Positions 1 through 37,170 of a stretch of DNA of 37,170 nt are shown here, piece by piece. Numbering within the stretch: position 1 is the stretch's first letter; every line of letters begins with the position of its first letter. The notes beneath the pieces are model-generated. The model ran no database searches and was not told where the DNA came from. It worked only from the letters and a program-made list of their open reading frames with translations. Source of the stretch: Pseudomonadota bacterium (lineage in GTDB: Bacteria; Bdellovibrionota; FAC87; UBA2466); assembly GCA_043718025.1 (NCBI GenBank), contig JAYSWN010000060.1, positions 1-37,170 of the forward strand, in the 5' to 3' direction. Position numbers and translations under genes: made by a program.

Positions 1-77
1 CTGGAGCGTCCCGACGTTTCCTTGGTGGTCGTGGCCGATCTCGATGAATAATCATTGGCCCTACTGGTCAACCCGCA

Positions 78-2072
78 CTAAAAGCCGTTCATCGCCGAAG
101 TTCCAGCTTTGGGGGCGGTTTCTAAAATCCAATCGACGGCAATTTCCGAAGCCTCTTTAAGGTAAGGGCGGTTGTATTCCTTCATCGACTCCTTATCTTC
201 ACTTTCCGCGTCCGCGGTCTTCTTGCCTTTTTTCTCTTTGTCTTTTTTCTCGCTGTCTTTTTTCTTTAGGTCGGCAAGTTTGATAATGTTTTTATTTTTC
301 TTAGCCTCTTCGATGTTCTTGTAGACCTCAGCGAATTTCGCGTTCTTGGCCACGCGCTCTTGCGACTTATCAGAGAGTTTTTTCACGGTCGGATTTTCTA
401 CCGTGGCCCACTTTTCTTCGGGGGTGTTGCCGTTGGCCTCTGCCGAAACAAAATTAGGTATCGATTGGGAGGCTAAGGCGTAGTCCAATGCCCCTTCACC
501 AACTTCCGGAAGGTTCAAAACCGAGGGCAGGGTGATGTCGGATATCACACCGGCCAGTTGCGTGGATTGGCCAGCGGGTAAGAAGAACATGCCGGTGGTC
601 ACCTTCATGGCGCCTAAACCTAATGGAAGCGGAGAAATCACCTGAACCGAACCTTTTCCGAAGGTGTGGTCAGCGCCGACGACCAACGCGCGTTTATAAT
701 CTTTAAGGGCGCCCGCCAAAATTTCGGAGGCAGATGCGCTGTAACGATTGGTCAATACCACCAATGGTCCGGCGTAAGTGGTCTCCGAGTTTTGATCGGC
801 AATCACTTGGGTGCGGGTGTCTCCATCTTTGGTTGCCACGACGCCCCCCTTTTTCAAAAAGAGTCCCGAAATTTTTACCGCCTCTTCAAGCAGCCCACCG
901 CCGTTGCTCGAAAGGTTGAGCACGATGCCATCTACTTTCTCTTTTTTTGCTTCCTCGAGCGCTTTTTTTACGTCGGCCGAACAAGATCGCGACCCCTTTT
1001 CTCCGCCGCCGTAAAAAGAGGGGAGGTCGATGACGCCCACTTTATAGGTCTTTTCTCCGCGCGTTACCTTTTCGTAACTCAATTTGGCGGCCTGCTCTTT
1101 AATGTCAATTTTGTCGCGCACGATGACGGCATCAAAGGTTTCGCTTTTGGCGCCCTGACGCAAGATTGTTAGCGTTACTTTGGTCCCTTTTTTACCGCGA
1201 ATCAATTTAACCACTTCGCGAAGATCCATATCGATAATGGGGGCCGGCTTTTGTCCCTCTTGACCGACGGCTAAAATTTTGTCTTTGGCGCGAAGCTTTT
1301 TACTCTTCTCGGCGCCGCCGCCAGGAATGAGCTCTTCAATCACGGTCAAGCCATCTTGAGAGGTGAGGGTGGCGCCAATTCCCTCGAGGGAGAGGTGCAT
1401 GTGAATCTCAAAGTCTTCTAAATTATCGCGGGTCAAGAAACTTGAGTGCGGATCTAATGCCAGCGCGAAGGCTTCGGCCATAGAGGCCAGACGATCCTCT
1501 GCCTTCTTCTCTTTAATTCGTTTGGTGATCAGTTCATAACGGTGAAAGAGCTGCTTTTTTGCTTCAGGTAGCTTCATGCTCGTCTGCAAGTAGTTGAGCA
1601 TTTGGAAGTGAATCATGTTCAAGAGGAACGCTTCGCGTTCGGCTTTGGTCTTGGCGTAATTTCTTTTCTTTGGGTCGAATACAAACTCCAAGGCTTCGTT
1701 TACTTTAAAGTCTTTGGCATTGACGACCGCGGCGACGTAATCTTCGTTTTCTTTAGCGCGATCGGCGAGCAGGTTGAACGAGTTGGTGAGTGCCTCGCAT
1801 TTGCCTTCGGATAACTTATCGAAAACAGCGGAGAGCTCTTTGCGAGTCTTTTCAACATCGGCATCCAGTAAATGGGTTTTTGACGGATCCAAGTTGCGCA
1901 GAAACTGTTCTACCGTTCGTTGCTTAATCGAGTCGGTAAGCTTCTTTTGCGAGTAGTGGTGCCGCAAGTAGTATTCGAAAATCTGCGGTAGGTGCACACA
2001 CTGGAGGTTGGCGCCAAAGCTTGCGGTACTTGCGGTGAGCGAAAGAAGGGCGAGGCCTACGAAAATTTTCAT
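78..2072 (-). CDS. prc: Carboxy-terminal processing protease, S41 family (Prc/Tsp)
   Basis: Signal peptide MKIFVGLALLSLTASTASFG; LDPHS, PDZ region (GIGA...IRGKKGTKV), NGGGLL, catalytic SASASEI and FGKGSVQ. Start moved to the ATG at 2072, which has GAGGAG upstream. Confidence 0.93.
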   Translation of the reverse strand: MKIFVGLALLSLTASTASFGANLQCVHLPQIFEYYLRHHYSQKKLTDSIKQRTVEQFLRNLDPSKTHLLDADVEKTRKELSAVFDKLSEGKCEALTNSFNLLADRAKENEDYVAAVVNAKDFKVNEALEFVFDPKKRNYAKTKAEREAFLLNMIHFQMLNYLQTSMKLPEAKKQLFHRYELITKRIKEKKAEDRLASMAEAFALALDPHSSFLTRDNLEDFEIHMHLSLEGIGATLTSQDGLTVIEELIPGGGAEKSKKLRAKDKILAVGQEGQKPAPIIDMDLREVVKLIRGKKGTKVTLTILRQGAKSETFDAVIVRDKIDIKEQAAKLSYEKVTRGEKTYKVGVIDLPSFYGGGEKGSRSCSADVKKALEEAKKEKVDGIVLNLSSNGGGLLEEAVKISGLFLKKGGVVATKDGDTRTQVIADQNSETTYAGPLVVLTNRYSASASEILAGALKDYKRALVVGADHTFGKGSVQVISPLPLGLGAMKVTTGMFFLPAGQSTQLAGVISDITLPSVLNLPEVGEGALDYALASQSIPNFVSAEANGNTPEEKWATVENPTVKKLSDKSQERVAKNAKFAEVYKNIEEAKKNKNIIKLADLKKKDSEKKDKEKKGKKTADAESEDKESMKEYNRPYLKEASEIAVDWILETAPKAGTSAMNGF

Positions 2073-2136
2073 ATGAAGAGGCTCCTCAAAGGTGTCGGTC
2101 AAGGTTCTGATTTAAGTTTAGCCGATCCCTACCCAT

Positions 2137-2163
2137 GTATCGGACAACTAACTAAAAGTCTTA
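2137..2163 (-). promoter_or_regulatory. Putative sigma28 (FliA)-type promoter for prc
   Basis: Minus strand reads TAAG-N15-TCCGATAC, close to the TAAA-N15-GCCGATAA consensus, 65 bp upstream of the prc ATG. Confidence 0.45.
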
Positions 2164-2206
2164 ATAAAAAGGGAGAGGCGGCGCCTCTCCCTTTTTATTA
2201 AGACTT
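2156..2206. repeat. Perfect 25-bp inverted repeat (bidirectional terminator-like hairpin)
   Basis: AAGTCTTAATAAAAAGGGAGAGGCG-G-CGCCTCTCCCTTTTTATTAAGACTT. Confidence 0.9.
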
Positions 2207-2458
2207 AGTTTTGTCGGGTAAGGGGCTGTCAGGGCATGACTCGAAGCGTTATTCTTGTGTTTAAATTGCTCTGCTGCCGAATGATTCATATCCCATTTTC
2301 TACCCCTATGACGGTTGGGGAGCAATATGTGCGACACTTTTTGCGCCGATTTAGGGGTCGTTTAGCGTAGTTAGCCGCGGTCGCTTGACTTCGTACTAAC
2401 CCTTCCCACCCTTTCACTTAGTGGCATGCGTCGGCATGCCGACCGCAAAGGAGCACCC

Positions 2459-4765
2459 GTGATTATTGATGAAACCAAAAATGAATTTGCCGTGATTCCC
2501 CTCACTCAATTCGTGATGTTTCCCGAGGTCACGATTCCCTTTTCGGTAAACGACGACGATTCGCTAAAAGCGCTACGGGCCGGTGAAGCCCGCTTAGGAA
2601 AAATTTTAATGCTGACCGAAAACGACAGCGCCATTCCGTTTCCGCTATACCGCGTTGGCGTGGTGGCCCAAATTGAATCGGTGATCAAGGGCAAATCGGC
2701 TAGCCAAATCGTGGCGCAGGGGTTGTACCGTTTTAGGGTGGAGAGTTTCGAAAAACGCAATGGCGTTCTCTACGCCAAAGGCGTGAGGATTGCTGACGAT
2801 CAAGAGCTGGAAGAAGGCACCGAGAAGGCGCTTTTTAACACGGCAAAAAATTTGGCCGATTCCATTCTTAATCTATTGCCCGGAAATGGCGGCACGCTGC
2901 GCAAGCAGTTGAATGCGGTAAGTGAGCTTTCTACATTACTGAACCTGACGTTAGCCAATCTGGATCTACCCATCGAGAAAAAGCAGTTTTGGCTTGAGAT
3001 TACCGCGCCTAAGGATAAGGCGTTGAAGGCGCTCGAGCACATGAAACAGTTTAAAGATCAGCTTGAGGTCCAGCATGAGCTGGCCGAAAAATTTAACACC
3101 AAGATTCGCAGTGGCGAGCGCGAGGTGGTGCTTCGTGAACAGTTAAGGGCAATTAAAGAGGCGCTGGGCGAAAAGGAGGAGGGTGGAAAAGACTCTTACG
3201 CCAAAAAGATTGCCGCAAGCGGCATGCCCTCTGAAGTGCGCACGGTGGCCGAGGAAGAGGCATCGCGGCTTGAGACCTTGGGGCCGCAGTCTCCCGAAGG
3301 GCAAGTGATTCGAAACTACTTGGACTGGTTGACGGCCATGCCGTGGAAGGCAGAAACGGCCAAAGAGATCGATTTAGATGAAGCGCGCAAGATTCTTGAC
3401 CGCGATCATCACGGCATGCCCAAAGTGAAAAAGCGTTTGCTCGAGCACTTGGCGCTGATGAAACTCGCGCGGCAGAACAAAGGGCCCGATGTAGCGGCAC
3501 CGATTCTTTTGTTGGTGGGCCCCCCCGGCGTCGGAAAAACCAGTCTGGGTGAAAGTGTGGCGGCCGCCTTGGGTCGAAAATTTATTCGTATCAGCTTAGG
3601 CGGGGTTTCGGATGAAGCCGAAATCCGTGGCCACCGGCGCACCTACGTGGGGGCGATGCCGGGCCGGCTTATCCAAGCTTTAAAGCGGGCGGGATCCTCG
3701 GCACCGGTGATCTTGCTCGACGAGATCGACAAGCTGGGCATGGGCTTTCGCGGTGACCCGTACTCCGCGATGCTTGAAGTCTTGGATCCTGAGCAGAATA
3801 AGAGTTTTGTCGATCATTACCTCGATGTTCCCTTTGATCTGAGCAAAGTGATTTTCATCGCCACCGCTAATACACTGGACACTATTCCGGCGCCGCTGCG
3901 TGACCGAACCGAAATCATTGAGCTCAACGGCTATACACTTAATGAAAAGATTGAGATCGCCGAACACCATCTGGTGCCGAGACTTTTGGCGAAACTGGGC
4001 ATTGTGGAGGCTAAGTTCGTGGTGCCGGAGAAAGAGATGTCGTATTTAATCTCGCATTACACTCGCGAGGCGGGAGTGCGTGATTTAAGTCGCCGGCTCG
4101 AAAGTCTACTGCGCGGATCGGCTGAACTTATTTTGCAGGCCGAAAAGTATGTGATCACGGAGGGCGAGATTCGAAAGATTCTGGGCCACCCTCGGTTTGA
4201 GGACGATGAGCGGCAGCACGAGACCGTACCCGGGGTGGTGACGGGGCTGGCGTGGACGCCTTTCGGCGGCGACATTTTGTATATTGAGGCCAGCAGTTCG
4301 CCCGGTAGCGGAAAGTTAATTCTCACCGGACAGTTAGGCGACGTCATGAAAGAGTCGGCGCAGATTGCCCAGAGTTTGGTCAAGGCCCGCATGCCGGGCA
4401 CCAAAGAAGAGAATGCCGATCAGAAAGACGTGCACGTGCACGTACCTTCGGGGGCGGTGCCAAAAGACGGCCCTTCCGCCGGTGTGACGATGACGGTGGC
4501 GTTGGCCAGTCTGTTGATGGGTAAAAAAGTGCCGACCAATCTGGCCATGACCGGTGAAATCACTCTCCGCGGCGCGGTATTACCCGTGGGAGGGATTAAG
4601 GAAAAGGTGTTGGCGGCCCACCGTTCGGGAGTGACGAGGGTGATCATGCCCCTGCGCAATGAACACGATCTGGAAGAGGTTCCGGAGGAGGTGCGTAAGC
4701 AAATGACCTTTAAATTCGCGAGGGACATTACTGACGTCTTCAACGAGGTATTTCCAAACGGCTAG
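2459..4765 (+). CDS. lon: ATP-dependent protease La (Lon)
   Basis: N-terminal LON domain, Walker A GPPGVGKT, GHRRTYVGAMPG, Walker B LLDEIDK, catalytic DGPSAG and GGIKEK. GTG start at 2459 follows AAAGGAG. Confidence 0.96.
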   Translation: MIIDETKNEFAVIPLTQFVMFPEVTIPFSVNDDDSLKALRAGEARLGKILMLTENDSAIPFPLYRVGVVAQIESVIKGKSASQIVAQGLYRFRVESFEKRNGVLYAKGVRIADDQELEEGTEKALFNTAKNLADSILNLLPGNGGTLRKQLNAVSELSTLLNLTLANLDLPIEKKQFWLEITAPKDKALKALEHMKQFKDQLEVQHELAEKFNTKIRSGEREVVLREQLRAIKEALGEKEEGGKDSYAKKIAASGMPSEVRTVAEEEASRLETLGPQSPEGQVIRNYLDWLTAMPWKAETAKEIDLDEARKILDRDHHGMPKVKKRLLEHLALMKLARQNKGPDVAAPILLLVGPPGVGKTSLGESVAAALGRKFIRISLGGVSDEAEIRGHRRTYVGAMPGRLIQALKRAGSSAPVILLDEIDKLGMGFRGDPYSAMLEVLDPEQNKSFVDHYLDVPFDLSKVIFIATANTLDTIPAPLRDRTEIIELNGYTLNEKIEIAEHHLVPRLLAKLGIVEAKFVVPEKEMSYLISHYTREAGVRDLSRRLESLLRGSAELILQAEKYVITEGEIRKILGHPRFEDDERQHETVPGVVTGLAWTPFGGDILYIEASSSPGSGKLILTGQLGDVMKESAQIAQSLVKARMPGTKEENADQKDVHVHVPSGAVPKDGPSAGVTMTVALASLLMGKKVPTNLAMTGEITLRGAVLPVGGIKEKVLAAHRSGVTRVIMPLRNEHDLEEVPEEVRKQMTFKFARDITDVFNEVFPNG

Positions 4766-4854
4766 ACTGGTAACGGGCGTCAATCCATACGAGATGGTAT
4801 TTGTGAGAAATATTATCTGACGTCGGTTATAATTTCCCCCTGGGGGGAGTTGCA

Positions 4855-6441
4855 ATGAGCCGTTGGGTGAGAGTGATAACCGCGGTGCTGGTCGTTGTCT
4901 CGCTCTCCACTTGCTCGCTACGTGCCTCTCGGCCATTGGTGCAAGTGCAAGTGGCGGTGCCTCAACTCACCAATCGGGGCAGTGTTCGTTTTGGACGAGG
5001 TCCCACTTTTCCTAAATGCGTCGCCTTCAGTTTTGCTTCCGCCTCTACCTCCGACGGCCTTTCAAGTTCGCAAATTTCAGCAATGAAGCCGTCTTGCCTT
5101 CTGCTCAATGGAATTGTGAGTGTTGCGGTGTCGGCTGAAGTGGCGGCGAATCCTGGCGTTTCGGTCACGCTTCCGGCGGGGCAGTACACGGTTACGGCGG
5201 TTGGAATACAGAGCGCGGCTGAGTGCGCAAATATTCCGACCATGTTTAGCCAAGCTCTTCCTGAGATCTATAGATTGGGGCCATCAAAAGATCTGAGCAC
5301 TTCGCAGGCAAAGGTAGCAATAGCTATCGATTATCAATCATCGGCGCCCGACCTGGTTAATACTTGCCTGCCTCCTCGTTGGGTAAAAAGCGTTGCGGCC
5401 GGAGGCGGTAATTCCTGTGCCTCTGAATTAGGGGCCGCCAAATGCTGGGGCGATAATGTTTATGGTCAGCTCGGTGACTCTTCTGTCACTAGCTCGCTAG
5501 AACCGGTTCAAGTCTTGGGGTTGGTTTCAGACGTTTCTGGCCTTGCCGCAACTCAACACGCCTGCGCTGCAGTGAATGGAGCGGCGAAGTGTTGGGGGCT
5601 AAATGGCACCGGCGAGCTGGGAGACAATTCATTGATTTCGTCGACAGTGCCGTTGCAGGTTCAGGGGCTTACTTCAGGGGTCACCGCGATCACGGTTGCG
5701 TCCATTCCGGGCGGCGGACACACCTGTGCCCTGGTTAATGGAGGCATTCAATGTTGGGGCGATAATACTGAGGGGAAATTGGGAAACAATTCTACGGCCA
5801 TTTCCTTAGTTCCGGTTCAAGTTCAGGGGATCACGTCGGGGGCAACGGCAGTCTCCGCGAACACCGAGCATACGTGCGCCGTTGTGCAGGCCAGTGCCAA
5901 ATGCTGGGGCTCTAATTCGGCGGGTCAGCTGGGCATTAACTCATTGGCCGACTCCACGGTTCCCCTTCAAGTTCAGGGGTTAACCTCGGGCGTTACGGCC
6001 ATCGCGGCCGGAGCGCAGTTTACTTGCGCCATCCAAAATGGGGCAGTTTTATGCTGGGGAATTAATACTACCGGCCAGCTAGGAATTAATTCGAATGTTA
6101 TTTCCCTTATTCCCGTGCCGGTACAGGGGCTCTCTTCGGGAGCTACGGCAATTGCGACGGGATCAAATCACGCGTGTGCTGTCGTGAGCGGAGGCGTTCA
6201 ATGCTGGGGAAAAAATGATTTCGGAAATTTGGGCAATGACTCGAACGTCAGTAGTCTGGTTCCCGTGCCGGCGCAGGGCCTCAACTCCGGCGTGACCTCA
6301 ATAGCAGCGGGGTCCGTCCACACCTGTGCTACTCATAACGGCGGTGTGAAGTGCTGGGGAGGTAATAGTGCAGGCCAATTGGGAAACGGTGCGAATGGCG
6401 ATGTGTGGGTCCCCGCTACGGTGATTGGAATTGGGCCCTAG
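4855..6441 (+). CDS. Exported RCC1-repeat (7-bladed beta-propeller) protein
   Basis: Hydrophobic N-terminus; seven ~50-aa units of the form (H/F)TCA...KCWG.N..GQLG.NS...S..PV.VQGL.SG. Confidence 0.9.
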   Translation: MSRWVRVITAVLVVVSLSTCSLRASRPLVQVQVAVPQLTNRGSVRFGRGPTFPKCVAFSFASASTSDGLSSSQISAMKPSCLLLNGIVSVAVSAEVAANPGVSVTLPAGQYTVTAVGIQSAAECANIPTMFSQALPEIYRLGPSKDLSTSQAKVAIAIDYQSSAPDLVNTCLPPRWVKSVAAGGGNSCASELGAAKCWGDNVYGQLGDSSVTSSLEPVQVLGLVSDVSGLAATQHACAAVNGAAKCWGLNGTGELGDNSLISSTVPLQVQGLTSGVTAITVASIPGGGHTCALVNGGIQCWGDNTEGKLGNNSTAISLVPVQVQGITSGATAVSANTEHTCAVVQASAKCWGSNSAGQLGINSLADSTVPLQVQGLTSGVTAIAAGAQFTCAIQNGAVLCWGINTTGQLGINSNVISLIPVPVQGLSSGATAIATGSNHACAVVSGGVQCWGKNDFGNLGNDSNVSSLVPVPAQGLNSGVTSIAAGSVHTCATHNGGVKCWGGNSAGQLGNGANGDVWVPATVIGIGP

Positions 6442-6449
6442 GCGTAGAA

Positions 6450-6521
6450 TTGGGGCGCTAGGGATCGAACCTAGGAATGCAGGAATCAAAATCCTGTGTC
6501 TTACCGCTTGACGACGCCCCA
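6450..6521 (-). tRNA. tRNA-Gln(UUG)
   Basis: TGGGGCGTCGTCAAGCGGTAAGACACAGGATTTTGATTCCTGCATTCCTAGGTTCGATCCCTAGCGCCCCAA; anticodon loop TTTTGAT, T-loop GGTTCGATCC; CCA not encoded. Confidence 0.96.
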
Positions 6522-6763
6522 TCAAGATATGAAAAGTTAATATACCGATTTGTTTTCATCCTTCAAGCGTTCTCCCAAAAGTTCTTACTCCGTTACAAAC
6601 TCCTCAAAAAATTGCTTGTCGTTTTTCAAAAAGTGGCGTGTTCACTTAGAACACTATGAAATTCTTGAAAAAAACTTTTTGACCCCCTTAGGGTGGTTTG
6701 CTAGCGTCTCATTCCATTGTTTGTGACCACAGCAAGTCGACATAATAATTATAGGAGGAAGCA

Positions 6764-7036
6764 ATGAATAAAGCGCAGCTCGTTGAAACGCTAGCCAGTG
6801 AAGTCAACATCACGAAAGCCGATTGTGAACGGTTAATTGATTCGATGGTAGATACCATCAAGAAAACGGTGAAGAAAGGTGATGACCTTACTCTCGTTGG
6901 GTTCGGAACTTTCACCCGCTCTAAACGCAAAGCTCGTACGGGTCGTAACCCGCAAACGGGTGAAGCGATTAAAGTGCCTGCTTGCACGGTGCCAAAATTC
7001 CGTCCCGGCAAAGCGTTCAAAGACTTTTTGAACTAA
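6764..7036 (+). CDS. hup: HU family DNA-binding protein
   Basis: MNKAQLV..., GFGTF, ARTGRNPQTGEAIKVPA, PKFRPGK; strong AGGAGG RBS. Confidence 0.96.
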   Translation: MNKAQLVETLASEVNITKADCERLIDSMVDTIKKTVKKGDDLTLVGFGTFTRSKRKARTGRNPQTGEAIKVPACTVPKFRPGKAFKDFLN

Positions 7037-7060
7037 GACTTAGTTTAAATTGCTTATTTT

Positions 7061-7105
7061 AAACGGCCCTGCGCTGATTTAGTGCGGGGCCGTTTTCTTT
7101 TATTT
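7061..7105 (+). terminator. Rho-independent terminator after HU
   Basis: AAACGGCCCTGCGCT-GATTT-AGTGCGGGGCCGTTT stem followed by a T-rich run. Confidence 0.85.
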
Positions 7106-7136
7106 ATTCTTGCGGTGCTCGCGGTACAATTAAGCT

Positions 7137-7514
7137 ATGCCCACACCAGGAATGATTCAAGAGTGGGTCGTCGACGCTTATGGCTGCGCCGGTGACCTGA
7201 GTGATCTTGCTAACTTAGAGAAGATTGCGCGCGCCGCGCTAGAAAAAATCGGCGCTACCGTGGTCGCTAAGGCCGAGCATAAATTCCAGCCGCATGGCGT
7301 AACGCTGTGCCTCGTCCTTCAAGAATCTCACTTTATAGTTAGCACTTGGCCAGAATACCGAATGATGATCGTAAATATCTTTCTGTGTAATCCCAAAATG
7401 AACCCCAGTGATGTTTGGGAAAATTTTGCCCGTGAATTTCGTCCCGCTAAGATCAACGTGCAAAAAGTTTCGCACCTGATCGCCGATAAGCTCGAACAAA
7501 AGCAAGCCGCTTAA
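7137..7514 (+). CDS. speD: S-adenosylmethionine decarboxylase proenzyme family (SpeD/SpeH)
   Basis: HKFQPHGVT...LQESHF (pyruvoyl cleavage motif ESH), TWPEY, IFLC. Confidence 0.85.
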   Translation: MPTPGMIQEWVVDAYGCAGDLSDLANLEKIARAALEKIGATVVAKAEHKFQPHGVTLCLVLQESHFIVSTWPEYRMMIVNIFLCNPKMNPSDVWENFAREFRPAKINVQKVSHLIADKLEQKQAA

Positions 7515-7586
7515 GTTCGCCCAGTCAAAGCCGTTAAATGGGCCAGAGTTTGCTGCCTTTTCAAGCTGAGCAATGACGGACGCAAG

Positions 7587-8483
7587 TTATTGCTGAATTT
7601 TTTTCAAAACGTCGCCGGCCAACACTTTTTGCCCCTTCTCCGAAAGGTGATAGCAATCTACCGCAAAATAATCGCGCTGGTATTCCCCGCTTAGAAGATC
7701 GGCCAAAAACATAAATTGATTTTTTTGTTTCGTGTCACGGTTCCAGTCGATGGCCAGGCGTTTCAACACCTTGCGCACGATTTTTCCGCGAGAAATTAGG
7801 TAGTCCGAAAGGGTGCCATCTTTTCTGCGCTTATTATTTTCTGCGCAGAAGGGGAAGAAGCGCTCCCAGGTGTCATTACAGGTGAGCGTCACTTTATTCG
7901 ATCGGTGCCAGACACTGCCTTCGAGCGTCTTGTAGATGCGATCGATTTCGCCGGTAGGAAGCAAATAGAGAGTGGCGCCGTCGTGCTTGGTATCCCACGC
8001 TGTAATTGCGGCCTGCATCTCATCGTAATACTGTTTTTCAAAATCCTCCTCGTCGACCTGCGATTTACAAATATCGTTGTGGCCGATGAAAATAAAGGCC
8101 CCCACTGAAACGTCTTTCTTGATTTTAGGGGTTTTAGCAATCTGCTGGGCCATGTCGGCCGCAACTGCCCCGGTTATGGCACGATTTAAAAGGTATTTGG
8201 CGCCCCAAGCGGCCTTTAGCTGATTTGGCCAAGCCAGATCAGGGGCGTGTAACTTCTCATACTTAGCGACGTCGCCCGTCGCCACATAGCTCGCTAAATC
8301 GGTCCAGATTCGGCTCACTTCAAAGAGCGGCACGTGGTCATTGTGCGCTGTGGCACTCAAAAAGCCCGCCGATATGGAATCTCCATAGGTTTCTATGACT
8401 TCGGGTGCGGCAACAACCCCCATTCCCGCTGCGCAAAACGCAAAAATACCCACGATGAAAAAACGCCCAACAATAGATGTCAT
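7587..8483 (-). CDS. Exported SGNH/GDSL hydrolase
   Basis: Signal peptide; YGDSIS, AITGA, IGHNDIC, DCYHLS (blocks I, II, III, V). Confidence 0.88.
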   Translation of the reverse strand: MTSIVGRFFIVGIFAFCAAGMGVVAAPEVIETYGDSISAGFLSATAHNDHVPLFEVSRIWTDLASYVATGDVAKYEKLHAPDLAWPNQLKAAWGAKYLLNRAITGAVAADMAQQIAKTPKIKKDVSVGAFIFIGHNDICKSQVDEEDFEKQYYDEMQAAITAWDTKHDGATLYLLPTGEIDRIYKTLEGSVWHRSNKVTLTCNDTWERFFPFCAENNKRRKDGTLSDYLISRGKIVRKVLKRLAIDWNRDTKQKNQFMFLADLLSGEYQRDYFAVDCYHLSEKGQKVLAGDVLKKIQQ

Positions 8484-8642
8484 TTTTATGTCCCCCCCTT
8501 AAGGCCTGTTAGCCAAAAGTGAGTATTAATGGCACTGCGGGTCATGGCAATAGCGAATTACTCGCCGGTAAGTTTTGAATAATCGCCCAAGTAGATGATA
8601 TTATTTTCCTGGTTAAGACCGCCATATCCTCCGGGAGAGAAA

Positions 8643-8945
8643 ATGAAGATTAATTCAACCTTGGGCCATGGCCCAAAGAAGAAGAAAAAGATTGCGGCAT
8701 CTACCGCAACCAAAGGCAAAAAAAGCAACGCCACGCGAAGAAACGATAGGGTGGCTGATCTCTCGGCAGACGTCAGTCTCATGCAGAAGGCCGGTGAGAT
8801 TTTAAAGACCGTGCCCGATGTCCGGGAACAGAAAGTAAAAGACCTAAAGAAGAAGATCAAAGAAGGCGCCTACAAGGTGGATAGCAGAAAGGTTGCCGAC
8901 CGGCTGGTTGAAGAGCACATAAAAACCGACTTTGAAAAAAAATAG
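8643..8945 (+). CDS. flgM: Anti-sigma28 factor FlgM
   Basis: DRVADLS...PDVREQKVKDLKKKIKEGAYKVDSRKVADRL matches the FlgM C-terminal signature. Start reset to the ATG at 8643 after GGGAG. Confidence 0.85.
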   Translation: MKINSTLGHGPKKKKKIAASTATKGKKSNATRRNDRVADLSADVSLMQKAGEILKTVPDVREQKVKDLKKKIKEGAYKVDSRKVADRLVEEHIKTDFEKK

Positions 8946-8959
8946 GGGAGACCAACTAA

Positions 8960-9499
8960 ATGCAACTGCACACGAGTCGTTTTGGAAATCTCGAAGTGGA
9001 TGAGTCTGACCTAATTGATTTCCCGGAAGGAATCTTGGGTTTTTCAAAGATACGCCAGTATTTTTTGGTGGAACGCTCTGATGACTCTCTGTTTTTGTGG
9101 CTTCAAGCGGTGAAAAAACCGACGATCGCCTTTCCGCTTTTGAATCCCTTTTTGATCGAACCCAATTTTCAGATCGAGCTTGATGAAAATGATGTCGATA
9201 CCCTGTCTGCCGAGGCGGTAGAAGACTTAAAACTTTATAGCATCGTGACCATTCCGAGTGACCCTTCGAAGATGACCGCAAACCTTAAAGCACCGTTGGT
9301 GTTAAATCCCAAAAAGAAAAAGGCGAAGCAGGTGATTTTACATTCGTTTGATTATCCGATTCGCCGGGGGATCTTCGATGTGATGGAAAAGCTGGCCAAC
9401 GAAGCCGGTCGTCCCCTGTTTGCGGATCCGGGAAGCTTTACCTTTAGAGCGTCGTCGTTAAAAGGGTTGCCCGGACAATCAAATTTAGCGGCCGGGTGA
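8960..9499 (+). CDS. fliW: Flagellar assembly factor FliW
   Basis: TSRFG.LEV...IDFPEGILGF, FLWLQAV, IVTIP...MTANLKAPLVLN...AKQVIL...YPIR. Confidence 0.93.
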   Translation: MQLHTSRFGNLEVDESDLIDFPEGILGFSKIRQYFLVERSDDSLFLWLQAVKKPTIAFPLLNPFLIEPNFQIELDENDVDTLSAEAVEDLKLYSIVTIPSDPSKMTANLKAPLVLNPKKKKAKQVILHSFDYPIRRGIFDVMEKLANEAGRPLFADPGSFTFRASSLKGLPGQSNLAAG

Positions 9500-9521
9500 G
9501 TCTTCGTGCAGGTTAGTTTCT

Positions 9522-9983
9522 CTAGGGCTTGCGCTTAAGTCGCGAGTAAATTTTTAAAACCTTTTTTACATAATCCTGCGTTTCGCGGTAAGGCGGTATT
9601 CCTCCGTAACGGGCAACCGCACCTGAGCCCGCGTTATAGGCCGCCAGAGCCAGTTTTAGGTTTCCCCGGTATTGATTGATTAGCTTTCTGAGGCATTCAC
9701 ACGCTCCCATGAGGTGGTTCATGGTGTGAAAGGCTTGCTGAATGCCGCACTCTTCACCGGTGGCCGGCATCACTTGCATTAGGCCCTCGGCGCCCTTTGG
9801 CGAAACGGCCTTTTCCGAATAGTTTGACTCTACCGCGATCAAGGCCTGCACTAGCTTTGGGTCCAAGGCGGCTCGCTTGGCCGCCAGGTGGATTTCGGCC
9901 AATAGGTCGCTACCGTGGGGAAGGGGGCTAGAAAAAGCCACCGGCGCGATGAACAATAGAATTATGAGAAACCATGAATTCAT
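9522..9983 (-). CDS. Lytic transglycosylase (SLT domain)
   Basis: ALIAVES, VSPKGAEGLMQVMPAT, ALAAYNAG, GGIPPYRETQDYV; signal peptide. Confidence 0.93.
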   Translation of the reverse strand: MNSWFLIILLFIAPVAFSSPLPHGSDLLAEIHLAAKRAALDPKLVQALIAVESNYSEKAVSPKGAEGLMQVMPATGEECGIQQAFHTMNHLMGACECLRKLINQYRGNLKLALAAYNAGSGAVARYGGIPPYRETQDYVKKVLKIYSRLKRKP

Positions 9984-10049
9984 TTGGTGCGAAAAACCCC
10001 TCCCTTAGCCACCGACTAGACGGTGGTTAGTAACAACCACTGAATTGCC

Positions 10050-12182
10050 CTAAGCCGCCATCTTATTTGGAGGCGGGCGCTTCTTAGAGAAGTAGTAATT
10101 GGAAAGCCTTCGGTCAATAAGCCTTACGGGGATACAGTTAAGGGCCAGGCCAACCGGGGCCCGCGAGAAGATTTTAGCCGTCTGGATTGATTCTACCACG
10201 TCTTTCGGACGCGTTACCAGCAGCCGCGCCACCACCACGATAAGATCGGCGCTGCTTAACCACTGATGGGCCAGGGTGGAAGCGAAAAGGGGCGGCGTAT
10301 CAATCAGAATCAGGTCGTATTGCTTGCGCAGCTCCTGCATCGCCGGTATTAGCGATTTCACCAAATTGGGAGACACCACTTGGTCAATTCGCTGACCCCG
10401 CGGCATGAAAAAGACGCCGTCTAAAGAGGTTGGTACCACCAGCTCTGCGAACTTTCTAAAATCGGGATTTTGCACCAGGTGGTTCAAGCCGCTGGTTTGA
10501 TCTTCATGAAGTCCGAAAAAGCGGTTTGGATGGTGGGTCAGCAGATCACCATCGATTAGTAGCGTGCGCCGGCTATTGTCGCGGTTAGCGATGGCCAGTA
10601 GGCGAGAGATCGTGCTTTTGCCTTCTCGCGCGTGCGCGGAGGTAACGATGATGATGGGACACTTATTGTCTTTGGTTTCGCGAAGGATACGGTAATTCAT
10701 GATTTTGAGGTACTCGACACCAAAAGCTGGAATGTCTTCTTCACCGTGCACGCTATTGGCGAATGCGGGCACCTTGCCGAGCACCGGTAAGTTGAGGCGA
10801 TTGACTTCTGCTTCGCTATCCAAACGGGGGAGGAGGGCCATCATCAAAATGATGGTCGCAATCAGAGCAAAAAGAGTGAGCGAGAGAGAGCCGTATATTA
10901 CTTTTTGAATTTGGGGCGAAATTTTTGTGGGGTTAGTCGATGGCTCACGCAATCGAAATACTTCGGCATTGCCGGCCGAGAGTTCAAGCTCGGCCTCTTG
11001 CTCTTTGGCGAACAGATTTTTCAATAGGGTTCTTTTATGCGAGAGATCGGCTTTTAGCCGATCGTACTCAAGTTTTTGACTTTGAAATTTGCGGTCTTGT
11101 TTATTTAGAGCGTTCAAAGACTCCTGCAGCCGCTTTTCTTTAATGACGTTGGTACGGTAATCGAGCTCTAAGCCGGCGATCCTTTCGCGGGCGGCCGTTG
11201 CAGAGATTGGCGTGCGAGTAAAGGCCGCCACATCTTGGTCGTTTAACGAAGCTAATTCATTTTGTACCTCGGTTAATTGCGTCTGCAGATCTTCCATCCG
11301 CTGTTCCCGATCGGGGTTTAGGGATTGTTCGGTAAGTTTAATTTGATAGCGAAGTTCTGAAACCCGTAGCGTCAGAGAGGCAATCGCTGGTTGCAGGGCA
11401 ACGTGCTCGCCGCGTTTTGCCGAAGAGCCGCGCATTAAAAGTCCCTTCATGGCGCGGTTGGTTTCCATGGTTTCGCGCAGAACAGTTAAATCGGATCGGA
11501 GTTTGATCCTACCCCGCTCTTCCACGTCGGCGATCATAAAATCTATGAACTCAGCATTGCTCTTCTGAAAATCGGCAAAACGATTCTCTTTTTCGTTTAC
11601 CTGCCGAGTTAAAGAGCTGATTTGTCGCGCCAGAAAATCCCGTTTCATCATTGATTCACGTTGGCCAATTTCGGGATAGTACCCCTGAACGGTGTCTAAA
11701 AAGACCAAGCACAAATCGTGGGCGGCTTTGGGATCGTTGGCGGTGCAGTTGAGGTTGAAAATATCGCTATTCTTATCCCAGCCCACCGACACGCGGCCGC
11801 GCAAGGCGTCGACTGAAACTGCCTCCCCACGGTTGAAGTAGGGACTCAAGTGAGCGGGCCGCCCCTCGGTGTTGTAAAAATCGACGAGTTGATTGCGAAA
11901 CCTCTCCATGATCTCTTGGCCGGTCAGTAAGCTGCCCAAATTTTGGCGGCGAGCTCCGTTATTCACCGGCGCCATAACGAAAACTGACTGGTACATGTTG
12001 CGGCGCGAGTTATCGATCAGTACCGAGGCACTTGAGTCGTAAACCGGAGGGGTCTTGCGGTAGTCGTTAAAACCGATGCCGTAGATCACAAGGACTTCTA
12101 GGAGCAATAGCCACCAATGGGTACGCACGTACCCCAGCCCCTTGATAATTAGCTGAAATTCATTGGCGGGTTGGTTAATCAT
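10050..12182 (-). CDS. Wzc-like polysaccharide co-polymerase / BY-kinase fusion
   Basis: N-terminal TM plus PVY.SSASVLI, coiled-coil periplasmic region, second TM, LPVLGKVP, Walker A EGKST, LLIDGDL, ILIDTPP. Confidence 0.85.
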   Translation of the reverse strand: MINQPANEFQLIIKGLGYVRTHWWLLLLEVLVIYGIGFNDYRKTPPVYDSSASVLIDNSRRNMYQSVFVMAPVNNGARRQNLGSLLTGQEIMERFRNQLVDFYNTEGRPAHLSPYFNRGEAVSVDALRGRVSVGWDKNSDIFNLNCTANDPKAAHDLCLVFLDTVQGYYPEIGQRESMMKRDFLARQISSLTRQVNEKENRFADFQKSNAEFIDFMIADVEERGRIKLRSDLTVLRETMETNRAMKGLLMRGSSAKRGEHVALQPAIASLTLRVSELRYQIKLTEQSLNPDREQRMEDLQTQLTEVQNELASLNDQDVAAFTRTPISATAARERIAGLELDYRTNVIKEKRLQESLNALNKQDRKFQSQKLEYDRLKADLSHKRTLLKNLFAKEQEAELELSAGNAEVFRLREPSTNPTKISPQIQKVIYGSLSLTLFALIATIILMMALLPRLDSEAEVNRLNLPVLGKVPAFANSVHGEEDIPAFGVEYLKIMNYRILRETKDNKCPIIIVTSAHAREGKSTISRLLAIANRDNSRRTLLIDGDLLTHHPNRFFGLHEDQTSGLNHLVQNPDFRKFAELVVPTSLDGVFFMPRGQRIDQVVSPNLVKSLIPAMQELRKQYDLILIDTPPLFASTLAHQWLSSADLIVVVARLLVTRPKDVVESIQTAKIFSRAPVGLALNCIPVRLIDRRLSNYYFSKKRPPPNKMAA

Positions 12183-12430
12183 AGTGCGTAAGAATCTTGA
12201 TTCGGCGCTCGGCCTCTCTATAGTTTTCGGTAAAAGACGCCCAAAGCGTTAGCTGCAGCCGAGGGATAACATTTTTACTCTTTGCCCAAGCCGGGTTAGA
12301 AAGGACGTTGAGGAATTTGAAGAAATAGACATATTTGGCCAATATATAGGGGGTCGTAATTGACTCGCACCGCGTAAAAGAGAGTGTCTTTTTGCGGGCC
12401 AATGTATGGGGATGAAAGGATCTGACCACC

Positions 12431-13249
12431 GTGAGTTCCAGCGTGCTGAGTATCTTGGTACCGGTCTACAATGAGGCTAATTCGGTAGCTGCCGTGGTGC
12501 GTCGATTTTACGCTACGACATTTCCTCTGGAGGTCGAATGGATCTTCGTGGACGACTGCTCTACCGACGGCACCCAAAATATCTTAAAGGAGTTGCAGCG
12601 GCAGTACGGCTTTACTTTGAAATGCCACGAACTGAATCGGGGAAAGGGGGCTGCAATCAGTACCGGCATTGCCACGGCTAAAGGCAACTTTATCGTCATT
12701 CAAGACGCTGATTTTGAATACGATCCCCAAGACATCGGAAAGTTGGTCGAGCCGCTGATCGCCGATCGTGCCGACGTTGTGTTTGGCAGTCGGTTCCGCC
12801 ACGGCAGTCCGCAGATTCATCGCACTTATCACTATTTCGTAAATCGATTCTTAACGATGATTAGCAACCTATTGTCGGGTATTTATCTCACCGATATGGA
12901 AACTTGCTACAAAGTCTTTCGGGCCGATTTACTCAAGTCCATGGAGTTGTCGTCACCCCGTTTCGGAGTAGAAATTGAGCTTACTGCCTATGTCGCAAAA
13001 ACTCGCGCCAGGGTTTTTGAGCTGCCGGTCTCCTATTCTCCGCGCACCCGACTACAGGGAAAAAAAATTAGCTGGAAAGACGGCGTCGCGGCCCTATTCC
13101 ATTTGGTGCGGTTTAACCTCGCCATTTCGCTGCAAGAGGCGTTTCGAGACCTGCCGGCAAAGTACCATCCTGAAACTATAGGAATGGTCCAAATACAGAA
13201 CGTTTCGGATGAAAAACGGGCCTCAAATCAGGCCGATTTTCCAAAATAA
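12431..13249 (+). CDS. Glycosyltransferase family 2 (polyprenol-phosphate mannose synthase-like)
   Basis: LSILVPVYNE, VDDCSTDGT, NRGKGAA, IQDADFEYDP, GSRF, TDMETCYK, GKKISWKDG. Confidence 0.93.
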   Translation: MSSSVLSILVPVYNEANSVAAVVRRFYATTFPLEVEWIFVDDCSTDGTQNILKELQRQYGFTLKCHELNRGKGAAISTGIATAKGNFIVIQDADFEYDPQDIGKLVEPLIADRADVVFGSRFRHGSPQIHRTYHYFVNRFLTMISNLLSGIYLTDMETCYKVFRADLLKSMELSSPRFGVEIELTAYVAKTRARVFELPVSYSPRTRLQGKKISWKDGVAALFHLVRFNLAISLQEAFRDLPAKYHPETIGMVQIQNVSDEKRASNQADFPK

Positions 13250-13271
13250 GATCGTCTGCTAGGATGCCACC

Positions 13272-13967
13272 ATGAATAAACTTGTAAACAATGCCACCGA
13301 AGCCGTCGCCGATGTTTTTGACGGTGCGACGCTTGCCATTGGTGGTTTTGGCCTTTGTGGTATTCCGGAGAATTGCATCGCCGCCCTGGTGGCCAAGGGC
13401 GTAAAAAACCTCACTTGCATTTCGAACAATGCCGGAGTCGATGATTTTGGCATTGGCTTAATGTTACAGAAAAAGCAGGTCAAAAAAATGATCTCAAGCT
13501 ACGTCGGGGAAAATAAAATTTTTGAGCAAATGGTGCTATCCGGTGAGTTGGAATTAGAGCTTACTCCCCAGGGCACCTTGGCCGAAAAACTTCGCGCCGG
13601 CGGGGCGGGAATCCCCGCCTTTTTTACGGCAACCGGATATGGCACGCAAATCGCCGCGGGCAAAGAGACCCGAGAGATCAATGGGCGTCACTACGTCTTA
13701 GAGCACTCCTTTTTTGCCGATTTTTCGCTCGTCAAAGCATGGAAGGGCGATACCATGGGAAATCTAATTTTCAGAGGCACGGCCCGCAATTTTAATCCGA
13801 TGGTGGCCACGGCTAGCTACAAAACGATTGCGGAAGTCGAAGAGCTGGTACCGGCCGGAGAGCTGGATCCGGATCAGATTCATGTGCCCGGTATTTACGT
13901 AAAAAAAATATTCCGGGGCACCAACTACCAAAAGCGGATTGAAAAACGAACTACGAGTCAGGGTTAG
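13272..13967 (+). CDS. scoA: 3-oxoacid CoA-transferase subunit A
   Basis: [37 protein letters not shown]. Confidence 0.95.
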
Positions 13968-13975
13968 TAATCATT

Positions 13976-14635
13976 ATGGCATTAACTCGAGAACAGATTG
14001 CTCAGCGCATTGCGCTTGAATTAAAAGACGGGCACTACGTTAACTTAGGCATCGGCATTCCTACGCTGGTAGCGAATTATATTCCGAAGGGAATTACGGT
14101 GGTGCTACAGAGTGAAAATGGGTTGCTCGGGGTAGGGCCGTATCCGAAGGAGTCGGAAGTTGACGCCGACTACATCAACGCTGGCAAAGAGACCGTTACC
14201 ACGCTGGCGGGCTCATCCATATTCTCGAGCGCCGACTCTTTCGCCATGATCCGCGGCGGCCATGTTGATCTCACAGTAATGGGCGCGATGGAAGTGGATG
14301 AAAGTGGCAGTATCGCCAACTGGATCATTCCAGGAAAGATGGTTAAGGGAATGGGCGGCGCGATGGATCTGGTTGCTTCTGGCAGTTACTTGATTGTGGC
14401 CATGCAGCACGTTTCTAAAAACGGCGAGAGCAAAATCCTGCCCAAATGCCAACTGCCGTTAACCGGCGTGGGCGTAGTGAAAAAAATTGTAACCGAGCTT
14501 GCGGTAATCGACGTAACTCCGGCGGGGCTGGTGCTGCGTGAACGGGCTCCTGGGGTTACGGTTGAAGAGATAATAACTGCTACCGCCGCTAAATTAACGA
14601 TCCCGGTTAACGTTCCTGAAATTCGCTTTCAATAA
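13976..14635 (+). CDS. scoB: 3-oxoacid CoA-transferase subunit B
   Basis: VNLGIGIPT, catalytic [23 protein letters not shown]. Confidence 0.95.
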
Positions 14636-14658
14636 ACTCACCTATCTTCGGAGCGGCG

Positions 14659-14979
14659 ATGAAACTCAAAGAGTCAGATGTCGTAGAAGAGTTTTTAAGG
14701 GTGGGCGGCCCCGGTGGACAAAACCGAAACAAACGAGAAACCGGCGTGCGCTTAACCCATCTGCCGACCAGTCTCGTGGCTACGGCCACCGAACGGCGAA
14801 TGCAGGGGCAGAACCGAGCCCTGGCCTGGGAACGGCTTGAAGAAAAACTCAGAAAACTATTTGAGAAAAAGAAGCGACGAATTAAGACCAAAGTCTCACG
14901 CGGGGCCAAAGAGAGCCGCCTACGAGAAAAATCTCACCGTAAAAATGTGAAGCAGGACCGCCGAGGATCCGGCGACTAG
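14659..14979 (+). CDS. arfB: ArfB-like ribosome rescue peptidyl-tRNA hydrolase
   Basis: GGPGGQNRNKRETGVRLTH, Q.QNR..A..RL, basic tail RRIKTKVSRGAKESRLREKSHRK. Confidence 0.8.
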   Translation: MKLKESDVVEEFLRVGGPGGQNRNKRETGVRLTHLPTSLVATATERRMQGQNRALAWERLEEKLRKLFEKKKRRIKTKVSRGAKESRLREKSHRKNVKQDRRGSGD

Positions 14980-15449
14980 GGTTTGGCTAAGAGCTTTTCC
15001 ATCTGCAGAATGTGTTCAATCCGGTAAAGCAGAACCCGTTCTTCAATGCCGTCTGAAGGCAACGAAGTCCATCCGGTATAGAAATCGTTAAATTTCTCAA
15101 GTTCCTTAATGATGCGAACTCGGGTCAAGGCGGAGCGATCGTCGCCGGAGAGCTTGGCAAAGTTTAAGCGTACGGCATAGCGGAAGCGCTCGGGCAGTTC
15201 TAGCGGTTCTGGATGCGTAAACATCAAATCGTTGTAAGGGCCGTTGACGATTTCAGACTGAATTTTCCCCGCATCTTTATTGCTCAGTTTTAGAGGGTAA
15301 TCGTTTAGCGCTTTTAATGCGGCAACCCAAACCTCATCAAAACTGCCTGGATAAATCCTGGTGTAATAGGGCTCTGCCCGCGGCACTTGCGAGGCACACC
15401 CCGCCATTAAAAAAGTGAATAGAACGGCCGAGAGCAGAGCGGTTTTCAT
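14976..15449 (-). CDS. Lipoprotein, possibly BamC/NlpB-like fold
   Basis: MKTALL...FLMAGC lipobox; Y..SFDEVW.AALKAL...SNKDAGKIQSE pattern. Confidence 0.65.
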   Translation of the reverse strand: MKTALLSAVLFTFLMAGCASQVPRAEPYYTRIYPGSFDEVWVAALKALNDYPLKLSNKDAGKIQSEIVNGPYNDLMFTHPEPLELPERFRYAVRLNFAKLSGDDRSALTRVRIIKELEKFNDFYTGWTSLPSDGIEERVLLYRIEHILQMEKLLAKP

Positions 15450-15743
15450 TGGTTTGCCTATTATTTCTAAAGTTGGCCGCCGCGGCAACTGCTCAAAAAC
15501 CTAAAAGGCTTTAACCGCGAAATCCCCCCTGAATCCCCCATCAAAAACCCAACTAAAACGATCAGTTTACGCGATGCGATTGCAACCTCATCAGACGACT
15601 TAAAAACGATGAAAAAAAGCCAAAAGCAGACGCGGCGCATGCTTCCGTTTCATGAAGGGGTAACCCACCCCCCCCCTAAACAGTTTGCCAGAAATGGAAA
15701 ATAAGAAAAACGAGAGAGAAAAAGAGAGCCCAAAATGCCTTTT

Positions 15744-15771
15744 ATTAGTTATAATTTTAGTTATACCGAAT
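15744..15771. other. dif-like tyrosine recombinase site (11-6-11)
   Basis: ATTAGTTATAA-TTTTAG-TTATACCGAAT; arms are 9/11 inverted (13/15 including the T4/A4 flanks) with the Xer-type ATAA-N6-TTAT core; directly upstream of a tyrosine recombinase gene. Confidence 0.6.
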
Positions 15772-15828
15772 AAAAATCGGCAATGAACGACTAGTACGGC
15801 AGCACAGCGAAAGCATCGGGGTTTTGGC

Positions 15829-17079
15829 ATGGAGAGGGCGCAAAGGTTCTTCTTTAAAGGGTTGGGCATCGAGAATTTAGTCTTTCGCGTAGCGTTGTAT
15901 TTGACGCGATGGTTAGAGAAGAATTCGTTTCGAAAATTCGACCTTTTGCGACACGAAGGTTTAAAAAGGGGGGGTAGTGAGGTAGTGGCCCCCCTTTTAA
16001 CTTTGCAACCTGAGTCATTTAAAAAAGAAAGCCTGGAAACGCCTTATAGTAAAGGCTCTTCAGCCGACGTGCCGAATCAGTCGTTTGCCGCGTTCCGTCA
16101 AACTCAAAAGAAGTTTTTATTGCCCGGTTGGGCCGAAGAGATTCAACCCTTTTTAGCCAATCAGTTGAGTCGTCACACCCGCGTTGCGTACGAAGCAGAC
16201 CTGCGTCAGTTTTTTCACTTCTTAGAAGGCAAAATACCGGTCGAAAGTCTGGATCTCTTGCGGCCAGAACACGTTATTTTGTTTCGTAAGTATTTGGAGG
16301 AGGGGCGTTTGCACGGTGGTCGGCCTTTGGAGAAGGCCACGATCAATCGTAAGCTCGCCGTGGTAAAGAGCTTCTTAAATTGGTTGTGCGCCAATGATGT
16401 TTTAGAGAAAAATCCGGCCCGCTTGGTGAAGGGCTTTCCGCAGAGCCAAGAGTCTGACCTTAAAGGGTTGTCTGACGAAGAGGCCGCTAAGATTCTTCGC
16501 CTGCCGGATGCCAACAAGGCGTCGGGGGCTCTCCATCTGGCCATTCTGCACGTGCTGTTATATCTGGGTTTGCGCAAGGGCGAGCTGATTAGTCTAAAAA
16601 TGGGAGACTTAGATGAGGAGAGGGGGGTGCCAGTGCTGCGGGTACGGGGAAAAGGGCACAAAGTCCGTATTCTTCCGCTCACCGCAAAAGTGCGAGAGGC
16701 GCTCGAGCACTATTTTTATGCTTGCCGCAGGGATCGCAGCGCCAAAGAAGAGCCGCTGTTTATTCCCACTAGAAACCCCCGCACAAAAACCCTTTTAAAG
16801 AGCTTAAATCCCCACGCCATTACCTATTTGGTGGTGCGCTACGCCCGCAAGGCCGGCGTGCTCAAAAATATTTCGCCGCACTCATGTCGCGCCACCTGCA
16901 TCTCCAATGCGTTGGATAAAAAAGCAACGCATCGCGCGGTGCAGAGCCTGGCGGGCTGGTCAACTCCACTGATGATTCAACGTTACGATAAGCGTCGCGA
17001 AGATCTGAAGCATTCGGCGGCCTTTATTATTGATTATGAAATTGCTGCCGATGCCCCGCCGGAAACGGTCACGGGCTAA
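15829..17079 (+). CDS. Tyrosine recombinase/integrase (Xer-like); true start probably downstream (GTG 15985 or 16069)
   Basis: Core-binding domain HTRVAYEADLRQF...ATINRKLAVVKSFLNWL; catalytic R (GLRKGEL), K (GKGHK), HxxR (HSCR), W (LAGW), Y (QRYD). Confidence 0.92.
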   Translation: MERAQRFFFKGLGIENLVFRVALYLTRWLEKNSFRKFDLLRHEGLKRGGSEVVAPLLTLQPESFKKESLETPYSKGSSADVPNQSFAAFRQTQKKFLLPGWAEEIQPFLANQLSRHTRVAYEADLRQFFHFLEGKIPVESLDLLRPEHVILFRKYLEEGRLHGGRPLEKATINRKLAVVKSFLNWLCANDVLEKNPARLVKGFPQSQESDLKGLSDEEAAKILRLPDANKASGALHLAILHVLLYLGLRKGELISLKMGDLDEERGVPVLRVRGKGHKVRILPLTAKVREALEHYFYACRRDRSAKEEPLFIPTRNPRTKTLLKSLNPHAITYLVVRYARKAGVLKNISPHSCRATCISNALDKKATHRAVQSLAGWSTPLMIQRYDKRREDLKHSAAFIIDYEIAADAPPETVTG

Positions 17080-17153
17080 GGGCCAAACTAATTTTAGAGG
17101 TGGCCCAAAATATTTTACTGCGCGAATACGTCGGTATATCGGATAATAATCAG

Positions 17154-17822
17154 ATGCATAATCCTAATCCTGCCGAGTCTATTCAAGAACGTGCCCGCGC
17201 CATGGCTAAAGCCAAGGCCTCGGGTGAAACTGTGGTTGCTTCGACCATGGACGGTTCTAAGGTTGAAGTGAATCCAGAAAAATGCTGGTTTTGCACCGAG
17301 GCCGACGCCAAGAATGTTGAGTCTCATTTCAAAATACCGATGTACCGCGGAAAATTGGTAGGTCAGGTAAAGAATGAAAAAGGGGTAATGGTCGACCAGT
17401 ATGAATGGAACGCCATAAAATTTCCGGTGCCCCGCTGCAAAGATTGCGAAGGCACCCACCACAGCATGCCTTGGGTGCGCAGCGGCCCTACTTTCGCGGG
17501 CTTCTTGGCTTCTGCCGTCGGCATGTTCTGGGTGTTAAAAGACCACAATGTAAACAAACTGTTGGAAGGCATTTTTAATGGCAAAAATACCGTGGATCTC
17601 ACGCCCATTCTAGAAATGATCACCTTCTGCGTATGCGGCATGTTTTTTTGCATGGCCTTCACGAGTTATCTCGTTACCAAAATTCAGACCGCGGTTCCTG
17701 GCGAACTCTACGCCCGCAACTACCCGGTGCTGCAAAAGCTGATTTCAGATGGCTGGCATTTGGGCAAAAGCCCGGCCTCCACGGCCTCTGCCGCCGCTGA
17801 AGTTACCCGCAAAGTTGCCTAA
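17154..17822 (+). CDS. Hypothetical membrane protein with two CxxC motifs
   Basis: CWFC and CKDC followed by two hydrophobic segments; start uncertain (17100 or 17154). Confidence 0.7.
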   Translation: MHNPNPAESIQERARAMAKAKASGETVVASTMDGSKVEVNPEKCWFCTEADAKNVESHFKIPMYRGKLVGQVKNEKGVMVDQYEWNAIKFPVPRCKDCEGTHHSMPWVRSGPTFAGFLASAVGMFWVLKDHNVNKLLEGIFNGKNTVDLTPILEMITFCVCGMFFCMAFTSYLVTKIQTAVPGELYARNYPVLQKLISDGWHLGKSPASTASAAAEVTRKVA

Positions 17823-18008
17823 GAGAGTGTCTCAAAACCCTATGTAGAGCCGCGTTCCTGTCATTGCCGAGCCTGCGTAGCAGGCGCGGCAACCGTTGGC
17901 TTGCTTGGTTTTGTCGACGTCCCTCTTCACTCATAGTGAAAGGGTTGCTTCAGCCGCACTGCGTGCGCCTTCGCAACGACGGCGAAATACCACTTTTGAG
18001 ACACCCTC
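17823..18008. mobile_element. 186-bp MITE with 15-bp TIRs, TAA target duplication and internal REP-like hairpins
   Basis: TAA|GAGAGTGTCTCAAAA ... TTTTGAGACACCCTC|TAA (14/15 match); no transposase. Confidence 0.8.
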
Positions 18009-18084
18009 TAAGCAAAAAAAAATTAGGCACGCCTCCGTACGACCCTCCAATTACCAAAAGGGGGGGGAGTGCTAGAATGCACAT

Positions 18085-19605
18085 ATGAACCCACCTAAGC
18101 TTTTTGCTTGGTCACTGCTACTTTGGTTTTTTTTTTCGGCGACCGCTTTCGGCAGATTCGATAATTGCAAATTAGAAACTTTGGTAGATCGGCCCACCGC
18201 TACCCCTGACGAAACCGCATTAATTCAAGAGGGGGCTAAGGTTTTTAAGGTGATAGACGATATGATGGCGGATGGAGTTGCGGCCCTTCCGGCGGGAGGC
18301 AAAGCCCTTAGCATTCCCTCGGCCCACCGCCAGGCTATCATCCGACGATTTGTCGCGGCGTACCTGGATGGCGCCAAAAATAATCCCAAAGACTTTATCG
18401 CCGGTGGAAATGTTGGCCACATGCGGGATCACTTAGAGCTATTCGTACGGCATAAAAAATATCTCGCGCAACAGGGCTTCGATGAAATGTCTTTTCTCTT
18501 AGCGGTGGTGGCTCACGACACGGGCAAGGCTCTCCTCGATAGCGCTATCAATTCGTACTTGGTAGATAAAACAAATGCCCAGATCCCGCGCACGGCATTT
18601 CTCATGCAGCGCGTGCTAAGCCATGAATACCACTCAATCGCTAATGTTCCTAAAATCGTTACAGAGTCGCTAAAGAGAATGGGATTGGATCCGGACACTC
18701 CGGAGGGAAAAGCGCTCGTCGTCAAGTATTCGGGCGAGATCATCGAAGCCATTCGCCTGCACAATGGCGTTGGCATCGCTGGCAACCTAAAGAGTCAGTA
18801 CCCGAGCCTAAACGAGACAGAGCTCGAGCAAGTGCGCAAGGCTTGGTGGGCGAGCTTCAACAAAGCCTTTGCCGAGACCACGGGTTCTCGTTTGGCGCAG
18901 TATGGAGAAAGTGAAGACGCTCCAGTCACGCCGATTGGCCAAGTCTTAAACCTGTTTGATCGCATTACGCTCACCACCGCTAAAGCACCCTGGAAGTTGG
19001 GCACCCAGAACGCCGGATCGATGCCCTTTGGCACTTTTTGGTTGAAAAGTACGTTTGTGGATTCGGCCATCGATAATGACGTTCTTGTGTTAGCTCAGGG
19101 TGAAAAAGTGGTGAGGGGGTTCAGCGGAAAGAGTGAGTCTGAATGGGCCGCGCTGCCCTTCAGCGAGCGACGCAAATTGATCGAAGGAAATCCACTGGTC
19201 GTTGATGGACTTGCTTTAAATACAAACCTTCGTGCCCTGGGCCAAAAAATAATCATCATGAACCAGAAGGAAGTGTTGCAAAGGAAATTCGCGGTGCCCG
19301 AAAACGAAATGCCCATTTCTGCAGCCATGAAATTGAAAGAGGAGGCGGGACCGGCGGCTCAGTACCTATACTGGATAGCTCCCGCCGAATCAGGCACAAA
19401 TTACCGAGTGATTGCCAAAGAAGGGAGTTCGCCCCGCCTAGAAAAGTGGACCGGTCAGCGATGGCAAGAGACGCCGGCTACGCCCGGGCTCAACGAAAGG
19501 ACTCGCAAACCCGGTGACTTTATTGAAAATGACTTTAGAACCCCCACCCACTTATTGATGGCCGTAGTCCGCAGCGCCGGCGCCTGGAAGGGCACCCCGC
19601 CGTAA
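18085..19605 (+). CDS. Exported protein with HD-domain-like motifs
   Basis: Signal peptide ending ATAFG; GHMRDH, VVAHDTGK, SHEYHS, IRLHNG, LFDRI. Confidence 0.7.
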   Translation: MNPPKLFAWSLLLWFFFSATAFGRFDNCKLETLVDRPTATPDETALIQEGAKVFKVIDDMMADGVAALPAGGKALSIPSAHRQAIIRRFVAAYLDGAKNNPKDFIAGGNVGHMRDHLELFVRHKKYLAQQGFDEMSFLLAVVAHDTGKALLDSAINSYLVDKTNAQIPRTAFLMQRVLSHEYHSIANVPKIVTESLKRMGLDPDTPEGKALVVKYSGEIIEAIRLHNGVGIAGNLKSQYPSLNETELEQVRKAWWASFNKAFAETTGSRLAQYGESEDAPVTPIGQVLNLFDRITLTTAKAPWKLGTQNAGSMPFGTFWLKSTFVDSAIDNDVLVLAQGEKVVRGFSGKSESEWAALPFSERRKLIEGNPLVVDGLALNTNLRALGQKIIIMNQKEVLQRKFAVPENEMPISAAMKLKEEAGPAAQYLYWIAPAESGTNYRVIAKEGSSPRLEKWTGQRWQETPATPGLNERTRKPGDFIENDFRTPTHLLMAVVRSAGAWKGTPP

Positions 19606-19613
19606 AGCGCCCG

Positions 19614-20549
19614 TTGATCCGGCCGATTGATTTATGGTACCCATGGGCGTCGGTAGCACGCGAGGGGCACCTGGGATCACTGTCTACATTACTGTTTATA
19701 TTCACTTTTTTATTCAATGCCGCAGCCTTGTCGGTAACCAAGACCTGCGCCCAAAGGCTTGATTCGGCGTGGAACGCTTCGGCTGGGCTGTTGACCATCG
19801 CCTATACCGATAAGGCCATCTTCTCCCTCAATTTAGACGAAGCAGAGGGCACCTGGCAGAGGCAACAGACCAAATTTCCGGTGGAGATTGAAAAGCTTCG
19901 CGTACTGCAAACTTCGGCGCTTCCGTTTCAGCTGAGCGGTTTGGTGGCCGCCGTCGGAAAAGAAGATGCCGGGGGAGTTTGGGTTGGCTCACTCTTATTC
20001 CCCGACGTTGAAAAAATAAAATTCTCGGAGAGCGTGGTCGATGTTGCTTGGCTAAAAGTCTCAACCGATCGCTACCGCCTTTATGTTTTAACCCGTTCCG
20101 CACTCTTTACGCTGAATTGCCTCGAAAAAAATGGGAAGCCGCAGGTAGATAAAAATCCTGTTCTCGTGCACACGTTTTCTGCCGGCGTCGGAGTGCATTC
20201 CTGGGATCGAGTATTCCCCGTTGCCAATGACGAGTTTTATCTCGCTTCAGAAACCGGTAACCTTGGCACCGTCGATGCGGGAGGGGTGCGTAGCGAAAAA
20301 TTTGCCGACTGGGTTCATGAAATGAGAATGGGTAGGGTAAATGATTCCATTTACCTCTGCGGAGTTTTTACCAAAGATAAAATCAAGAGTCTTGATGGCT
20401 GTTTTCGCTACGACTCCAGCCGCGGACAGTGGCAACCCAGTGAGACCCCGACTTCGCTGTTGCGTCCGTTACCCCCCGTTGGCTTTTTCGAGAACCTCAT
20501 TGAGCCTTCCTACCCATTGCGTGTTTTGATGGGGCGCGGCGGATCGTGA
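19614..20549 (+). CDS. Hypothetical exported beta-rich protein
   Basis: 311-aa ORF co-oriented with its neighbours; hydrophobic N-terminal segment; start uncertain. Confidence 0.6.
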   Translation: MIRPIDLWYPWASVAREGHLGSLSTLLFIFTFLFNAAALSVTKTCAQRLDSAWNASAGLLTIAYTDKAIFSLNLDEAEGTWQRQQTKFPVEIEKLRVLQTSALPFQLSGLVAAVGKEDAGGVWVGSLLFPDVEKIKFSESVVDVAWLKVSTDRYRLYVLTRSALFTLNCLEKNGKPQVDKNPVLVHTFSAGVGVHSWDRVFPVANDEFYLASETGNLGTVDAGGVRSEKFADWVHEMRMGRVNDSIYLCGVFTKDKIKSLDGCFRYDSSRGQWQPSETPTSLLRPLPPVGFFENLIEPSYPLRVLMGRGGS

Positions 20550-20562
20550 TAAGATACCGCTC

Positions 20563-21366
20563 ATGCTCGCACGAAATTCTACTCAACTTCGTCCCTTAGT
20601 CATTCTCAGCTTTTGCGTTGGGGGAATTTTGGTGGGCATTTTGGGCTGGTGGTTTTTTAGCTCTTCTAGCCTTTACTGGATTGCCCAAGGGTTAGGGGCG
20701 GTGGAGGGGAAGGCCGCTACCAATTCACTGGAGGCCTTCAAAGAGAGCTACAAGAAGGGTTTTCGTGTATTTGAGATAGATTTACGGCTCACTAAAGACG
20801 ACGAGGTTTGCGCCAGCGCAGAGGAAGCGGCGATGGCAACCGACAAGAAGAAGTTTTTGGCCACTAAGGTGATGGAGAAGTACGAACCGCTCTGTTTGGA
20901 GGGGCTGACGCGGCTCTTGAAGGAGTATCCTGAGGCCTTTTTTGTGCTGGACGTGAACCCTACCAAAGATCCAAACGAGACTTACCGACGCATCTATCAA
21001 AAACTATTTCGCGCCTGGTCAGAAACCACCGAGTTTTGGACTAGAGTGTTTCCCCAGATCTACCAAGAGACAGACCTAGGCTTTCTCAAAGGTTTCTATC
21101 GCTTTCATTCGGTGATTTACAACGTCACCCGTACCAAATCAACCGACGACGCGCTGGTGATGTTTGTAGCGAAGAGCCCCGAAGTCTCTGCCGTTGCCAT
21201 GAGTAAAACGATGTATTCCTCTACCATCGCTAAAGAGGCGCGCCGTGAAAAAAGACAGGTTTACGTGATTGGTGTGAATCAGCTAGCTGAGTCGAAAGCC
21301 TTCATTGCAAAAGGGGCCACGGGTTTTTTCACCGACACCCTCAATCCCCTATCCCAAGTTGAATAG
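20563..21366 (+). CDS. Membrane-anchored glycerophosphodiester phosphodiesterase (GDPD)-fold protein, catalytic His residues apparently absent
   Basis: TNSLEAF...GFRVFEIDLRLTKD...GATGFFTD; IAQG in place of IAH(R/A)G. Confidence 0.78.
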   Translation: MLARNSTQLRPLVILSFCVGGILVGILGWWFFSSSSLYWIAQGLGAVEGKAATNSLEAFKESYKKGFRVFEIDLRLTKDDEVCASAEEAAMATDKKKFLATKVMEKYEPLCLEGLTRLLKEYPEAFFVLDVNPTKDPNETYRRIYQKLFRAWSETTEFWTRVFPQIYQETDLGFLKGFYRFHSVIYNVTRTKSTDDALVMFVAKSPEVSAVAMSKTMYSSTIAKEARREKRQVYVIGVNQLAESKAFIAKGATGFFTDTLNPLSQVE

Positions 21367-21379
21367 AGTGAGTTCCACG

Positions 21380-22756
21380 TTAATGCGCTAAACGTTTAAA
21401 ACCTTGGTAGGCCCATTTGGCGAAACGAAAAGGGGCGTTGTCTTTGCCGATGTGCGTCTTAAAAAAGTCTTTGGCCAAGTCCTCACGTCGTTTGTACCAC
21501 AGCCGACGTGAGCGCTTTTCGTAGGTACGAATATAGGCGGCCACCTCAGTTTTAGTTTTGGCGCGTCCGTTGTCGGCAAACTTGCACACGAAGCCGGTAA
21601 AATAGGGATGCAAACTTACGGCGGGCCAGTCGCCGTGCAAAGTGGTCTTCATGAAATTTCCGATCAGCATGTCATCAAAAACCTCGTATTCAATTGCGGT
21701 CATCAAGGAATGGCGTGGGGCCGAAAAAGTGATTCCACGTGAATGCTGTGCTCGATTGATGTCGATAAAGTTGTCTCGCCCTCCCACTTTTAAGTTGATG
21801 AACCCAATGTGGTCGGCCAGCGATTCTACGGCCTTAAAATAGGCCGCGGCCGTAGCTAAGTCCGTTTTTTCTAACTCGTCGCTCCAGTTATCGCCAAATT
21901 TTTCTGGTTCAAAAACGGTGTGTGGATTTTCTGGCGGATTTATTTTCTCGTACTTATCGTTAACGCAATCGTAGCGCAGAAACGCGGGCAGTAAGGTGCA
22001 TGAGTTGGAAACAAAACCATTGGCGTACTCGGAAAGCCCCGCAGTATAGGCGTCGGCCCATAGGCTATCGCTTCTTTGGTAGCGGTGCATGGAACTTGAG
22101 GGGATAAAATACTTCACCCCCCATTTTTCGCACGCCTCGGCCACGGCCGCTCCAATCGGCGCTTTTTTGGCTGCCTCGGGCGGTAGAAACTTACCTTGTT
22201 CATCGAAAAAATTATTCATGTCGGCGTCGCCGTAGCCCGACAAACAGGTCAAAAATGAGATCGGGTATTTGGCGATGAGGCGTTTTACAAACCAACCCCA
22301 TCCATTCTCACCGCAGTCGTTAGTGTTTGCGACCAGGCGACCATTAATATCTAAAAGGAGAATGGCATCTTGCCCCAGATCGGCAATGCACATCACTTTC
22401 ACACGTTCTGAAATTTGCACCCACTCGCGGCACTTAAGAATATGAACGTCGAAGCCTTCTTTTTTGAGATCGTTGTAGATGCGCCGTCCGACGTGGTCGG
22501 GGATTAAGATCTTTTTTCCTTTAAACAGCGGAAGCGACTCTGCGTTGATATGGTCAGGATGACCGTGTGAAAACCAAACCGTGGGGCTTTGCAGAATGGC
22601 CTGTCGTTGCGCTTCAGGAATGGCGTGGGATAGGCGCCAGCTGCCGAAATAGGCCGATCCTTGGATCCAGGGGTCGGTAACTAGTACCGGATTTTTATCG
22701 TAAGCGATGATCGTGGCATTGCCGATGGTGTCGAAACCGCAGTCGCTAGATATCAT
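21380..22756 (-). CDS. MBL-fold metallo-hydrolase (UlaG/CMP-Neu5Ac hydroxylase-like)
   Basis: GNA, TDPWIQGSAYFGSW, WFSHGHPDH, NTNDC; start at the ATG 22756 after GAGG. Confidence 0.82.
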   Translation of the reverse strand: MISSDCGFDTIGNATIIAYDKNPVLVTDPWIQGSAYFGSWRLSHAIPEAQRQAILQSPTVWFSHGHPDHINAESLPLFKGKKILIPDHVGRRIYNDLKKEGFDVHILKCREWVQISERVKVMCIADLGQDAILLLDINGRLVANTNDCGENGWGWFVKRLIAKYPISFLTCLSGYGDADMNNFFDEQGKFLPPEAAKKAPIGAAVAEACEKWGVKYFIPSSSMHRYQRSDSLWADAYTAGLSEYANGFVSNSCTLLPAFLRYDCVNDKYEKINPPENPHTVFEPEKFGDNWSDELEKTDLATAAAYFKAVESLADHIGFINLKVGGRDNFIDINRAQHSRGITFSAPRHSLMTAIEYEVFDDMLIGNFMKTTLHGDWPAVSLHPYFTGFVCKFADNGRAKTKTEVAAYIRTYEKRSRRLWYKRREDLAKDFFKTHIGKDNAPFRFAKWAYQGFKRLAH

Positions 22757-22818
22757 GATGAGCCTCGTTCCGAGAATGATATCGCTCCTGGTGTCTATTC
22801 TCAAACTGGGTGGTCAAA

Positions 22819-23223
22819 TTAGGAAGTTTCGGCCAGGCATTTTCTGATCGCCGCTGGCAAACCGCCCATAATCTCATCCTTCGACAAAGCGTCCGTCGCT
22901 CCTGCAGTGATGAGTTGTTCCGGGGTAATGCCCGCCGCCTCAAAATCGCTCGAAATCACGATGACGTGAGTGCGTACAAATTGTTTTTTGATTTGACGCA
23001 TTAATTCGTGTCCATTCATGCCGGGCATGCAGAAATCGGTAACCACGACATCGGCGGGCACTTCTTTCAAGGCTTCTAAGGCCTCTACTCCACCGTTGGC
23101 GGCACGTACAGTTTGTTTAAACTCCAACTCAAGAATGAACTTAATCGATTGGCGAGAAAGCGGATCGTCATCGACGACCAAGATATTCAAATAGTTTTTG
23201 GGTTCAGGGGATCTTGTCTCCAT
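22819..23223 (-). CDS. Single-domain response regulator receiver
   Basis: ILVVDDD, VVTDFCMPGMNG, VIVIS, GATDALSK. Confidence 0.92.
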   Translation of the reverse strand: METRSPEPKNYLNILVVDDDPLSRQSIKFILELEFKQTVRAANGGVEALEALKEVPADVVVTDFCMPGMNGHELMRQIKKQFVRTHVIVISSDFEAAGITPEQLITAGATDALSKDEIMGGLPAAIRKCLAETS

Positions 23224-23301
23224 GTTTTGGCTCCTTTAAGCCATAAACATGTTCCTTTTGTCGCCCGCCCTCGACCGAACCAATCGATCCGGTCATCAAA
23301 T

Positions 23302-24450
23302 TTAGGCCTTAGATTCTGCGGAGGAGGTCAAAAGCCTGTCCCGATACGCCGAAGGAGTGCTGTGGTTCACTTTCTTGAATACTTCATTAAAAACCGATTT
23401 CGATTTGAAGCCGCTCTCCATGGCCACCCCTAAAAGGTTTAGGTGAGACTTTTTGGGGTCAACCAAAATTGATTCCGCCGTTCGAATACGGTGGTGGTTA
23501 ACCAGATCGTAAAAGGTCGTGTTCATCCCCCGATTAAGCACTTCAGAGGCGCGGTACGGTTTGACTTGAATCGCTGCCGCGAGATCGGAAAGACGAAGAT
23601 CGGGATCAAGGTGGGGCGATTCCTTTTCGAACCAGAGCCGTAGACATTTCACCAATTTTTCTAACTCGTCCGGGCCAAGCTTTGATCCCCCGGTCTCACT
23701 TAAAATCCCTTCGGATTCGACATCACTATTCTCCGGCACTTCCAGTTTAATCTGCGCCGCAAAAATGGGCGATACAATCAGGGAGAACAGAGCTAAGGCC
23801 ATCAGCGAAAAGAGCAATGCCACGGGCAATATTTTCCAAACCGGAACGGAGGGGCCAGTCAGAACGTCTAGGCAGTTGATGAGAAAGAGCGTGGAGGAGA
23901 TAAACAGAAGCAGACGCAGCCACTTCAAGTGGAGAGCGGTCAGGTTGGAAACATGCTCTTTTGTTCGGCGAGTAAAGTCGCCGACGAGGCGCCAGGCTGC
24001 AAATAAATAGGGGACCGTGATTAAAGTCTTTATCGTCAACCGGGCGAATCGTTCCGTATCGAGGGTCGGTCCTGGCCGAAAGAACGCCTCTCCCCCCCAC
24101 GTTCTAATCGACAAAAGCCAAGCTGAGCCAAACAGAAAAGGCACAAGGTGCCAGAGATGGCGACGGCTAAGGCAAAAATTCGGGGTAGTGAGTGCCTCAA
24201 AGTAAAGGTAGACAAGACTGACTTCCAAGAGCCCAAACGGAAACGCGACGCCAATCAAAAAAGGATGCGCAAAGATGGCTCCTGTGCTTCTAAGTAAAAG
24301 AAGACAATGCTGAAATAACCCACAGAGAATGCCTGCCGCTAAAAGCCGATTGGCAACCGACCGTTCGCGCGAGAACAAAAGGGCCAGGATCAACAATAGC
24401 CCGAAGACTTCGGTAAAATGGGCCTCGCCGGTAAGGATGGACAGCAGCAT
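23302..24450 (-). CDS. Membrane-anchored AraC family regulator
   Basis: Multiple N-terminal TMs; C-terminal LDPDLRLSDLA...SEVLN...FYDLVN...VAMESGFKSKSVFNEVFKK..TPSAYR. Confidence 0.92.
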   Translation of the reverse strand: MLLSILTGEAHFTEVFGLLLILALLFSRERSVANRLLAAGILCGLFQHCLLLLRSTGAIFAHPFLIGVAFPFGLLEVSLVYLYFEALTTPNFCLSRRHLWHLVPFLFGSAWLLSIRTWGGEAFFRPGPTLDTERFARLTIKTLITVPYLFAAWRLVGDFTRRTKEHVSNLTALHLKWLRLLLFISSTLFLINCLDVLTGPSVPVWKILPVALLFSLMALALFSLIVSPIFAAQIKLEVPENSDVESEGILSETGGSKLGPDELEKLVKCLRLWFEKESPHLDPDLRLSDLAAAIQVKPYRASEVLNRGMNTTFYDLVNHHRIRTAESILVDPKKSHLNLLGVAMESGFKSKSVFNEVFKKVNHSTPSAYRDRLLTSSAESKA

Positions 24451-24556
24451 TGCGCGTCATTCTATAGTCAGTGTCCAATTGTGGCAAAGGGGGCTGACAA
24501 GCTTTTGCGAAGCCTGTTTTTTCTGGCATGATAAGGCTCATCCTCAGGAAAAGTTA

Positions 24557-25522
24557 ATGCCGCTACCGTGGATCCGCAGCTTATTCATTGCCCTGGCCCT
24601 ACACCTTTCGGTCTTTGCGCTGGCAAACGGGGTTGGAAGCTGCCCTATATACTTTGGAGCGCTGCTGTCTCGTCCGCCGGTATCGGATCGCGATCTTTTT
24701 GAAATCGCTTCCCAATTTAAAGGCGAGCACGAAGGAAAGGCTCCTGCCTTCGATGGGGTCTTTCCCCCGGTATTTGTCCTCTACTTTAGTCCCGAGCAAG
24801 CCAAGGATTTGCGAGTGGAATTTCAAAACGGCAAGTTGATTCCGAAACCAGATAGCGAACTCCATAAAGCAATGAAAAAAGAGAGTCAGTTGCTAGTCGT
24901 GCAATCGGCCGACATGACCACCTATCTTAGCAAGCTGGAGAAAGGGAAAATTCACCACTCTTCCTTTTTGGGAGGGGCGCCGGTACGCTTTGCCGGAGAA
25001 GCTCACGGTAAATTTACCGAGCGCATTGGTTTTGAAATAGAAGTGCTTACCAATCGCACCGGGCATTACCTGGTTACACCGGGCGCCATGAAGCGAGCTC
25101 TCATTCATTTCAATAAAAATGGAGTTCACGTTTCCGACGTAAAAATTGACGGTGAGGTGAGTTCGGTCATCGTCAGCGAAGCTGATTTCCTCCATGCGGT
25201 TTCTGATGATTGCGCCTCGCAGATTCAAGCAATTGAGCAACTCATTTTGTTTGCGCCCCGTGAGGAGACTCGCGCCTTGATGCGCGACAATTTAGTGGTG
25301 CAACAGGTGTGGAACTTAGTGGCCGCACGCGCTTTGTGGAACGAAGCGGTCAACGGCAAGACCGCGGACGTACGGGCTGGCCATGAGTTTGATCTGCAGG
25401 ACTACTTATCCGAGGCAAAAAAGAAAGACCCAAAACTGTATAAGGAAGGGATTGAGAAGCTAAAACTCTCAATTTCCAATGAACAAGAGAGGCAGAAATT
25501 TGAACGGCTGATCCCAAAATAG
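24557..25522 (+). CDS. Exported protein with HHSSFL-G/AGE/N-(S/T)GHY (IQM-like) domain
   Basis: Signal peptide from the ATG at 24557; IHHSSFLGGAPVRFAGE...LTNRTGHY. Confidence 0.65.
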   Translation: MPLPWIRSLFIALALHLSVFALANGVGSCPIYFGALLSRPPVSDRDLFEIASQFKGEHEGKAPAFDGVFPPVFVLYFSPEQAKDLRVEFQNGKLIPKPDSELHKAMKKESQLLVVQSADMTTYLSKLEKGKIHHSSFLGGAPVRFAGEAHGKFTERIGFEIEVLTNRTGHYLVTPGAMKRALIHFNKNGVHVSDVKIDGEVSSVIVSEADFLHAVSDDCASQIQAIEQLILFAPREETRALMRDNLVVQQVWNLVAARALWNEAVNGKTADVRAGHEFDLQDYLSEAKKKDPKLYKEGIEKLKLSISNEQERQKFERLIPK

Positions 25523-25710
25523 CCGAACCAAAGCGCGGCCATTCTGGGTTACGGCTCTTACCGTTAGGAAATAGGCGAGGAGGGTTACGCCGCTCTTTGA
25601 TCAACTATTTTGTCGATAAGGTGATTGATTTAGGGCGGTTAGCGCTGCCAGTGCGGTTTGAGTGATACATTCCTATTTCTAATTTTTCTTACTCTTACTA
25701 GAATACTCCG

Positions 25711-26529
25711 GTGAACAAAAAGTGGCCCATCCTTTGCGTTTTGCCATGGCTAATTTGCTTAGCCGTTTTCGGCGCCAAGAAACCTAAGACGCTCACGGCA
25801 CCTAGGAACCCGGTTGATAGTTGTGTTACAAATCTTTTTTTGATGGGCACCGGTGAGGTCCAACAACCTTTTTTCCTTCCAAAACAGACGTGGCGGCGGG
25901 TTTCGGGAATTCCCCAATTGGGCGCGGGGGTTTCCGAACACTATTTGGCCGCCTTTGAGTCCACCTCGCCGACTGGGAATATAGTTTGCAAAATCGTTCC
26001 CCTTTCCGTTAGTGAACCCTCAGCCGAAGCCAATCAAATCAGAATTAGTACCATCGCTGCGAATAATGAAAAGTTTCGGGCGGGGGGTTTTTCCACAGGG
26101 CTGGTTGGATTTATCGATAAAGGGGCTTTGGCCGTTGAAGTTGCAAAGAATCCCGTCCATTTCCCTTCTTTCCCCGCCGAGGATGCGGCCTTCGGAATAG
26201 CCTTCCAAAAAATCCCGGGCCTTTGGGCCTACACCCAGAACTCAAAGTTGGTTCCCAGTTATTTCAAAAACTGGTCAAAGGCGAAGCTCAATCGGGTAAT
26301 CAGGGGCCTTGATCAGTTTGAAGGCCTTTGTCGGACGCACGGCTTATGGGTCACCTCTCCCCAGTTCGGAATTACGCCCGGTGGGCAATTGGTTCCTCTC
26401 CACATTGATCGATATGAAGAAGCGAATAATCGAGAGTTAGACCTTACCGTTCAGAGAACGCAGCTGAAGGAGCTATGGGAACAGCAGAAAAAAACGGGGC
26501 CTCCTAGCGACGGCGCTTCTGATTCGTAA
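25711..26529 (+). CDS. Exported kinase-like fold protein, probable pseudokinase
   Basis: Signal peptide; LGAGVSE, VCKIV, SPQF, LHIDRY; paralogous to 26504..27430. Confidence 0.6.
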   Translation: MNKKWPILCVLPWLICLAVFGAKKPKTLTAPRNPVDSCVTNLFLMGTGEVQQPFFLPKQTWRRVSGIPQLGAGVSEHYLAAFESTSPTGNIVCKIVPLSVSEPSAEANQIRISTIAANNEKFRAGGFSTGLVGFIDKGALAVEVAKNPVHFPSFPAEDAAFGIAFQKIPGLWAYTQNSKLVPSYFKNWSKAKLNRVIRGLDQFEGLCRTHGLWVTSPQFGITPGGQLVPLHIDRYEEANNRELDLTVQRTQLKELWEQQKKTGPPSDGASDS

Positions 26530-27430
26530 TTTGAGAATATTCCGCATCGGAATATTTTTTTCCTGAATTTTTTTCCCAAATCAAAACCAACCGGTCTACC
26601 TCACCGTTTAAATGAATGGCCTCTTTATCATTATCACTTCTCCTAAAACGGTACATGTCGAGATCGCCGAATTGAATTAGTACCTCGCCAGATTTGTTTT
26701 GACTGATGAAGAGCTGCGCGTCGGACGCCACAATTTTTAAGTCGTGGAGCTTAGATTCCATCACCTTAATGCGACGAAGAACCGTCGTGAGTTTTTCATG
26801 GCTCCAATCGGCGACAAAATCGGGGGCAACCTCTGGCCTGCTACGTGTCATGTTCCAAGCGCCGCTCATGTTCTCCATTAAAACTCCAACCGTGACGGTC
26901 GCCGGAATAATTTGGCCATGCTTCTCATTCAAATCCCCATTCAACTGTTTCATTTCGGGGGTTAAGACTACGCCGTAGAGTTTAGGGGCGTACCCCAGTT
27001 CACCTAAAAAAGCATGAATTAGCACGTAGTCTTCAAAGGCTTGGTTGTTTGTGTTTTTCCCGTCGAACGTGTCGATCTCGTAATTTAATTTTTCAACTTC
27101 GAAAGCGGTGGCTAGGGATCGCTTTAAAACTACGTTGCGGCCAAAATGGCGAGTGGCAACCTGATAGACCCCCGAGTTAGAGGCGCCGCGGTCTGGGGTA
27201 TCTAACATGTTGAGAAAGGTAATTCCCTCGCTGAGGTCAACTTCATTGGCCAAAAGGATTTTTCCTTTGACGAACTCTTGCGCTTTTTCGCGACGCTTTA
27301 ATAAAAGGCGGTAAGGCGTTTCTGCACGATAGGCCAGGTGAACCAGAACACCCTGACACACAATCCAGGTAGGCTTTGCCCAGGCGATGGTTGAGCAGGC
27401 AATCAATAAAAAGAGCGATAGATTTTTCAA
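26504..27430 (-). CDS. Exported atypical protein kinase-like protein
   Basis: Signal peptide (TTG 27430); RGASNSGVY, VVLKR, APKLYG, VLMEN, SDAQL, FGDLD. Confidence 0.65.
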   Translation of the reverse strand: MKNLSLFLLIACSTIAWAKPTWIVCQGVLVHLAYRAETPYRLLLKRREKAQEFVKGKILLANEVDLSEGITFLNMLDTPDRGASNSGVYQVATRHFGRNVVLKRSLATAFEVEKLNYEIDTFDGKNTNNQAFEDYVLIHAFLGELGYAPKLYGVVLTPEMKQLNGDLNEKHGQIIPATVTVGVLMENMSGAWNMTRSRPEVAPDFVADWSHEKLTTVLRRIKVMESKLHDLKIVASDAQLFISQNKSGEVLIQFGDLDMYRFRRSDNDKEAIHLNGEVDRLVLIWEKNSGKKYSDAEYSQITNQKRRR

Positions 27431-27551
27431 TGCGTTCGCACCGTGCTCTAAGTCTAGCAACTCCGCTTAGGGTTTGCCACTCTTGCGCCCGGAAGGAAGC
27501 GGTAAGAACAACCCCAACTTCAGCGCGTGATCGCGATCCAATTGCTCACGG

Positions 27552-28598
27552 TTAAACGGTAACCGTAGGGAACCACCACGGCCCTCTCCTAGGCTGTTTA
27601 CAGCCTGCACAAAGTGGTATCGAATCTGCCTTTCCCGAAAGGTGGATCTGACGCAGCCGTTTTCGCTCCATGCTTTGCCACACGTCGGTTAGGGAGATTT
27701 CGCCAATTTTTCCCAGCTTCGCTTTTCCATTCCAGTCATCACAACAAAGGGCGACGGTTCCGTCCGATAGTACCGGCAGCTGGTTCCATAAATAGTAACA
27801 AGGCGTTTTGGTCCATGACTCTTCGTGGCGGCTACCGCTCACGCTGCCAATACGAGACACTAGGCCGGTCAGGCCCACGTGATCGGCAACTCCCTTCCAC
27901 TTTTTCTCAAATAATGTGGTTTCGTGTCTGTTTTGTTCCATCACGATCATAAACACCCCGACGAAAGGGCGCTTTAGCTCTTTTTCATCGCGCTCGCGAA
28001 TCAGCCCCCGCACATTGCTTTCAACGTCTTCCAGTTTTAGATGGCGGCGAATCGCTTCAAAGGTAGCGGCCGTGGCACCGTCGATGGTGACATTAACTAC
28101 GTCCACGCCATGCTTAAGGTACGCCGCACGCAACACGGCGTTCATTCTCATCGCATTGGTATTGACTACGATCTTCACCGATTTGCTTTTTTGGCGGATG
28201 TAAGCGAGATACGCCTCATTTTCTTTTAAGACCGAGATCTCTCCGTAACCATTGAGCACCAATTTGGGGACACCCATTGAAATCGCTTCATCTACGATTT
28301 TTCTAAACAGATCAAAGTTCATTCCCTCCTGTTTGCGACTCATTGACCTTCGGGGGCACATAATGCAATCCGCATCGCACTGGCTGGTCACCTCAATGTC
28401 GACCTGCTCAGGCCGCTGAAAACACTCTTGGAGGCTCGATTTACGAAACATCTTCGCCACCACCGATCCACGCAGTGTTTCTTTGAGAGCAATGTCCCAG
28501 TGAATTATCTTGGCGCGGACACGAGGAGAAAGGAGAGAGGCGATAGCTTTTCGTATCACAAAGGTCCTCCGAGGAATTAAAGCGCTTTGCGGGCACAA
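27552..28598 (-). CDS. Radical SAM / SPASM (twitch) domain protein
   Basis: CDADCIMC, GYGE, PCYYLW...DGTVALCCDDW...C.GC; start may lie slightly downstream. Confidence 0.93.
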   Translation of the reverse strand: MCPQSALIPRRTFVIRKAIASLLSPRVRAKIIHWDIALKETLRGSVVAKMFRKSSLQECFQRPEQVDIEVTSQCDADCIMCPRRSMSRKQEGMNFDLFRKIVDEAISMGVPKLVLNGYGEISVLKENEAYLAYIRQKSKSVKIVVNTNAMRMNAVLRAAYLKHGVDVVNVTIDGATAATFEAIRRHLKLEDVESNVRGLIRERDEKELKRPFVGVFMIVMEQNRHETTLFEKKWKGVADHVGLTGLVSRIGSVSGSRHEESWTKTPCYYLWNQLPVLSDGTVALCCDDWNGKAKLGKIGEISLTDVWQSMERKRLRQIHLSGKADSIPLCAGCKQPRRGPWWFPTVTV

Positions 28599-29302
28599 GC
28601 GAGAATATGGTCGCTAAAGCGGATCCCCCCGGCTTGTCCAAAAAACAGCTGTTGCCAGGTGTAGCGCGGAAATAAAGGGATAGCTCCGCGATCATTGAAA
28701 AAGAACTCGGTCGACTGAAAACCCGCCTCCGCCAAACCGCGGGCCATATCAATGCGGAGCAATGGGGTCAAATGCATGGGGTAATCGAGAGGGCCAAAAC
28801 AGACGTAATATCCACGTTGAATAAGGCAGCTCAAGGCGCGCCAAGACTCATTATTGGGAGTGCTCAGAATGAGGGTGCCACCGGGTCGAAGCATCCTAAA
28901 AAATTCGCGCGCTTGAAAGCGGAAATTTTCGAGGTGCTCCACCACTTCAATGGAGTAGATCAGGTCAAAAGTTTTGTCCGCGGCAGGGCTTCGATCATTG
29001 AGATCACCTTGTAGCCATTTTACTTCCGAACCAACGCCGGCGGGCTTTGCCAAAATGTCTATTGCGGCGAGGGAGGTAAAACAGGGGTTTCCCAGGAGCC
29101 GCTTTACCCCAAAACCGGTTCCGGCGCCGTAGTCGAGAACGTCCCCCCCAAGCCGTTTCTCCCCCACGAGGCGATCAAAAACTTCGTACACACTTTCAAT
29201 ACTCGACCCTTGCACAGCCTGGGCGGCCACCGCAACGCGTCGTGAGTTCAACTCAGCCGGCAATTGGATTTTGGAGGGAAGCCGACTTTGAGAGTTCAAC
29301 AT
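28577..29302 (-). CDS. Class I SAM-dependent methyltransferase
   Basis: VLDYGAGTG, FDLIYSIEVVEHLEN, LRPGGTLILSTPN. Confidence 0.92.
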   Translation of the reverse strand: MLNSQSRLPSKIQLPAELNSRRVAVAAQAVQGSSIESVYEVFDRLVGEKRLGGDVLDYGAGTGFGVKRLLGNPCFTSLAAIDILAKPAGVGSEVKWLQGDLNDRSPAADKTFDLIYSIEVVEHLENFRFQAREFFRMLRPGGTLILSTPNNESWRALSCLIQRGYYVCFGPLDYPMHLTPLLRIDMARGLAEAGFQSTEFFFNDRGAIPLFPRYTWQQLFFGQAGGIRFSDHILACARKAL

Positions 29303-29752
29303 CTGAAGATTTTAACGTAAACGAACTTTCTACACACAATTTTTTTCTACCGCTGGAAGGGGGAATGAGACGGGGCAATAATTTCTGACTCGGAGCTTAA
29401 ATATATGCCTCCCGTAGCCGGTATGGACCGCGGTCGCCGTTGGAGACCAGCACGTCTAGACAACGTCGGAGTGCTTGAGACTTTCCAATAAAAGAGGTGA
29501 TTTTCCTGATCGTTTGGGAGGCGACGAAATAGTATTGTTTACCTCTGCTGCTCGCGTCAGCGAAGCCGGCCTAAACGGGCGGTTTCGGAGGCAACCGCAA
29601 ACTTCCGCCAACCGCGAAAAATCGTTTCCTCACATGGTATTGAGGCAGCCCTCTCACCTAAGGTGGGATCTGGGCCACGGCATTTCAGCCTTCGCCGATG
29701 CGATAGAGGAAAATCCTCCAGGGCGAGTCTCGGCGTTCGAGCACTTTGAGCA

Positions 29753-29873
29753 GCAGTTGATTCCATAAATAGTAACAAGGCGTTTTGGTCCATGACTCTT
29801 CGTGGCGCTGCCGCTCACGCTTCCAATACGAGACACTAGGCCGGTCAGGCCCACGTGATCGGCCACTCCCTTC
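29753..29873 (-). pseudogene. 121-bp partial copy of the radical SAM gene (27776..27897)
   Basis: Direct repeat of 27776..27897 with 5 substitutions and a 1-bp deletion. Confidence 0.92.
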
Positions 29874-30155
29874 GCCACCGCTGTCACCAAGCGCTAAAAG
29901 GAGCGATTCCCAAATATTCACAGGAAAAAAGGCTAACCGCGCTAGTACCATTCACAAAAAAGACTCACTTGAATTGCAAAATCACTACCCTAGAACCGTA
30001 CTTTTCGGTTGCAGCGTAATTGTCCCCATTACACCGGACGAGCCATTGCTTTTCGGGCTACAAAGTCGAGTGGATTGCCTCTTGCGAATAGCGCGGCGCT
30101 CTGTAGCTCTGAACATCAGCCGAATGGGAGACTGGCACCTTTTTTTCAGTGCAAC

Positions 30156-31688
30156 TTATGGCTTGGTGTGTGCTTTTTTGGAAATGTCTGAGGGCACGAC
30201 CGTTGGGGCGTGGACTTTACTGCCCACCGTGGTTCCCCCAGTCACCTCGAGGCTCTTCGTCTTCAACTGCAGGCAAACCTTTTCTGTAATTTTGGAGTAA
30301 CCGCTACCTGTGGAATAACCGCTAGCCGGCAGTGCCCCAACTTCCTTCAGGTTCTCTGGATCGGATTCGATGATATCCGCCATGAAATGGCAGGCCAGGT
30401 TTCGCAGGCCGCCCGACTCCGTCCCGGTAGAGTGGAACTCGTAACCCACGGTATGGGAGCCGGGCGAATAGTCCAACGAAAAGTGCTTTACGTTCACGCC
30501 GTTCCCTTCGAAGAGGTACCGTAGATCGGTGACTCGTTCGTTGTCGGCCTCGTGGTGAAATTCAAAGGGCTCGCCGGAATTTGTTGCCCCGGACGCGGCG
30601 GCCAGCTTTTTCTTCTCCACCATCCGACGCTGGGTGACGGCCTTCACCTCGCCCAGCATCTCGGAATAGGATTTGCCAAGCTTCCTTTCGTGCTCCTTGC
30701 GAAACGCGCCTTGGACATCCCCTAGAAAACTAGGAATATTTTTACACCCAAGGATCGCTCCCATCATCGCGTACTTCACCCGTTCGTAGTTAGGTGCCCG
30801 TGTGAACTGGTTGGCCATGAAACGAAAGTTCCAATGATTCAGAAATGAGCCGAACGCCTGCGGGCCGGCTATAGCCCCCTTTGTGTCATCGCGAGCCTTG
30901 AGTAACTCATAATCCGCGGTCAGTTTCCTTATCTGGGCGGGGTCCTCTGGGTAAACCGTCGCCCCGCCAAAAAAGTAGTTACCGCGCCGTCCGTACGCTC
31001 CCGGCCAAACACTGTAGGATGCCCAGTTGGGTCGAGGCGGATTGCCGTGGCAGTTCGTGCACGACGAGGGATTTTTTTCCGGCACCACCGTCTTCCCATC
31101 GAATTTTAGCGCCAGAGTTTGCCACCCCTTCTCCCTATCCGCGATAAAAACCTGAACGAAGTTATTTGTGGCAGTGTGCCCGGGATGACCCGTGCTGGCT
31201 ACGATCATGCCTTTGGTAAATTTGAGCCGCCGTGGGTAGTCGGGAGTTACCGCTTTTCTCTCGGCGCTCTCACTGTTGCCCATCAAGACGTAATGACTCA
31301 CTAGCTCTCTCCACGGTTCTTGCGCGCCCATTTTTCGGAATAATTCCGTGGCAGTTTTTGCCTGGCTCTCTTTGGCGAAGCGAATCAAATCTTCGGCTGC
31401 AAGAATCTCGTCGCCGCCCAAAGCGTTTATCTTTTGAACTTGGAGGCAGGCCTCCCGATGTTCGTCGGGCGTCCAAGGCTTATTGAGGCACCGCTGATAC
31501 AGAGGAACCACCGTTTCGCCATCTGGACATAGGCAAATATACTTGTCTTGTTTCCCACCCGCTTCGATACACGCTCTTTCCTGATCGTCCGCGGAGACGG
31601 TCAGGCAGGCGAGGCTCAAGGTTAGCCAAAATAGGCGGTTTAGGTTGTGCCTGCATAGAGAGAGAATACCGACTTCAATTTTCTTCAT
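30156..31688 (-). CDS. Exported protein with a single CxxCH (putative c-type cytochrome)
   Basis: Signal-like hydrophobic stretch; SSCTNCHG..PRPNW..Y..WPGAYG; ATG 31688 after GAGGG. Confidence 0.72.
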   Translation of the reverse strand: MKKIEVGILSLCRHNLNRLFWLTLSLACLTVSADDQERACIEAGGKQDKYICLCPDGETVVPLYQRCLNKPWTPDEHREACLQVQKINALGGDEILAAEDLIRFAKESQAKTATELFRKMGAQEPWRELVSHYVLMGNSESAERKAVTPDYPRRLKFTKGMIVASTGHPGHTATNNFVQVFIADREKGWQTLALKFDGKTVVPEKNPSSCTNCHGNPPRPNWASYSVWPGAYGRRGNYFFGGATVYPEDPAQIRKLTADYELLKARDDTKGAIAGPQAFGSFLNHWNFRFMANQFTRAPNYERVKYAMMGAILGCKNIPSFLGDVQGAFRKEHERKLGKSYSEMLGEVKAVTQRRMVEKKKLAAASGATNSGEPFEFHHEADNERVTDLRYLFEGNGVNVKHFSLDYSPGSHTVGYEFHSTGTESGGLRNLACHFMADIIESDPENLKEVGALPASGYSTGSGYSKITEKVCLQLKTKSLEVTGGTTVGSKVHAPTVVPSDISKKAHTKP

Positions 31689-31763
31689 TTGACCCTCATG
31701 TCCCGCTGCAAACAGTGACATTCATAACATCGCGCACTTTTGATTAATCGGACCACCTGGGCG

Positions 31764-31868
31764 CTATTTCCAAACTGGATATCCACCGTTCACACCCGTT
31801 GGAGGCATAGTCCAAACCTTCACGAAATCCCAATTTAGAACGCTACTGAAGAGGGCGCCGTTGCGCAT
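31764..31868 (-). pseudogene. C-terminal relic resembling the tail of GLUG-repeat surface proteins
   Basis: Hand translation gives MRNGALFSSVLNWDFVKVWTMPPTGVNGGYPVWK*, matching a WDF..VW....N.GYP tail. Confidence 0.55.
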
Positions 31869-31894
31869 CTGCAAAGAAGCCGGCCGATTTTCTT

Positions 31895-33577
31895 CTAGAC
31901 TCCGGTTCCGCGCCCCTCGGTGTCAAGTAGTTTTTCGCCACGGCGATAGATGAAATAAATTGCGGCTAGAAATACTCCGCAAAAAAATATTCCCCACGGG
32001 AAAAGGGCGTAGCCCCACGACGCTAGCCCTTTACCAAAATAGATCTTAGCGTCTTCATCCGATGTGGTCATTAAGGGTAGCGCTTTTTCAACGAAGCCTT
32101 GGCTGCCTAACTTCAGCACCAGCACGGGAATAAATTGGCTGAATAAGAACGGCAGGGTTCCCGTGACAAAAGTCCAGAATACGATTCTCCCGGTGATTGC
32201 CTCGCTCCGTTGGGAATCCAAATAAGAATACATCCCCAAAAAAAAGAGTAAGCACAGTGGCACTAAACCGGCCTGGGTAGTGCCCACATAGGTGTCGTGC
32301 GGGAAGGCCAAGGTGTGAAATAGCACCGTTGTAGCCAGCCCGGCCAGTAGGTAGGGTTGGGCTTTCGCTAAGCGCTTTGCGTGAGCAATAAGGGCCTTCC
32401 AGTGCGGCGTAATCAGCCACGGAAGTATGAGGCAACCGAGGGTTCCGGCCATGGCCGTTGCCCACGTCGATAAAATAAAAAAGACCAGGGCCGCCCAGGA
32501 AAAAGGGCCGCCGCCTAGTGGATTGTTCTTTAGAAAATCAGCCACTTCCCACGGGGCGCGGGTGATAAAGGTCGTAAAAAGAATTCTCGGAAAATTTAGC
32601 CACGGATCGCCGTAGCGCCAGGACACTCCCGCGTTTTCGGAAATTCTGCGTTCTAAACCGAAAGTGTGTAGTGCCCAAATCTCATAGGGCGCGATGACAA
32701 CGATAACGGCCAGTCCAATGAGCAAAGGAAGGAGAAGGATCGCTCGCTTTTGCTTCCAGAAGCCTTTCCTCAAGAAACCCAATAAGAGAGGAAAGCAGAG
32801 CACGGCCGAATGGTGAGCGTTGATGGCGAACGCGAGCCACAATCCAACCGCTATTCCCAATTTTTTAGTCGGGCGATGGAAGAATCGCGAAGTGTAAAAC
32901 GCCGCGATGACCATGCAGGCCCCCGATAGAAATTTGGGCCAAGGGTATGTGTCGTGTAATGCAAAAAAAGGAGTGGTGAATAACGTGGTGGCGAGTAACC
33001 CGGGAGTGAGAGCAATTCGGAACTTACGCGCGATGAATAAAAGACACATTGCCGAGGCGGCGGTAATTTCGGCGTTCGCGATCTGGTAGGTCAGCAAACC
33101 ATCCAACCACCAACGAAGCGGTAGCATCGAGGCTGCAAAGAGAGGGGGGCGCGCGACTAGTTCAGAACATATTTCCCCCCTCAATAGGCAGCTTCCCAGC
33201 TGGTAATGGAAATACCAGTCTCCGCTCCATTTCCCCAGCCCGGGAAAGGGGACTAGGGCTTGGGCAAAGCCCGCAATGGCGAAGAGTAACGTTGAGGCGA
33301 TTAGGGTGGTCACTTCGTTTTTTTGGAGACGTCTAAAGATAAGACTGACTAAAGCTAGGACCCCGAGTAGCGCGGTTGTTGAACCGGCCGGTAATTTTGC
33401 GAAAAATAGAATTTGACCCGTAAACCCCACCGCCAGAATTCCGACTAAGGCGTAGAGCCATTCAGAATGCCGCACTTTTGAATTTGAAAACCGGAACAAG
33501 CTACGACCCACGTTCCAATAGAAAACGTTGGCGAAGGTGTAGATCAGCGCGGCGTCCAAAAAGTGGCTCATAACCAT
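31895..33577 (-). CDS. Polytopic membrane protein, GT-C (ArnT/PMT-like) candidate
   Basis: More than 10 hydrophobic segments; GDW.FHY and RPPLF loop motifs. Confidence 0.7.
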   Translation of the reverse strand: MVMSHFLDAALIYTFANVFYWNVGRSLFRFSNSKVRHSEWLYALVGILAVGFTGQILFFAKLPAGSTTALLGVLALVSLIFRRLQKNEVTTLIASTLLFAIAGFAQALVPFPGLGKWSGDWYFHYQLGSCLLRGEICSELVARPPLFAASMLPLRWWLDGLLTYQIANAEITAASAMCLLFIARKFRIALTPGLLATTLFTTPFFALHDTYPWPKFLSGACMVIAAFYTSRFFHRPTKKLGIAVGLWLAFAINAHHSAVLCFPLLLGFLRKGFWKQKRAILLLPLLIGLAVIVVIAPYEIWALHTFGLERRISENAGVSWRYGDPWLNFPRILFTTFITRAPWEVADFLKNNPLGGGPFSWAALVFFILSTWATAMAGTLGCLILPWLITPHWKALIAHAKRLAKAQPYLLAGLATTVLFHTLAFPHDTYVGTTQAGLVPLCLLFFLGMYSYLDSQRSEAITGRIVFWTFVTGTLPFLFSQFIPVLVLKLGSQGFVEKALPLMTTSDEDAKIYFGKGLASWGYALFPWGIFFCGVFLAAIYFIYRRGEKLLDTEGRGTGV

Positions 33578-33643
33578 AATTATAGCGCCGTTTGCCCCAG
33601 GAGTTTCGATTGTGAAAAAGGGAGGGGTTCTTAGCGGTGCCGT

Positions 33644-33859
33644 TTATCGAGCAGAAGTGATTCGGCTCAATAAACAAGTGGATAAAATTCCTGACTCCAA
33701 ACACGCGACCCGAAGGTGTTTGGCGCTAAACGTTTCCATTAAGTAAGTGCCGAAGAGGCGCGCCAGAATAAACGTGATGCTAAAACTCATAATGTATAGG
33801 CCCATGTAAAAACTGCGCCGATTCTCCGCAAAGAGTTGTCCGCGCTCCTCAAGCCGCAT
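33644..33859 (-). pseudogene. C-terminal relic of an MFS transporter
   Basis: RRSFYMGLYIMSFSITFILARLFGTYLMETF...ACL..GIL resembles the last two MFS helices; no N-terminal part. Confidence 0.6.
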
Positions 33860-33996
33860 CAGACGGCGTTTCGGGCCACTTATTGCCCGTAACTGAATTT
33901 ATCGGGAATAGACGCCTTGCAGAAAACGCCCCTTTTTTTCTGCCTATCCATCGTAAAATTCGCTTTCTATTCCAGTTTACCAGCGGCACTTTCCTC

Positions 33997-34166
33997 ATCT
34001 GGCTTGTAACGTTTATGGATTATGATCTGGGGTACTTTGATGAAGACAGTAAACGCTTTGAAGCCCTATTGAACCCGTTTGGGCCAAAAGTGTTACCTAT
34101 GTCTTCGGTATGATACGTGACCTATGTGTCCGGTATGATACGTGACCTATGTGTCCGGTATGGACC
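33997..34166 (+). mobile_element. IS481-family remnant (transposase C-terminus plus right end)
   Basis: IWLVTFMDYDLGYFD.....EAL.NPFGPKVLPMS.V* is a characteristic IS481-family tail; followed by terminal repeats. Confidence 0.82.
34092..34166 (+). repeat. Three tandem 25-bp repeats
   Basis: GTTACCTATGTCTTCGGTATGATAC / GTGACCTATGTGTCCGGTATGATAC / GTGACCTATGTGTCCGGTATGGACC. Confidence 0.93.
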
Positions 34167-34178
34167 AATCTTAAAGTA

Positions 34179-34251
34179 TAGCTGGGGAGGGACTTGAACC
34201 CCCGACCAAAGGATTATGATTCCCTTGCTCTACCGACTGAGCTACCCAGCC
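34179..34251 (-). tRNA. tRNA-Met(CAU), probably elongator
   Basis: GGCTGGGTAGCTCAGTCGGTAGAGCAAGGGAATCATAATCCTTTGGTCGGGGGTTCAAGTCCCTCCCCAGCTA; lacks the initiator C1 mismatch and 3GC anticodon stem; Ile2 not fully excluded. Confidence 0.92.
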
Positions 34252-34312
34252 ACAAAAAGTGCTCACGAACAGAAGAAAAGAGGGGATACCACTTTTTTTC
34301 AGGCCGGACAAG

Positions 34313-35278
34313 TTACCGCTTTGATTCAAGGTGCATGCGGATTTCGTAGCGCTCGGACTCTTTGTCGAAGCTGCCCGAAATTGAAGGGAAGTTGAATTCT
34401 TCCCCGGCCAATGCCAAACGTCGCCACAGTTCAGCAAATTTTCCTTGGCCCTTCGGGTCTTCATTTTGGGTACGGCCGAATTCGAGAGAGTTATCTTTCA
34501 GAAATCCGTCCATGTTAAGTAAGCAGACAGGGTTTTCTAGCCTTAACCGTTCTTTTGGCTGAATGGACGAGTTTAGTTTTACGCTCGTCGTGCCTAAGCA
34601 ATGCAAAAACAATTCTTTTTGATGGGTTAACGAAACAAGGTGGCGGTGGCCAGAGGCCGACTGCAGCAATTGCGGTAGAAGAATCACGTCGGCCCCGGTC
34701 CAATCCAGATTTTCAACCAGTGAGCTTGCCGTAGGCCCATCCAGAGCAATTGAGGTTATCCGGGCGAGCCGATGAAAGCCAAGGCTCTGTAAAATAGAGT
34801 CGGTTAGCTTGTATCCGCGATCGATCATGCCGGCCAAGCCAAAGACTTCGTGGAGCACCAAGCGTTCTCGCTCCCAAGCGTTTAATAGCGGCCAGCGTTT
34901 ATTGTAAATGTTTATGCGGCAGGGCGCGGGAAAGTTCAGCGCGTCCACCGGGCGGCCATTATGATAAGTCTGTTCGTTTACGCCAACCACGGAGCTCTGC
35001 TCTAATCTGGCCAGCCAGAGGCTGAAATTGCTTTCGGTGTAAACTTTGGGGTTTCTATCGCGAAGGCGTCGATCTAGCGACCGGCCGATGAGTTTAACTT
35101 CCAGTTCGATGGAGTCGCCACCACCGCTCGAAGTCGTGCCGTCGTTAAGAGGCGGGGGAGGGAGCGTTGGAAAGGCTTTGCTTTGGGGTCTACCGCAGCC
35201 CACCAGACTCAGTAAAAAAAGTGGCATGGCGGCCGCGTATAAGTGACCAAACGCGCGAACCCGACTTGGTGCTTTCAT
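34313..35278 (-). CDS. Lipoprotein with an HExx(G) zincin-like motif
   Basis: Lipobox LSLVGC, Pro/Gly linker, DALNFP, LVLHEVFGLAG..DRGY; start 35278 or 35227. Confidence 0.65.
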   Translation of the reverse strand: MKAPSRVRAFGHLYAAAMPLFLLSLVGCGRPQSKAFPTLPPPPLNDGTTSSGGGDSIELEVKLIGRSLDRRLRDRNPKVYTESNFSLWLARLEQSSVVGVNEQTYHNGRPVDALNFPAPCRINIYNKRWPLLNAWERERLVLHEVFGLAGMIDRGYKLTDSILQSLGFHRLARITSIALDGPTASSLVENLDWTGADVILLPQLLQSASGHRHLVSLTHQKELFLHCLGTTSVKLNSSIQPKERLRLENPVCLLNMDGFLKDNSLEFGRTQNEDPKGQGKFAELWRRLALAGEEFNFPSISGSFDKESERYEIRMHLESKR

Positions 35279-35396
35279 AAATATCCCCGTGTAACTGCGA
35301 GGAGCAATATCAAATTCGCACTTGACACGCAACGTCAATTTTTGGTTATACTCAATTCTTCTTTAGTAATCATGAAACGTGTCTCGAGGTTCTCGG

Positions 35397-36239
35397 ATGA
35401 TGGATTTACAGCAGCGTGGCCTACTCTCAGCCCCTACCGTGGGGCTAGAAGATTTTGATAATTATAAGGATTTTTTTCGCTATCAGATAGCGCAGTCATC
35501 GCACATACGCGGCTACCAGACCCTTTTGGCCAAGGCCATGGGGGTTCACCCCTCGTTCGTTTCTCAGCTTTTAAGCGGTAGCGTTCATCTCACCCCCGAT
35601 CACGGCGCCAAACTCTCTGAGTTCTGGATGCTGGATTCCACCGAAACTGACATTTTCTTAAACCTGGTGCATTTGGATCGCGCCGGTTCCCAGGCGTTAA
35701 AAAAGATCACGCTCAACAAATTAAAGCACCTGCGCGAGAAAAAGCGTGACCTTGGTCAGCGCTTTGGAGCACCCAAGCTTCAAGCGGCCGAAAATGAATC
35801 ACGCTACTACTCGCACTGGCTCGGGGCCGCCGTCCATGTGCTTTGTAGTATCCCCCAGTTTCAATCAGCGGAGGCGCTTGCTCAGCGCTTGAGCGTACCG
35901 TTGACCAATGTACAGAGTACTTTGAAAGATCTTGAAGCCATGGATCTGCTTAAGATCGAAAACGGCAAATGCCATTTGAAAAACAATAACCTTCACGTGG
36001 CGAAGACTTCTCCCGTGCTGCGGCAGCATCTGATCAACTGGCGGTATCGGGCCATGCTCAGCGCCCAACTAAACCAAGAAGAGAATGTTCACTACTCGGC
36101 GGTGCACGCACTCTCGAAGAAAGACTGCGAAAAACTGCGCGCTTTGATCATCGGTTTCTTAGAGCAAAGCCGTCGGTTGGTGGCCCCCTCCCCCGAAGAA
36201 GAGGCAGTTTGCCTGAATCTAGACTTTTTCGTAATTTGA
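35397..36239 (+). CDS. TIGR02147 / DUF4423 family HTH protein
   Basis: YKDFF...RGYQTLLAKAMGVHPSFVSQLLSG, YYSHW..AVH, H.INWR..A, SPEEEAVCLNLDFF. Confidence 0.88.
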   Translation: MMDLQQRGLLSAPTVGLEDFDNYKDFFRYQIAQSSHIRGYQTLLAKAMGVHPSFVSQLLSGSVHLTPDHGAKLSEFWMLDSTETDIFLNLVHLDRAGSQALKKITLNKLKHLREKKRDLGQRFGAPKLQAAENESRYYSHWLGAAVHVLCSIPQFQSAEALAQRLSVPLTNVQSTLKDLEAMDLLKIENGKCHLKNNNLHVAKTSPVLRQHLINWRYRAMLSAQLNQEENVHYSAVHALSKKDCEKLRALIIGFLEQSRRLVAPSPEEEAVCLNLDFFVI

Positions 36240-36259
36240 TTTTTTAATGGTCTCTCTCC

Positions 36260-36320
36260 CCAAAAAAGGACCCCCTTTTTCTTCCGCAGCATCGGATGAA
36301 AAAGGGGGTTTTTTTTTTGG
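36260..36320 (+). terminator. Long hairpin terminator after the TIGR02147 gene
   Basis: CCAAAAAAGGACCCCCTTTTTC..TCCG-CAGCAT-CGGA..GAAAAAGGGGG-T10-GG. Confidence 0.8.
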
Positions 36321-36416
36321 AAAAAATGGGGGCCGCACTGGGGCCGGCTAAAGAGTGCTAGCCCGATGCGTTGTTCTCTGAGATGTTTCCCTTCCAGACT
36401 TTGAGTGGGTGGTGAA

Positions 36417-37170
36417 TTGAGCAAAAAGGGTCGCGTCTTTATTACAGTAAGCCTGCTGCTTTTTTCCCAACCCGCTAGGGGCTGGGGCCCGTACGCCCAT
36501 CAGCAGATTCAGCGATTGGCCGCCCGATCGGTTTTCAATCCACTTTTTCGAAAATGGCTCCTGCGCAATGAAGCCACCGGCCTACGCATGGCCATGACCC
36601 CCGATATCGACTGGAAGGTTTTTAAACCAACTCCTTCCGATCCTGTTGCGGCGGCTATTCAGCAAGAGGCCAATCGGTTCGAAGCGCCTACTCATTTTTT
36701 CGACGCCGAGGTTTTTTCCGAAGGCGCCTTGGCCACCGGCCGTTTAAATTTTTCAAATTTGAACAAGCTCACTCGCTACAGCGAAGCCGCGCCGCTGCTC
36801 GCCCAGAGCCTTGTCGCCAATCGTCTCTTTCTCGCGCAATTTGAAACCACCCGCCATTTGATTCACTGGGATGAGCCCCTGCGCCCGCAGCTACCGGCGT
36901 TGGGGTCAGCGCCGTGGCGGGTATTGGATCTGGTGGAACACGCATTAAATTTTTTAAGCATCGGGCATGAATACGAAGCCCTTTTGTATCTCAGCACACT
37001 GGGACACTACCTCAGCGACCTGACCGTGCCGTTCCACACTTCGGCATTTTTTGATGGCACCGGCCCCGATACCAAAGGGGTTCATTTGGCATTTGAAATG
37101 AAGACACTCGACTGGATCGCAGCCAAAGAGGGAAGTGCGCGCGATTCGCAAACAGAATTGTATTCCCATT
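36417..37170 (+). CDS. Exported S1/P1 nuclease / zinc-dependent phospholipase C family protein (cut by window end; absent from ORF track)
   Basis: Hand translation from TTG 36417: signal peptide, then WGPYAH, TPD, THFFD, GSAPWRV, LGHYLSDLTVPFHT, GVHLAFE. Confidence 0.85.
   Translation, partial: MSKKGRVFITVSLLLFSQPARGWGPYAHQQIQRLAARSVFNPLFRKWLLRNEATGLRMAMTPDIDWKVFKPTPSDPVAAAIQQEANRFEAPTHFFDAEVFSEGALATGRLNFSNLNKLTRYSEAAPLLAQSLVANRLFLAQFETTRHLIHWDEPLRPQLPALGSAPWRVLDLVEHALNFLSIGHEYEALLYLSTLGHYLSDLTVPFHTSAFFDGTGPDTKGVHLAFEMKTLDWIAAKEGSARDSQTELYSH

Follow-up and report, generated by a model that had tools for sequence, protein, structure and literature searches.

The stretch of DNA analysed here (the window, 37,170 nt) belongs to a draft assembly of 4.14 Mb (G000; contigs C1, C66, C156 etc.) from the Bdellovibrionota. 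The family of this genome is denoted f1, further f-numbers stand for other families of the phylum, and the other G-numbers designate the genomes that were compared with G000. The window harbors a gene for a tyrosine recombinase, denoted r1, which is preceded by a palindromic, recombination-like site. These features and their immediate surroundings are compiled in Table 1.

Table 1. Features of the r1 locus, with positions in the window.
Feature	Position	Strand	Remarks
Divergent lipoprotein-like gene, conserved left neighbour	14976..15488	-	homolog within 3 kb in 26/33 ortholog loci; candidate part of the system at most
13-6-13 core recombination-like site	15742..15773	.	TTATTAGTTATAA TTTTAG TTATACCGAATAA; unique in the genome, kept at ortholog loci
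TATAAT, putative -10 box of the r1 promoter	15750..15755	+	overlaps the left arm and the first spacer base; invariant in 27/27
Conserved flanking motif GGCAATGAACG, candidate accessory binding site	15779..15789	+	consensus G(G/C)(C/T)AATAAACG; repeats part of the outer right arm in direct orientation
Tyrosine recombinase r1	15829..17079	+	416 aa; SAM-like core-binding and catalytic domain; C-terminal YDKRR
Predicted N-terminal amphipathic helix, residues 14-31, followed by a variable linker	15868..15921	+	aligned in orthologs; hydrophobic moment 0.60 in r1

All residues of the R-K-HxxR-W-Y signature, which an earlier note on this DNA had ascribed to the recombinase, are present in r1 (R249, K275, H351, R354, W377, and Y386), and a comparison of 12 diverse r1 members shows no variation in R, K, H, R, and Y. 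With this catalytic set and the fold of core-binding and catalytic domains, the protein belongs to the tyrosine recombinase superfamily. Its predicted model (pLDDT 84.6) matches the folds of XerA, XerD, XerH, an integron integrase, and Cre, with no family favoured. The start codon lies 57 bp after the right arm of the site (taken as 15744-15771) and is supported by the conservation of the N-terminal helix in orthologs; the helix could form a membrane or partner contact and may localise r1. Model scores and quick trees show that r1 is not an ortholog of XerC or XerD: it reaches 137 and 128 bits on the respective models vs. 304 and 306 bits for the true XerC (C1) and XerD (C66) of G000, which themselves score just under the curated cut-offs. 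Neither is it a member of the XerS (56.8 bits on the NCBIfam model, cut-off 267) or XerA (101 bits, cut-off 220) families, and XerH matches it only weakly (E 6e-4; 17-19% identity in the fold match), so that r1 falls outside the XerH family, too. The C-terminus is devoid of RQ-QQ, described as the FtsK-contact motif of the XerD C-terminus (PMC1914069), and the XerD of G000 ends with LRLMQQKFHPRR. XerS is FtsK-dependent without this motif, so that its lack in r1 is compatible with either mode.

The 11-6-11 dif-like site reported upstream of the gene, ATTAGTTATAA-TTTTAG-TTATACCGAAT, is found there as written. The near-symmetry claimed for its arms amounts to 9/11 positions and extends to 13/15 over 15740-15775. 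It is also correct that the site has no second copy, as none occurs within 7 mismatches across the 4.14-Mb assembly; among the 38 ATAA-N6-TTAT cores of this assembly, it is the only one with an arm symmetry of at least 11/13. The family consensus reads TTTATTAGTTATAA-TTTTAG-TTATCACTAATAA, the last element being the right arm. The TTTTAG spacer is identical in 26 of the 27 site-bearing family loci, and the TTATGT XerD arm typical of the canonical dif sites of the family is absent. A comparison of contigs over 14000-19000 revealed no joint at the site and a gap at ~15495-15668, neither of which is informative. Symmetric 13-bp arms would suit a single protein binding both halves, and the asymmetric, near-invariant spacer would suit a directional crossover region.

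The conserved flanking motif begins 5-6 nt past the right arm in 27/27 loci, and the start codon is found 16-87 nt from the core; the motif keeps register with the core and not with the start codon. The best self-match is at a 13-bp shift (5.9/9; other shifts 1.1-4.1). TnpI is described to use flanking direct repeats to impose resolution (PMC2847244), and by analogy with these accessory repeats the flanking motif could impose resolution over fusion. The left arm in f1 contains TATAA, where distant lineages and plasmids have GATAA at the same place. This difference creates the invariant TATAAT, and bound r1 therefore probably covers its own promoter, which would amount to autoregulation. A simple promoter scan did not call TATAAT as a -10 box at r1, and no good -35 element is present. 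The alternative that the palindrome represents back-to-back -10 boxes proved insufficient, though the left arm does hold the invariant TATAAT. A role as operator only is insufficient as well, because the site is situated 1-3.5 kb downstream of the gene in three loci of other families.

Orthologs of r1 (66-88% identity) are present in single copy in 30 of the 33 other family genomes and in three of the four sister-family genomes, giving 33 ortholog loci in an order set of 38 genomes with G000; one of the 30 family orthologs is split over two contigs, and the three genomes without an ortholog are 73-77% complete. Conservation of the motif beside orthologs, which had been named as a check, was confirmed: the site lies directly upstream in 27 of the 30 family loci, two others having no upstream DNA in the contig and one (G004) carrying no site. 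In a whole-genome pattern search, 34/38 order genomes have exactly one 13-6-13 site, and wherever contigs permit the check it is found directly upstream of the gene. The same pattern was found in none of 23 other genomes of the phylum, and the reversed-pattern control returned zero. A second copy of the site, as an integrated element would leave, is present in 0/38 order genomes, and no broken r1 copies occur in the aligned ortholog loci. Identities to G000 for r1/XerC/XerD are 74/59/52% in G007, 68/57/49% in G009, 69/57/49% in G013, 70/56/49% in G030, and 66/56/49% in G034. Judged by these values, purifying selection on r1 is stronger than on XerC and XerD in the same five genomes. The module of r1 and its site is vertically inherited.

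The context of r1 is chromosomal, with housekeeping genes and order-wide synteny. A Pfam scan of 32 window ORFs yielded no phage or conjugation genes, in line with the earlier note. The site had furthermore been regarded as a transition from housekeeping to accessory DNA, and a boundary between conserved and variable DNA is indeed real. To the left, the lipoprotein-like gene (26/33 loci) and arfB (21/33) are conserved beside r1 orthologs; to the right, homologs of three ORFs downstream of r1 accompany the orthologs in 0/33 loci. The window also contains a palindrome-rich repeat of ~200 bp (17811-18020; MITE/REP-like), of which other contigs contain over 40 copies; as many of these copies lie at contig ends, the repeat probably fragments the assembly.

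The recombinase had been considered a lone one. G000, in contrast, encodes three PF00589 proteins in total, among them XerC and XerD, and the check for a canonical xerC/xerD/dif set elsewhere in the genome found all of it. The FtsK gamma domain is present, the KOPS GGGNAGGG are polarised 239:65 on skew-oriented contigs, and a canonical dif, ACGTCGCATAA-GTACCA-TTATGTATCAT, is located on C156 (10755-10782). At this dif, a GC skew of +0.044 gives way to -0.087, and the KOPS, although few, point towards it from both sides (3:0, then 0:1). Two matches at XerC/D level were obtained in 29/33 family genomes and 3/4 other order genomes. Canonical dif was found in 11/33 family genomes with a tight pattern and in 21/33 with a looser one, counts that are approximate owing to 10 control matches of the looser pattern. 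A third pattern gave 0/5 in genomes of other families, with no canonical dif located in f4, f15, f20, and f22. Two canonical dif-like sites on the same contig, separated by 3-27 kb, were observed in G013:C31, G020:C26, G026:C4, G027:C3, G019:C63, and G015:C94, which suggests Xer-integrated islands or a duplicated dif.

An inversion of GC skew at the r1 site, as anticipated by the earlier note, was not seen: the skew is +0.056 before and +0.005 after the site, with the raw maximum at ~26 kb in the window. Skewed octamers do not flip there either, as KOPS are positive on both sides (3:2 before, 3:1 after). In G000, the r1 site and the canonical dif are on separate contigs. In four relatives with both on one contig (G007, G030, G013, and G015), dif follows the site on its downstream side at distances of 34.5, 56.5, 117.8, and 124.7 kb (in ascending order); these genomes are kin and do not represent four independent placements. 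Pooled over the four, the KOPS ratio is 41:10 ahead of the site, 48:13 in the interval up to dif, and 2:18 past dif. They flip at the canonical dif in 4/4 relatives and not at the r1 site, and r1 is co-oriented with them on one replichore before dif. As KOPS keep pointing past the r1 site to dif, FtsK would pass the site en route to dif. The flip in GC skew coincides with dif in G013 and is close to it in G030; the skew of G015 gives no clear picture. It is clearly positive past the r1 site in G009 (for 52 kb), G013, and G030; in G006 and G000, it falls beyond the site. G007 is the only genome with a skew peak at the r1 site (maximum 3.5 kb from it and 128 kb from dif); in G007:C5, 326-455 kb, this maximum and the KOPS flip at dif are ~125 kb apart. 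The r1 site is thus located in the terminus zone but off the replichore junction.

Beyond the order, a profile built from 12 r1 members of the searched families gave strong matches in 87 of 150 sampled phylum genomes. These comprise all sampled genomes of f1, f2, f4, f10, f22, f23, f9, f19, and f20, together with 8/11 of f14 and 3/8 of f15. No strong ortholog was obtained by profile in f8 (0/15), f13 (0/12), f11 (0/10), f6 (0/6), and f3 (0/3), and its lack in f8 and f13 implies that r1 is not generally needed in the phylum. Whole-length scores within the phylum split into at least 286 vs. at most 239 bits, a gap that is not seen globally, where scores fall smoothly among the 50% representatives. 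The closest representatives of r1 have 396-551 aa with long N-terminal extensions. Many proteins of 600-750 aa with two tandem recombinase units are also found among the 50% representatives (P0283, P0311, P0321, P0327, and others), possibly fused two-subunit recombinases.

A well-supported subclade outside f1 shows a GATAA-N6-TTATC palindrome near the gene in 10 of 13 loci, upstream in f4, f20, and f22 (spacer GTT(A/T)AA) and 1-3.5 kb downstream in f14 and f15; within the fetched stretch, the cognate palindrome is absent in 3/13. Its arms vary between lineages, yet remain symmetric at 8-13 of 13 positions. In distant loci, symmetric sites (at least 10/13) occur in 13 of 28, some of them belonging to a second recombinase of f10, vs. 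0-2 in eight shuffles. One genome each of f4, f14, f15, f20, and f22 contains one or two further integrase-family genes at XerC/D-level score, and in G137 a canonical dif is found 3.4 kb further on from the r1-type site.

The situation in f10, whose proteins are named Halobacteriovorax, Bacteriovorax, and Bacteriovoracaceae in the source records, is particular. An XerD match at 1e-30 was obtained in 0/3 genomes and a PF00589 match above 111 bits in 0/5 near-complete genomes. The r1 enzyme is encoded about half-way round two near-complete chromosomes; its own site is clear in one genome only (G126) and was not found in most of 15 f10 loci. A second, conserved terminus recombinase (26% identity to r1; L143:16280-17338, minus strand, L225, L246-L248) lies 3-50 kb from the r1 gene in 8/8 checked cases and has its own upstream palindrome, which is 13/13 symmetric in G126 and whose left arm in G045 we take to be loxP-like. 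It is a candidate for the primary single-Xer system in genomes without an XerC/D-level match. The idea that f10 uses r1 alone on the loxP-like site was discarded, as this site is directly upstream of the different recombinase in 8/8 cases and the exact pattern occurs in 3/41 f10 genomes. Further symmetric ATAA-N6-TTAT sites (11/13 and 10/13) were noticed in the terminus plateau of G045 (C1:1715531 and 1589934). In every genome checked, r1 comes on top of another candidate system.

The nearest named relatives of r1 are plasmid tyrosine recombinases of Pseudomonas, Rhodoferax, Paraburkholderia, and Nitrosospira (35-37% identity; e.g. WP_076072603.1 and WP_213539898.1). A GATAA-N6-TTATC site of 11-12/13 symmetry lies 9-281 bp upstream in 4/8 plasmid loci, one further locus has a site of 8/13, and none was found in the fetched stretch at 3/8. 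These enzymes share with r1 the C-terminal YD(R/H/K)R and, in the four loci, a 13-6-13 palindrome just upstream; they differ in being plasmid-borne, ~320 aa in length, and without the N-terminal helix. A literature search found no experimental description of them. Quick trees unite the Bdellovibrionota r1 clade and the plasmid enzymes to the exclusion of XerC/D (SH-aLRT 95-96). An AU test weakly rejects joining the clade to XerC/D (p=0.028); the trees are unrooted with few outgroups, and the tested grouping was picked after the first tree had been seen. Phage origin was dismissed, the phage matches being weaker (at most 32.5% identity), as was kinship to the NAH7/Tn4655 integrase (best E 0.9 vs. 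the only integrase annotated on NAH7, presumably TnpI). The single-copy chromosomal pattern suggests a transfer from plasmid to chromosome.

In layout, r1 resembles XerS/difSL, and in ancestry plasmid resolvase modules. As expected for a plasmid multimer-resolution module, its closest relatives are plasmid-borne and have the same upstream site (4/8 loci), but r1 itself is not on a plasmid or mobile element. XerS/difSL of Streptococcus and Lactococcus resembles it in consisting of one recombinase with a near-symmetric site immediately upstream, in the terminus region, and without RQ-QQ (PMC1914069; PMC5357621). XerS, however, replaces XerCD and acts at the replichore junction, whereas r1 coexists with XerCD/dif off the KOPS junction; there is no family-level homology, and the core of the r1 site is ATAA-N6-TTAT. 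XerH/difH (Campylobacterota) and XerL/dif (Legionellales) are one-enzyme chromosomal systems as well but stand in for XerCD; for XerL, a link to a plasmid in Coxiella is described (10.1101/2021.09.12.459815). With the single-recombinase systems (XerS, XerH, XerL, XerA), r1 thus shares the near-symmetric, single-copy, linked site, but it is not the only Xer of its genome and its site is not at the replichore junction. TnpI/IRS of Tn4430 (PMC2847244) and Cre/loxP likewise combine one enzyme with a symmetric core and make 6-bp staggered cuts, as is predicted for r1; both are mobile-element resolvases, and Cre is a fold-level match to r1 only (14-17% identity). XerCD/dif has the same 28-bp 11-6-11 geometry and ATAA-N6-TTAT core (Bdellovibrio dif, PMC2731167), whereas the r1 site has symmetric arms, no TTATGT arm, and is no point of KOPS convergence. 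The literature located on Bdellovibrionota Xer/dif and plasmid resolvases describes no second conserved terminus recombinase, although tables such as that of PMC3025954 could list sites.

We consider it an even call that r1 is a domesticated plasmid resolvase and forms, beside XerCD/dif, a second system of terminus recombination that works with one enzyme and serves unlinking or the resolution of multimers. The recombinase would act on two sister copies of its site near the terminus, by which chromosome multimers would be unlinked or resolved. Four identical subunits would bind two sites, cleave with a 6-bp stagger on either side of the asymmetric TTTTAG spacer, and swap strands via a Holliday junction. 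As KOPS show no convergence at the r1 site, directionality might come from the flanking motif, the N-terminal helix, or both, rather than from activation of the FtsK-XerD type, and binding over the -10 box would repress the r1 promoter. Speculatively, a step of this kind that does not depend on the septum would be important where a lineage copies several chromosomes within one filament before it divides; according to a review, multi-chromosome Bdellovibrio filaments should be more troubled by dimers (PMC11318664). Against this reading, XerCD/dif covers the main dimer-resolution job, so a second system looks redundant, and E. coli dif is described to work only at the replichore junction (PMC1914069), while the r1 site lies tens of kb off.

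More tentatively, and with the odds against it, the Bdellovibrionota may have domesticated a plasmid resolvase once, early, as a second terminus recombinase independent of FtsK and septum, steered by the accessory motif and a membrane helix and kept beside a primary system (in most families XerCD/dif, in Bacteriovoracaceae another recombinase with its own site). If true, this would amount to two-tier chromosome resolution, and the enzymes and sites would constitute a natural series of Cre-like pairs whose arms co-vary. The one-enzyme Xer systems known so far take the place of XerCD; r1 appears to be kept in addition, under stronger constraint, across much of the phylum. An active r1 would provide a chromosome-unlinking step beyond the coverage of XerCD/FtsK. 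It would moreover exemplify how a plasmid resolvase can be domesticated while retaining an intact site; for XerS and XerH, such a route has been proposed (10.1101/542381). The r1-type enzyme/site pairs with different arms are directly testable in E. coli.

It is rather unlikely that the palindrome mainly serves as an autoregulatory operator, with the real substrates of r1 elsewhere, e.g. incoming plasmids or islands with GATAA-N6-TTATC that are integrated, resolved, or excised. The overlap with the invariant TATAAT, the near-identical site cores on plasmids, and the variable DNA downstream of r1 would agree with such a role, but f14/f15 carry the site on the downstream side of the gene, the spacer is as nearly invariant as a crossover region would be, and none of the 38 genomes holds the second copy that an integrated element would leave. 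Hardly better placed is the notion of a terminus anchor or DNA-break machine, in which r1 on a single site would tether the terminus to the membrane or division site via its helix, with cleavage for local unlinking or fork stalling. The conserved amphipathic helix, the long N-terminal extensions of the closest representatives, the proximity of the skew maximum to the site in G007, and the skew drop after it in G006 and G000 speak for this; a single site makes a poor anchor, however, membrane binding is predicted only, and the skew stays positive past the site in three other genomes.

That r1 is a relic, without a current role, of a plasmid or island that integrated and became fixed, or its site one used by XerC/XerD themselves, appears improbable: plasmid ancestry and the ATAA-N6-TTAT core common to dif speak for it, whereas order-wide retention, identity above that of XerC/XerD, the intact state of the aligned copies, and the lack of a TTATGT XerD arm speak against it. 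From the earlier proposal of a single-Xer dimer-resolution system like XerS/difSL, the near-symmetric site wedded to its recombinase and the shared layout (PMC1914069), terminus-proximal and highly conserved, stand, but a replacement of XerCD/dif is largely refuted, and least probable of all, by the presence of XerC, XerD, FtsK-gamma, and canonical dif and the KOPS flip at the latter.

A link of r1 to the loss of Topo IV was considered and dropped, since no correlation emerged and one GyrA/ParC-type gene is usual both with and without r1. Most families of the phylum have a single GyrA/ParC-type gene at E<=1e-40 and no evident Topo IV, and f10 and f3 have two. In two f8 genomes, a catalytic-domain-only tyrosine recombinase in a 178-aa frame is encoded about half-way round the complete chromosomes (G124:C1:1875899 and G109:C1:2094333).

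Follow-up and report, generated by a model that had tools for sequence, protein, structure and literature searches.

Predators of the Bdellovibrio type have to bring enzymes to prey contents that lie behind an intact inner membrane. For B. bacteriovorus, a 2026 review (PMC13689555) describes a prey cytoplasmic membrane that is preserved during the breakdown of the DNA, RNA and protein it encloses. Some means of delivery is therefore required, and a 2025 paper (PMC12622784) calls secretion in this species largely unexplored. The stretch of 37,170 nucleotides analysed here (the window) comes from an uncultured member of the Bdellovibrionota, for which we infer predation from its phylum. The initial annotation had proposed that five of its proteins carry a Cys motif shortly behind a Sec signal that targets them as effectors. 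All five peptides were found where proposed (Cys28 in 18085, Cys45 in 19614, Cys29 in 24557, Cys38 in 25711 and Cys25 in 27430, the proteins being named by their start positions), and the signals of four are convincing by our heuristic while that of 19614 is weak. The features are as follows.

18085 to 19605, forward strand: signal peptide, Cys tag and HD-superfamily phosphohydrolase, 506 aa (homolog alignment, structure model, fold search)
18166 to 18192, forward strand: Cys tag of 18085, Cys28 plus the eight codons that follow (C28 column invariant in alignment A1)
19614 to 20549, forward strand: beta-rich protein whose C-x3-L follows a hydrophobic stretch, of doubtful membership (sequence, family and homolog searches)
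24557 to 25522, forward strand: signal peptide, Cys tag and conserved HSS...AG...N.SGHY domain (homolog loci, alignment A5)
24641 to 24667, forward strand: Cys tag of 24557, Cys29, C-x3-F-x2-L (one shared Cys column in 19 of the 20 A5 rows)
25711 to 26529, forward strand: signal peptide, Cys tag and kinase-like paralog of 27430 (alignment)
25822 to 25848, forward strand: Cys tag of 25711, Cys38, C-x3-L-x2-M (motif scan)
26504 to 27430, reverse strand: signal peptide, Cys tag and likely protein-kinase-like fold, 308 aa (alignment, homologs)
27332 to 27358, reverse strand: Cys tag of 27430, Cys25, C-x3-L-x2-L (motif scan)

To judge the motif beyond the window we compared early Cys (within the first 25 mature residues) with later ones in the predicted Sec substrates of this genome. 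C-x3-[LF] follows 68 of 200 early Cys and 145 of 1247 later Cys (p=6e-14), the enrichment being limited to Cys (six alternative anchor residues tried, none enriched) and to offset +4 (eight alternative offsets, none enriched). Position +7 of the initial annotation, which played no part in choosing the motif set and is thus independent, is hydrophobic in a fraction of 0.49 of 76 motif proteins, whereas at 201 background sites the fraction is 0.24 (p=1e-4). The consensus is C-x3-[LF]-x2-hydrophobic, with no conserved Arg within it. We are highly confident that the motif is a real portable tag. Another explanation would be that the pattern arose by chance or that the Cys belongs to a common structural disulfide of secreted domains; about one third of single matches (23 of 68) are indeed expected by chance, leaving about 45 proteins above it, and in one sub-clade of HD proteins (P0003, P0005) the tag region holds three Cys. 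Against it stand the p value together with its residue and offset controls, the conservation of the Cys across three unrelated families of the window, with homologs from across the phylum, and the usual lack of an intrachain partner: no second mature Cys accompanies that of the tag in 20 proteins of the strict motif set of 62 and in 9 of 11 HD proteins that were counted as bearing a signal, which makes an intradomain disulfide unlikely. Likewise, among 114 exported proteins with one mature Cys this residue lies within the first 25 residues in 34, vs 10.6 expected. We regard this explanation as largely refuted and highly improbable.

The HD protein 18085 had been ranked weakest and turns out to be the best supported member, its Cys28 being invariant in homologs and the sole cysteine of the protein, with no L or F at +4. 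The structure model (pLDDT 89) shows a helix at residues 27–34. In a wide fold search, which puts the domain from about residue 76 onwards, the top rows were HD hydrolases and phosphodiesterases. The best Z of 9.7 (rmsd 3.3, 182 aligned) is of medium height given that the protein is helical, and no match at E<=0.001 came from Foldseek. The putative metal ligands H112, H144, D145, H226 and D292 are invariant in 20 sequences, and an all-helical payload of the HD superfamily with H...HD...H...D ligands is thus supported. Signal and Cys are retained in all 8 full-length stand-alone HD matches and in 9 of 13 non-self HD matches from genomes of the family.

For 24557 the name 'IQM-like' reflected a presumed resemblance to plant IQM proteins. 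When 20 members of its family were searched against Pfam, NCBIfam and PDB, nothing relevant matched; XopV matched weakly (E 2e-4) on P0004 only, and BLASTP gave no link between P0004 and 24557. The family keeps the tag Cys in 22 of 24 signal-bearing members (30 loci from 10 families of the phylum). The protein 27430, in which Cys25 is the sole mature cysteine, has a Gly loop, a Lys, D-x-Q and DLD, putative counterparts of the Gly-rich loop, the beta-3 Lys and the catalytic and metal-binding Asp of kinases, and these motifs line up in alignment A3; one Atlas row (0.95) was named putative Ser/Thr kinase, with APH in 11% of members. No Pfam match was obtained for the kinase-like proteins and the PDB gave only choline kinase at E of about 0.8. 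We consider a protein-kinase-like fold likely for 27430 and 25711, unconfirmed by either library. Its paralog 25711 is without the putative catalytic Asp and may therefore be a pseudokinase. All 5 homologs of this family keep signal and Cys. The protein 19614 is probably best dropped from the tagged set: its TTG start is uncertain and lies 20 residues ahead of the hydrophobic stretch, it has three further Cys besides Cys45, Pfam and NCBIfam searches gave no family, and a single fragmentary homolog was found in 37 other genomes.

The link between the motif and payloads of the cytoplasmic, cofactor-dependent type was borne out by the genome-wide set, as Pfam domains depending on ATP, SAM or acetyl-CoA were present in 7 of 64 motif proteins vs 0 of 108 control proteins with signal peptides (p=8e-4). 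The tag precedes pyruvate kinase, ClpB-like, helicase and ATP-grasp enzymes, and further cargo includes HD, NUDIX and EEP hydrolases, kinases and GNATs, while 40 of 68 scanned motif proteins show no Pfam family. Alignments with untagged paralogs show how the tag is added on: residue 47 of the tagged pyruvate kinase corresponds to residue 8 of the housekeeping enzyme, residue 37 of the tagged ATP-grasp protein to residue 2, and residue 38 of the ClpB-like protein, in which the N-domain is absent and the Walker A and B motifs are both intact, to residue 158 of ClpB. In G002 the orthologs of the pyruvate kinase and the Clp protein are tagged as well. The tag is thus a module that lies outside the catalytic domain on unrelated folds, and it is conserved where its flanks are not. 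Many payloads look more like dismantling or metabolic enzymes than toxins. Two Clp ATPase paralogs and one ATP-grasp paralog of the same genome carry a signal and no tag, which shows that an ATPase can be exported without it.

The presence of ATP-dependent enzymes behind a signal peptide would be no paradox if the hydrophobic stretches were uncleaved anchors that keep the enzymes attached to the producer's inner membrane and facing its cytoplasm, with the Cys helix next to the membrane. Sec/SPI signal peptides were indeed called by a heuristic of our own, not by SignalP or experiment, and it also picked up some plainly cytoplasmic or membrane proteins. However, an AxA-type cleavage site is present in 62 of 76 motif proteins, whose signals resemble those of controls in length (median 22 vs 21 residues) and hydrophobicity, and the heuristic demanded a non-negative n-region, which favours a C-terminus-out topology. 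Moreover, the payloads have lost Cys relative to cytoplasmic proteins and to their paralogs (0.41% in tagged payloads vs 0.71% in the remaining exported proteins and 1.08% in those not exported; one further Cys in the tagged pyruvate kinase vs six in its paralog). Judged by the heuristic and by conservation in homologs the signal peptides are probably genuine, and we take the anchor explanation as improbable. Of the three outcomes that the initial annotation named as refuting it (no enrichment over background, ordinary intradomain disulfides, signal peptides that are not real), none was thus observed. The signal peptides do not show the twin-arginine motif of Tat substrates (1 of 62 motif proteins vs 9 of 565 controls).

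A single Cys near the N-terminus of Sec substrates recalls the lipoprotein signal, in which a lipobox is processed by Lgt, LspA and Lnt and which also occurs in the SitA lipoprotein toxins that Myxococcus moves between cells; lipoprotein-like logic is common among surface and transferred proteins. Here as there, an essential-looking Cys is common to unrelated proteins, and a non-canonical modification of it (S-acylation, or a second cleavage with N-terminal acylation) could anchor the enzymes in vesicles or the outer membrane, the predicted amphipathic helix behind the Cys being the recognition site. In contrast to lipoproteins, a lipobox [LVI][ASTVI][GAS] directly precedes the tag Cys in 0 of 76 proteins (proteins whose h-region ends in a lipobox having been removed beforehand), in line with the non-lipobox Cys proposed at the outset. 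No conserved residue was found before the Cys of the motif proteins, position -2 being mostly V, L, A or P. The Cys is also not the mature +1 residue, lying 2–30 residues past the SPI-type site (heuristic sites in 62 strict motif proteins), and the information of the tag follows it at +4 and +7, whereas true lipobox Cys show C-x3-[LF] in 9 of 182 cases. Two members (L244, L263) apparently carry a lipobox-like Cys besides the tag Cys. Taken together, a modification of this kind is rather unlikely.

We consider it probable that the tag has a sorting or tethering function. Whether the destination is the prey cytoplasm seems to us evenly balanced, and that the tag acts as a second address passing exported enzymes to a route into this compartment is plausible, falling just short of an even chance; the original idea of effector targeting is thus partly supported. 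According to PMC12622784, a bare Sec signal peptide suffices in B. bacteriovorus to bring a reporter into the supernatant, so the tag is not needed merely for leaving the cell. The tag has about 8–10 residues, with one Cys opening a predicted amphipathic helix behind the predicted Sec signal. In a scheme with a second address, this helix would dock on a carrier or a machine of the envelope after Sec export and cleavage by signal peptidase I. Its free thiol might then form a mixed disulfide with the carrier under the oxidising conditions of the periplasm. Once in the prey cytoplasm the bond would be reduced, freeing the enzyme where ATP, SAM and acetyl-CoA occur, the released cargo taking apart or reprogramming the prey contents and the pyruvate kinase possibly making ATP there. 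DsbB is present, and Cys-poor payloads fit transit through an oxidising compartment with one thiol left free. Capture by a disulfide followed by reductive release is a tentative proposal, and equally tentative is the full model of a two-step delivery in Bdellovibrionota, in which release in the prey would make immunity genes in the producer unnecessary.

The lone conserved Cys without intrachain partner could also serve as a covalent clip, forming intermolecular disulfides between the proteins or to a surface or vesicle scaffold, so that they act outside the producer on leaking cytoplasm of killed prey while cofactors are briefly available. This would suit the tag on envelope-type hydrolases, tagged genes that at times adjoin (24557 to 27430 in the window; L210, L214), and the failure of searches for an injection machine, in which neither a T6SS sheath subunit nor a phage-type sheath nor VirB4 was matched. 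The ordinary envelope-type domains of the motif set (two S41 peptidases, vWA, a GDSL lipase and an alpha/beta hydrolase) speak against the second address. On the other side, the tagged genes are mostly scattered singletons and not operons of a single machine: 61 of 76 are without paralog and their clustering is not above chance (14 observed vs a mean of 9.2, with 14 reached in 70 of 500 shuffles). The intact prey membrane reported for B. bacteriovorus also speaks against a clip, though this lineage may feed differently. We judge the clip somewhat unlikely. The second address has against it the lack of clustering and the neighbourhood of the tagged genes, in which neither a carrier nor a protease nor a modifying enzyme turned up. 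In this genome no paralog family of exported proteins recurs next to them.

Delivery into prey by a second address would account for signal peptides on ATP-dependent enzymes in these genomes and would allow enzymes that may be directed at prey to be listed by sequence, with a possible use in moving proteins from one bacterium to another. If one of the rival readings holds, the bacterial envelope would nonetheless have a new Cys-based signal for sorting or tethering. Our literature search found no paper on such a tag. C-x3-[LF] was not enriched in three sampled relatives (5 of 27 in G007, 600 kb; 2 of 16 in G045 and 2 of 13 in G058, 400 kb each), so either the large expansion is lineage-specific or the consensus drifts. 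Lineage-specific expansion is also seen for Plasmodium PEXEL and oomycete RXLR, the post-signal-peptide host-targeting motifs of eukaryotic pathogens, which are likewise short, degenerate and located outside the effector domain of unrelated, fast-evolving proteins including kinases. In contrast to these, our tag is bacterial, Cys-based, without an Arg-x-Leu consensus and known here from sequence alone. PMC3582587, which mentions RXLR-DEER, describes the Y/F/WxC motif in a large share of powdery mildew candidate effectors, with a Cys no more than 30 residues from where the signal is cleaved, mostly a C-terminal partner Cys and in many cases an RNase-like fold. The position soon after the cleavage site is shared, while our tag has no aromatic residue at -2, sits on unrelated folds and often has its Cys alone. 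A precedent for a mixed disulfide that carries an envelope protein to a periplasmic machine comes from T9SS and gliding in Bacteroidota, where PMC12635249 reports PorG and SprF disulfide-bonded to PorK/GldK. As described there, these are machine components of another phylum with cysteines in the C-tail, unlike the N-terminal tag on dozens of cargo enzymes.

Polymorphic toxin systems combine a conserved adjacent immunity gene with payload domains that are modules of long exported proteins. The lack of evident immunity genes noted at the outset receives weak support from the varied neighbours of the 14 HD matches examined; neighbours of the kinase-like homologs differ between loci as well, and a conserved downstream immunity gene was not seen at the HD and kinase-like homolog loci examined. 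Unlike polymorphic toxins, the tagged proteins are stand-alone and several payloads are housekeeping-type enzymes. As in polymorphic toxins, HD and 24557-type domains also occur within very large multi-domain exported proteins, the latter late in 4 large ORFs among the 30 loci. The Cys tag is missing where the HD domain is embedded in multi-domain proteins (P0004, P0006 and a giant protein of G022), which suggests an either/or pattern of a stand-alone domain with the tag or a multi-domain protein without it. The giant protein of G022 carries Gly-rich hydrophobic helices.

All five peptides on which the initial annotation had based its cysteine motif were found, in the proteins starting at 18085, 19614, 24557, 25711 and 27430, and the motif itself, C-x3-[LF]-x2-hydrophobic shortly behind a predicted Sec signal, proved to extend far beyond the window and to be genome-wide. 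We called 3699 genes in the source genome (G000) with a hexamer model and assigned signal peptides by a purpose-built heuristic, which gave a strict SPI-type set of 627 proteins. Within this set Leu or Phe at position +4 follows 68 of 200 Cys in mature residues 1–25 compared to 145 of 1247 Cys beyond residue 40 (p = 6e-14), confirming an enrichment over background. No enrichment was obtained with Ser, Thr, Ala, Asn, Asp or Gly as anchor instead of Cys or at offsets 1–3 and 5–9 from the Cys. The looser exported set showed the motif after 82/276 early and 197/1642 late Cys, non-exported proteins at similar positions after 115/667 and 880/5953, and lipobox cysteines after 9/182. Roughly 23 of the 68 hits can be attributed to chance, leaving about 45 true members, and the true tag set also takes in variants without Leu or Phe at +4, such as 18085. 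A self-trained PSSM collapsed onto its own seed (Leu at +4) and was dropped, and therefore fixed patterns with early-against-late controls were used instead; a relaxed helix pattern (65/200 early, 213/1247 late) was weaker than C-x3-[LF]. Position +7, which was not a selection criterion, is hydrophobic in a fraction of 0.49 of 76 motif sites and 0.24 of 201 background sites (p = 1e-4), and Pro never occurs at +3 among the motif sites, both fitting an amphipathic helix. In the AlphaFold model of 18085, residues 27–34 form a short helix.

An ordinary intradomain disulfide is an unlikely role for the tag Cys, as it usually has no partner in its own chain. Among the strict exported proteins, 114 have a single Cys in the mature chain, which in 34 of them falls within the first 25 residues (expected 10.6), a second Cys is absent in 20 of 62 strict motif proteins, and the Cys content is 0.41% for tagged payloads, 0.71% for other exported and 1.08% for non-exported proteins. 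Even with the chance share among the motif hits, we regard it as very improbable that the motif reflects chance or structural disulfides. None of 76 motif Cys is preceded by a lipobox (lipobox proteins were excluded beforehand), the Cys lies 2–30 residues behind the cleavage site predicted for its protein, and Tat motifs show no enrichment among the motif proteins; the tag thus fails the defining tests for lipoproteins and for Tat substrates. A covalent lipid-type modification of the tag Cys would be an unlikely alternative reading of the same unpaired residue. In two 24557-family members (L244 and L263) a lipobox-like Cys seems to be present as well, with the tag Cys further downstream. For comparison we used features of PEXEL, SitA and polymorphic toxins. 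The tag does not have the PEXEL or RXLR consensus, although its position and use resemble these host-targeting motifs, and it also fails the defining tests for the fungal Y/F/WxC motif as given in PMC3582587.

The tag is an addition in front of the enzymes that carry it. Residue 47 of a tagged second pyruvate kinase (G000:C225:12104-13720, L129) aligns to residue 8 of the ordinary, untagged housekeeping enzyme also encoded in the genome, and residue 37 of a tagged ATP-grasp protein aligns to residue 2 of its untagged paralog. For a tagged ClpB-like protein with intact Walker motifs, residue 38 aligns to ClpB residue 158, so that signal and tag replace the N-domain. In 18085 the HD fold begins near residue 76 according to a fold search with the predicted structure, with YpgQ as best match (Z 9.7, rmsd 3.3, 182 aligned) and phosphodiesterases and further HD hydrolases next in rank; the HD ligands H, HD, H, D are invariant in 20 sequences. 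A Foldseek search with this model found nothing at E<=0.001.

The annotation had also pointed to cytoplasm-type enzyme payloads, and a bias towards cofactor-dependent enzymes was found. Of the 76 motif proteins, three belong to the window itself and nine, judged on inspection to be probable lipoproteins or false signal-peptide calls, were set aside; the remaining 64 and four near-motif proteins were scanned against Pfam. ATP-, SAM- or acetyl-CoA-dependent domains occur in 7/64 motif proteins (a ClpB-like double AAA+ protein, two SF2 helicases, pyruvate kinase, ATP-grasp ligase, a methyltransferase and a GNAT) compared to 0/108 strict signal-peptide proteins drawn as controls from 20 signal-peptide-rich stretches (p = 8e-4, or p = 1.5e-3 with the nine omitted proteins counted as misses). 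Among 56 further control proteins, most of them encoded next to tagged genes, two had cofactor-type domains: one is an ABC1 kinase for which no signal peptide was called, the other comes from an AMP-binding gene whose start is doubtful. Further payload domains are NUDIX, EEP nuclease and dehydratase, a second methyltransferase was identified by NCBIfam, and one of the four near-motif proteins is a GNAT. Two S41 peptidases, vWA, GDSL and alpha/beta hydrolases in the motif set are of envelope type, 40 of the 68 scanned proteins fall into no Pfam family, and the same genome has three signal-bearing paralogs without the tag, two of Clp and one of ATP-grasp type, all of which counts against a clean payload rule. 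The untagged Clp-type AAA+ proteins (G000:C232:17703-20303 and G000:C36:1451-6115) have altered Walker motifs, and the ATP-grasp paralog is located at C135:8813-10276. That the hydrophobic stretches are uncleaved anchors and the enzymes face the cytoplasm of the producer is very unlikely in our view. At G000:C145:4549-8029 (L109) the frame of an ABC1 atypical kinase gene, for which no signal peptide was called, is overlapped by the tagged AhpD-like gene that precedes it.

The tag is conserved in homologs of three window proteins. A search of the representative library with 18085 gave 11 non-self hits, eight of them full-length stand-alone proteins (22–35% identical) that all keep signal and Cys; in two others the domain is part of longer multi-domain proteins and the tag is absent, and one is a fragment. 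Closer HD homologs have signal and Cys in 2/3 cases, the third starting internally. The matches in 33 family genomes have both in 9/13; one is an untagged exported giant of 2180 aa and three are distant forms without signal (two being halves of one split gene). The tag is missing when the HD domain is carried by a long multi-domain protein, which suggests that the two are alternative modes of delivery. The giant (L199 and L305, G022:C27), which has Gly-rich hydrophobic helices and contains an 18085-type HD domain internally, looks like a multi-domain toxin-type protein. Another multi-domain protein, P0004 (688 aa, C-terminal 18085-type HD domain), has a weak match to the XopV/AopV effector family at residues 14–80 (E 2e-4, far below cut-off). 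Upstream of the HD gene, at a distance of about 1 kb, the window encodes a tyrosine recombinase (15829-17079, + strand).

In the kinase-like family 5/5 homologs from three families have signal and Cys; the single-sequence structure model of 27430 reached pLDDT 30. In G149 the tagged kinase-like gene (L344:251-898) lies directly 3' of a gene reading like a TadE-type pseudopilin, with another signal-plus-Cys gene convergent to it. The 24557 family has matches in 38/201 genomes, and 30 loci were examined. A signal peptide is present in 24, an early Cys in 22 of these 24, across 10 families; the other six loci are four long ORFs starting outside the locus, one cut by a contig end and one without signal. 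Aligning 20 of the 24 signal-bearing members (two long and two near-duplicate proteins omitted), the Cys is aligned in 19/20 at 21% mean column identity. The 24557 domain, labelled IQM-like in the annotation, received no name in Pfam, NCBIfam and PDB profile searches, BLASTP gave no link to the N-terminal domain of P0004, and a word-indexed homolog search returned only the query itself. The G007 homolog (L213) adjoins a recombinase-like gene. In G002 and G001, genes adjacent to homologs of the kinase-like proteins and of 24557 (L210:2239-2946, L214:1935-3155) also encode tagged proteins, and by eye we take one to be GNAT-like and one to carry a ParB-like motif. G002 encodes tagged orthologs of pyruvate kinase and Clp, and C-x3-[LF] is not enriched in samples of G007, G045 and G058; the tag spans the phylum, with abundance or exact consensus differing among lineages. 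Outgroup samples of 14 and 20 signal-peptide proteins showed the motif at 0/2 and 0/6 early Cys, numbers too small for a test. Of the five proteins named in the annotation, 19614 is without supporting homolog and doubtful.

Taken as a portable, conserved and usually unpaired Cys on a predicted amphipathic helix, with a bias to cargo requiring cytoplasmic cofactors, the tag supports the idea of a shared sorting or tethering signal on exported cytoplasm-type enzymes; the delivery into prey that the annotation added is something we infer. That the tag sorts enzymes towards the prey cytoplasm has in our view a little less than an even chance. After Sec export the tag helix would dock on a carrier, its thiol would form a mixed disulfide with this carrier, and the disulfide would break once the protein reached a reducing cytoplasm, of which that of the prey is the most plausible; this disulfide-release version we propose only tentatively. 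Slightly less probable again, the tagged proteins might be clipped by disulfides to one another or to some scaffold at the surface and act on leaked prey contents. DsbB is encoded in the genome, and a precedent for disulfide attachment to an envelope machine comes from Bacteroidota (PMC12635249). A literature search, with most subscription papers and bioRxiv supplements outside it, found no published description of the tag; the word cysteine is absent from the available parts of PMC12622784, PMC13689555, PMC7925074 and PMC12546842, and those of PMC12419801, PMC2797640, PMC12428579, PMC3582587, PMC12635249 and the PMC7925074 supplement likewise do not describe it.

The window is contig C190 of the genome, which comprises 4.14 Mb in 234 contigs and whose phylum membership suggests a predatory lifestyle; the Lon protease encoded in the window is 72% identical to a Bdellovibrionota homolog. 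In this 92% complete assembly no match was found for a T6SS sheath subunit, a phage-type sheath or VirB4, and five secretins and ten T2SS/T4P/Tad-type ATPase matches are present. Tagged genes do not cluster significantly, and no carrier gene was found beside them, the families recovered there being common ones such as response regulators. A short secretin of 348 aa and a pilus-type ATPase form a pair at G000:C206:1520-3546, outside the main loci of the Tad, T2SS and T4P systems. In the window, a radical-SAM-like ORF (27552-28598, − strand) has some of its C-terminal region repeated in a short stretch at 29685-29951 (− strand), probably as a partial duplication.
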